Source: Candidatus Hadarchaeum sp. (GTDB lineage Archaea; Hadarchaeota; Hadarchaeia; Hadarchaeales; Hadarchaeaceae). From it: 40,526 nucleotides of DNA. Location: NCBI RefSeq assembly GCF_049969415.1, contig NZ_JBMFOX010000009.1, forward strand, positions 1 to 40,526, read 5' to 3'. Below are positions 1 to 40,526 of the stretch, piece by piece. Within the stretch, counting starts at the first letter, position 1. Every line of letters starts with the position of its first letter. The translations under genes and the position numbers were made by a program. The notes below the pieces were generated by a model that worked only from the letters and a program-made list of their open reading frames with translations, did not search any database and was not told the origin of the DNA.

Positions 1-62
1 GCAATTCGTTTGGCAGATTCCACATCATACTCGATAATGCTCCTCTTCAGATCGTCTATCAT
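1..62 (-). CDS. 5' end of a probable corrinoid (B12-binding) protein, truncated by the window edge
   Basis: The minus strand from ATG at 62 reads MIDDLKRSIIEYDVESAKRI, preceded by a GAGGT SD. It resembles the N-terminal cap of MttC/MtbC-type corrinoid proteins (compare MSELSEKIKEAMLTFDQEKI at 7250). Only about 20 codons are visible. Confidence 0.55.
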   Translation of the reverse strand, partial: MIDDLKRSIIEYDVESAKRI

Positions 63-325
63 GCAATTACCTCAATCTTACTACTGAAAACATAATAAAA
101 ATCTTGCGTATGGTAACTTTTGAAACAGTCGACCAAAAAATAAAACTTTCCATAAAAATCACCGAAAAACTTTGTTTAAAAATAAGAAAAAACATTTAAA
201 ATTTCTTTTTTTTACTTATTGAGGCTTTAAATAATATTTCAGCAAGATTAAAAGCTTAACTAAAACCTTAAATAAACTGAAAAAACAGGCATAGTGGGAG
301 GTAGGTAAATATAAAACCGGTAGCA

Positions 326-1633
326 ATGGCCACTATAGCGCTCGTAGTGGGTCTCATTATCGGAATCGGTGCCGGTTGGGTAGCTAAGCCCGCAGAGGTG
401 ACTACCGCTCCAGGGGCCACCGCGACCACAACGGTGACAACGACCAAGACGGTTACTGCGCCAGCCGCTGGCGGTCTCTCCGGCGAGGTGAAGATCGGCT
501 GGGTGGACGGTCTGACCGGAGGCAACGCCTTCTGGGGAGAAGCGGCTAAAACTGCTGCCGATGTCGCACTGAACGAAGTAAACCAATATCTGAAAGATAC
601 CAGCGCTGGTTGGACAATGAGCATAGTTTATGAGGACTCGGAAACCAAGCCTGATGTCGCCCTTGAAAAACTGAAGAGCTTGCACGCCAGAGGCATTACG
701 ATTGTCAGCGGTTGGGGAACTAGCGCAGACCTGAGGGCTTGTATCTCTTACTCCAACTCAAACAAGATTCTCCTACTTGCCTACGGTTCCAACGCTGCAG
801 ACTTGGCCATACCTAACGACTATACCTACCGACTCATGCCAACCACAAAAATCGAAGGCAAATGCTTCGCGCGAATCGTCTACGACTTGGGAGTAAAATA
901 CTTGGTGCCGATGTGGCGTGGGGACACCTTCGGAGACTCGATGATGAATTACGTAAGACAATACTGCTCGGCACTAGGAATTACTGTGGATGATGGGGTT
1001 AGATACGACCCCAACGCCACTGAATTCAGCTCTGAAGCCGCTGCCTTTGCATCTAGAATCAACAATGCCATATCCACTTATGGGGCCGACAAGGTTGGTG
1101 CTTACATCCACTGCTTTGAGGAGGGCAAAGCAATCTTCGCATCCTTAAAAGCTTACAACGCGACGAACTGGGGAGTCCACTGGGTGGGTGTCGGAGGTCT
1201 AGTCTTGACTGACTGGGCATTGGAAACCGACACGGCAGATATAATAGCCAATAAAGGCGTCTACGGATGCTTAATCCCGACTCCAAACGCGAAACTATAC
1301 AACGTCCAAGCGCAGATAAAGGCTAAACTGGGCAGAGAGGCCGACATCTATGGACTCAATGGTTACGATGCGGTCTGGATGTTGGCACTGGCACTGAACA
1401 GCGCAAAGTCTTATGACTCCGATGCTGTTAAGGCTCAGTTGCCATGGGTCGCAAACAACTACACAGGTGTCACCGGCTGGTCGCCTTTCGATGAAGCTGG
1501 TGACAGACAGGGCAGCAACTACGGACTGTTCCAGATTGTTGGATCAGCAGGGGCCTACAAGTGGGCTCAGGTTGGCATATGGGACTTTAGCATAGACACG
1601 ATAACCTGGTGGCCGGAACCAAAAATAATGTAA
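326..1633 (+). CDS. ABC transporter substrate-binding protein, LivJ/branched-chain-amino-acid type, membrane anchored
   Basis: N-terminal hydrophobic anchor and Thr-rich linker (TATTTVTTTKTVT), followed by periplasmic-binding-protein type I motifs (VKIG..LTG, EDSETKP, YDAVWMLALAL, YTGVTG..FDEAGDR). Confidence 0.85.
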   Translation: MATIALVVGLIIGIGAGWVAKPAEVTTAPGATATTTVTTTKTVTAPAAGGLSGEVKIGWVDGLTGGNAFWGEAAKTAADVALNEVNQYLKDTSAGWTMSIVYEDSETKPDVALEKLKSLHARGITIVSGWGTSADLRACISYSNSNKILLLAYGSNAADLAIPNDYTYRLMPTTKIEGKCFARIVYDLGVKYLVPMWRGDTFGDSMMNYVRQYCSALGITVDDGVRYDPNATEFSSEAAAFASRINNAISTYGADKVGAYIHCFEEGKAIFASLKAYNATNWGVHWVGVGGLVLTDWALETDTADIIANKGVYGCLIPTPNAKLYNVQAQIKAKLGREADIYGLNGYDAVWMLALALNSAKSYDSDAVKAQLPWVANNYTGVTGWSPFDEAGDRQGSNYGLFQIVGSAGAYKWAQVGIWDFSIDTITWWPEPKIM

Positions 1634-1651
1634 CAAAACGAGACCCACCAA

Positions 1652-1671
1652 TTTTTTTGTTTTTTCTTTTT
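1652..1671 (+). terminator. oligo-T archaeal terminator after the binding-protein gene
   Basis: TTTTTTTGTTTTTTCTTTTT about 20 nt after the stop codon. Confidence 0.55.
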
Positions 1672-3477
1672 AAATTGGATGACTTAATCGTGTGACACGT
1701 TTAATAATAAAATTTTCAATCGATCCCGCAGACCAGACATTCTGATATAGCATGGTTGACCAAACACCTTTAACCTATCTGAAATCTTCAGCCCTGATAA
1801 AAGTGACATTGAACCTAGATTAAGCTAACGACTCAAAATTTGGCCGGCTTTATCCTACACGGAATATCCCTGGTGTGGGCCGATCCACCAATAGGATCAT
1901 ACTCGTCGAGGGTTAGCAGAAAATTAACATTCGACTCAAAGCAACCGTGTAGAGGTCCTGGTTTTTCTGGATACCACCAGCCGTGTTGAGACACTACCAT
2001 CCGGGGATGAACATCTTCGGTCAGTTTAGCCACCATCCATACTTTTTTCTCTTTTCCGTACGGTGTTTCGATAAAAACCATTTCACCGTTCTCGATGCCC
2101 AACTTTCTTGCCGTATCCGGGTGAATACTTATTTCAGGCTCAGGGTGTTTCAATCGCAACATCGGTATCTGTCGTCCCTGAGAATGACTGTACTCCAGCA
2201 ACCTGTTTCCAGTCAACCATATCAGTGGATACTCATCAGAAGTTTGGGCGGGAGGTACGTGATCAGGTAGCGGGTCAAAGCCATATTTTTCAAGCAGAGT
2301 TGAATAAAACTCGAATTTCTTTGATGGAGTCCAGAATCCACTTTCTTTATATTTTTCATACGTTTTTGGCATTGTTATATAATTAACGTTTTTCTTTCTG
2401 AGTTCCTCGAAGACAAGGCCTGAAGGTGCTAACCTATAATTATTATATTCCTCCTCCGATTTCCAAGGAAAGTTTAAACCCATTCTTTTCGCCAGTTCAA
2501 TCAATATCTCGGCATCGCTCCGACGTTGGTATAACGGTTCGACCGCCCTGTGACATATCGAAACACAGTAGGGGTAGGAAGGTGAACCGGGAATTCCATC
2601 TCTCTCGAGCCAACAGGCAACGGGAAGCACTAAATCAGAAAGCTCGGCCGTTGGTGTCATAAAAAGATCCAGTGTTACTAGAAAATCCAACTTCCTCAAC
2701 GCTCCCATAACTCGCCCGGAATCCTGCATCGTCAATAAAGGATTAGTGCCGACTACAATCATGGCCTTGACAGGATACGGATTTCCTGTTTCGATCGCAT
2801 CCATCACGAAATGTGGGTGTGCCATCGCTACCGGCGCATCGGGGCCAGAATACAATGGAAGTTCTTTGGCACCCAATCTCCTCTCTCTCACTTCTCTTGG
2901 CAATTTATCTAAACCCTCAGTCTAAGCACAAGAAATCCCCTTCACCGGAGCGTCTATTTTTATTGTATTCCCGCCTTTTCGGTCAAGGTTACCACAAACC
3001 GCTATGAGAAAATTAATGAGTCTTTCTGTTTGAACGGAATTAATGCTCATATCCAGAGAGGTGCTAAAGATAATGGAAGCCGGTGTATGGGTGGCATACA
3101 TCCTAGCCGCTTCGATTATCTTCTCTTCAGGTATCCAAGTAATCTTGGATACTTTATCCACCGGAAAGTTTTTTACCCGATTTTTGAGTTCTTCGAAACC
3201 GCTACACCACTTATTAACGAATTCCTTGTCGTAGAGTTTCTCTTCAATTATAACGTTCAACATCCCCAAGGCAAGGGCATCGTCAGTACCTGGCCTTATT
3301 TGCAGCCACAAATCAGCTTTCTTCACCCAGAAAGTTCGGACCGGGTCGATCACAATCAGCTTCGTTCCTCTTTGCACCGCTTCCAGCAAGACCTTGACCA
3401 CGTTCGGAAAGCTCGCCGACGGATTCGCCGCCCAGATTACGATGCATTTAGAATCAGGCCATTCACGGCTATAATTA

Positions 3478-4605
3478 AGTCATTTTTCTTAGGTTTTGCT
3501 ATATATGGCTAGCGACTAGTAATGGTGGGGCTGGCCGAGGCCGGTGGAGGTGAAAAACCTCAAATGGGTGATTCCCATGGCCAAGCCAGCCGTGTTAGAG
3601 CTGAAGGATGAGGAAATAAAAGCGGTGGAAGAGTTCGCAGCCACGACAAAGTCGGTTAGGGAGTTCAAGCGAGCCCGAGCGGTGCTCTACAAGGCGAAGG
3701 GAATGAGTTTGGAACAGATAGCTCAGTTATTGGGTGTGCACTGGAGCACCGCGCAGAGGTACATAGCCAGATACAAGGAGCGAGGGATCGCCAGCTTCAA
3801 GGACAAGCCTAGGCCCGGGAGGGAGCCCAAGCTTACGGATGAGGTGAGGAAAAAATTGCTAAAGGCGGCCTTGAAGAGCCCCAAGCTCTTCGGCTTCCTG
3901 AAGAACAATTGGAGCCTAGGGATGCTGAGGCTGTACATCAAAAAAGAAACCGGAATCGATATAAGCGAGACCCAAATCTGGAGGATCCTGAAAAAGCATG
4001 GGATAGTATACAAGAGGCCGAAGCTCGTTGCCCCAGAAAAGCGGGGAAAAGGGCCAAAAAGGTCGAAAACTACAAGAGGGTCGCAAAGGCCCTTTTAAAA
4101 AAGGGTGATGGTGGCATTCGAGGACGAGACTTGGGTTGAGCTTCTCCCAAAGGTTTGGAAGTGTTGGTACCTGAAGGGAAAGCAACTCGAGATCGAGACG
4201 CCCGGAATTAACAAGCGACTGAATGTCTTCATAACCTTGGACTTTGGATCGGGCAAGCTGATCTACAGCATCCACAGGAGAAGGAGGAGCAGGGAGCTCA
4301 AATATCACCTCGGAAAGTTGATGAGGTACGCCAGGCGGAAGAGGTTCAAGAGGGTCATCCTTATCTTGGACAACTCGCCGGTACACAAGAGCGCTGAAAG
4401 CAGGAGATTTTTGAAGAGAAACGGCCGTTTCTTGAAAGTGTTCAACTTGCCCAGCTATTCACCGAACCTGAACGAGGTGGAGCACGTAAACAGGCAACTC
4501 AAGCGTGATGTGTGTTCGAACGTTCTCTTTGGGGATACTAGGGATCTCGGCGCAGCCGTGAGAAAATACCTAAGCATTGGATGGCAAAACTTACGAAAAA
4601 AGACT
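3478..4605 (+). mobile_element. IS630-family insertion sequence (IS630-a)
   Basis: Imperfect terminal IRs including the TA: TAAGTCATTTTTCTTAGGTTTTGCTAT versus revcomp TAAGTCTTTTTTCGTAAGTTTTGCCAT (23/27). TA is duplicated at 3476-3477 and 4606-4607 in a TTAA context. Excision restores the host gene frame. Confidence 0.93.
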
Positions 4606-4608
4606 TAA
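3577..4608 (+). CDS. IS630 transposase with HTH and DDE halves separated by an in-frame TAA at 4096-4098
   Basis: HTH region (RARAVLYKAKG, DKPRPGREPKL, WSL..LR) and DDE triad motifs FEDE, LILDNS and SPNLNEVE. Confidence 0.85.
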
Positions 4609-5145
4609 AACCTAAAGCGGTGGGGATTCCCATGTCAGCGTGACAGGCCAATGCCATGGGGCCAAAACAGATATAGTCCATCCCCATCACGTTCGGGGTT
4701 CCGAGAGCGGCGGCAAAAAAAGTACTTATTCCAACGTGATCGTGGGACCAACTTCCATGGGCAACTACAATACTTTCAGGACCATACTTTTCTCTGATTT
4801 CTGTAAGCCGATTCGAAATCAAACTTAGTGCCTCATCCCATGATATCCGTTCCCATTTTTCGCTGTTTTTGTCGGTTCTTTTTAACGGGTAATTGACCCG
4901 CATATCGTTGTATAACAGTTCCATTCCGGCAAGACCTTTGATGCACATGTGCCCTTTAGTCTCTGGGTGATCGGGATCTCCCTCGATTTTTAATACCCTG
5001 CCACCCTCACTAACGAAAACCTGTGCGCCGCAACAGACAGCACATCCATCACAACTAGTCTTTATCCGCTCCATGGATTTTCAACCATCATGATTTAAGT
5101 TCTGACAATTTTAACGTCAAATGGCTCAATTATTAATAACCAACT

Positions 5146-6606
5146 CTAAACGTTGTGTTCAGTCTTTGCCTCCCTTTTCTCCACTTCCCTAACAAAATCC
5201 TCCAGCTCTTTTTCTATATCCCTGTCCAACGGCCCCGGCCGATGCTTTTCCAGTATCTTTTTGACCTCAACACGGGCAGTCTCCCTAAGATCCCTTGAAC
5301 CCGCTTTTTCCCAAGTTTCTCTTTTTTCCCTGCTGAAAATTTTGGGGAGGTAGTGTTCCTTCATGAAGTTCTGTATGGTGTGCTTCTGAGTAAAGTAATG
5401 GCCTTCAGGACCTACCTTCTTTATTACTTCAACAGCCAGCGTTTCCTCGTCAACTTTTATACCGCTCAGCGCCCGGGACACCATGCCCGCCAGCTCGTCA
5501 TCAATGACAAGCTGTTCATAGCTCATGGTTAGCGTCGACTCGAGGGTACCAGCAAAAGAATAAACAAGGTTTACTCCGGCCAAGGCCCCCATGAGCAGCG
5601 TCACCGATTTCTCCAAGCCCGCCTGAATGTCAGGTATCTTTGCGTCCGTGGTGCCACCGGTTCCCCGGCTGGGAAGGCCATAGTACTGAGCCAGTTGGGC
5701 CGTGGCCGCATTAATAAGTCCTGCTTCAACGGCCCCTAAGGCAATGTTGCCGCTTTTCATGTCTGCAATTGTTGAAACGGTTCCATAAAGCACCGGAGTG
5801 CCGGGGCTGACAAGCTCGGCCAAAACTATCCCGCTAAGGATCTCGGCATTTTGTTGCACCAAGAGCCCCGCCAGCGTCGCGGGCGCCGTCGCACCCGATT
5901 GGGCCTCCGGCGCAATAACAAGCGGCTGCCGGTACTTCGCATATACCATAAGCCCTTCCACCATCTCCTTGGAGTGCTGCAACGGGCTCGTGGGATTTTC
6001 TATGCTCAGAAGCAATGGCCTTTTTTTGAGCTCCTCAACACCTCCGGCAACAATCGAAGCCATCCTCAGGTTATCTTCTGAGGGGATCTCACCGTAGATG
6101 TAACCGTCCAGAGGCTTGGTCGTGTTCCTAAATCCTGCTAATAACCCGTATACGTGGACCAAGGGCTCTGGAATATCCTTTGGCCAGACTGCCCAATCCA
6201 AAAGATGTATGTTTTCCAAGGAATCCCCGAGCCTGAAAAACAGCTCCACATCAGCCAAGGTGCCCTCGCGGCGTTTCCCCGAATCAATATCCAGAACATA
6301 GGGGAACCATCCCCCCATCGAGAAATAAATCCGGTTGCCCCCAAGCCTCATTTTACGGTCAAAGTTTCTTCCGTAAACCGTACAGCAGCTCGGCGCTCCT
6401 TTTACCGCTTCCGTGACTAGGTGCTCAGGGATTCTGGCAATTCCCCTCTTGAAATCAACAAAGGCCCCTGCATCTTCCAGTATTTTCAACGCTTTCTCGG
6501 AAAGGAACTTCACGCCAACCTGTTCGAGGATTTCTGTGGTAGCCATATGAATTTCGTAAAGTTCGTCTCCGGAAAGTAACTGCAATTGCCCTCCCCTAAA
6601 ATTCAA
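5146..6606 (-). CDS. mttB: MttB-superfamily corrinoid methyltransferase (MT1), non-pyrrolysine type
   Basis: Motifs IH..T..ILEQVG, NPTSPL, GATAPATLAGLLVQQNAEILSG, DAKIPDIQAGLEK, AG.LES.LT.SYEQLVIDDE and VGPEGHYF. Thr occupies the Pyl-equivalent position (GGTTDAK) and there is no internal TAG. Confidence 0.9.
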   Translation of the reverse strand: MNFRGGQLQLLSGDELYEIHMATTEILEQVGVKFLSEKALKILEDAGAFVDFKRGIARIPEHLVTEAVKGAPSCCTVYGRNFDRKMRLGGNRIYFSMGGWFPYVLDIDSGKRREGTLADVELFFRLGDSLENIHLLDWAVWPKDIPEPLVHVYGLLAGFRNTTKPLDGYIYGEIPSEDNLRMASIVAGGVEELKKRPLLLSIENPTSPLQHSKEMVEGLMVYAKYRQPLVIAPEAQSGATAPATLAGLLVQQNAEILSGIVLAELVSPGTPVLYGTVSTIADMKSGNIALGAVEAGLINAATAQLAQYYGLPSRGTGGTTDAKIPDIQAGLEKSVTLLMGALAGVNLVYSFAGTLESTLTMSYEQLVIDDELAGMVSRALSGIKVDEETLAVEVIKKVGPEGHYFTQKHTIQNFMKEHYLPKIFSREKRETWEKAGSRDLRETARVEVKKILEKHRPGPLDRDIEKELEDFVREVEKREAKTEHNV

Positions 6607-7250
6607 CTCCGACCCTCCATGAGTTTCTTGGCCAGTTTGACCGCTTCAATCGCGTTTTCAGCGTATCCATCCGCGCCTATCTTCTCCGCCCATTCCGCTG
6701 AAACCGGCGCCCCACCAACCACAACTTTAACTTTTTCCCGCAGACCATGACTTCTAAGGGCCTCGATCACCTTTTCCTGCATGGGGCGAGTGGTAGTGAT
6801 CATGGCGGACATGCCGACAATATCTGGGTTCTGCTCCTTAACCGTTTTTATGAAATCCTCGACCGGAACGTCTTTTCCTAAGTCCAACACCTCAAACCCG
6901 GCGGAGAAAAGCATTGACGCGACTATACTCTTGCCGATGTCATGGATATCCCCGGCCACGGTACCGATAACAACCCGTCCAATGGTTTTTCTCTCGGCAT
7001 TGCCCTTGAGCAACGGCTCTATGTGCTCGGCAATGGCATTCTTTGCGGCTTCGCTAATGATCATCAGGTGGGGGATGAAAATTTCACCCTTCTCAAACAT
7101 GTCACCAATCTCCTCAAAACTGACCGTAATTGCGTTGATGAGATCCAGAGGATTGGCACCATCGCTCAGGCATTTCCTAATGGTTTCAACTATCTTCTCC
7201 TGGTCAAACGTCAACATGGCTTCCTTTATTTTCTCTGAAAGTTCAGACAT
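6603..7250 (-). CDS. methyltransferase corrinoid protein (MttC/MtbC-like)
   Basis: DxHxxG motif in GTVAGDIHDIGKSIV, plus DLGKDVP, GMSA, VGGAPV and IGADGY. Overlaps the mttB start by 4 nt. Confidence 0.93.
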   Translation of the reverse strand: MSELSEKIKEAMLTFDQEKIVETIRKCLSDGANPLDLINAITVSFEEIGDMFEKGEIFIPHLMIISEAAKNAIAEHIEPLLKGNAERKTIGRVVIGTVAGDIHDIGKSIVASMLFSAGFEVLDLGKDVPVEDFIKTVKEQNPDIVGMSAMITTTRPMQEKVIEALRSHGLREKVKVVVGGAPVSAEWAEKIGADGYAENAIEAVKLAKKLMEGRS

Positions 7251-7295
7251 CGATAGCCTCTTTTATCCTTTTTTATTAATGGTTTGCTATTTTGA

Positions 7296-7615
7296 TGCAT
7301 TGTTGCATTAAATTTTTAAAATTGTCCTGAGACCGGTGTTTTGGCGGCTGGGGGCTGGACCGATGAGGTGGTGGTGAAAAACCACCGAGGTGTTGGGATG
7401 CCGAAGGTTAAGAGGGATTGGAAAACTTACAACGAACAGCCCGTCATGGCGCAAAAGTTCGAAAGCATGGCCAAGGAAATGTTGCTGAAGGCGTTCTGCT
7501 ACAACCTGTTGATGAACTTGGGCGTCGGTCGATGAGATCCTTTCAAGAATTGGTTCGACGAGCCAAACCGGAGCTTGCGCAGGAGATTTCGCGTTTTGAT
7601 TTGTGCAACAATGCA
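7296..7615 (+). mobile_element. 320-bp MITE, an internal deletion derivative of an IS5-family (ISH1-like) element
   Basis: Perfect 12-bp IRs TGCATTGTTGCA (7296-7307) and TGCAACAATGCA (7604-7615). 8-bp target duplication TATTTTGA at 7288-7295 and 7616-7623. Mini-ORF 7398-7535 fuses a transposase-like start (KRDWKTYNEQ) to a transposase-like end (EMLLKAFCYNL). The family assignment is inferred from the TGC end and the 8-bp TSD. Confidence 0.88.
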
Positions 7616-7720
7616 TATTTTGATACTCTACGCAGAGGGGTGTTTAATCTACAGAGAATTTTTGTCCGACCAACGGTATTGTTTTACAACACTCCAACGC
7701 GCCAAAACTTTGTTAGCTTA

Positions 7721-8879
7721 AAAGTTCTGTCACATAATTTAATGTCCCATTGTCACATAAGTTCTTTCCCCATTCCGATTGTAGGCCGAGATCCATTTCA
7801 CCACGGTCATCTTCAGTTGTTTCATCGATCGGAAATTGCTGTTGTTCAAGACTTCTTTCTGCAGCAGGGAAAACTTGTTTTCGATCTCGTTCAACTCCGG
7901 TGCCCCTTTCGGCAGGAAAACCAGCTCGACAGCACCGCCATTTTCGCTCAAGTATTCCTTGACGATTTTTGCTTTGTGCGTTTTGGTGTTGTCCAACACG
8001 ACGTATAGCTTATCATCCTCAAACTTCCTTTCTAGCCAAGAAAGGAAATCTCTGAACTGCAAACTCTTCGCTTCGAAGTAAAACCTGTAAAATATCCGGT
8101 CCGTATGCGGACTGTACGCAGCAAACAGATGCAGCTTCTTCCGAACCCTTATCCTCTGATTGGCCCTGATGATGATCATCTTCTTCCGCGTCCACATGCT
8201 CCCGCCGTAGCGCTTCACGACCATAGGTCCCTTTTCGTCCTCGAAAAACACGATGCAATTCGGCCTCTCCAGAAGCTCGCGGATCCTGGCCTTTTTAGCC
8301 TCTTAATCGGGGTCTTCAGAGATGAGCTTCTTCCGGGACTTTCTGAATGCCACGCCGTGGCTTAGGAGTATCCTCCTCAATTCTTCCACACTCACATCGG
8401 CGATCCTTTTGCTTCGGAGGTACGACCTGAGCTTCCTCAGGCTCCAATTCATGAAGGGTAAACCCAAGCTTTCGGGTCTCCTGCAGGCGATCCTCACTAT
8501 CTCCTTTTCAAGCCCTTCGTTGAACTTCGGTCTCCTTCCGCTCTTAGGCCTCTCGAGTATACCGCGAATGCCCAAGGTATTGAATCTCCTTATCCAGCTC
8601 CTGATTGTCTTCACATGCATGTTAAGGCGGATCCCTATCTCCGCTGGCGTATAACCCTGTCGTGAGAGGAGGATCACCCTGGCCCTGTACGCTATGCGAC
8701 TTTTCTCATCCAGTTGCCTGAGAAGGAAGTCCTTCTCGCTCCGGCTGAGCTTCCTTGCGTACAGGGTATCCATCACATTTTCTTAGAATCCTGACTATAA
8801 AAAGGGAATAGTATTTATGTGACAAATGAGATAATCTATTGTGTGACAGTTGTGACATTCAATTTTGTGACAGTACTCT
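7721..8879 (-). mobile_element. IS630-family insertion sequence (IS630-b)
   Basis: About 45-bp imperfect IRs built from TGTCAC repeats (TTAAAAGTTCTGTCACATAATTTAATGTCCCA versus revcomp TTAAGAGTACTGTCACAAAATTGAATGTCACA). TA is duplicated at 7719-7720 and 8880-8881 in a TTAA context. Confidence 0.9.
7739..8776 (-). CDS. IS630 transposase with an in-frame TAA at 8303-8305
   Basis: ORFs 8303..8776 and 7739..8251 are in the same frame and read ...SEDPD*EAKKARIRELLERPNCIVFFEDEKG. DDE motifs FEDE, VVLDN and APELNEIE. Confidence 0.85.
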
Positions 8880-10928
8880 TAAACGCTCAATAGAGCACAG
8901 CAGGGACTTCACCGCTGGGAATCCAGATATCGGGTCCCGATCTTCTTCGTTAGTTAAAATGTTGGCGTTGGCCTCTTTCCACCCGTGCTGGACGTGGACC
9001 ACCTTGGGGTGCATGTCCTCCGTGACCCTTGCCTTTATCTTGAGGCTTCCTCGCTTGGTCTTAACCAATATCATGTCACCATCGGCGATGCCGTATCTCT
9101 TCGCAGTCTCAGGGTGGATTTCGGCCAACGGGTCCGGAACCTTCTCCCGCAGCCGAGGTATGTTTCGCAGCTGTGAATGGGTATACTCCAAAATTCTGGA
9201 TCCTGTGGTTAAAATTAGCGGATATTTCTTGGTCAGCTCCGGATCACTCACCGGGCTCTCCTTGGGCTCGACATAGGTGGGTAGAGGATCATACCCATAT
9301 TTCCGAAGTGTCTCCGAGTACAGCTCGACCTTCTTGCTCGGCGTCGCAAATCCTTCGTCTATGTACTTCCGGTACCTCTGGCAATCATAGTAAAAACCCC
9401 CAGGTATCTCCTCAAGCGCCTTGAGCGAATAACCGGTCGGCTTCAACAGTACATCGATAGATTCCCTAACATCGTTCCACGGGAAGGACTCACCATAGCC
9501 CATTCTCTTGCCCAGCTCAAACCAGAACTTCCAGTCCGGCCAGGCCTCGCCCTGCGGTTCCACCACTTTTTTTCTAAGCATGACATAGGGAATTCCCATC
9601 ACCGCACCGAAGTCGAGCAATTCAGTCTTTTCCAAGAATGTGGCCGCGGGAAGAACGAGGTCGGCAAGCTCGGCCGTGGCGGTCATGAAGACGTCCATGA
9701 CAACGAGAAAATCAAGTTTTTCTAGCGCCGCTTTGACCTTATTGTAGTTAGGCCACTGGACTGCCGGATTGCCTCCGGAGACGATCATGGCCCTTATCTG
9801 ATGAGGATCTCCACTCAGCAGTTTATTTATCAAAACCATGACCTGTCCTTCTCTGGTGTGCTCGTACTGTATGGGGTGCACCTCGGCGCCAAACGGCTTT
9901 TCAGTTTGCATTTTCGGGAATCCCAAATTGGTCAACCTTAGCCTGGGTGAATAAGTATTTCCGCCGGGCACGTCGAGGTTGCCGGTGATCGCCATCATTA
10001 TGGCAAGGGCGCGAGAATTTTGAACACCGTTCGCCTGAAGATCTAAGGAGTTGCCCTGATTTATGCACGCCGGCTTGGTCGAGGCATATAATCGGGCCGC
10101 CTTGACTATATCCTCAGCATCGACCCAAGTTATCCCCTCAGCCTTCTCCGGAGTGTATTTTTTCACGTGCTCGGCCAATTTCTCAAAGCCGACCGTCCAC
10201 TTTTCTACAAACTCCTTATCGTAAAGTTCCTCGGAGATTATGACGTTCAACATGGCTAGGGCCAAGGCGCAATCGGTCCCGGGCCTAGGTCTGAGGTGTA
10301 TATCCGCCTTTTTTGCAAAAAAGGTTCGAACCGGATCAACGACGATTAGCTTGGCTCCGTTCTCCATGGCCTTGAGCAATTTCTTTGCCCGCGGCAAGAA
10401 AGCGTTGTACTCGTTGCGCCCCCACATTATGATGCATTTGGAGTTCTCGTGGTCAGGAACGGACATCGTGCCATAGGTCAGCCTGTGGGCTATCACTCTA
10501 GCCCTGTAGCACATGCTGTCGACCGAATAATAATGCGGAGTACCGTAAACATCGCAGAACCTGCGCGCATACCATTTATTCTCATAGTAATCGATGCCCT
10601 GTCCCAGATAGACGGACAAGGCCCGGCTTCCATAATCCTTCTTAATCCGGGCAAGTTCCCCCACAATGATGTCCAAAGCTTCGTCCCACGAAATCCTCTT
10701 CCAAGAATCACCTTCTCTTTTCATCGGATACTTGAGACGATCGGGAGCGTAAACGTAATCAATCGCGGCTTCAGCCTTGGGACAGATTTCACCCCGATTG
10801 ACTGGATGCTCTTTCATCCCCTCCACTTTGGCAATTTTCCCTCCTTCTGTGTAAACGTCCAAACCGCATTCTCCAGAACAGATTCTACAAATCGTCTTGA
10901 CCACTTTACCGTCATGCCCCGCGTTCAT
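8859..10928 (-). CDS. Mo/W-bisPGD oxidoreductase catalytic subunit, acetylene-hydratase-like clade, essentially intact
   Basis: CRICSGEC...C [4Fe-4S] motif, DRLKYP, ISWDEAL, Cys ligand in DSMC, RPGTDCALALAM, MTATAELADLVLP and a MopB_CT domain. No Tat signal. The last 6 residues come from the IS end. Confidence 0.9.
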   Translation of the reverse strand: MNAGHDGKVVKTICRICSGECGLDVYTEGGKIAKVEGMKEHPVNRGEICPKAEAAIDYVYAPDRLKYPMKREGDSWKRISWDEALDIIVGELARIKKDYGSRALSVYLGQGIDYYENKWYARRFCDVYGTPHYYSVDSMCYRARVIAHRLTYGTMSVPDHENSKCIIMWGRNEYNAFLPRAKKLLKAMENGAKLIVVDPVRTFFAKKADIHLRPRPGTDCALALAMLNVIISEELYDKEFVEKWTVGFEKLAEHVKKYTPEKAEGITWVDAEDIVKAARLYASTKPACINQGNSLDLQANGVQNSRALAIMMAITGNLDVPGGNTYSPRLRLTNLGFPKMQTEKPFGAEVHPIQYEHTREGQVMVLINKLLSGDPHQIRAMIVSGGNPAVQWPNYNKVKAALEKLDFLVVMDVFMTATAELADLVLPAATFLEKTELLDFGAVMGIPYVMLRKKVVEPQGEAWPDWKFWFELGKRMGYGESFPWNDVRESIDVLLKPTGYSLKALEEIPGGFYYDCQRYRKYIDEGFATPSKKVELYSETLRKYGYDPLPTYVEPKESPVSDPELTKKYPLILTTGSRILEYTHSQLRNIPRLREKVPDPLAEIHPETAKRYGIADGDMILVKTKRGSLKIKARVTEDMHPKVVHVQHGWKEANANILTNEEDRDPISGFPAVKSLLCSIERLRVLSQN

Positions 10929-11031
10929 AACACAACCGCTTTTTACATATCAAAAGACTTCTATTTAACTATATCTCAAAATTCAGTTCTCTGAAGAACA
11001 GGCTTTTATGAGCCAATCTTGAATTGTAAAC

Positions 11032-12132
11032 GTGGTCGATATGTTCGATAAAAAAGCGATGCAATTTATGAAGGATTTGATGGAATCCTTCGGTCCGTCC
11101 GGATTTGAGGCAGAACCGGCGAAAATGGTTAAGGAATATCTGCGACCCTATTCAAACGAGATCATCTCGGATAAATTGGGATCGATTATCTTCGTGGCAA
11201 AGGGAAAGGCACAGCGTCCGCGGATTCTGATGGCAGGGCATCTCGATGAGGTCGGCTTTGTCATCACCGGGATAGATGAAAAAACTGGTTTTCTGAAGTT
11301 CGGCCCGCTGGGAGGCTGGTGGGACCAAGTGCTTCTCTCTCAGAGGGTCATCGTCAGGACTAAAAAGGGCGATCTGCTAGGAGTCATTTCCTCAAAGCCA
11401 CCGCACGTTCTGACCGAGGAGGAAAGGAAAACGGTCGTGAAGAAGGAGGACATGTACATCGACATCGGGGCCTGCTCCATGGACGAAGCAGTTAAAATGG
11501 GGGTAAGGATAGGCGACCCAGTTACGCCCTGGTCTCCCTTTTCGCTATTCAAAGGGGGAAAATTTGCCGCGGGCAAGGGTTTCGATGACAGAATCGGCGT
11601 CTTCGTAATGGCCGAGGCCTTAAGGAGGATAAAGGAACAGGCGATCAAGCACCCCAACACCATCTACGCGGCCGCAACCGTGCAGGAGGAGGTTGGCCTG
11701 AGGGGGGCCAAAACTTCCGCCCACGTGGTCGATCCTGACGTTGGAATCGTGCTTGAGGTAGACATCGCTGGTGATGTGCCTGGAATCCAGCCCCATCAGG
11801 CCCCAACGAAGCTGGGAAAGGGTCCCTCCCTGCTGACCTACGACAGATCAATGATTCCCAACCAACCGTTGAAGGACTTCATCATTGAACTCGCGGAAAG
11901 GAAAAAGATACCGCTCCAGCTCTCACAGTCAACGGGTGGCGGCACCGACGCGGGCAGCATCCACTTGGACAGAGCCGGCTGCCCCACCGCCGTCATCAGC
12001 GTCCCCACCAGGCACATTCACACCCACGTGGGCTATCTCTGTCTGGAGGACGTGGAGAACGCTGTTAAATTGACCATTGAAATCATCAAGGAGCTTGATG
12101 CTGAGAGGGTAAGAAGTTTTACCGCGATTTGA
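11032..12132 (+). CDS. M42 family aminopeptidase (TET/FrvX-like)
   Basis: GPSGFE, AGHLDEVG, GKGFDDRIG, TVQEEVGLRGA, GGTDAG and PTRHIH. The start may be ATG 11041. Confidence 0.93.
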   Translation: MVDMFDKKAMQFMKDLMESFGPSGFEAEPAKMVKEYLRPYSNEIISDKLGSIIFVAKGKAQRPRILMAGHLDEVGFVITGIDEKTGFLKFGPLGGWWDQVLLSQRVIVRTKKGDLLGVISSKPPHVLTEEERKTVVKKEDMYIDIGACSMDEAVKMGVRIGDPVTPWSPFSLFKGGKFAAGKGFDDRIGVFVMAEALRRIKEQAIKHPNTIYAAATVQEEVGLRGAKTSAHVVDPDVGIVLEVDIAGDVPGIQPHQAPTKLGKGPSLLTYDRSMIPNQPLKDFIIELAERKKIPLQLSQSTGGGTDAGSIHLDRAGCPTAVISVPTRHIHTHVGYLCLEDVENAVKLTIEIIKELDAERVRSFTAI

Positions 12133-12876
12133 TCAGCGAATGTAGCTGGGCTCCTCTTCAGTGAAACCGCTTATCTCCGGGATGGGCTCCGGCGGTGCCA
12201 GTTTGGCCAGCCTCTTCGCCTGCTGCTCCAAATCCTTTAGCTCAAGCTTGAAGTTCAGCACCGCAGCCAAGGACTTCAAAACCGCGGCCGCCGCACCCGC
12301 GTCCAGCACCCCGCCCTCGGTGACGCCGAGCAGGCAAAATCCCATCATACCCCGCCGAGACGCCATTACCGGGAGCATCCCATTCATGCCCACGATCACG
12401 CCGCTGTTCAACAACCTGACGCCCCGTTCGCCCAGCATCTTAGCTAGCGAAGCTTCCGAGGCAGCTCCGACCACACCATAGCTGCGCCTTTCCTCGGGAG
12501 AAACCACATAGGCGGCCATTGTCCCGACCAGTTTAACTCCAAGGCGGGTGGCGACGTCCAGCAGATCCCCCGTGAGCGCATATTGCCCCAGGGGAGTCGC
12601 CGCCTGAGCATCAGCGGTCACCAGCACCATATCCTGCTTCATTTCCTCCGGACGGCAGTGGTAAAAATCAACCTTTAAGGGATTAATCTGTCCTTCCTCT
12701 TGGATTACCCATTCGGGGAAATATTCCGAGTAGAGCTCCAGAAACTTTTTCGCCGCCAATTTTTGCACCAGGTACTCCAATGCCAGCTTACCCACATTGG
12801 CTATGCCGGGAAGACCTGCCACCAGCACCGGCTGCTTCAGCTTTGGCCGGCGGAGATATCTCAATCGCGTGGGCAT
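12133..12876 (-). CDS. PAC2-family proteasome assembly chaperone
   Basis: PVLVAGLPGIANVGKLA, LYSEYFP, IVGMNG.L and a C-terminal SYIR. ATG 12876 is preferred over the ORF-track start. Confidence 0.85.
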   Translation of the reverse strand: MPTRLRYLRRPKLKQPVLVAGLPGIANVGKLALEYLVQKLAAKKFLELYSEYFPEWVIQEEGQINPLKVDFYHCRPEEMKQDMVLVTADAQAATPLGQYALTGDLLDVATRLGVKLVGTMAAYVVSPEERRSYGVVGAASEASLAKMLGERGVRLLNSGVIVGMNGMLPVMASRRGMMGFCLLGVTEGGVLDAGAAAAVLKSLAAVLNFKLELKDLEQQAKRLAKLAPPEPIPEISGFTEEEPSYIR

Positions 12877-12995
12877 AGTAATCCCTTTGGCTCCCAATAA
12901 TTTAAGTGTTAAATTTTCACGCGCCAATAGAGATTAACCGTTATCGGGTAAAATTGGAATTGAATCCGTTCCGGGGTGGTCAAATAAGGGATCCA

Positions 12996-13976
12996 GTGGC
13001 CATAGGCAACGGTGAAATCCGCGCGCTCCCGCTGGCGTTTGAGAGCCTCGGCGTGAGGGGCATGGCGACCTACGTTGAAACCGACGATGTGAGGATGGTC
13101 ATCGATCCCGGTTCGGCGCTTGGTCCCCGATTTCACCTGAGCCCGCACGAACGAGAATATATTGCGCTGGCCAGGTCTCGCCGCGCCATCATGGAGGCGG
13201 CGCGGAGGGCCGACCTGCTTACCATAAGCCACTACCACTTTGACCATTACGTCCCCAACTTTGAGGACTGGGTGTGGATCTGGAGTTCTCCTGAAATCGC
13301 GGCGGACCTCTACCGCGGCAAATTGATACTGGCCAAGGATATTAACGCCAACATCAATGCCAGCCAGAGAAAGCGCGGTTATATTTTTCAGAAGCTGAAC
13401 GCAAACATCGCCAGGGGGATAAAAATTGCTGACGGAAATAGTTTCAGCTACGGCCAGACCACGCTGAAATTCTCCCGACCGGTTGCTCACGGCTCGGCCG
13501 GGACCGAGCTGGGTTATCTGCTAATGCTGACGGTGAAAACGTCCGGCTGCACGCTCGTCCACGCCTCCGACGTGCAGGGACCCGTGGAAGAGACAACGCT
13601 GCAGATGATCCTAGCTGAAAGACCGGATGCCGTAATCATCGGCGGTCCGCCAATTTACCTCGCCGGATACAAAATCGACGAGACCAGCCTTAGGGCGGCG
13701 AAAAACAACATGGAAAAGCTGGTGAGCAAAGTTCCGCTCAACGTTATCGATCACCATCTGTTGAGGTCGCTTGATTATCGAGATTTTCTAGACTCCGCCT
13801 TCAAGGAGGCCGAGAGAAGAAAACACCGACTGCTCGCGGCCTCGGAACTGTTGGGGCTGGAACCTGAGCTTCTAGAGGCCAAGCGCAAGGAACTCCATGA
13901 AAAGGAACCCATCGCCAAAGAATGGTACCAGCGTCTGAAAACTGGAGACCTTAAGGAACTGATGAAGTCTGAGTAA
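12996..13976 (+). CDS. archaeal metallo-beta-lactamase-fold hydrolase (UPF0282-like)
   Basis: LAFESLGVRGMAT, IDPGSALGPRF, ISHYHFDH, HASDVQGP, GGPP.YL and DHHLLR. The start is uncertain. Confidence 0.85.
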   Translation: MAIGNGEIRALPLAFESLGVRGMATYVETDDVRMVIDPGSALGPRFHLSPHEREYIALARSRRAIMEAARRADLLTISHYHFDHYVPNFEDWVWIWSSPEIAADLYRGKLILAKDINANINASQRKRGYIFQKLNANIARGIKIADGNSFSYGQTTLKFSRPVAHGSAGTELGYLLMLTVKTSGCTLVHASDVQGPVEETTLQMILAERPDAVIIGGPPIYLAGYKIDETSLRAAKNNMEKLVSKVPLNVIDHHLLRSLDYRDFLDSAFKEAERRKHRLLAASELLGLEPELLEAKRKELHEKEPIAKEWYQRLKTGDLKELMKSE

Positions 13977-13979
13977 CCT

Positions 13980-15830
13980 TCACATCCTTTCCGGCGCCTT
14001 TATTCCCATCAGCTCCAGGGCATTCCTGAGAACCACCCGGACTCCGTTGACCAGACGCAGACGAGCGTCCCTCAGCTCTGAGGTCTCAGCATCGATCACC
14101 GGTGCCACCTCATAAAAAGCATTGAATGCCAGCGCCAGTTCCGCCGCGTAGATGGCAGGAAGATGGGGCTGCCGTCTCAAACCGGCCTCCATTACCACCT
14201 CGGGGAACTTAGCCAAAAGTCTGACCAACCGCTGCTCCTGCGGTAACTGGAAAACGCCGGAAATAGGCCTAACGGCAAGTTTCTTGGCCTTGCGGAGGAT
14301 GCTACAGGCCCTGGCGTGGGAGTATTGCACCGCGGGCCCGCTGTTCCTCTCGAAGTTGAGGGCATCCTCCCACTTGAAAGTTATGCGCTTTTCCGGGGAG
14401 GTGCTAATCAAGGAATACCTCACCGCACCCACACCCACGAACTCGGCCGCCCGGCGCTTGAAGCTCTCACTGGCCTGGGGAGCATGCTCCTGAACCACCG
14501 CCCGAGCCCTTGCCACCGCTTCCTCAACCACATCGTCGACAGTATACCCAATCCAAGTGCCCTTTCTGCCTGAGAACCTGCCACTCGGTAGCCACACGTG
14601 CTCGTAAGCCAAGTGGTATGAATTCTCATATTCCTTTTCAAAACCCAGCGCCCTGAGGGAATTGAAGACAACCTGCTGGGGAAACCTCTGTTCGGCACCG
14701 ACAACATTGATGACCATATCAGCCCGGCCAAACCTGGAGTTGGTCCTCCCCTTAGGTGACGTTGTGTACGTCTTGGTTCCGTCAGGGCGCCTAGAGTGCA
14801 ACCTAAACTTCAGCTTTGCCTCCGTCTTCCCGAACTTCCAGAGCTGGTAGGCTATGTCTCTCATGGTGTAAACCGTAGTGCCATCCGACCGAACCAGCAC
14901 CTTGTCCTCCAGACCGAAATCTGAAAGCTTCAGCACAAGGGCTCCCGCATATTCCCCGGTTCCCTCGACCAGATACTTGGTGCTCTTCAACCTCTGCAGG
15001 GTCTCGGTCAAAATCCCGGACCGAACTAAGTCGCTCTCCCAGACCAGCACGTCGTAGCTTATCCCCAGACGGTCGGTCGTCTCTAAGTTGGCCTTCACGC
15101 ACCTCTCGGAAAGCCGTCTCGCCTGATTGGGATCAGCGCCGGTACCCTGCTCAAGGCGGGCCAGTATTTGACGCACTTCCTCCTCAAGTCCCGGCTCCCG
15201 CTCAATCCGCGCGTGCATGTCAGAGTAAATCAGCCCCAACACGTGGTCAAACTTTGCCTTGGGCTTCTTCTTGATAAGACGATTAGCCAAAAGCGTTTCG
15301 GCGACCTGCCTGCCCATATCATCTATATAGTTCTGGACTTCGACCCGATATCCCAGGGCCCGCAGAATTCTCGCCAAGGTGTCTCCAACAACGGCATTTC
15401 TGCCGTGACCGATGTGGAGCGGCTTGGTCGGGTTAACGCTGGTATGTTCTATCAGCACCTTTTTTCCCTGGCCCACATCTGAGCAGCCATAACTGCGGTC
15501 GTGCTCCTCAATGCTCCGCAAGGTGAACTCGGCCAGTTTGGAAATATCGACAAAAAAATTAACATAATTTCCCGCAACCTCGACCCTCTCGACCAACCCC
15601 TCGGGCTTTATTTCCTTACCCAGCTCCGTCGCCAGAACTCCGGGAGGTTGGCGTTGTAATTTTGCCAAGTCAAAGCAGATCCTGGTCGCGAGATCGCCAA
15701 GTTTCTGGTCAGGCGGCTCCTCAAGCGTGTTAGCCGGCGTAGCCGTCACCTGCCAACCCAGCCTGGAGAGCGCCCCTTCTATGCTCCGGACGACATCGTT
15801 TTTAAACCGTCCCCATGGATTGACCGACAT
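13980..15830 (-). CDS. argS: arginine--tRNA ligase
   Basis: EHTSVNPTKPLHIGHGRN (HIGH), FSGRKG, QYSHARACSILRK and a C-terminal PERM. Confidence 0.97.
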   Translation of the reverse strand: MSVNPWGRFKNDVVRSIEGALSRLGWQVTATPANTLEEPPDQKLGDLATRICFDLAKLQRQPPGVLATELGKEIKPEGLVERVEVAGNYVNFFVDISKLAEFTLRSIEEHDRSYGCSDVGQGKKVLIEHTSVNPTKPLHIGHGRNAVVGDTLARILRALGYRVEVQNYIDDMGRQVAETLLANRLIKKKPKAKFDHVLGLIYSDMHARIEREPGLEEEVRQILARLEQGTGADPNQARRLSERCVKANLETTDRLGISYDVLVWESDLVRSGILTETLQRLKSTKYLVEGTGEYAGALVLKLSDFGLEDKVLVRSDGTTVYTMRDIAYQLWKFGKTEAKLKFRLHSRRPDGTKTYTTSPKGRTNSRFGRADMVINVVGAEQRFPQQVVFNSLRALGFEKEYENSYHLAYEHVWLPSGRFSGRKGTWIGYTVDDVVEEAVARARAVVQEHAPQASESFKRRAAEFVGVGAVRYSLISTSPEKRITFKWEDALNFERNSGPAVQYSHARACSILRKAKKLAVRPISGVFQLPQEQRLVRLLAKFPEVVMEAGLRRQPHLPAIYAAELALAFNAFYEVAPVIDAETSELRDARLRLVNGVRVVLRNALELMGIKAPERM

Positions 15831-15942
15831 GCTATCAAATTCCCTTATCAATATCGGCAATAAGGTTTTATGTTCAGAAAACGCCGAGCCCTTCCAGATC
15901 CAATTCTGCGGAAAACATGCCTATTTTGAACGAAAAGTAATT

Positions 15943-17247
15943 ATGGTGGGGAAGATGGTGCTACTTCACATCGGCATTGACGACACCGACTCCAAGAGAG
16001 GGATGTGCACGACCTATGTGGGGGCAGTCGCCATCAGGCGTCTGGAACAGCAGGGTTTCAAGTTAAAGGGCTACCCAAAGCTGATCCGCCTCAATCCTAA
16101 CTGGAAAATGAAAACACGGGGTAACTGCGCCATCGCCTTCACCTTGTCGGTAAAAAGGGACCAAATTCCGCTCGTCAAAGAAATCGTCCTCAAAACGGTG
16201 GCTGATCTGGCCGAACTGCATGTGGAAACAACCAATCCCGGCGTTGTCTTTTATCAGGGAAATAAAATCACGGAGGAAATGAAGGCCTTCTCCAAAAAAG
16301 TTGTCCAAGACGTTGTCACCATTGGGGAGGCCGAAGAACTCGCCAGAATGGTCGGGGCCGAAATACACAAGTTCAAGCTCGGCCGCGGCATCGTTGGCGC
16401 GCTGGCTGCCATCGGAAACACGCTTGAGGATGACTGGACATTTGAACTAATCACCTACCGAACGCCCGAAAACCGGGGGAAACCGAGAAAAATAGACCCC
16501 GCCTCGGTTGAGGAAATGGATCGAAAAACATACCCGAGAACCTTTGACAACCTCGACCCGAGCACCGGTGAAATCAGAATAACCCCGCACACGCCCTGCC
16601 CGATACTCTACGGAATCCGGGGTGAAACGCCCCAAGCGGTAAAGAAGGCCAGCGTAATCGTGAGATCGCTGGAACCGATTGAACAGACAATCGTCTACAA
16701 AACCAACCAGGGCACCGACGCACATCTGAGAAAGGTAAAGATAGCCGAGGCCAGGCCGAACTGGTCCGTGATCGTTGAGGGGGTGGTGTGCCAACCACCC
16801 CGGACCATACCCGGTGGGCATGTGATCTTCAGGCTGAAGGACGAGACCGGTGAAATAGACTGCGCGGCCTACGAACCGACGCGGCAGTTTCGTGACCAGG
16901 TAAGGAAATTAATCGTCGGAGACAGGTTGCGGGTCTTTGGGGGGATAAAGGAAAAGCCGGAGCTGCCCCTGACGGTAAACCTGGAGAAGTTTGAAGTGAT
17001 GGACCTGGCGCCGATTTTCCGGAGAGAAAATCCCACCTGCCCCCGCTGCGGCAAGAGGATGAAGTCGGAGGGTAAAAACAAGGGGTATTCCTGCAAATTG
17101 TGCAAGACAAGAGCTCCAGCAAGCGCGGTCAGGATGGTAAAGGTGGAAAGAGACATCAGCGTTGGCAGGTTTGAGGTACCTCCCCGCGCCCGCAGGCATT
17201 TGGCAAAGCCGTTGATCCGGGAACTGGCCGCCGAAAAACGGCGGTGA
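15943..17247 (+). CDS. tiaS: tRNA(Ile2) 2-agmatinylcytidine synthetase
   Basis: HIGIDDTDS, LIRLNPN..KTRGN, PHTPCPILYGIRG, TNQGTDAHL, an OB fold, a Zn ribbon (CPRC...CKLC) and ARRHLAKPL. Confidence 0.95.
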   Translation: MVGKMVLLHIGIDDTDSKRGMCTTYVGAVAIRRLEQQGFKLKGYPKLIRLNPNWKMKTRGNCAIAFTLSVKRDQIPLVKEIVLKTVADLAELHVETTNPGVVFYQGNKITEEMKAFSKKVVQDVVTIGEAEELARMVGAEIHKFKLGRGIVGALAAIGNTLEDDWTFELITYRTPENRGKPRKIDPASVEEMDRKTYPRTFDNLDPSTGEIRITPHTPCPILYGIRGETPQAVKKASVIVRSLEPIEQTIVYKTNQGTDAHLRKVKIAEARPNWSVIVEGVVCQPPRTIPGGHVIFRLKDETGEIDCAAYEPTRQFRDQVRKLIVGDRLRVFGGIKEKPELPLTVNLEKFEVMDLAPIFRRENPTCPRCGKRMKSEGKNKGYSCKLCKTRAPASAVRMVKVERDISVGRFEVPPRARRHLAKPLIRELAAEKRR

Positions 17248-17285
17248 TTTATAGTAAAAAGGTGAATCTAAACCGGTGAAAGCCC

Positions 17286-17702
17286 TTGCAGGTCAGAATC
17301 AACATCAATTACATTTCAGCAGAGAGGTTCTGGGAGCAGGAAAGGGCAGCTCCCGCCGGTGTCCACATCTCAACGAACGTGAACATCATCGGGCTCGAGA
17401 AAAAGGAGGATAAGTTGACGGCGCCGTTTGTGGTTACCATTGTCTATAACCCGCCGCTGGCACAGATAACCATCAAGGGGCAGGCGTTCATTTTGGCCGA
17501 TCTCGCCGAAATCGAAAAAATTTATGGGGATTATAAGAAACAATTGCCGCCGCCGCAGCTCCTGTTGCAGGCGATAACCAACACCTCGCTGGTCGAGGCC
17601 ACCGTGGTCTCAAGATCCCTGAATATACCCCCGCCGATACCCATGCCCAGCCTGCAGCCACCTCAGAAGGAGGACCGGGAAAGACCCAGCTACGTGGGCT
17701 GA
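17286..17702 (+). CDS. conserved archaeal hypothetical protein, possibly SecB-like fold
   Basis: Four predicted beta strands, then a helix and a PPPIPMP motif. It follows tiaS with a GGTGA SD. Confidence 0.6.
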   Translation: MQVRININYISAERFWEQERAAPAGVHISTNVNIIGLEKKEDKLTAPFVVTIVYNPPLAQITIKGQAFILADLAEIEKIYGDYKKQLPPPQLLLQAITNTSLVEATVVSRSLNIPPPIPMPSLQPPQKEDRERPSYVG

Positions 17703-17726
17703 ACTAAAACTCCAATATAAGCATTA

Positions 17727-17741
17727 CGAAAGGTTTATATA
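17727..17741 (+). promoter_or_regulatory. BRE-TATA promoter of the gar1-tfb operon
   Basis: CGAAAGG followed by TTTATATA about 45 nt upstream of gar1. Confidence 0.65.
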
Positions 17742-17782
17742 TGGGATAATTTGACTACTTAAAAGGTTTTTGAGGGATAATT

Positions 17783-18064
17783 TTGGTCCTGACTGCCAAG
17801 ATACTGCACCTCCGACCTAGAGGGTTAGTGGCCCGTGGAGACCAAGCTCCCAAAATGGGTCAGAGCGTCCTCGACTCCTCAAAGAGAAGGATAGGCAACG
17901 TGATTGACATCTTCGGACCGGTGAAGGCGCCTTACTTCCTGATAAAACCCGCCTCGGAGGTAAAATCCGAGCTCAACAAGCTGATCGGTGTGGAAGTATA
18001 TTTGGGGGAACCGCATGGAAAAGGTGGAAAGCCAGAAAAAATGTCCCGAATGCGGAAGCACTAA
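17783..18064 (+). CDS. gar1: H/ACA RNP subunit Gar1
   Basis: [15 protein letters not shown] motif and the conserved gar1-tfb linkage. Confidence 0.88.
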
Positions 18065-18935
18065 GCTGGTGCGGGACTACGAGCGGGCGGAGCTGGTCTG
18101 CGCTAGCTGCGGCTATGTCATTCACGCCAAGATCATGGATATGGGTCCGGAGTGGCGCGCCTTCGACCAGGAACAGCGGGAGCGCCGTGGGAGGGTTGGA
18201 GCTCCGATGACTTTAACCATACACGATAAAGGCCTGTCGACGATGATTGACTGGAGGGACCGCGACTCCCACGGAAAGGACCTGACGCCGAAGCGCCGGG
18301 CCCAAATCTACCGTCTGAGGAAGTGGCAGCGAAGAATAAGGGTTTCTGACGCCACGGAGAGAAACCTGGCCTTTGCCCTTTCAGAAATCGACCGCATGGC
18401 CTCCCACCTCAACCTGCCCAGAAACGTGAGGGAGGCAGCCGCCCTCATCTATAGGAAAGCCGTAGAGGAGAGGCTGATCCGCGGACGCTCCATCGAGGGC
18501 GTTGCCGCGGCGGCGCTGTATGCGGCCTGCAGGGAGAGCAAGGTGCCACGGACGCTGGACGAGATAGCTGAGGTCTCACGCGTCAGCAAGAAGGAGATCG
18601 GGAGAAGCTACCGTTTCATCGCCCGTGAGCTCCTCATCCATCTGCGGCCCACCAGCCCGATCGATTACATACCGCGGTTCGGCTCTGACCTAGGCCTGAG
18701 CGGTGCGGTGCAGTCAAAGGCGATAGAGCTGTTAAAGGAGGCGCAAAAGAAGGGCTTGACCTCCGGCCGTGGTCCGACGGGGGTTGCGGCGGCGGCCATC
18801 TACATCGCGAGCGTGCTGATGGGGGAGCGGAGGACGCAGCGGGATGTGGCGGATGTGGCGAGGGTTACAGAGGTCACCGTAAGAAATCGCTACAAGGAGC
18901 TCTGTGAGAAGTTAGGGCTAGACGTGGAGCTGTGA
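18015..18935 (+). CDS. tfb: transcription initiation factor IIB
   Basis: Zn ribbon CPECGS...CASCG, GPEWRAF B-reader, [10 protein letters not shown] and two cyclin repeats. ATG at 18015. Confidence 0.97.
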
Positions 18936-18980
18936 AAATTTCTCATTAAAAAAATCTTCGACTAAAACCGTAATGAGAAT

Positions 18981-20015
18981 ATGGATAAAAGCGCATTTGT
19001 AGATTTAGAGGAGATTGCTAAGAACTTGAACAGCCTTGGTAGAAAGACCGTCATAAGAATTAGAAAGGATAGAATTTGGATTCGTACCTTGCCTTTAGGT
19101 GAACATTGTGGACACCGTTCAAAAGAAATTAAAGTTAGGCGGTTTATTGAACTAGACGACTTATTTTTAGGGATGGGTCCTTGGCAAGTGGGGGCGGAAA
19201 AATAAGGGTTTATACTTTGGCAACTCAGAGCCTTCGCTGCTTCATCATTTCTTAAAAATTTTTTTGAATATAAACTCGGACTGGACAGGAAATAATTAAG
19301 CCACTATTAACGCTCCGGCATTATATTGTATAAATTAAACAAAAGAAAAATGGGCAAATTAGCTATCAATTCCAAGTCAAAATTTTACAAAGGTTTGTGT
19401 GGATCCTAGAATTAAGAGAGTACATGCTCAAGTAAGTCTACTTTAATTCGGTTATTTTGACAAGGCTTATGGGTGAATTATATTCCAGATCTAAAAAATT
19501 TATTTTGCAAAATCAAGCCTCCAGCGTTGCTTTTTTGCGTGGTGTTTCGCAGCTGAAGGTTCAGTTATTCTGAAAAAGTCTGGTATTATTTATCACATAA
19601 ATTTTTCTTCAAAAGACGAAGAATTCATCCAGTTTCTAAAACAATGCCTTAGCTTGGTCGGAGTTGAAGCGAACAGCTATTCGATCAAAGGGATGAACCT
19701 GCAGGTTTACGGTTTGCCAAATTTTAGACAGTTTTACATCTTCAACATCCATGCTCTACACCCGGAGAAGCGGGAGAAATTCGAGAACGGTTTTGCATCC
19801 TACAAGAGAAAAGTTCTGGATGGTGACTAGGCCAGAAAATTGATACTAAAACAGCTCGCCACCGGAATCAAGACCTACGGCGAACCAGCCGCCGCACTCG
19901 GCAAGGCTAGGACCACGATCCAAGCCCATCACGTCCCAATCCTCAAGCGGGAGGGTAAAATCTCGCGGGGGGGAAGCGCGGACGGGCCTAGCTCTGGGCG
20001 CGGGCAAAACCGTAA
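18981..20015 (+). pseudogene. decayed double-LAGLIDADG protein with a C-terminal winged HTH
   Basis: Fragments across frames: GMG.WQ...KGLYFGNSEPSLLHHFL; AFLRGV/FAAEGS (1-nt frameshift inside the motif near 19547); LHPEKREKF; TAG at 19828-19830; then LILKQL...AAALGKARTTIQAHHVPILKREGKI. Confidence 0.75.
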
Positions 20016-20082
20016 CCAAAACTCCGACTTTCTGAACCACGGACAACTTTTTATATATTGCCGCCTAATTGCGTTGACTCTC

Positions 20083-20412
20083 ATGCAAATTGAACACACG
20101 ATGGAAAAAGGCGTGCACCGATACGAGTGCTGGGACGACTATGGCTGCTCGGTCGTGGCCTTTGCAGTAGTAGTGGAAAAAAGGGGTTATGTTTATCTCA
20201 AGGAAATAAACGTGGGCAGCTCCTACCGGGGAAAAGGAATCGGAACCTCATTGCTCAAGCGGGTGTTGGACGACTTCAGCGGGCGGGATATTCTGGCCAG
20301 CGTCTTTAAGGACCGAGTCAAGTGGTACCAGGAACATGGCTTTGAAACCTTGGGGGAAAAAGGCGGACTAGCTGAAGTTAAGAAAGCTCATGGGGACAAC
20401 CTCTTAAAATAA
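20083..20412 (+). CDS. GNAT-family N-acetyltransferase
   Basis: V.SSYRGKGIGTSLL acetyl-CoA motif and WYQEHGF. A TTTTATATA box about 26 nt upstream of ATG 20083 suggests a leaderless mRNA. Confidence 0.85.
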   Translation: MQIEHTMEKGVHRYECWDDYGCSVVAFAVVVEKRGYVYLKEINVGSSYRGKGIGTSLLKRVLDDFSGRDILASVFKDRVKWYQEHGFETLGEKGGLAEVKKAHGDNLLK

Positions 20413-20429
20413 ACTTTCGAATAAGAAGC

Positions 20430-20525
20430 GGGGTCGTGGGGTAGCTTGGTCCATCCTGCGAGCTTTGGGTCGCCTCAGGCGCGGGAAAGCTCGTGACCCG
20501 AGTTCAAATCTCGGCGACCCCACCA
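20430..20525 (+). tRNA. tRNA-Pro(TGG) with an intron at 37/38 and encoded CCA
   Basis: Acceptor stem GGGGTCG/CGACCCC plus ACCA; anticodon stem CGAGC/GCTCG with TT-TGG-G; T arm CCGAG-TTCAAAT-CTCGG. Confidence 0.95.
20470..20487 (+). other. 18-nt tRNA intron forming a bulge-helix-bulge
   Basis: TCGCCTCAGGCGCGGGAA forms hairpin CGCC-TCA-GGCG, central helix TTTG/CGGG and two 3-nt bulges (GG^T and AA^A). Confidence 0.85.
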
Positions 20526-20741
20526 CAAAGATAAACAGTTACAGGGCACTTGCATTTTTGGTGCTTAGTCTGAACAATTCAACCTAAAATTGTAACTACC
20601 CCCACTCTTGGAAAACCTAATCCTAGCTAAAAGCTATTGCCGAGAGAATCACTCAAATTTTAAGCTCGAGGTTCGCACTCCTACGCGTTTTAGCCGCTTT
20701 CCCGCCACGAAAAACGGTTCGGTTTTCTACTTTCTTCTTCT

Positions 20742-20936
20742 CTAAACAATATCTTTGATAGTCAACCCACCGACAATCCAGTTCTCGGTAGGATTATCGT
20801 AGAAAATTACTGAGATAGATTCTTTGGGCAGGTTCGGTATCTCCCTCATCAACAGTCCACATATCTGGTTGGCCATTCTGACTTTTTGCTCCTGAGTTAA
20901 CGCTCCTTCGGTCAGGCTTATTTCTACCAAGGGCAT
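20742..20936 (-). CDS. 4-oxalocrotonate tautomerase family protein
   Basis: Catalytic Pro1 (MPLVEI), T.EQK and NW.VGG in a 64-aa beta-alpha-beta protein. Confidence 0.88.
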   Translation of the reverse strand: MPLVEISLTEGALTQEQKVRMANQICGLLMREIPNLPKESISVIFYDNPTENWIVGGLTIKDIV

Positions 20937-21025
20937 TTCCTCTCACCATGCCTAAATCGCCCCCGACAATTTTTTTGTTGGAAAGTCAGAAATCCACTAC
21001 CAAAAATGAAAACATTTGGCGCGAT

Positions 21026-22450
21026 TTAAGCTCGTTTTTCTTCAATCCTTTTACCACGAAGAACGGATGGTAAGATGGCAACGCTGTTCAAAAGGGCGAG
21101 CCACAGGTACGTCCTCTGCATCGCTTCTACGAAAAGCGACTTGTCCGTCGCTTCGATGAGTACTGGATCAAGAGAGGCAATTATTTCCGTCAGCTTCACG
21201 TATGGGACGGTAAAACTCATTAAAAGCACTGCTAGGCTCAGGCTTGTCACGTAGCCCACATTGAACATCGTGTTTCTGAATGCGGAGGCAACACCCTTTC
21301 TCTCGGGAGGAACACAGCCCATTATCGAGCTTACATTTGGGGAGGCGAAGATGCCCATACCCGTGCCGAAGAGTAGCATATAACCCAATACTAAGTAGTA
21401 GGGCGTTTGGGCATCGATAGTGGAAAAAAGGAACAAGGACAAGCTTATCACCGCCAACCCGGACGTCGTGAAGGGCAAACAGCCGAACCTGTCCGAGAGC
21501 TTTCCGCTGATCACCCCGACCACAAAATAGGTTATCTCAAACGGAATCAACCTCACTCCCGCCTGAAATGGGTCTAGACCCAAAACGATCTGCAGATAAA
21601 GGCTAAGCAGTAAAAGAACGGCACCCCAAGCCGCCGCATTCAAAAGCTGTGCAATGTTACCCCCTAAGAACTCCCGTATTCTGAGCAGGGCCAAATCAAA
21701 CAATGGATACTCGGCCCGGCTCTCATGAACTAAAAAGACCGCAAAAGCTACGAGGAAAATGGCAGTGAAAAGCCAAACGACAGTCTGGTGTGCCATCCCG
21801 TAAGCGGCAAAGGTAAGGGCAAAAAGAAGCGACGCTATTGCCGTGGATATGGTTATAAAACCAATCCAATCTATCGGGCTCGATTTTTCCACCTTAGCCA
21901 CCTCCCTCAGCCTTCTGCCGGCCCACAGCGTTCCGAAAATCCCTATCGGCACGTTAATTAAGAAAAGGGCTCTCCAGTCCCAGAGGGCGAGCAAAACTCC
22001 GCTCGAAGTCAGGCCGAGCATGGCACCCAGCCTAAAAGCGCTCTGATTCAGGCCGAGAAAAAATCCGAGTTCACCGGGTGGCGTGGCGTCCACAATCATG
22101 GTCACACCGATCGTGGAGATGATGCCACCGCCGAAGCCCTGCAGACCTCGGAAAATTATGACCTGTATTGGGTCTGATGATATTCCGGAAAGTGCCGCAC
22201 CTAAGGTGAAAAACGCAAAACCTACCACGTAAATTTTTACCCTGCCAAAAATGTCCGAAGCTCTGCCAACCAGCAACAGCGCGACCGTGCTGGCAAACAT
22301 ATAGGCCTGGGTGAACCAGACGGCCTGCTCAGCATCGGCTTTTAAAGCGGCTGCCACCTGAGGCAAACCGACGATGACTATCCTAGAATTAATGCCGAAC
22401 ATCAGCATTCCGATTGTAGTCACGGTGAGAACTGTCCACTTGTATCTCAG
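21026..22450 (-). CDS. MFS transporter, DHA2 (EmrB/QacA) type
   Basis: GRASDIFGR motif A, WRALFLINVPIG and GKLSDRFG. The frame is open upstream of the ORF-track start to CTG 22450 (LRYKWTVLTV), which has a GAGGCGA SD. Confidence 0.9.
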   Translation of the reverse strand: MRYKWTVLTVTTIGMLMFGINSRIVIVGLPQVAAALKADAEQAVWFTQAYMFASTVALLLVGRASDIFGRVKIYVVGFAFFTLGAALSGISSDPIQVIIFRGLQGFGGGIISTIGVTMIVDATPPGELGFFLGLNQSAFRLGAMLGLTSSGVLLALWDWRALFLINVPIGIFGTLWAGRRLREVAKVEKSSPIDWIGFITISTAIASLLFALTFAAYGMAHQTVVWLFTAIFLVAFAVFLVHESRAEYPLFDLALLRIREFLGGNIAQLLNAAAWGAVLLLLSLYLQIVLGLDPFQAGVRLIPFEITYFVVGVISGKLSDRFGCLPFTTSGLAVISLSLFLFSTIDAQTPYYLVLGYMLLFGTGMGIFASPNVSSIMGCVPPERKGVASAFRNTMFNVGYVTSLSLAVLLMSFTVPYVKLTEIIASLDPVLIEATDKSLFVEAMQRTYLWLALLNSVAILPSVLRGKRIEEKRA

Positions 22451-22555
22451 AAAAATCGCCTCGGCATTTTTAAAGACTAATCGACTGAACCCTAAAAAAT
22501 GATTTCTCGAAAATCCGACAAATTTAAAAACCTCGACCCCCAGTAAAAACTTCTG

Positions 22556-23497
22556 GTGAGTTCTGTGAGGACAAAGTTGCTGTTAGCCTCACTAGTAATA
22601 GTGGTCCTGCTCAGCATTTACTTCATACCTGCTGGCAGCGCGAAGGGCAACGAGGCGGAGCCAAGCGTGGTCAAGGTCGGGGTTTGGATAAACTCCATCG
22701 AGAAGGTCGACACACCAACGCAGACCTTTACCGTCGATTTCTATCTTTGGTTCAAGTATCGTGACATCAGACCCGACATTGAGTTTCTGCGAGGCACGCC
22801 TAGAATGGACCTTGTCACTGAAGAAGAGAGGGAAAATGAAAACTATCTTGAATACCGGGTAAGAGGAGCATACGTCCAGCCATTTGACTTCAAGGATTTC
22901 CCGTTAGACGAGCATTTCCTCTCAATTTCGCTGGAGGACAAGAACCACAACATCTCTGAACTGGTCTTTGAACCGGATGTTGAGGAAAGCGGAATTGATC
23001 CCAGTTTAGAGGTTGCCGGTTGGGACGTGAAGGACTTTCGCATATTCGTGACGGAACATGCTTATCCAGGTGAAACTTACTCCCAGCTCAACTTTGGTCT
23101 GACCGTCTATCGATCCAAACTTTCGGCCATCCTCAAGAACTTCCTGCCCATCATTATCATAACTTTAATTTCCCTGCTCACCTTCGCCATCTCAATTAAG
23201 AACTTTGGCCAGAGGGTCGGGATCTGCGTCTCAACGTTGATGTCCGCGGTAGCCTATCACATTGCCGCCCTTAGTGGACTACCTGCCCTTGGATATCTAA
23301 CCCTGTTTGACCGGATAATGTTGGTGGTCTACACCGTTTTCCTTTACAACCTTTTAGTTTCTGTCCAAGGGATGAGGTTGGTTGAAGCCGGAAAAGCCGA
23401 GCAAGCGGAGAAATTTGAGGTCAGGATGCAGAACCTACTACCGGTGCTCATCTTTGTCCTGAGCATCATCTACATCGGGTTGTTTGGGCTGCTCTAA
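22556..23497 (+). CDS. pentameric ligand-gated ion channel (GLIC/ELIC-like Pro-loop receptor)
   Basis: Signal peptide; V.VGVWINSI..VD...QTFTVDFYLWF; Pro-loop FKDFPLD; GW; pre-M1 Arg; M1 Pro; M2 RVGICVSTLMSAVAY; M2-M3 loop LPALGYLTLFD; four TM helices. Confidence 0.88.
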   Translation: MSSVRTKLLLASLVIVVLLSIYFIPAGSAKGNEAEPSVVKVGVWINSIEKVDTPTQTFTVDFYLWFKYRDIRPDIEFLRGTPRMDLVTEEERENENYLEYRVRGAYVQPFDFKDFPLDEHFLSISLEDKNHNISELVFEPDVEESGIDPSLEVAGWDVKDFRIFVTEHAYPGETYSQLNFGLTVYRSKLSAILKNFLPIIIITLISLLTFAISIKNFGQRVGICVSTLMSAVAYHIAALSGLPALGYLTLFDRIMLVVYTVFLYNLLVSVQGMRLVEAGKAEQAEKFEVRMQNLLPVLIFVLSIIYIGLFGLL

Positions 23498-23760
23498 CCA
23501 GCGAATTAATCCTTAATACCAGGCGGCTAGCCGCACCGACTAAGTTGGAGGTGACATATCAACGGCAAAAAGCAATCTTGCCTCATTCTATTTCTTTCTT
23601 CATCGTCTCGGCAGCGCCGCCTGGTATTAGCGTGACTGTCGAAACCGACTTCGACAAATAGTGTGTTAACACTGTTATTTAAAGATGTCGATTTGAAAAA
23701 AAATACGGGAAAAGGAGTAGTTTTATTTATAGAAAACATACAGCCCCACAGGGAGACTTT

Positions 23761-25266
23761 ATGGCCACGGTGATGGAGACAAAGGCTGAATCTACTGTTA
23801 GAGCTGAAGATGCCATCATTGACTCAGTACAAAAATGGCTGGACAACCCCGTGGCTAGAAAAATGCTGAAGCTGGTCTGCGGTAAAAGTAAGCACGGCGG
23901 CAACAGGCTAGACATCGCCATCCGCAAGTATATGGGGGAAAATGTCAAATGCGATGCCCGCGATGCCTTTGCTTCTATCGTGGTCAAATTTGTGCTTGAT
24001 CATGGAGCCGGCGCATTTGGTTATTCCAGCGCTGAACTGAAGAAAAATCTGTCCGATCCTTTGATAAGGAGAGGCATGGTAAACGTGCTCGAGGGCATTG
24101 CACGTTACGGCACCCGCCGTCCCTTCACCTCAGTTGCCCCCTTCCTGGTGGTCTGGAACTATACTAAATTATGCAACCTGCGCTGCGAGCACTGCTATGA
24201 AAGTGCCGGGCCCAAAGCCATGGAGGACGAGCTGACCACTGAAGAGGCAAAAAAGGTCATCGACGAGTTTGAAGAAGCCGGCGTCGTGGCCATAGCCTTC
24301 TCCGGCGGCGAACCGTTGATGAGAAAGGACATCTTAGAAGTCGCGGGATACGCAAAAAGCCGCGGATTTTACACCAGCGTCGCCACTAACGGTACGCTGA
24401 TTACTCCAGAAATTGCGAGGAGGATGAAGGAAGTTTTTGGCTATGTCGAAATATCATTGGACGGCTTTGAGGCTGCCCACGACAAGTTCCGGGGTGTTCC
24501 GGGCGCTTGGAGGCGCACCTGTGAGGGAATCAAGAACTGCGTTGCGGAGGGAATCGACACCTGCGTTGCCCTAACGGCCACGCGCTATAACCTCCACGAA
24601 ATCCCGAAGTTGATTGACTTTGCTGAAAAGGAACTAGGTGTGAAAAGAGTGATAATATTCAACTACGTGCCGACGGGAAGGGGGAAAGACATCATCGATC
24701 AAGATCTGAATCCTGAGGAAAGGCAGGAACTTCTGGAGTATCTTTACAAGCGAATGATGGGCAACAACTGCAGGTTGATCTGTTACTCCACCGCACCCCA
24801 GTACTCCGCCGTCTCTTGGAAATACGCCTTCGGCGATAAGTCGGCCCCAGTTGTGGCCACGCACTTTACTAACCAAGGGGCGATAGAAGCGCTTCAGGGC
24901 AGGACCAAAACCCTCGCCGAGTTCCTAGGCGGGTGTGGAGCAGGCCGGCTCTACTGCGGCCTCGAGCCGAACGGTGACATCACCCCCTGTGTATTCATGC
25001 CCATAAAAATCGGCAACATTAGAAAGGACCGCCTGCGTGAGATCTGGCATTCTGCAGAGATACTCTGGAAGCTGAGGGACCGCGAATCCTTGGAAGGGTG
25101 CAGCCAGTGCGAGTACAAATATATCTGTGGCGGGTGCCGGGCTAGGGCCTATGGATACTACGGCGACGTACAGGCTCCCGACCCAGGCTGTATCCACAAC
25201 CTTCATTACTGGAAGTCGCTCAAACAGGAGGAGAAATCTCCGGCCGCGGCTCAATCACCCACCTAA
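23761..25266 (-). other. antisense short ORFs within the radical SAM gene, judged non-coding
   Basis: Minus-strand ORFs 23727..23987, 24634..24876 and 24925..25254 have no recognisable motifs and lie opposite a well-supported gene. Confidence 0.3.
23761..25266 (+). CDS. radical SAM/SPASM protein with a long N-terminal helical extension; candidate GMGT synthase (Gms) family
   Basis: CNLRCEHC, SGGEP and the SPASM motif GCGAG...GDITPC...CSQC...CGGCRARA...DPGC. The radical SAM/SPASM call is firm; the Gms assignment is inference. Confidence 0.85.
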   Translation: MATVMETKAESTVRAEDAIIDSVQKWLDNPVARKMLKLVCGKSKHGGNRLDIAIRKYMGENVKCDARDAFASIVVKFVLDHGAGAFGYSSAELKKNLSDPLIRRGMVNVLEGIARYGTRRPFTSVAPFLVVWNYTKLCNLRCEHCYESAGPKAMEDELTTEEAKKVIDEFEEAGVVAIAFSGGEPLMRKDILEVAGYAKSRGFYTSVATNGTLITPEIARRMKEVFGYVEISLDGFEAAHDKFRGVPGAWRRTCEGIKNCVAEGIDTCVALTATRYNLHEIPKLIDFAEKELGVKRVIIFNYVPTGRGKDIIDQDLNPEERQELLEYLYKRMMGNNCRLICYSTAPQYSAVSWKYAFGDKSAPVVATHFTNQGAIEALQGRTKTLAEFLGGCGAGRLYCGLEPNGDITPCVFMPIKIGNIRKDRLREIWHSAEILWKLRDRESLEGCSQCEYKYICGGCRARAYGYYGDVQAPDPGCIHNLHYWKSLKQEEKSPAAAQSPT

Positions 25267-25336
25267 CTGCAGCATCGGAGCCGCTCCTCAAGGCAATCTT
25301 CTTAACCGTGGTTGAATATTTTAGAGAGGGAAGGTC

Positions 25337-25876
25337 ATGGAGATTGAAGGTGCCATCATAGAAGCCAAGCTCTATCGGGGCAAGATAATCGTCTGGGACG
25401 AGGCGCAGGCAAACCAGCTCTACCAACGTGGTTTTTATGGCAAGCCCCTCAGCGGTGGAAAACTACAGCTCGCACCGGTTGAAGCCCTTTACCTGATGGA
25501 AAATGGGAAGATAACGGTGGCCAACGGTACAGGCAAAAAATTAAGCTTCAAGGCCTTAGCGGAAAAATTCACCGAGACCGACCCCGATCTGATGCTTAAG
25601 TATGCGGCATACTCTGACCTCCGCTCCCGTGGTTACATCGTCAAAACCGGACTAAAGTTCGGCGCCCACTTTCGCGTCTATGACCGAGGGGAAAAACCCG
25701 GTGAGGCCCATTCCAAATTTCTGGTGCACGCCATCCCTGAAGGTGTGAAGATGACCCCAACCGAACTGGCCCGAGCGGTCAGGCTCGCCCACAGCGTGCG
25801 CAAGAGGATAATCTGGGCAGTGGTTGACGATGAGGGGGACATCACCTATTATTCGGTAACTAGGGAGAGACCCTGA
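25337..25876 (+). CDS. endA: tRNA-intron endonuclease, single-unit (alpha4-type size)
   Basis: EALYL, Y.DLRSRG, GLKFGAHFRVY (Tyr), HSKFLV (His) and AHSVRK (Lys); 179 aa. Confidence 0.95.
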   Translation: MEIEGAIIEAKLYRGKIIVWDEAQANQLYQRGFYGKPLSGGKLQLAPVEALYLMENGKITVANGTGKKLSFKALAEKFTETDPDLMLKYAAYSDLRSRGYIVKTGLKFGAHFRVYDRGEKPGEAHSKFLVHAIPEGVKMTPTELARAVRLAHSVRKRIIWAVVDDEGDITYYSVTRERP

Positions 25877-26980
25877 ATGACCATAAAATTAGATCCTTGG
25901 GGTTCGGCCATACCTGAAAACTACAGCCGGGTCATGGAGGAATTCGGGATATATCCCTTTGACAATGTGATCCAAAAAATACCCAACCCCCACCCGCTGA
26001 TGCGGAGAAAGATAATCTTCGGCCATCGTGATTTTGAGAGGATTCTGAACGCGATAGAAAAGGGAGAAAAATTTGCGGTGATGACCGGTTTAATGCCCAG
26101 CGGAAAAATGCACCTCGGCCACAAGCTGGTCATCGACCAGCTGATCTGGTACCAGGCGCAAAAATCTGATATCTTTCTCTGCGTTGCCGATCTAGAAGCC
26201 TACTCCGCTCGAGGAATCTCCTTTGAACAGTCTAAAAAGCTCGCCGTTGAGGAGTATCTGGCCAACTACCATGCCCTTGGTTTGGACCTTGAGCATTGCC
26301 GAGTGTACTTCCAGTCAACGAACAACGCAGTGAGACACCTTGCCTTCCTGCTGTCAAAAAAGGTAAACTTCAGCGAAATGAAAGCGATCTACGGGTTTGT
26401 CGGAGAATCGAGCATCTCCCAAATTTTCTACCCGATGATCGACATAGCCGACATATTGCACCCGCAGCTGGAAGAATTCGGGGGCCCGCGTCCCACCGTC
26501 ATTCCGGTCGGGGTAGACCAAGACCCCCACATCCGCTTGGCTAGGGATGTGGCCGCCCGCTTCCAGAAAGAGTTCAAATTCATTCTGCCCTCTTCAACCT
26601 ACCACCGGCTGCTACCCGGACTGACCGGCGACAAGATGTCAAGCAGCCGTCCTGAAACCGCCATATTCCTCACCGATTCCGACGCCGAACTCGAGAAAAA
26701 AATAAGAAATGCCTTTACCGGTGGTCTCCCCACGGCGGCCGAACAGCGGCGCTTGGGTGGAGACCCTTCCAAATGCCGGGTATATGAGCTCTACGTCTAT
26801 CACTTGATGCCCGATGACGAGGCCCTGCTTGAAATTGACGAGCTTTGTAGATCAGGAAAGATGATCTGTGGTGAGTGCAAAACCAAAGCAATCGAACTGA
26901 TGAAAAGCTACCTCAAGGAACACCGCGCCAGATACAAGCGCGCACTGCCGAAGGTCGAGAAAATTGTTGAGAAAATTTAG
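25877..26980 (+). CDS. trpS: tryptophan--tRNA ligase
   Basis: TGLMPSGKMHLGH, PVGVDQDPH, KMSSS and AFTGG. Confidence 0.97.
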   Translation: MTIKLDPWGSAIPENYSRVMEEFGIYPFDNVIQKIPNPHPLMRRKIIFGHRDFERILNAIEKGEKFAVMTGLMPSGKMHLGHKLVIDQLIWYQAQKSDIFLCVADLEAYSARGISFEQSKKLAVEEYLANYHALGLDLEHCRVYFQSTNNAVRHLAFLLSKKVNFSEMKAIYGFVGESSISQIFYPMIDIADILHPQLEEFGGPRPTVIPVGVDQDPHIRLARDVAARFQKEFKFILPSSTYHRLLPGLTGDKMSSSRPETAIFLTDSDAELEKKIRNAFTGGLPTAAEQRRLGGDPSKCRVYELYVYHLMPDDEALLEIDELCRSGKMICGECKTKAIELMKSYLKEHRARYKRALPKVEKIVEKI

Positions 26981-27037
26981 TGGACCAATTTTAAAGACTC
27001 GGATATCATTTTTAAGAACTAAAATCAAATTTTTACC

Positions 27038-27093
27038 GCGCGATGACGACAAAGGCTTCTGATCTGATGATGAAGATCTTGAGTCACGAGCGC
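27038..27093 (+). ncRNA. probable box C/D methylation guide sRNA
   Basis: Terminal stem GCGC/GCGC; box C ATGACGA (27043-49); D' CTGA (27059-62); C' ATGATGA (27067-73); 12-nt guide AGATCTTGAGTC; variant box D ACGA (27086-89). A TTTTTAAG TATA-like element lies at 27009-16. Confidence 0.72.
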
Positions 27094-27095
27094 AC

Positions 27096-28472
27096 CTATT
27101 TCGGTCTCAGATACTTAGCTATGAACTTGGGGTCGACCCTCTTGAGTTCTGACTCTGGAAGAGTGCGCAGTAGTTCCCAACCTAAATCAAGCGTGACCTC
27201 GATGGATCTATCCTCGTCGCGGCCTTGGTTCAGGAACTCTCTCTCGAAACGGTCGGCAAAGGTCAAGTAACCGCGGTCCCGGTCCGTCAGAGCCTCCTCG
27301 CCGATAACCGCCACCAGCGCCCTGAGATCCCGCCCCTCGGCGTAAGCGGCGTAAAGTTGGTTAGAAACGTCCATGTGGTCCTCACGGGTGTGTCCGGCCC
27401 CGATGCCGTCCTTCATCAGCCTGGACAGCGAAGGAAGCGGGTTTATCGGGGGATAGATTCCCTTTCGGTGCAGCTCCCGGTCCATGACCAGCTGACCCTC
27501 AGTTATGTAACCGGTGAGATCTGGTATCGGGTGGGTGATATCGTCACCCGGCATCGTTAGGACGGGCATCTGAGTGACCGAGCCGCTTTTGCCCTTGATC
27601 CTGCCCGCCCGTTCATAGACGGTGGCTAGGTCCGTATACATATACCCGGGATATCCTCTTCTTCCAGGGACCTCCCCCCGTGCGGCGGAAACCTCCCGGA
27701 GGGCCTCACAGTAATTAGTCATGTCGGTCAGAATCACCAACACATGCATCCCTTGAACGAACGCCAGATATTCGGCGGTAGTCAGAGCAAGCCTAGGCGT
27801 GAGAATCCTCTCGATGGCCGGGTCATTGGCCAAGTTCAGAAAAACGGTTGCCCGCTCAATGGCTCCGCTCCGCTCAAAGTCCCTGATGAAAAAGGCCGCC
27901 TCCTCGTGAGTGATTCCCATTCCACAGAAAACCACGGCGAACTTTTCCTCCTCACCCAAAACCTTGGCTTGTCTGGCTATCTGGGCCACCAGTTCATTGT
28001 GCGGCAGGCCAGCTCCGGAAAAAATTGGCAACTTCTGACCCCGAACTAAGGTATTCATGCCATCTATCACCGAGATTCCGGTCTGGATGAACTCGTTCGG
28101 GTACTCCCGGGCGGACGGATTGATCGGTGACCCATAAACATCCCACTCGTCCTCAAATATCGGCTTTGGCCCGCCGTCTATCGGGACCCCCCTTCCGCTG
28201 AAAACCCGGCCCAAAAGTTCCATTCCCACGCCGAACTTGATCGTCTCGCCTCTGAACCTGACCTTTGTCTTGTAAGTGTCTATGCCCCGAGTACCCTCAT
28301 ACACCTGCACCACAGCTCGGTCCTCATAGGCGTCCAAGACCTGACCATGTTTGATCTCCCCATCCGGCGTGGTGATCTCGACCACTTCCCCATAGGCCAC
28401 GCCCTTAACGCCTTCAACCACCATCAGGGGTCCGTAGACCTCGGTCACCGTCAAATATTCACGGCTCTTCAT
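27096..28472 (-). CDS. atpB: A1Ao (V-type) ATP synthase subunit B
   Basis: [45 protein letters not shown] and [15 protein letters not shown]. Confidence 0.97.
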
Positions 28473-28473
28473 C

Positions 28474-30261
28474 CTATTCCTCGCTGCACTTTTCTGGCTC
28501 CGGAGCTTTCTTTGTCTTCAGCAAATAATCAAACTGCTCCCTGAGATGCTTCTCAATTCTTCCGTACTCCTTAACAAATTTTTCCGCCGTGAGTCTTTTC
28601 ATCCCAGCGATGTCCTCCTTAACCGGCAGCTTTCTTATCTCCTCCACAGGGACGCCCCGCCTAGCCGCCTCGACGGCATTGTGGTAGAAATCGATTATTA
28701 TCCTCAGCATCCCGATCTGCTTCTCCGGAGGACAGTAGGTATCAACTTCATGAAGAGCGAATTGCTGAAGAAAGTCCTCCCGCATCATTCGAGCGGATTC
28801 GAGCACGGCTCGCTCCGGTTCCGGCAGCGCGTCAGGCCCCACCAGCTTAACTATTTCCTCCAGCTCCGCCTCCCTCTGCAACATGGCCATTGCTTCATCG
28901 CGCAGTGCCTTCCAATCCTCGTCCGTTTTTGATTTCCACCAGTCCCTGACGTTATCGACATACAACGAATAGCTGCTGAGCCAATTTATGGCGGGGAAGT
29001 GCCGGCGATAGGCCAAGCTCGTGTCGAGGGCCCAGAATACCTTGACAATTCTCAGGGTGTTCTGAGATACTGGTTCTGATAAATCTCCACCCGGTGGGGA
29101 AACCGCACCAAGCACGGTAACCGAACCGAAGCGTTCATCAGAGCCTAAGGTTTGCACTCGCCCTGCCCGCTCATAGAACTCCGCCAACCGGGAAGCTAGA
29201 TAGGCGGGAAAACCCTCCTCGCCCGGCATCTCCTCCAGACGTCCGGATATTTCTCGCATGGCCTCGGCCCACCTAGAGGTGGAGTCCGCCATAAGCGCGA
29301 CATCGTATCCCATGTCCCGGAAATACTCGGCGATGGTGATGCCTGTGTAGACGCCTGCTTCCCGAGCGGCGACCGGCATGTTGGACGTGTTGGCGATGAG
29401 CGTGGTCCTCTGCATCAGTGACTCTCCGGTCCTGGGGTCCTTGAGCTCCGGGAAATGTATCAATACATCGCACATCTCGTTGCCTCGCTCACCAGCGCCC
29501 ACATAGGTGATAACATCGGCATCAGCCCATTTGGCGACCTGATGAAGAAAGACCGTCTTGCCAGTCCCGAAACCACCGGGAATGGCGGCAGTCCCACCTT
29601 TCACGATCGGGAAGAAAGTATCGGCTACTCGCTGTCCCGTAACCAGAAGTTGGTTCGCCTCCAGCTTTTGCTTGAAAGGACGCGCGCGCCTGACGGGCCA
29701 CACCTGCATCATTGGAATGTCCTTTTTGCCGGCAGGTGTCTCAATAACCGCGATGACATCTTCAACCCTGTGCAATCCGTCTGAAATCTCCAAAATCTTG
29801 CCCCTAACCCCAGGCGGAACCATTATCCTGTGCTCAACCATTCTGCTTTCGCTTACGGTTCCCAAGATGTCGCCTTCAACAACCTCGGCCCCTTTCTTCA
29901 ATTTAGGCAAGAACTCCCACTTCCTTTCCCTTGACAGGGCAGTGGCAAAAACTCCCCTCTTTACCATATCCCCGACTTTATCTCGAATGACGGTCAGGGG
30001 CCTTTGGGTGCCATCATAAATGGAGCCGATCAATCCCGGTCCCAGCTCGACCGATAAAGATCTTCCTGTCCCCTCAACTCTTTCTCCCGGTTTTATGCCG
30101 GCGGTCTCCTCATAAACCTGAATGGTCGCGCGGTTTCCAGTCAGCCCGATTATTTCACCCATCAACCGCTCTTCACCGACCCGGACTAGCTCGTACATTT
30201 CAGAACCACGCATGTCATCTGCAATGACAACAGGCCCAGTAATCCTAGTGATTTTTCCCAC
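28474..30261 (-). CDS. atpA: A1Ao (V-type) ATP synthase subunit A
   Basis: Walker [28 protein letters not shown] and [13 protein letters not shown]. No intein. Confidence 0.97.
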
Positions 30262-30546
30262 TTGACAGCCCCCATTATTTTTAGAGACACTGTTTTTATG
30301 AGTTTGCCCTAAGAATTTTTAATCCCAATGTTAAACCGATTAACGGTCACATCAAAAAAGATGGGAATTATTAAATTCGATTTCAAATTGTAGCAACTGG
30401 TGGTGAAATTAATCAATCGAAACGCAAATGTTCCGGTTAGAATTTCAAAACCAGCAGAAGAGCAAATAAAAGCGAATTTGAGCGCCTTTTTGTTCTGGAA
30501 AAACTTTTATTGAGCATTTCATTAACCATTAGCAGAAGGTGGCAAT

Positions 30547-30870
30547 TTGGTCAACGAGGAACTTCGACTCATCATCGAAGCCGAGCAGAAGGCAAAGAAA
30601 AAAATTGAAGAGGCCCAGCGAGAATTAGCGACTTTGCTTGAATCGGCAAGAAGAGAGGCTGAAAAAATTAAGGAAAAACAAGGAGCCGAAACCCAGCTGA
30701 AGGTCAAAAAACTTCTCGAAGAGTACCGGAAAAAAGCCGAGACCGATGCCCAGAAGATAATCAGCGGAGCCCAACAAAAAAAGCTAGAAATGGAAAGAGA
30801 AGCTGAAAATCTGATCTCTGAAGCCGTCAAGTTAATTTTTGATGCCGTCCTGGGGCGAACTCATGTTTAG
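30547..30870 (+). CDS. atpH: ATP synthase peripheral stalk subunit H (G)
   Basis: Charged coiled coil (I.EAE..A...IEEA) directly before subunit I. Confidence 0.85.
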   Translation: MVNEELRLIIEAEQKAKKKIEEAQRELATLLESARREAEKIKEKQGAETQLKVKKLLEEYRKKAETDAQKIISGAQQKKLEMEREAENLISEAVKLIFDAVLGRTHV

Positions 30871-32872
30871 AACCATGAGGATGCAGCGCTTCCAAGCGAT
30901 TTTTCCCAAAAGGTTGCATGAAAAGGTGATTGCAACGCTTCACGAGGCCGGTATCGTACAATTTAAAGAGGTCGCGGAACCCGAGATTGGAAGAATGGCG
31001 GTGGGCGATGAGGTTTACAAGCTTTCGTCTCTGCTCAACAGATTAAAGGAGATCCAGGATTTTCTGGGACCAACACATAAACATATCGAGGTTGAGGAGG
31101 AAACCAGCGCCCGGCTCATAACCAAGGCGGAGAAGTTGCTGAACACCGTCGAACCCAAGTTCAACTCGCTAAGGGAGCTGGAAAATAAACTGAATGAGAA
31201 AAAACTGGAAACAAATGCCAAGATGGAGACATTGAAGAAGTTCGTTGAAATAGAATCTCCTCTCAGCTATCTCAAGACAACAGAAGAAATTAGATCCATC
31301 GCCGGCTCCATCGCTGCCGAACGGGTCCAAGAGTTCTCAATAGAAATCAATGCCGCGCTCGATTATAAATTGTTCCTCACTTTCTTTGGGAAGGGCAAGA
31401 AGAAAAATTTCATAGCGGTGTGCCGAACCAAGGACCAACAAAAAATATTACCGATACTTTACCGGTTCGGCGTGGAACTGATGGAGATACCGGTTTATCC
31501 TGAAACTCCGGGTGAGGCCCTAAAAAGGCTGGAGAAGGAAATCAAAAAAATTGAAGAAGAAAAATCGGAATTTGAAAACAGGAAAAAGGATTTCGCCCAG
31601 ACGTACTCCGCGGCCGTAAATGCGATGGTCGAGCTGCTCGAAATTCAGATAGAGCGCCTAAAATGCTCAAAGTTCTTCGGCACTACTGAGAACACGGTTG
31701 TCATCGAAGGCTGGGTCCCAAAGAAAAAGTCAAATATCGATTCACTGCTCGCCCCCGTAACCAACGGAATACACATCGTCCGGAAATACGACCCAAAGAC
31801 GGAGGAAACTGAATCCGTTCCCTCGGAGTTTGAAAACCCAAAGCTGGTTAGCAATTTTGAGATTATAACAGAAACCTTCAGCACCCCCAAGTATGATGAA
31901 ATAGATCCGACGCCATTCCTATCAATAACTTTTCCCCTGTTCTTCGCCATTTGCCTATCCGATGCCGCTTATGGGCTTCTGGTCGGAATTTTCCTGCTCT
32001 CCGGAATTCAGGTGACCAAAATCTTCCCACGAAAGCTAAAAATGATTATTCTGCTGGGATCCGCGGTCACCGTTGTTGTCGGTGCCCTGATCGGGGGGTG
32101 GTTCGGTATGGCCCCGCTCTGGATCAATGCTATGGAAAATCCCATCCCAATACTTAAAATTGCCGTTTTTCTAGGTATTTTCCACCTCATCTTGGGCTAC
32201 GTCGCCAACGTCGCCAAGGACATTATCAGAAAAAAATGGAAACTGATGTTCCTTAATCACATCCCCCACATCTTAATCATCGTCGGGTTCTTTGGGATGG
32301 TATTCTGCGTCCTAGGAATTGGACTGCTCGAGTTCGGGATAAACTTCGTCTTTCCCAAGCTGAAGCTCTTCGACGTTTTCAACCCATTTGTAGCCGCTCC
32401 CCCGTTAGTCGTGGCCTTCAGGTTGCTCTTTTTTACCGGGCTGATTGTGGAGATGATTGGCGCGGCGATTATGGCGACCGGAGTGGGCAGGATAAGCGGG
32501 CCGATCAACGTTGTCTATGGGTTAAGCTCGCTAGTAGCGGACGCGGCGTCTTACACGAGACTGATGGCGCTGTGCATAGCCTCCAGCATCATCGCCTTTG
32601 CGATAAATTACATTGGCATCTGGCTGTACGGCAGCCTGTCGCCACCGCTTACCGCGATATCAGGAATCCTAGCAATCCCGTTGATGATCGTAATTGGAGC
32701 CATGCTCTTCGTGGCCCATTGCTTCAACATTTTTATTCAGAGCCTCGGGGCTTTCATCCACACCCTGCGTCTGCATTACGTCGAGTTCTTTGGGAAATTC
32801 TATGAGGGGGAAGGTAACAAATTCTCCCCCTTTAAGGTTATAAGGAGGTTCACCAAAATAAGAAGGAGGTGA
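30863..32872 (+). CDS. atpI: ATP synthase subunit I (a)
   Basis: EGWVP, PKYDEIDPT, SDAAYG, SYTRLMAL (essential Arg) and IHTLRLHYVEFFGKFY. Confidence 0.96.
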   Translation: MFRTMRMQRFQAIFPKRLHEKVIATLHEAGIVQFKEVAEPEIGRMAVGDEVYKLSSLLNRLKEIQDFLGPTHKHIEVEEETSARLITKAEKLLNTVEPKFNSLRELENKLNEKKLETNAKMETLKKFVEIESPLSYLKTTEEIRSIAGSIAAERVQEFSIEINAALDYKLFLTFFGKGKKKNFIAVCRTKDQQKILPILYRFGVELMEIPVYPETPGEALKRLEKEIKKIEEEKSEFENRKKDFAQTYSAAVNAMVELLEIQIERLKCSKFFGTTENTVVIEGWVPKKKSNIDSLLAPVTNGIHIVRKYDPKTEETESVPSEFENPKLVSNFEIITETFSTPKYDEIDPTPFLSITFPLFFAICLSDAAYGLLVGIFLLSGIQVTKIFPRKLKMIILLGSAVTVVVGALIGGWFGMAPLWINAMENPIPILKIAVFLGIFHLILGYVANVAKDIIRKKWKLMFLNHIPHILIIVGFFGMVFCVLGIGLLEFGINFVFPKLKLFDVFNPFVAAPPLVVAFRLLFFTGLIVEMIGAAIMATGVGRISGPINVVYGLSSLVADAASYTRLMALCIASSIIAFAINYIGIWLYGSLSPPLTAISGILAIPLMIVIGAMLFVAHCFNIFIQSLGAFIHTLRLHYVEFFGKFYEGEGNKFSPFKVIRRFTKIRRR

Positions 32873-33360
32873 TGAAACTGGCGGTCGAGGGAATCTGGGT
32901 TGCCTTGGCGGCTGGTTTGGCCATCGGCATTCCAGGGATAATGTCAGGCATGGGTGTCGGCATAGCTGGAGTCGCGGCGGCCGCAGTTGCCAGCGAGGAC
33001 CCGAAGAAAGCTTACAAGGCATTCGTGTTCCAGCTGCTGCCCGGAACTCAGGGCATATACGGTTTCGTTGTTGGATTTTTAGTCATCATCGGCGCCGGAC
33101 TTGCGCCCAGTAACGTGGTCCCAGAGATGGCCAAGGCAGGCATCGTTGGTCTGGCGGTCTTGGCTGCAACCGTTCCTGCCATCCTGCAGGGTTTCACCGC
33201 CTACCCACAGGGATTGGTCGCTTCCGCCGGTATTTCTGCTTTCGCAAAGAGACCTGAAGTCTTCTCCGTAGGGTTAATGTACACCGTTGCCGTGGAGCTC
33301 TACGCGATACTCGGAGTTTTAGCCACCATTCTCATGCTAACCTTCATAGGCGTGCTGTAG
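32872..33360 (+). CDS. atpK: ATP synthase proteolipid subunit K (c), double hairpin
   Basis: Four TM helices with LPGTQGIYG in hairpin 1 and PQG...VELYAILG in hairpin 2. Confidence 0.95.
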   Translation: MKLAVEGIWVALAAGLAIGIPGIMSGMGVGIAGVAAAAVASEDPKKAYKAFVFQLLPGTQGIYGFVVGFLVIIGAGLAPSNVVPEMAKAGIVGLAVLAATVPAILQGFTAYPQGLVASAGISAFAKRPEVFSVGLMYTVAVELYAILGVLATILMLTFIGVL

Positions 33361-33371
33361 AGGGGAACTAT

Positions 33372-34001
33372 TTGCAGGCCGAAAAAGGCGCCAGATTGTT
33401 AGCTGAAGATATCTTGAAAGAGGCTGAGGAAAAAGCAGCCTTGATCATCCAGGATGCAAACCAGCAGGCGGCCGCAATCATCAACTCGGCCAAGATAAAC
33501 GCTGAGGAAGAAGAGAAACAAAAGCTAAGGGAAGCTGAAACTAAAGGAAAGCAGATATATGCGGAGATTCTGGCCCGGGCAAAGGTTGAAGCCAGAAAGG
33601 AACTCCTCCGGGAAAAGGAGATAATCATTGAAAATGTCTTTAAGGAAGCCGAGGAAAAACTGCGCAAACATGCTCTTTCGCCGGATTATAAGGAGGATCT
33701 TGTTAGGATAACCATTGACGCCTGTAGAAAACTTGGGTCAAACGATATCATAATCAGGGCTAATCGCCGTGACTTGGAAATGCTCAAATCATTAAAGAAC
33801 ACCATTGTCCGGGAACTAAAGTCCGACAACAAGGAAGTCAACATTTCCCTTGGCGAACCGATTGAAGCCACCGGAGGAGTCAAAGTAGTCGCTGCTGACG
33901 GAAAAATCGAAATTGACGAAACCTTTGAAGGAACAATCCGAAGACTAACCGACGTACTGAGGGTGAAGGTGGCAAAACTCTTATTCGAAGGATCTCGATG
34001 A
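33372..34001 (+). CDS. atpE: ATP synthase subunit E
   Basis: N-terminal coiled coil, GGV.V...DGKIEID.TFE and operon position. Confidence 0.92.
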   Translation: MQAEKGARLLAEDILKEAEEKAALIIQDANQQAAAIINSAKINAEEEEKQKLREAETKGKQIYAEILARAKVEARKELLREKEIIIENVFKEAEEKLRKHALSPDYKEDLVRITIDACRKLGSNDIIIRANRRDLEMLKSLKNTIVRELKSDNKEVNISLGEPIEATGGVKVVAADGKIEIDETFEGTIRRLTDVLRVKVAKLLFEGSR

Positions 34002-35131
34002 TGGAGATATTGATTGTAATTTTTGGCATCATCGGGCTAATCTCTATTTTAATCGCGCTTCACGCCAAGAGGACCGTCGCCTATGTCTACTGCGGTGCGG
34101 TGATAAGCGCCTGGGAGGCTAAACTGCTAAAAGAAAACCGTTTAATGGAAATGGCGGAAGCACCGGCTGTAGAAAATCTGATTTCCTTACTTGACGATAC
34201 CGAATATCGCCCGCTTTTGTCAGAAATTTCCAAAGACGGTACGGTTGACGTGAAAAAAGCTGAAATCGTCTTTAAGGATCATTTGAACCATCGCTATCAG
34301 GAAATCCTGAAAATAGTTCCAAGCCAGCGAAAAGAAACTGTGTTGAGGCTTCTTAAAAAATGGGAAGTTTGGGGTTTAAAAACAATCGTTACAGCAATCC
34401 ACCAAGGTGTCCCTGTTGAAGAAGATCTAAAACATTACATGTCCTCACCAACGCTTACGCGGGAAAGGCTTGAGATGTTAACCTCGGTGAAAAATTTTGA
34501 TCAGTTGCTTGATTTTCTGAAAGACAGTGAATATTTTCCAGTTCTTAATGGTGCCCTGAAGGATTACAAGGAACGCGGGCTATCGGCCATTCTGTCCGCG
34601 CTAGACGTCTATTACTACAAAAGCTTATGGCAAGAAATACTGCGGGTCAAATCACAGCGGGAGATTTTAATGAAGATGATCGGATGTGAAATCGATACCG
34701 TGAATATCAAGCTAATCCTACGGTTAAAAAAAGAAGGCGTGGCTCCAGAGGAAATAGATAAGTATCTTATCAGGCCGTCGTATCTCTTGACCGAGGGAAT
34801 GCTCAAAGACATGGTTTATGCGGAAAATATTAAATCAGGCTTGGAAGTGGTTTCTCGTACTCCCTATGGACTGGTTCTGTTGAACTTTCTCCCCCAGATT
34901 GAAGCGCAGGGCATTTCTACTGCGGAAAGAGCACTCGATGAGCTGAGGCTCAAAGTCTTCCGAGAACAGGCGGTTGCCCATATTTTCAGCATCGCCCCGG
35001 TGGTCCTTTACATCCTATTAAAGGAGACTGAGGTCAGAAATTTACTTACCATACTGCGGCTCAAAGCAGAAAAAGTTGAGCCACAAAAAATAAAGAAAAA
35101 CATATTGGGGGTGCCTAAGATTGGGCTTTAA
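33998..35131 (+). CDS. atpC: ATP synthase subunit C
   Basis: Y....I.A..AKLL, EID..NIK.ILR.K and Y...KE.EV.NL..I. It carries an N-terminal hydrophobic segment. Confidence 0.92.
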   Translation: MMEILIVIFGIIGLISILIALHAKRTVAYVYCGAVISAWEAKLLKENRLMEMAEAPAVENLISLLDDTEYRPLLSEISKDGTVDVKKAEIVFKDHLNHRYQEILKIVPSQRKETVLRLLKKWEVWGLKTIVTAIHQGVPVEEDLKHYMSSPTLTRERLEMLTSVKNFDQLLDFLKDSEYFPVLNGALKDYKERGLSAILSALDVYYYKSLWQEILRVKSQREILMKMIGCEIDTVNIKLILRLKKEGVAPEEIDKYLIRPSYLLTEGMLKDMVYAENIKSGLEVVSRTPYGLVLLNFLPQIEAQGISTAERALDELRLKVFREQAVAHIFSIAPVVLYILLKETEVRNLLTILRLKAEKVEPQKIKKNILGVPKIGL

Positions 35132-35459
35132 AATCGCGGTGATCGGAGACCTCGAAACTATAACAGGATTCAACCTAGCCGGAGTGCAGTTTGCGCATGT
35201 GCACACAGATAAAGAAAAAACGCTGTCCCGATTGGAGGAATTTCTATCCAACGAAGAAATCGGTCTGATCTTAATCACGCATCGAGTTGCTGAGGAAATC
35301 AGCCCAGAATTTCGCAGAAAAATTCAGGAAAAGGGCCTGCTCCCACTAGTGCTCAAAATACCGGACAGATCTGGCTATGTCCCGGAAAGTGATGAACTCC
35401 AAGAGCTGGTCAGAAAAACTGTAGGTGTGGAAATAAAGCTGAAGACGGAGGCGCAGTAA
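35121..35459 (+). CDS. atpF: ATP synthase subunit F
   Basis: KIAVIGD.ETITGF.LAGV, IPD and VRKTVGV. Confidence 0.94.
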   Translation: MGFKIAVIGDLETITGFNLAGVQFAHVHTDKEKTLSRLEEFLSNEEIGLILITHRVAEEISPEFRRKIQEKGLLPLVLKIPDRSGYVPESDELQELVRKTVGVEIKLKTEAQ

Positions 35460-36097
35460 TGGCGGCGAGAATCAACGTCTCACCCAACAGGATGGAACTA
35501 CTAAAGGTTAAGAACCGCCTCGCGCTGGCGGAAAAGGGCTATGACTTACTTAAGGAAAAGATGGATGCTCTAGTCATGGAGCTGCTGAACACCTTGAAAA
35601 TAATTCAGAAATCTAAGGCTGAGGCAATAACACAGCTGAAAAGGGGTTACGAGGCGGTGTCGATCTGCATGGCAACACTTGGAACTTTTGAAACCGTGCA
35701 AGCGGCAGCGGAATCAAAAAAGGAAATCAACATCGACATTTACGTGAGGAACATCATGGGCATCGAGGTCCCGACCATCCAAGTTGCTGGGATAGAAAGA
35801 AACGCCCTTGCCCGCGGCTACAGCTTGCACACCACTTCCTCGCTTTTAGATATCGCCGCCGAAGAAATGGAACGGGCGATCAAGCTTCTTATCGAACTGG
35901 CCGAACTGGAGGTAACCGCAATCTCTCTGGCGCGGGAACTTGAAAAGACCAAAAGGCGGGTAAACGCGCTGGAGTACATACTGATCCCCAGACTCAGGGA
36001 ATCAATGAAATTTATAATGATGAGGCTTGACGAACTGGAGCGAGAGAACTTCACCCGCCTGAAGCGTATAAAGGCGATATTGGAAAAGCGTGAGTGA
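35459..36097 (+). CDS. atpD: ATP synthase subunit D
   Basis: P.RMELL, G..LLK.K.DAL, EKTKRRVNALE and L.E.ERENF.RLK. Confidence 0.96.
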   Translation: MAARINVSPNRMELLKVKNRLALAEKGYDLLKEKMDALVMELLNTLKIIQKSKAEAITQLKRGYEAVSICMATLGTFETVQAAAESKKEINIDIYVRNIMGIEVPTIQVAGIERNALARGYSLHTTSSLLDIAAEEMERAIKLLIELAELEVTAISLARELEKTKRRVNALEYILIPRLRESMKFIMMRLDELERENFTRLKRIKAILEKRE

Positions 36098-36489
36098 AAG
36101 TGGAAAGGATAATAAAATTTGAGCTGAGCGGGCTCAATGCCCACATCCCGGAGAAGCGCATTACATTAAAATCGGCGCTATCACTGGAAAGGCCGTTTGT
36201 GCGAACCAAGGATGGCAAGGCACATTATTTTAAAAGAGAGGAACTTGAGTTCATCGCAAAAATCCTGCCGGAAGCGGAATGGGACAGGCTACAGCTGCCC
36301 ATATTCATTTCTCTTGAGCCCAAACTCGGCAGGGGCGCGGCCAAAATAAGTGGGGAATCTGAGGTGAAGGTGATTAGAAAAATATTGGGTAAAGAAATCT
36401 CGAAAAACGAGCTAATCGTTTACCGGCCCGAAATCGCCGTCATTAGAAGAAAACTCGCCACGACCACGCAGTATCTGTTCGGATGGTGA
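36094..36489 (+). CDS. DUF61 (UPF0216) family protein
   Basis: LNAHIP..R.TL, DG..HYF..EELE, LPI and RRKL.TTTQY. Overlaps the atpD stop. Confidence 0.8.
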   Translation: MKVERIIKFELSGLNAHIPEKRITLKSALSLERPFVRTKDGKAHYFKREELEFIAKILPEAEWDRLQLPIFISLEPKLGRGAAKISGESEVKVIRKILGKEISKNELIVYRPEIAVIRRKLATTTQYLFGW

Positions 36490-36493
36490 TTCC

Positions 36494-36772
36494 ATGACCC
36501 GGTGGAGAATCTTAATGGCACTCTTCTACCCACTTACCATCGTTAGCATCTCGGCGGGACTGATAGCGTTTCTGATGCTGCTCTTAAAGATGGAGTACCT
36601 GTTTGTGGTCACGGTGGTTCTTTGGTTCTACTTTATCTCCACCACGTCAATCTATTTGGTGACCAGAGAAGCGCTGAAGGCGATGCAGGTCCATCGGTTA
36701 TTTTTGGGTCTGATAGTGACTTTGGGCGGGCTGGCTGCAGCCTCACTGCTGCTTCTGCTCGGGCTTGGCTAA
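36494..36772 (+). CDS. small membrane protein (about 3 TM helices), function unknown
   Basis: Hydrophobic 92-aa ORF with a GGTGA SD at the end of the atp operon. Confidence 0.7.
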   Translation: MTRWRILMALFYPLTIVSISAGLIAFLMLLLKMEYLFVVTVVLWFYFISTTSIYLVTREALKAMQVHRLFLGLIVTLGGLAAASLLLLLGLG

Positions 36773-38545
36773 TTCTGGCAGAGCGGTCTTCGGTCCCGCT
36801 GAAATAATCGATTCCATCACCCGCGCAAATACCGGCCTAGTCAAAATTATGGCAATTACCAATCCTGCCGCGGCGGCAATTGCAAAAATTCGAAGGGGAC
36901 CGAACCCTGCCAGAGCTATCAAAATCGAGACTAAGACAACGGTGAGAGAGGCCAAATAGGATATCGCCAATGCCCTAGATGTTCTCCAGCCAACGCTTAC
37001 CTTTTCCTGAGGCTGGGCTCCCTTCAGTAGCTCATTTGTTATAATTATGTGCTGGTTCAGGCCGGAAAGAACCACCAGCAGAAGCCCAGAGGCGGCGGGT
37101 AAACCCAGCGGCAGCCCTAAAACCGAGATCCCTGCAAGCGTTAGCAGCGCGTCGACGAACAGGAAGGCAATGACCGCGATGGCCACCTTAATGCGGGAGA
37201 AGGCAAAATAAAGGAGAACAAAAATGCACAAAACTGCAACACCGGCTACAATCATCAGACCTTCTTTGAAGCCCGATCCAAAGGGAGAAGAAAACTTTGC
37301 TTCTTGGACGAAAGCTATGGGCAAATCAAGCTGGTAAACCAGAGCCCTCTGCAAGTTCTGCGCTTTGACCAATGCCTGCGCCTGCGTCTTGGCCACAATA
37401 GGGATGGTAAGATCGCTGGTCACGCCACCGGCCGCCATCGTCTGGGTGACGACGGGCGCCGACTGAACCCCGCAGGCCCGAAGCACCCATTCATCGACGG
37501 TTTCGCCCTCGCGTCGAGAAAGTGTTTCAATACTGTAATGGGCCGAAAGCCACTCAATTACCTCTGGTGAAAAATCATCTTTGGAACCCAATAAAATAAC
37601 TCGCGCCCTGTCGCCAACATGGTCCGAAAGATAGGTCTTAACCAAGTTCGGAATATCATCCCTTAAAATCGGAACGGCCGACACCAAGATGTGGTAGGCG
37701 GACTCCGCAATTCCCGTTTCCCGGGTCACATAAAATTCCTGAGAGGATTCATCATAAAATATACTGCTGGCATCCCTCAGGATGCCGTTCTCAAATATTA
37801 CAATCGCATCGGTGGGGCGGTCTAGGTAAATGACAATGGGGTGATTGGCTTTCCCGCTGCAGGCCTGTTTCAGCGTCTCGGTGCCGATATCGGTCAAGGT
37901 GATGGGAACGTAGGCCAGAGCCTCTGCAGAAATCGGGGCTGCCAAACCCAGAATCTCGTCGTTGCTCAGGACCAATTGGTTGTCTAAGAACATCTCTAGC
38001 TTCCCCTGGACGCCCAATAAATCTCTGGCGCGGTTTGGGTCCACCCCTGAGGCCTCAAAGAGTATGGATGCAGCACCGTACGACCTTAGCCTTACGTCAA
38101 GCAGCTGATACGGGTCCACGCGCGACCTTAGTAAGTTGATCGCTTGATCCAGTTCATTTTCTTCCACATACGTCTCAACATCGATAACGGTGGCTATTTC
38201 GCCAACCGCCTTTTGCAACATCAGCTCCGTCAGCCTGCCGTGGACATCAAAAACCGCCTTTTCGCTGTTGGGGTTATAGCTGATCAGCCTAGTCTCAGCC
38301 CCCAGCAAGGATTCGATCGAGGCGGTGGTGTAACTTATGAGGTTTTCCCCCGCGGAACCATACTGGAGGGTGACACGGTAGGATTGTAACTCGAAAACCA
38401 TCTGGGTACCGCCAGCAAAATCTGAACCTATCTTGACCCCCCGGATAGTCGGCTCAAGTCCTGACCAAGGCTGCCATATGATCAGGATGGAGAGGACCAG
38501 CACCAGCAGCAACAGTTTGGCACGGCGGGACTTAAATGCTGACAT
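36743..38545 (-). CDS. secD: protein-export membrane protein SecD (divergent)
   Basis: G.D..GGT after TM1, L..RVDP, G.QGKLE, a large extracellular domain, five C-terminal TM helices and ILTRP.F. Confidence 0.85.
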   Translation of the reverse strand: MSAFKSRRAKLLLLVLVLSILIIWQPWSGLEPTIRGVKIGSDFAGGTQMVFELQSYRVTLQYGSAGENLISYTTASIESLLGAETRLISYNPNSEKAVFDVHGRLTELMLQKAVGEIATVIDVETYVEENELDQAINLLRSRVDPYQLLDVRLRSYGAASILFEASGVDPNRARDLLGVQGKLEMFLDNQLVLSNDEILGLAAPISAEALAYVPITLTDIGTETLKQACSGKANHPIVIYLDRPTDAIVIFENGILRDASSIFYDESSQEFYVTRETGIAESAYHILVSAVPILRDDIPNLVKTYLSDHVGDRARVILLGSKDDFSPEVIEWLSAHYSIETLSRREGETVDEWVLRACGVQSAPVVTQTMAAGGVTSDLTIPIVAKTQAQALVKAQNLQRALVYQLDLPIAFVQEAKFSSPFGSGFKEGLMIVAGVAVLCIFVLLYFAFSRIKVAIAVIAFLFVDALLTLAGISVLGLPLGLPAASGLLLVVLSGLNQHIIITNELLKGAQPQEKVSVGWRTSRALAISYLASLTVVLVSILIALAGFGPLRIFAIAAAAGLVIAIILTRPVFARVMESIISAGPKTALPELAKPEQKQQ

Positions 38546-39398
38546 GATAACTCACGACCTTTTTGTGTTCAAGGTGTCGCAGGTAGAGGGCGGCACCCAG
38601 GAACCAAGTGTTGAGGAGATTCACGGCTATCCCAAAAGTTAGGGCCAGCGCGAACTCCCAGACCGCATTTACCGGTATGATAAAGCTAGCGCTCAGACAG
38701 ACCACGATGGCGATGGCGCTCAAAACCAAGACCGCCTTCATCGCTTCACCAAGATTTTCCTTTGGGTTACCCACGGCTCCTTTCAAAAGCCTGAAGGCGA
38801 GAAGAACATTGACATCCACGACGTAAACAATAGTTACCAAAATTCCAAAAATCGAGGCCAGATTTAAGGGAACTTTGAACAGCGACATCAGGCCTAGGGT
38901 ACCGACCACATCTAGAACCGCGACAATTATTGTTGTCGTGGCGGCTACGCGAAGCCTGAAGATGAAAAGCACAATTTGAATGACGGCCAAAGCCCCGAGC
39001 CCGAGATAGATAAGTTGGAAACATTGCGCACTGCTAACAACTGGGCCCAACTCACCGACCGTAATTGAGTCACTTGAAAAGCCAAAAGTGCTGGAAAGCA
39101 TCACCGTAATCTCATTTCCCACCTCACCACTTAACTTATTTATCTCAATATCCAACCCATTACTGGTAACATGGACAATCGCCTCCAAACCTGTCAGTTT
39201 CTCAATCTGAGATCTAACTTGATCAACATCGGGAGCCTTTTCAACTCCGCGGACCATGATCAAGGTTCCACCCTGCAAGTCCCTACCTAGGGGCAAACCA
39301 AAAATCAGGGAAACTGCTAGCAAGACGACTGAAACTATCAGCGGTATCGCCAGCATATTTCTGCGCTTCAGGCGCTGCGGTGGCCAAGTCAGTCCCAT
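38532..39398 (-). CDS. secF: protein-export membrane protein SecF (divergent)
   Basis: LG.DLQGGT, LGP..S, VD..VLL..R.LK and NTW. ATG 39398 has a GGAG SD and the gene lies upstream of secD. Confidence 0.85.
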   Translation of the reverse strand: MGLTWPPQRLKRRNMLAIPLIVSVVLLAVSLIFGLPLGRDLQGGTLIMVRGVEKAPDVDQVRSQIEKLTGLEAIVHVTSNGLDIEINKLSGEVGNEITVMLSSTFGFSSDSITVGELGPVVSSAQCFQLIYLGLGALAVIQIVLFIFRLRVAATTTIIVAVLDVVGTLGLMSLFKVPLNLASIFGILVTIVYVVDVNVLLAFRLLKGAVGNPKENLGEAMKAVLVLSAIAIVVCLSASFIIPVNAVWEFALALTFGIAVNLLNTWFLGAALYLRHLEHKKVVSYHVSI

Positions 39399-39570
39399 AG
39401 TACTCCTCCCTATCTTTAGACGCAGGGTATATAATGACTTATCACCATCCTTTTCGCCCGATCTGTATTCGCCGGCGCTGGGGGCTAATTTTAAATCAAA
39501 ACGCGGGTTCAAAAATAGAATTAAACTCGCAGAGCTTTAAAAGAAGGTTGATAGATTAACACTTGGTTCT

Positions 39571-40380
39571 ATGGAAGTGGAGAGAATACCCATCGAAAGA
39601 CTGCCGGGGATAGCCCAGATACAAAGGCTGTTGATGAAATATTACGAGCGTAAGCTGTTTGCCGAGGTGGCCAGCTCGGAGAAGATACCGAAACACATAG
39701 CGATAATCCTCGACGGCAACCGCAGGTATGCGGAACAGATGGGTATGGACCGATTTTATGGCCATGTCCTGGGTGCCAAAAAGCTTGAGGAGGTTATTGG
39801 CTGGTGCCAGGAGCTTGGCATCAAACACGTCACCGTTTACGCGTTTTCCACGGAGAACTTCAAGCGCGACGAAGAGGAGGTCAAAAAACTCATGGACCTG
39901 CTGGCCCAAAAGTTTAAAGAGGTGGCTAGGGATCCGCGCGTTCACAAATACAAAATTCGCATCAAGGCTATTGGTGATTTGAAAATGTTGCCCGAGCAGG
40001 TTCAAAGGGCCATTGACGAGGCCCAAGCGGCAACGGGGGGTTACAATGGGCACACGCTTAACATCGCGGTTGGTTATGGTGGCAGGGCCGAGTTGGCAGA
40101 CGCGGTGCGCAAAATTTGCGAGAAAATAAAAAACGGCGAAATAACTCCAAAAGATGTCGACGAGAATATGATTAACAACCATTTGTATACGGCCGGTTTG
40201 CCTGATCCCGACCTCATCATCAGGACGAGCGGCGAGGAACGGCTGAGCGGCTTTCTCATTTGGCAATCGGCCTACAGTGAGCTGTATTTCTGCGAGGCAA
40301 ACTGGCCCGCCTTCAGCAAGATAGATTTTCTCAGGGCCATTCGCAACTATCAGAGCCGAGAGCGGCGCTTTGGAAAGTGA
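39571..40380 (+). CDS. uppS: cis-prenyltransferase (polyprenyl diphosphate synthase)
   Basis: PKHIAIILDGNRR, YAFSTENF.R, YGGRAE, DLIIRTSGE.RLSGFL.WQ and a C-terminal RRFG. Confidence 0.96.
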   Translation: MEVERIPIERLPGIAQIQRLLMKYYERKLFAEVASSEKIPKHIAIILDGNRRYAEQMGMDRFYGHVLGAKKLEEVIGWCQELGIKHVTVYAFSTENFKRDEEEVKKLMDLLAQKFKEVARDPRVHKYKIRIKAIGDLKMLPEQVQRAIDEAQAATGGYNGHTLNIAVGYGGRAELADAVRKICEKIKNGEITPKDVDENMINNHLYTAGLPDPDLIIRTSGEERLSGFLIWQSAYSELYFCEANWPAFSKIDFLRAIRNYQSRERRFGK

Positions 40381-40526
40381 TTGAAAAGTCTCGTGAACTG
40401 TGGCTTTTTTAAATTAAAATTAGCGTATCTATAAAGCCCACCGACTATTTAAAGATCCAAATTTCTATGTTTCAAGCCATTTTGACGCGTTTTATCGCAT
40501 TTTTCTAAACAGGCTAACCATCAGAA

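What the first reader, a model, noticed from the sequence alone, without database searches (positions are those of the whole stretch)
1..10928. Candidate undescribed pathway: non-Pyl MttB/corrinoid demethylase clustered with two stand-alone acetylene-hydratase-like Mo/W enzymes
Seen: with the three mobile elements removed, the minus strand reads Mo/W enzyme, corrinoid protein, MttB, second Mo/W enzyme. These are followed by a convergent LivJ-type binding protein and a second corrinoid gene at the window edge. Both Mo/W proteins have a Cys ligand and one [4Fe-4S] motif, no Tat signal, and no Fe-S or membrane partner gene nearby. They lack the catalytic Asp that follows the second Cys in acetylene hydratase (CxxCD there; CDGCA and CRICS here). 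Established: non-Pyl MttB homologues demethylate quaternary amines such as glycine betaine and carnitine, and the acetylene-hydratase-related Cys-ligated clade includes catechol dehydroxylases. Inference: a coupled route in which the Mo/W enzyme prepares the methyl donor (e.g. N- or S-oxide reduction) or processes the demethylated product (dehydroxylation or hydration). I know of no characterised pathway with this pairing.
Basis: partly seen in the sequence, partly recalled or inferred. Interest (0 to 1): 0.82.

Follow-up and report, generated by a model that had tools for sequence, protein, structure and literature searches.

The report
Mo/W enzyme beside corrinoid methyltransferases
In a hot-spring archaeon (Candidatus Hadarchaeum), an uncharacterised molybdenum/tungsten enzyme related to acetylene hydratase sits next to vitamin-B12-dependent demethylation genes; the pairing recurs in a few unrelated bacteria and may mark an undescribed step in breaking down methylated compounds, but the second copy of the enzyme here is a dead gene.

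Summary
The gene order is real. On the minus strand lie an intact Mo/W enzyme (Mo1), two mobile elements, a corrinoid protein, a non-Pyl MttB and a second Mo/W gene (Mo2). A LivJ-type binding protein and the start of a second corrinoid gene follow. Mo2 is a pseudogene: it carries an IS630-like insertion and an in-frame TAG, and the genome has no detectable Pyl machinery. Mo1's nearest solved relative is acetylene hydratase, by sequence and by fold. It lacks that enzyme's catalytic Asp, as do 170 of the 171 clade members I examined. In all 5 other Hadarchaeum loci, Mo1 orthologues keep corrinoid-methyltransferase genes beside them despite rearrangements. Outside the genus the pairing is rare: 6 firm cases in 159 loci. 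These fall into two separate small subclades. One is a tight operon of HGD-D, Mo enzyme, URO-D methyltransferase, corrinoid protein and RACo activase. The methyltransferase type differs between subclades (MttB, MtmB-like, URO-D). Aldehyde:ferredoxin oxidoreductase is the family's commonest neighbour (18 of 164 loci). Four bathyarchaeal loci with the nearest MttB relatives hold no Mo enzyme. Functional coupling is plausible (about 0.45) but unproven, and the chemistry is unknown. I found no paper describing the pairing.

The parts
3..71 (-). First 23 codons of a second corrinoid-protein gene that runs off the window
   Evidence: 17 of 23 residues match the N-terminus of the complete corrinoid protein on Hadarchaeum contig L127, which is followed there by an MtmB-family gene. 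Own-genome contig C100 ends with a corrinoid-protein C-terminus followed by an MtmB-family gene in the fitting orientation.
326..1633 (+). LivJ-type solute-binding protein (435 aa) with an N-terminal hydrophobic segment and a Thr-rich linker
   Evidence: PF13458 at 102.2 bits and PF01094 at 100.4 bits. Orthologues of 79-87% identity lie convergent to Mo1 in L025, L026, L126 and L127. No close solved relative (best E-value 4.8e-6).
1833..2903 (-). Mo2 pseudogene, C-terminal fragment
   Evidence: PF01568 and PF00384. Best PDB hit is acetylene hydratase 2e7z at 163.2 bits.
2922..2924 (-). In-frame TAG inside Mo2
   Evidence: Read directly from the sequence; the ORFs on either side are in the same frame. 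No Pyl machinery was found.
2925..3488 (-). Mo2 pseudogene, middle fragment (a TGA at 3480-3482 lies near the junction)
   Evidence: PF00384. Homology to Mo1 resumes at '...SREWPDSKCIVIW'.
3489..4615 (+). IS630-like insertion that splits Mo2 (ORFs 3544-4098 and 4105-4608)
   Evidence: HTH_32 and related HTH domains. The second ORF is 24% identical to the DDE_3 ORF of the other IS. 9-nt terminal inverted repeat TTAGGTTTT / AAAACCTAA. Boundaries are approximate.
4616..5074 (-). Mo2 pseudogene, N-terminal fragment (CDGCA... Fe-S motif and ligand Cys)
   Evidence: PF04879 and PF00384. Homology to Mo1 ends at '...GIPTA'.
5146..6606 (-). Non-Pyl MttB-superfamily methyltransferase (486 aa)
   Evidence: PF06253 at 429.8 bits. 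TIGR02369 at 493.9 bits, below its cut-off of 525. Best PDB hit is MtgB at 357 bits, ahead of MttB at 282 bits; Thr319 sits at the Pyl334 position.
6603..7250 (-). Corrinoid protein (215 aa); its stop codon overlaps the mttB start
   Evidence: PF02310 and PF02607. MtbC, pyl_corrinoid and MtgC models all score below their cut-offs.
7295..7616 (.). 322-bp MITE-like element made of the two ends of an IS
   Evidence: 13-nt perfect terminal inverted repeat. Its ends recur at at least 11 contig ends of this genome, including C78, C42, C35 and C26.
7718..8882 (-). IS630-like element (ORFs 8303-8776 and 7739-8251) inserted at the 3' end of Mo1
   Evidence: HTH_32 and DDE_3. 32-nt terminal inverted repeat, 84% complementary. 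The Mo1 C-terminus reads ...ERLRVLSQN where the closest orthologue reads ...ERLGR.
8859..10928 (-). Mo1: intact cytoplasmic Mo/W-bisPGD enzyme with one [4Fe-4S] motif (689 aa)
   Evidence: Three Pfam domains. Acetylene hydratase is the best match by sequence (353.8 bits) and by fold (TM-score 0.85, 32% identity). Ser replaces the acetylene hydratase Asp, and the ligand Cys is aligned.
11032..12927 (.). M42 peptidase and PAC2 genes: the conserved housekeeping flank that marks the edge of the island
   Evidence: Pfam. The same two genes flank Mo1 in L025 and L026.

Best explanation
Positions 1-10.9 kb are the edge of an accessory 'methyl-compound' island that is full of IS elements and specific to the genus Ca. 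Hadarchaeum.

Without the two mobile elements, Mo1 would lie about 145 bp upstream of the corrinoid protein and the non-Pyl MttB, on the same strand.

My best reading is that Mo1 is a soluble, probably ferredoxin-linked, Mo/W-bisPGD enzyme that acts on the same imported small molecule as the methyltransferase module. It would either produce the form that gets demethylated or convert the demethylated product; a reductive dehydroxylation or an aldehyde-forming step is possible. The methyl group would pass from MttB to the corrinoid protein, then to a URO-D-type methyltransferase, with RACo reactivating the corrinoid; URO-D and RACo genes lie elsewhere in the genome.

Shown: the gene identities, the decay of Mo2, conservation within the genus, and recurrence of the pairing in two bacterial subclades.

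Inferred: co-function, the electron donor, the substrate and the order of the steps.
For: Evidence from Hadarchaeum:
- Mo1 orthologues (84-87% identity) in G001, G003, G007 and two metagenome contigs all have methyltransferase-system genes within about 0.3-2 kb. The arrangements differ: Mo1-LivJ-CoP-MttB-MtmB; MttB divergent from Mo1; Mo1-CoP-URO-D with 11-bp and overlapping junctions.
- Only 3.5% of this genome lies within 2.5 kb of such a gene.
- Among 41 related genomes, MttB occurs only in the genus (6 genomes). Mo1 orthologues occur in 4 of those 6 and in no genome without MttB.

Evidence from bacteria:
- L031 and L040 carry LysR | HGD-D - Mo - URO-D - CoP - RACo - ABC transporter, with overlapping genes.
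- L071 has MttB followed by the Mo gene after 22 bp. L084/L196 have CoP - MtmB-like - Mo. L102 has Mo - ABC transporter - MttB.

Evidence from the trees:
- Linked rows form three separate starred subclades. The label needs 3 changes on the tree against a shuffled mean of 8.7, and 0 of 500 shuffles were as low. The 171-row tree gives the same picture.

Evidence on the enzyme itself:
- Mo1 needs no partner subunit by its architecture and has no Tat leader.
Against: - Outside the genus only 6 of 159 loci are firmly linked. L084 and L196 are identical proteins and probably one organism.
- L117, which is 86% identical to the L071 enzyme, has no methyltransferase gene in 7-kb flanks. L096, L118 and L119 are also unlinked.
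- The linked Anaerolineae and Thermoflexia genomes hold 12-20 MttB copies each, so chance proximity there is appreciable.
- By my rough estimate, about one adjacency would be expected by chance among the roughly 35 subclades, against three observed. That is only borderline.
- Hadarchaeum loci are kin, so their shared synteny counts as about one event.
- MttB's relatives are archaeal (Bathyarchaeia, Methanomethylicia), while Mo1's are mostly Chloroflexota and Thermodesulfobacteriota, with a few Bathyarchaeia. The two genes therefore did not arrive together.
- None of 4 bathyarchaeal MttB loci has a Mo enzyme.
- Different methyltransferase types imply different substrates for rather similar Mo enzymes.
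- The family's commonest neighbour is AOR, not a methyltransferase.
- An IS and a MITE now separate Mo1 from the corrinoid protein and MttB.
Confidence: 0.45

Rival explanations
1. Neighbours only. Mo1 and the methyltransferase cassettes are separate cargo of one accessory island that IS elements keep reshuffling. They share a location but not a pathway.
For: - There are three mobile elements within 11 kb. The ends of the 322-bp element lie at at least 11 contig ends, including the contigs that carry other MttB, MtmB and corrinoid-protein units and the Mo paralogue.
- Gene order differs between the genus members.
- Mo1 and MttB have different phylogenetic affinities.
- Most of the Mo clade is unlinked: 151 of 159 loci had no hit at all.
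- None of 4 bathyarchaeal MttB loci has a Mo enzyme.
- The linked Chloroflexota genomes are rich in MttB genes.
Against: - The linkage survives four different rearrangements in the genus.
- G007 and L031/L040 show operon-like junctions, overlapping or 11 bp apart, between the Mo gene and CoP/URO-D genes.
- Three separate subclades in three phyla are linked.
- The background within 2.5 kb in this genome is 3.5%.
Confidence: 0.33
2. Mo1 belongs to aldehyde or C1 redox metabolism. It would work with AOR and alcohol dehydrogenases, for example in an aldehyde-forming hydration or a formate-dehydrogenase-like oxidation, and would meet the methyltransferases only through shared downstream carbon flow.
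For: - AOR lies in 18 of 164 loci, spread over many subclades. Small Fer4 proteins lie in 14 of 164 and Zn-ADH in 8 of 164.
- In G007 the string is Mo1-CoP-URO-D-FeADH, followed by a convergent AOR.
- In this genome AOR or ADH genes also sit near MttB (C8), near MtmB-CoP (C42) and near RACo (C40).
- The best NCBIfam hit is Fdh-alpha at 420.9 bits, and formate dehydrogenases rank next after acetylene hydratase by sequence and by fold.
Against: - Fdh-alpha scores far below its cut-off of 666.25.
- The residue after the ligand Cys is Tyr, whereas formate dehydrogenases carry His there (motif recalled, not tested against a reference).
- This genome has 8 AOR copies, so AOR proximity is cheap.
- No AOR or ADH lies in the window itself.
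Confidence: 0.17
3. Mo1 is a genuine acetylene hydratase.
For: Acetylene hydratase is the closest solved protein by sequence (E-value 1.8e-104) and by fold (TM-score 0.85). Both are cytoplasmic and have one [4Fe-4S] cluster and a Cys ligand.
Against: Ser replaces the Asp next to the second cluster Cys. Only 1 of 171 clade members has Asp there. Identity is 32%.
Confidence: 0.03

Closest known systems
Acetylene hydratase of Pelobacter acetylenicus (PDB 2e7z)
   Same: Nearest solved relative of Mo1 (353.8 bits; TM-score 0.85; 32% identity) and of the Mo2 C-terminal fragment (163.2 bits). Both proteins are soluble and have no Tat leader, one N-terminal [4Fe-4S] motif and an aligned ligand Cys.
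   Different: The Asp after the second cluster Cys is Ser in Mo1 and Ala in Mo2. The residue after the ligand Cys is Tyr in Mo1 and Ile in acetylene hydratase. The genomic context is corrinoid methyltransferases, not acetylene fermentation.
Catechol dehydroxylases of Eggerthella and Gordonibacter (Dadh, Hcdh, Cadh; Dodh, Cldh)
   Same: PMC7028382 (passages read) reports these as the bis-MGD clade closest to acetylene hydratase. The Gordonibacter type is smaller, lacks a TAT signal and pairs with a small 4Fe-4S protein. Small Fer4 genes flank 14 of 164 loci of the Mo1 clade. A corrinoid O-demethylation followed by Mo-dependent dehydroxylation is the known order in gut lignan metabolism, split between organisms (recalled, Bess et al. 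2020; not read here).
   Different: No reference sequences were available, so the relationship is untested. The Eggerthella type has a TAT signal, a ferredoxin and a membrane anchor; none of these is present here. The methyltransferase in the window is N-methyl-type MttB, not an O-demethylase.
MtgB/MtgC glycine betaine:corrinoid methyltransferase and other non-Pyl MttB-superfamily quaternary-amine demethylases
   Same: The window's MttB is closer to Desulfitobacterium hafniense MtgB (357 bits) than to Pyl-containing MttB (282 bits) and lies next to a cognate-type corrinoid protein.
   Different: Of the four betaine-binding residues named in the abstract of PMC13080624 (Y97, R312, H348, F356), only the Arg is kept; the window protein has G, R, S and T (my mapping on the alignment). 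The nearest relatives are uncharacterised archaeal proteins. No characterised system of this kind includes a Mo enzyme in the papers I searched.
Pyl-containing TMA methyltransferase MttB with MttC (Methanosarcina)
   Same: Same Pfam family. TIGR02369 scores 493.9 bits.
   Different: The score is below the cut-off of 525. Thr occupies the Pyl position. No PylS, tRNA-Pyl or McrA was found in the genome.

Membership tests
Acetylene hydratase | bis-MGD fold with an N-terminal [4Fe-4S] domain; soluble, no Tat leader | tested here: met
   Pfam domains. 2e7z is the top Foldseek hit with TM-score 0.85. The Fe-S motif starts at residue 14.
Acetylene hydratase | Cys ligand to the metal | tested here: met
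   Mo1 '...SMCYR' aligns with '...YMCIG' of 2e7z. The residue number Cys141 is recalled.
Acetylene hydratase | Catalytic Asp directly after the second cluster Cys (CxxCD) | tested here: not met
   CRICS in Mo1 against CQSCD in 2e7z. CDGCA in Mo2. Asp occurs in 1 of 171 clade members. The role of the Asp is recalled from the literature.
Acetylene hydratase | Hydration of acetylene to acetaldehyde | not testable with these tools
   Needs an enzyme assay.
Catechol dehydroxylases | Placement inside the dehydroxylase clade in a tree with Dadh, Hcdh, Cadh, Dodh and Cldh | not tested
The accession numbers are in a supplement of PMC7028382 that I could not open.
Catechol dehydroxylases (Eggerthella type) | TAT signal plus adjacent 4Fe-4S ferredoxin and membrane-anchor genes | tested here: not met
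   No leader. No such genes in the window. The features are as described in PMC7028382.
DMSO/TMAO reductases (DorA, TorA, BisC type) | Score above the family cut-offs; Ser ligand and no Fe-S domain (the latter two recalled) | tested here: not met
   bisC_fam 205.7 against a cut-off of 1017.55; TorA 160.5 against 1465; dmsA_ynfE 296.1 against 777.7. Mo1 has a Cys ligand and an Fe4S4 domain.
Formate dehydrogenase alpha | Score above the TIGR01591 cut-off; Cys or Sec followed by His (recalled) | tested here: not met
   420.9 bits against a cut-off of 666.25. Mo1 has Cys-Tyr.
Non-Pyl MttB superfamily | Full-length MTTB domain, no in-frame TAG, an ordinary residue at the Pyl position | tested here: met
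   PF06253 matched over residues 7-474. No stops inside. Thr319 aligns with X334 of 7xcl.
MtgB (glycine betaine methyltransferase) | Betaine-binding residues Y97, R312, H348 and F356 | tested here: not met
   The window protein has G, R, S and T at the aligned positions, so 1 of 4 is kept. Alignment to 9yce, read with a numbering offset of 2; residues taken from the abstract of PMC13080624.
Methyltransferase-cognate corrinoid proteins | B12-binding_2 cap, B12-binding domain and DxHxxG motif | tested here: met
   Both domains found. DIHDIG is in the sequence. TIGR02370 scores 210.2, just below its cut-off of 215.3.
IS630 family | HTH plus DDE_3 transposase, terminal inverted repeats, TA target site | tested here: inconclusive
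   HTH_32 and DDE_3 domains and terminal repeats. The transposase is split into two ORFs in both copies. A TA duplication is only suggested by the sequence.

The most novel reading that the evidence does not exclude
A subset of Asp-less, acetylene-hydratase-related Mo/W enzymes forms a previously unrecognised catalytic accessory of corrinoid methyltransferase systems. It would have been recruited independently in Hadarchaeota, Chloroflexota and Thermodesulfobacteriota. It would give non-methanogenic anaerobes a one-organism route in which a methylated compound is imported, demethylated on a corrinoid protein, and its residue (or its precursor) transformed at Mo/W. One possible example is O- or N-demethylation followed by reductive dehydroxylation or aldehyde formation that feeds AOR and ADH.
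Probability: 0.3. Interest if true: 0.7.

Novelty: new variant of a known kind. Interest (0 to 1): 0.45.

Why it matters
Hadarchaeota are widespread subsurface and hot-spring archaea that have almost never been cultured, and their use of methylated compounds is not described. Non-Pyl MttB and MtmB homologues are a large family whose substrates are mostly unknown. If the Mo/W enzyme really belongs to the module, it narrows the search for those substrates to compounds that need an oxo-transfer, dehydroxylation or hydration step. It would also give a first physiological context to a very large orphan clade of the DMSO-reductase superfamily: 6546 proteins scored E <= 1e-30 among the 8000 candidates examined. 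If the pairing is only island neighbourhood, the locus is an ordinary accessory island holding a decayed gene.

Tried and rejected
- **TAG in Mo2 read as pyrrolysine: rejected.** No PylS and no tRNA-Pyl were found, and the gene is also split by an IS.
- **Mo1 as acetylene hydratase, formate dehydrogenase or a DMSO/TMAO reductase: rejected as memberships**.
- **MttB as a glycine betaine methyltransferase: not supported.** Only 1 of 4 binding residues is kept.
- **Orthologues of Mo2: none found.** The best matches among all loci held were 41-48% identical over fragments. Mo2 sits on a long branch near the C26-type paralogues, and that placement is unreliable.
- **Wider search for Mo2 relatives:** the 'longer' search of the 5.8-billion-protein collection timed out and I did not repeat it.
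- **RNA evidence:** no RNA holder was listed. One DNA run held 8% of the sampled words.
- **Ligand of the binding protein:** no close solved homologue.
- **Tree with characterised enzymes** (acetylene hydratase, catechol dehydroxylases, DMSO/TMAO reductases): not built, because no reference sequences could be obtained. PDB and NCBIfam scores and Foldseek were used instead.
- **Complex prediction:** not used, because I do not claim that Mo1 binds the corrinoid protein or MttB.
- **Weak hits not counted as linkage:** a URO-D gene 3.1 kb from the Mo gene in L049, and a 138-aa RACo-like stretch next to it in L169.
- **Literature:** seven full-text searches returned no paper that describes a Mo/W enzyme paired with MttB or corrinoid methyltransferases. 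Subscription journals are not covered and supplements were closed.

Full report
**What is in the sequence.**
The window is contig C9 of a 1.47-Mb genome that is 95% complete. Homologues are named Candidatus Hadarchaeum. Positions 11-40 kb hold archaeal housekeeping genes: M42 peptidase, PAC2, ArgRS, TiaS, TFB, tRNA-splicing endonuclease, A-type ATP synthase and SecDF.

On the minus strand, from high to low coordinates, lie:
- Mo1 (8859-10928, 689 aa; Fe4S4, Molybdopterin and Molydop_binding domains);
- an IS630-like element (about 7718-8882);
- a 322-bp MITE-like element (7295-7616);
- a corrinoid protein (6603-7250);
- MttB (5146-6606);
- Mo2 in three pieces (4616-5074, 2925-3488 and 1833-2903).

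A convergent LivJ-type binding protein (326-1633) and the first 23 codons of another gene (3-71) follow.

**Mo2 is a pseudogene.**
It is split by a second IS630-like element at about 3489-4615, which has 9-nt terminal repeats. It carries an in-frame TAG at 2922-2924 and a TGA next to the junction.

The genome shows no PylS: the best hit scores 42.4 bits against a cut-off of 178.15. None of the 32 tRNAs is a tRNA-Pyl, and no McrA was found. The TAG is therefore a nonsense codon.

Mo2 has no orthologue in the loci I hold (at most 48% identity). It sits on a long branch outside the Mo1 clade.

The IS next to Mo1 replaced the last residues of Mo1...ERLRVLSQN where the closest orthologue has ...ERLGR.

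The edge peptide matches 17 of 23 residues of the N-terminus of a full corrinoid protein on Hadarchaeum contig L127. That protein precedes an MtmB-family gene there. Own-genome contig C100 fits as the continuation of the window.

**What the proteins are.**
Mo1's best solved relative is acetylene hydratase. The sequence match is E 1.8e-104 and 353.8 bits, ahead of FdhF at 296 bits and polysulfide/thiosulfate reductase at 274 bits. An AlphaFold model (pLDDT 74.5, pTM 0.79) matches 2e7z with TM-score 0.85 at 32% identity.
- The ligand Cys aligns, but Ser replaces the Asp of the enzyme's CQSCD motif.
- In 171 clade members, Asp occurs at that position once.
- All NCBIfam models score far below their cut-offs.

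MttB has Thr at the Pyl334 position of 7xcl. It is nearer to MtgB (357 bits) than to Pyl-containing MttB (282 bits), yet it keeps only 1 of the 4 betaine-binding residues. Its relatives are archaeal: Hadarchaeum at 76-78% identity, Bathyarchaeia at 62-67%, Methanomethylicia at 58% and Thermofilaceae at 55%.

The genome also holds:
- two more MttB genes and three non-Pyl MtmB-family genes;
- further corrinoid proteins and three URO-D-family genes;
- one RACo gene;
- no MtrH.

**Does the pairing recur? Within the genus, yes.**
G001 has Mo1-LivJ(convergent)-CoP-MttB-MtmB-LivJ2. G003 and two metagenome contigs have MttB divergent from Mo1, followed by LivJ, MtmB, LivJ2 and CoP-MtmB. G007 has Mo1-CoP-URO-D-FeADH with tight junctions, followed by a convergent AOR. 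That is 5 of 5 loci, in arrangements that differ from the window.

In 41 related genomes, MttB occurs only in this genus (6 genomes). Mo1 orthologues occur in 4 of those 6 and never without MttB. These genomes are kin, so this amounts to roughly one evolutionary event.

**Outside the genus, rarely.**
I examined 164 loci:
- 80 from species-representative genomes;
- 80 from metagenomes;
- 4 others.

Some loci are duplicated between the two collections. The median total flank is 9 kb, and 110 loci have at least 5 kb. Thirteen loci show a methyltransferase-system gene. All 5 Hadarchaeum loci do, as do 6 firm and 2 weak cases among the 159 others.

The 6 firm cases fall into two starred subclades.
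- **Anaerolineae/Thermoflexia subclade:** L071 (MttB-Mo, 22-bp gap), L084 = L196 (CoP-MtmB-like-Mo) and L102 (Mo-ABC-MttB).
- **L031/L040 subclade:** LysR | HGD-D-Mo-URO-D-CoP-RACo-ABC, with overlapping genes.

Evidence against: L117 (86% identical to L071), L096, L118 and L119 are unlinked. The Anaerolineae-type genomes carry 12-20 MttB copies. Four bathyarchaeal loci with the nearest MttB relatives have no Mo enzyme.

**Other contexts of the Mo clade.**
Neighbours among the 164 loci are AOR in 18, enoyl-CoA hydratase in 17, small Fer4 proteins in 14, Zn-ADH in 8 and NrfD in 6. This points to aldehyde-related or ferredoxin-linked chemistry for the family at large.

PMC7028382 (passages read) reports that catechol dehydroxylases are the characterised enzymes closest to acetylene hydratase. 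It also reports that the Gordonibacter type is soluble, lacks a TAT signal and pairs with a small 4Fe-4S protein. I could not test whether Mo1 belongs with them.

**Judgement.**
Co-function of Mo1 with the methyltransferase module is the best single reading (0.45). Plain island neighbourhood is the main rival (0.33), followed by a role in aldehyde or C1 redox chemistry (0.17). Because the methyltransferase type differs between linked subclades, any coupling is to corrinoid methyl transfer in general. The substrate and the reaction remain unknown.

Seven literature searches found no description of the pairing.

Noticed in passing
window 7295-7616; own-genome contig ends (C78, C23, C3, C36, C42, C28, C54, C31, C26, C6, C35): A 322-bp element with 13-nt perfect terminal inverted repeats consists of the two ends of a larger IS. 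Copies of that IS sit at at least 11 contig ends and evidently break the assembly around the methyltransferase cassettes and the Mo paralogue.
   Followed up: partly
own genome C100:505-1854, C78:183-1529, C42:729-2090; L025:16038-17423: Three full-length MtmB-family genes without an in-frame stop, in a genome without Pyl machinery. A 2026 paper (PMC13044021; search listing and start of abstract only) ties a non-Pyl MtmB homologue to methanogenesis from tetramethylammonium and choline.
   Followed up: partly
L040:6843-18756 and L031:1363-6339: A tight bacterial operon: LysR | unknown 216-aa ORF - HGD-D-family protein - Mo/W enzyme - URO-D methyltransferase - corrinoid protein - RACo - MalK-type ABC ATPase - SBP_bac_1. 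It pairs a 2-hydroxyacyl-CoA-dehydratase/double-cubane-type protein with the Mo enzyme.
   Followed up: partly
L206 (G007:C114) 11-10380; own genome C40, C8, C42: AOR and Fe- or Zn-alcohol dehydrogenase genes repeatedly lie near methyltransferase-system genes in Hadarchaeum: Mo1-CoP-URO-D-FeADH, with AOR convergent just beyond, in G007; RACo...ZnADH-AOR on C40; AOR near MttB on C8; FeADH near MtmB-CoP on C42.
   Followed up: partly
own genome C26:7395-9524 and relatives (G001:C6, G003:C22, G004:C29, G005:C23, G007:C56): A third acetylene-hydratase-like paralogue, about 41% identical to Mo1, is conserved in 6 of 8 genomes of the genus. One of these, G005, has no MttB, so this paralogue is not tied to the methyltransferases.
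   Followed up: partly
window 22556-23497 (+): A 313-aa ORF has a weak hit to the neurotransmitter-gated ion-channel ligand-binding domain (PF02931, 28.5 bits, E 1.2e-6, no stretch passing on its own). It may be a prokaryotic pentameric-channel relative or a chance hit.
   Followed up: no
own genome C6:34035-34129 (complement): ARAGORN reports one tRNA of undetermined type with an odd anticodon loop. Only 32 tRNAs were found in all.
   Followed up: no
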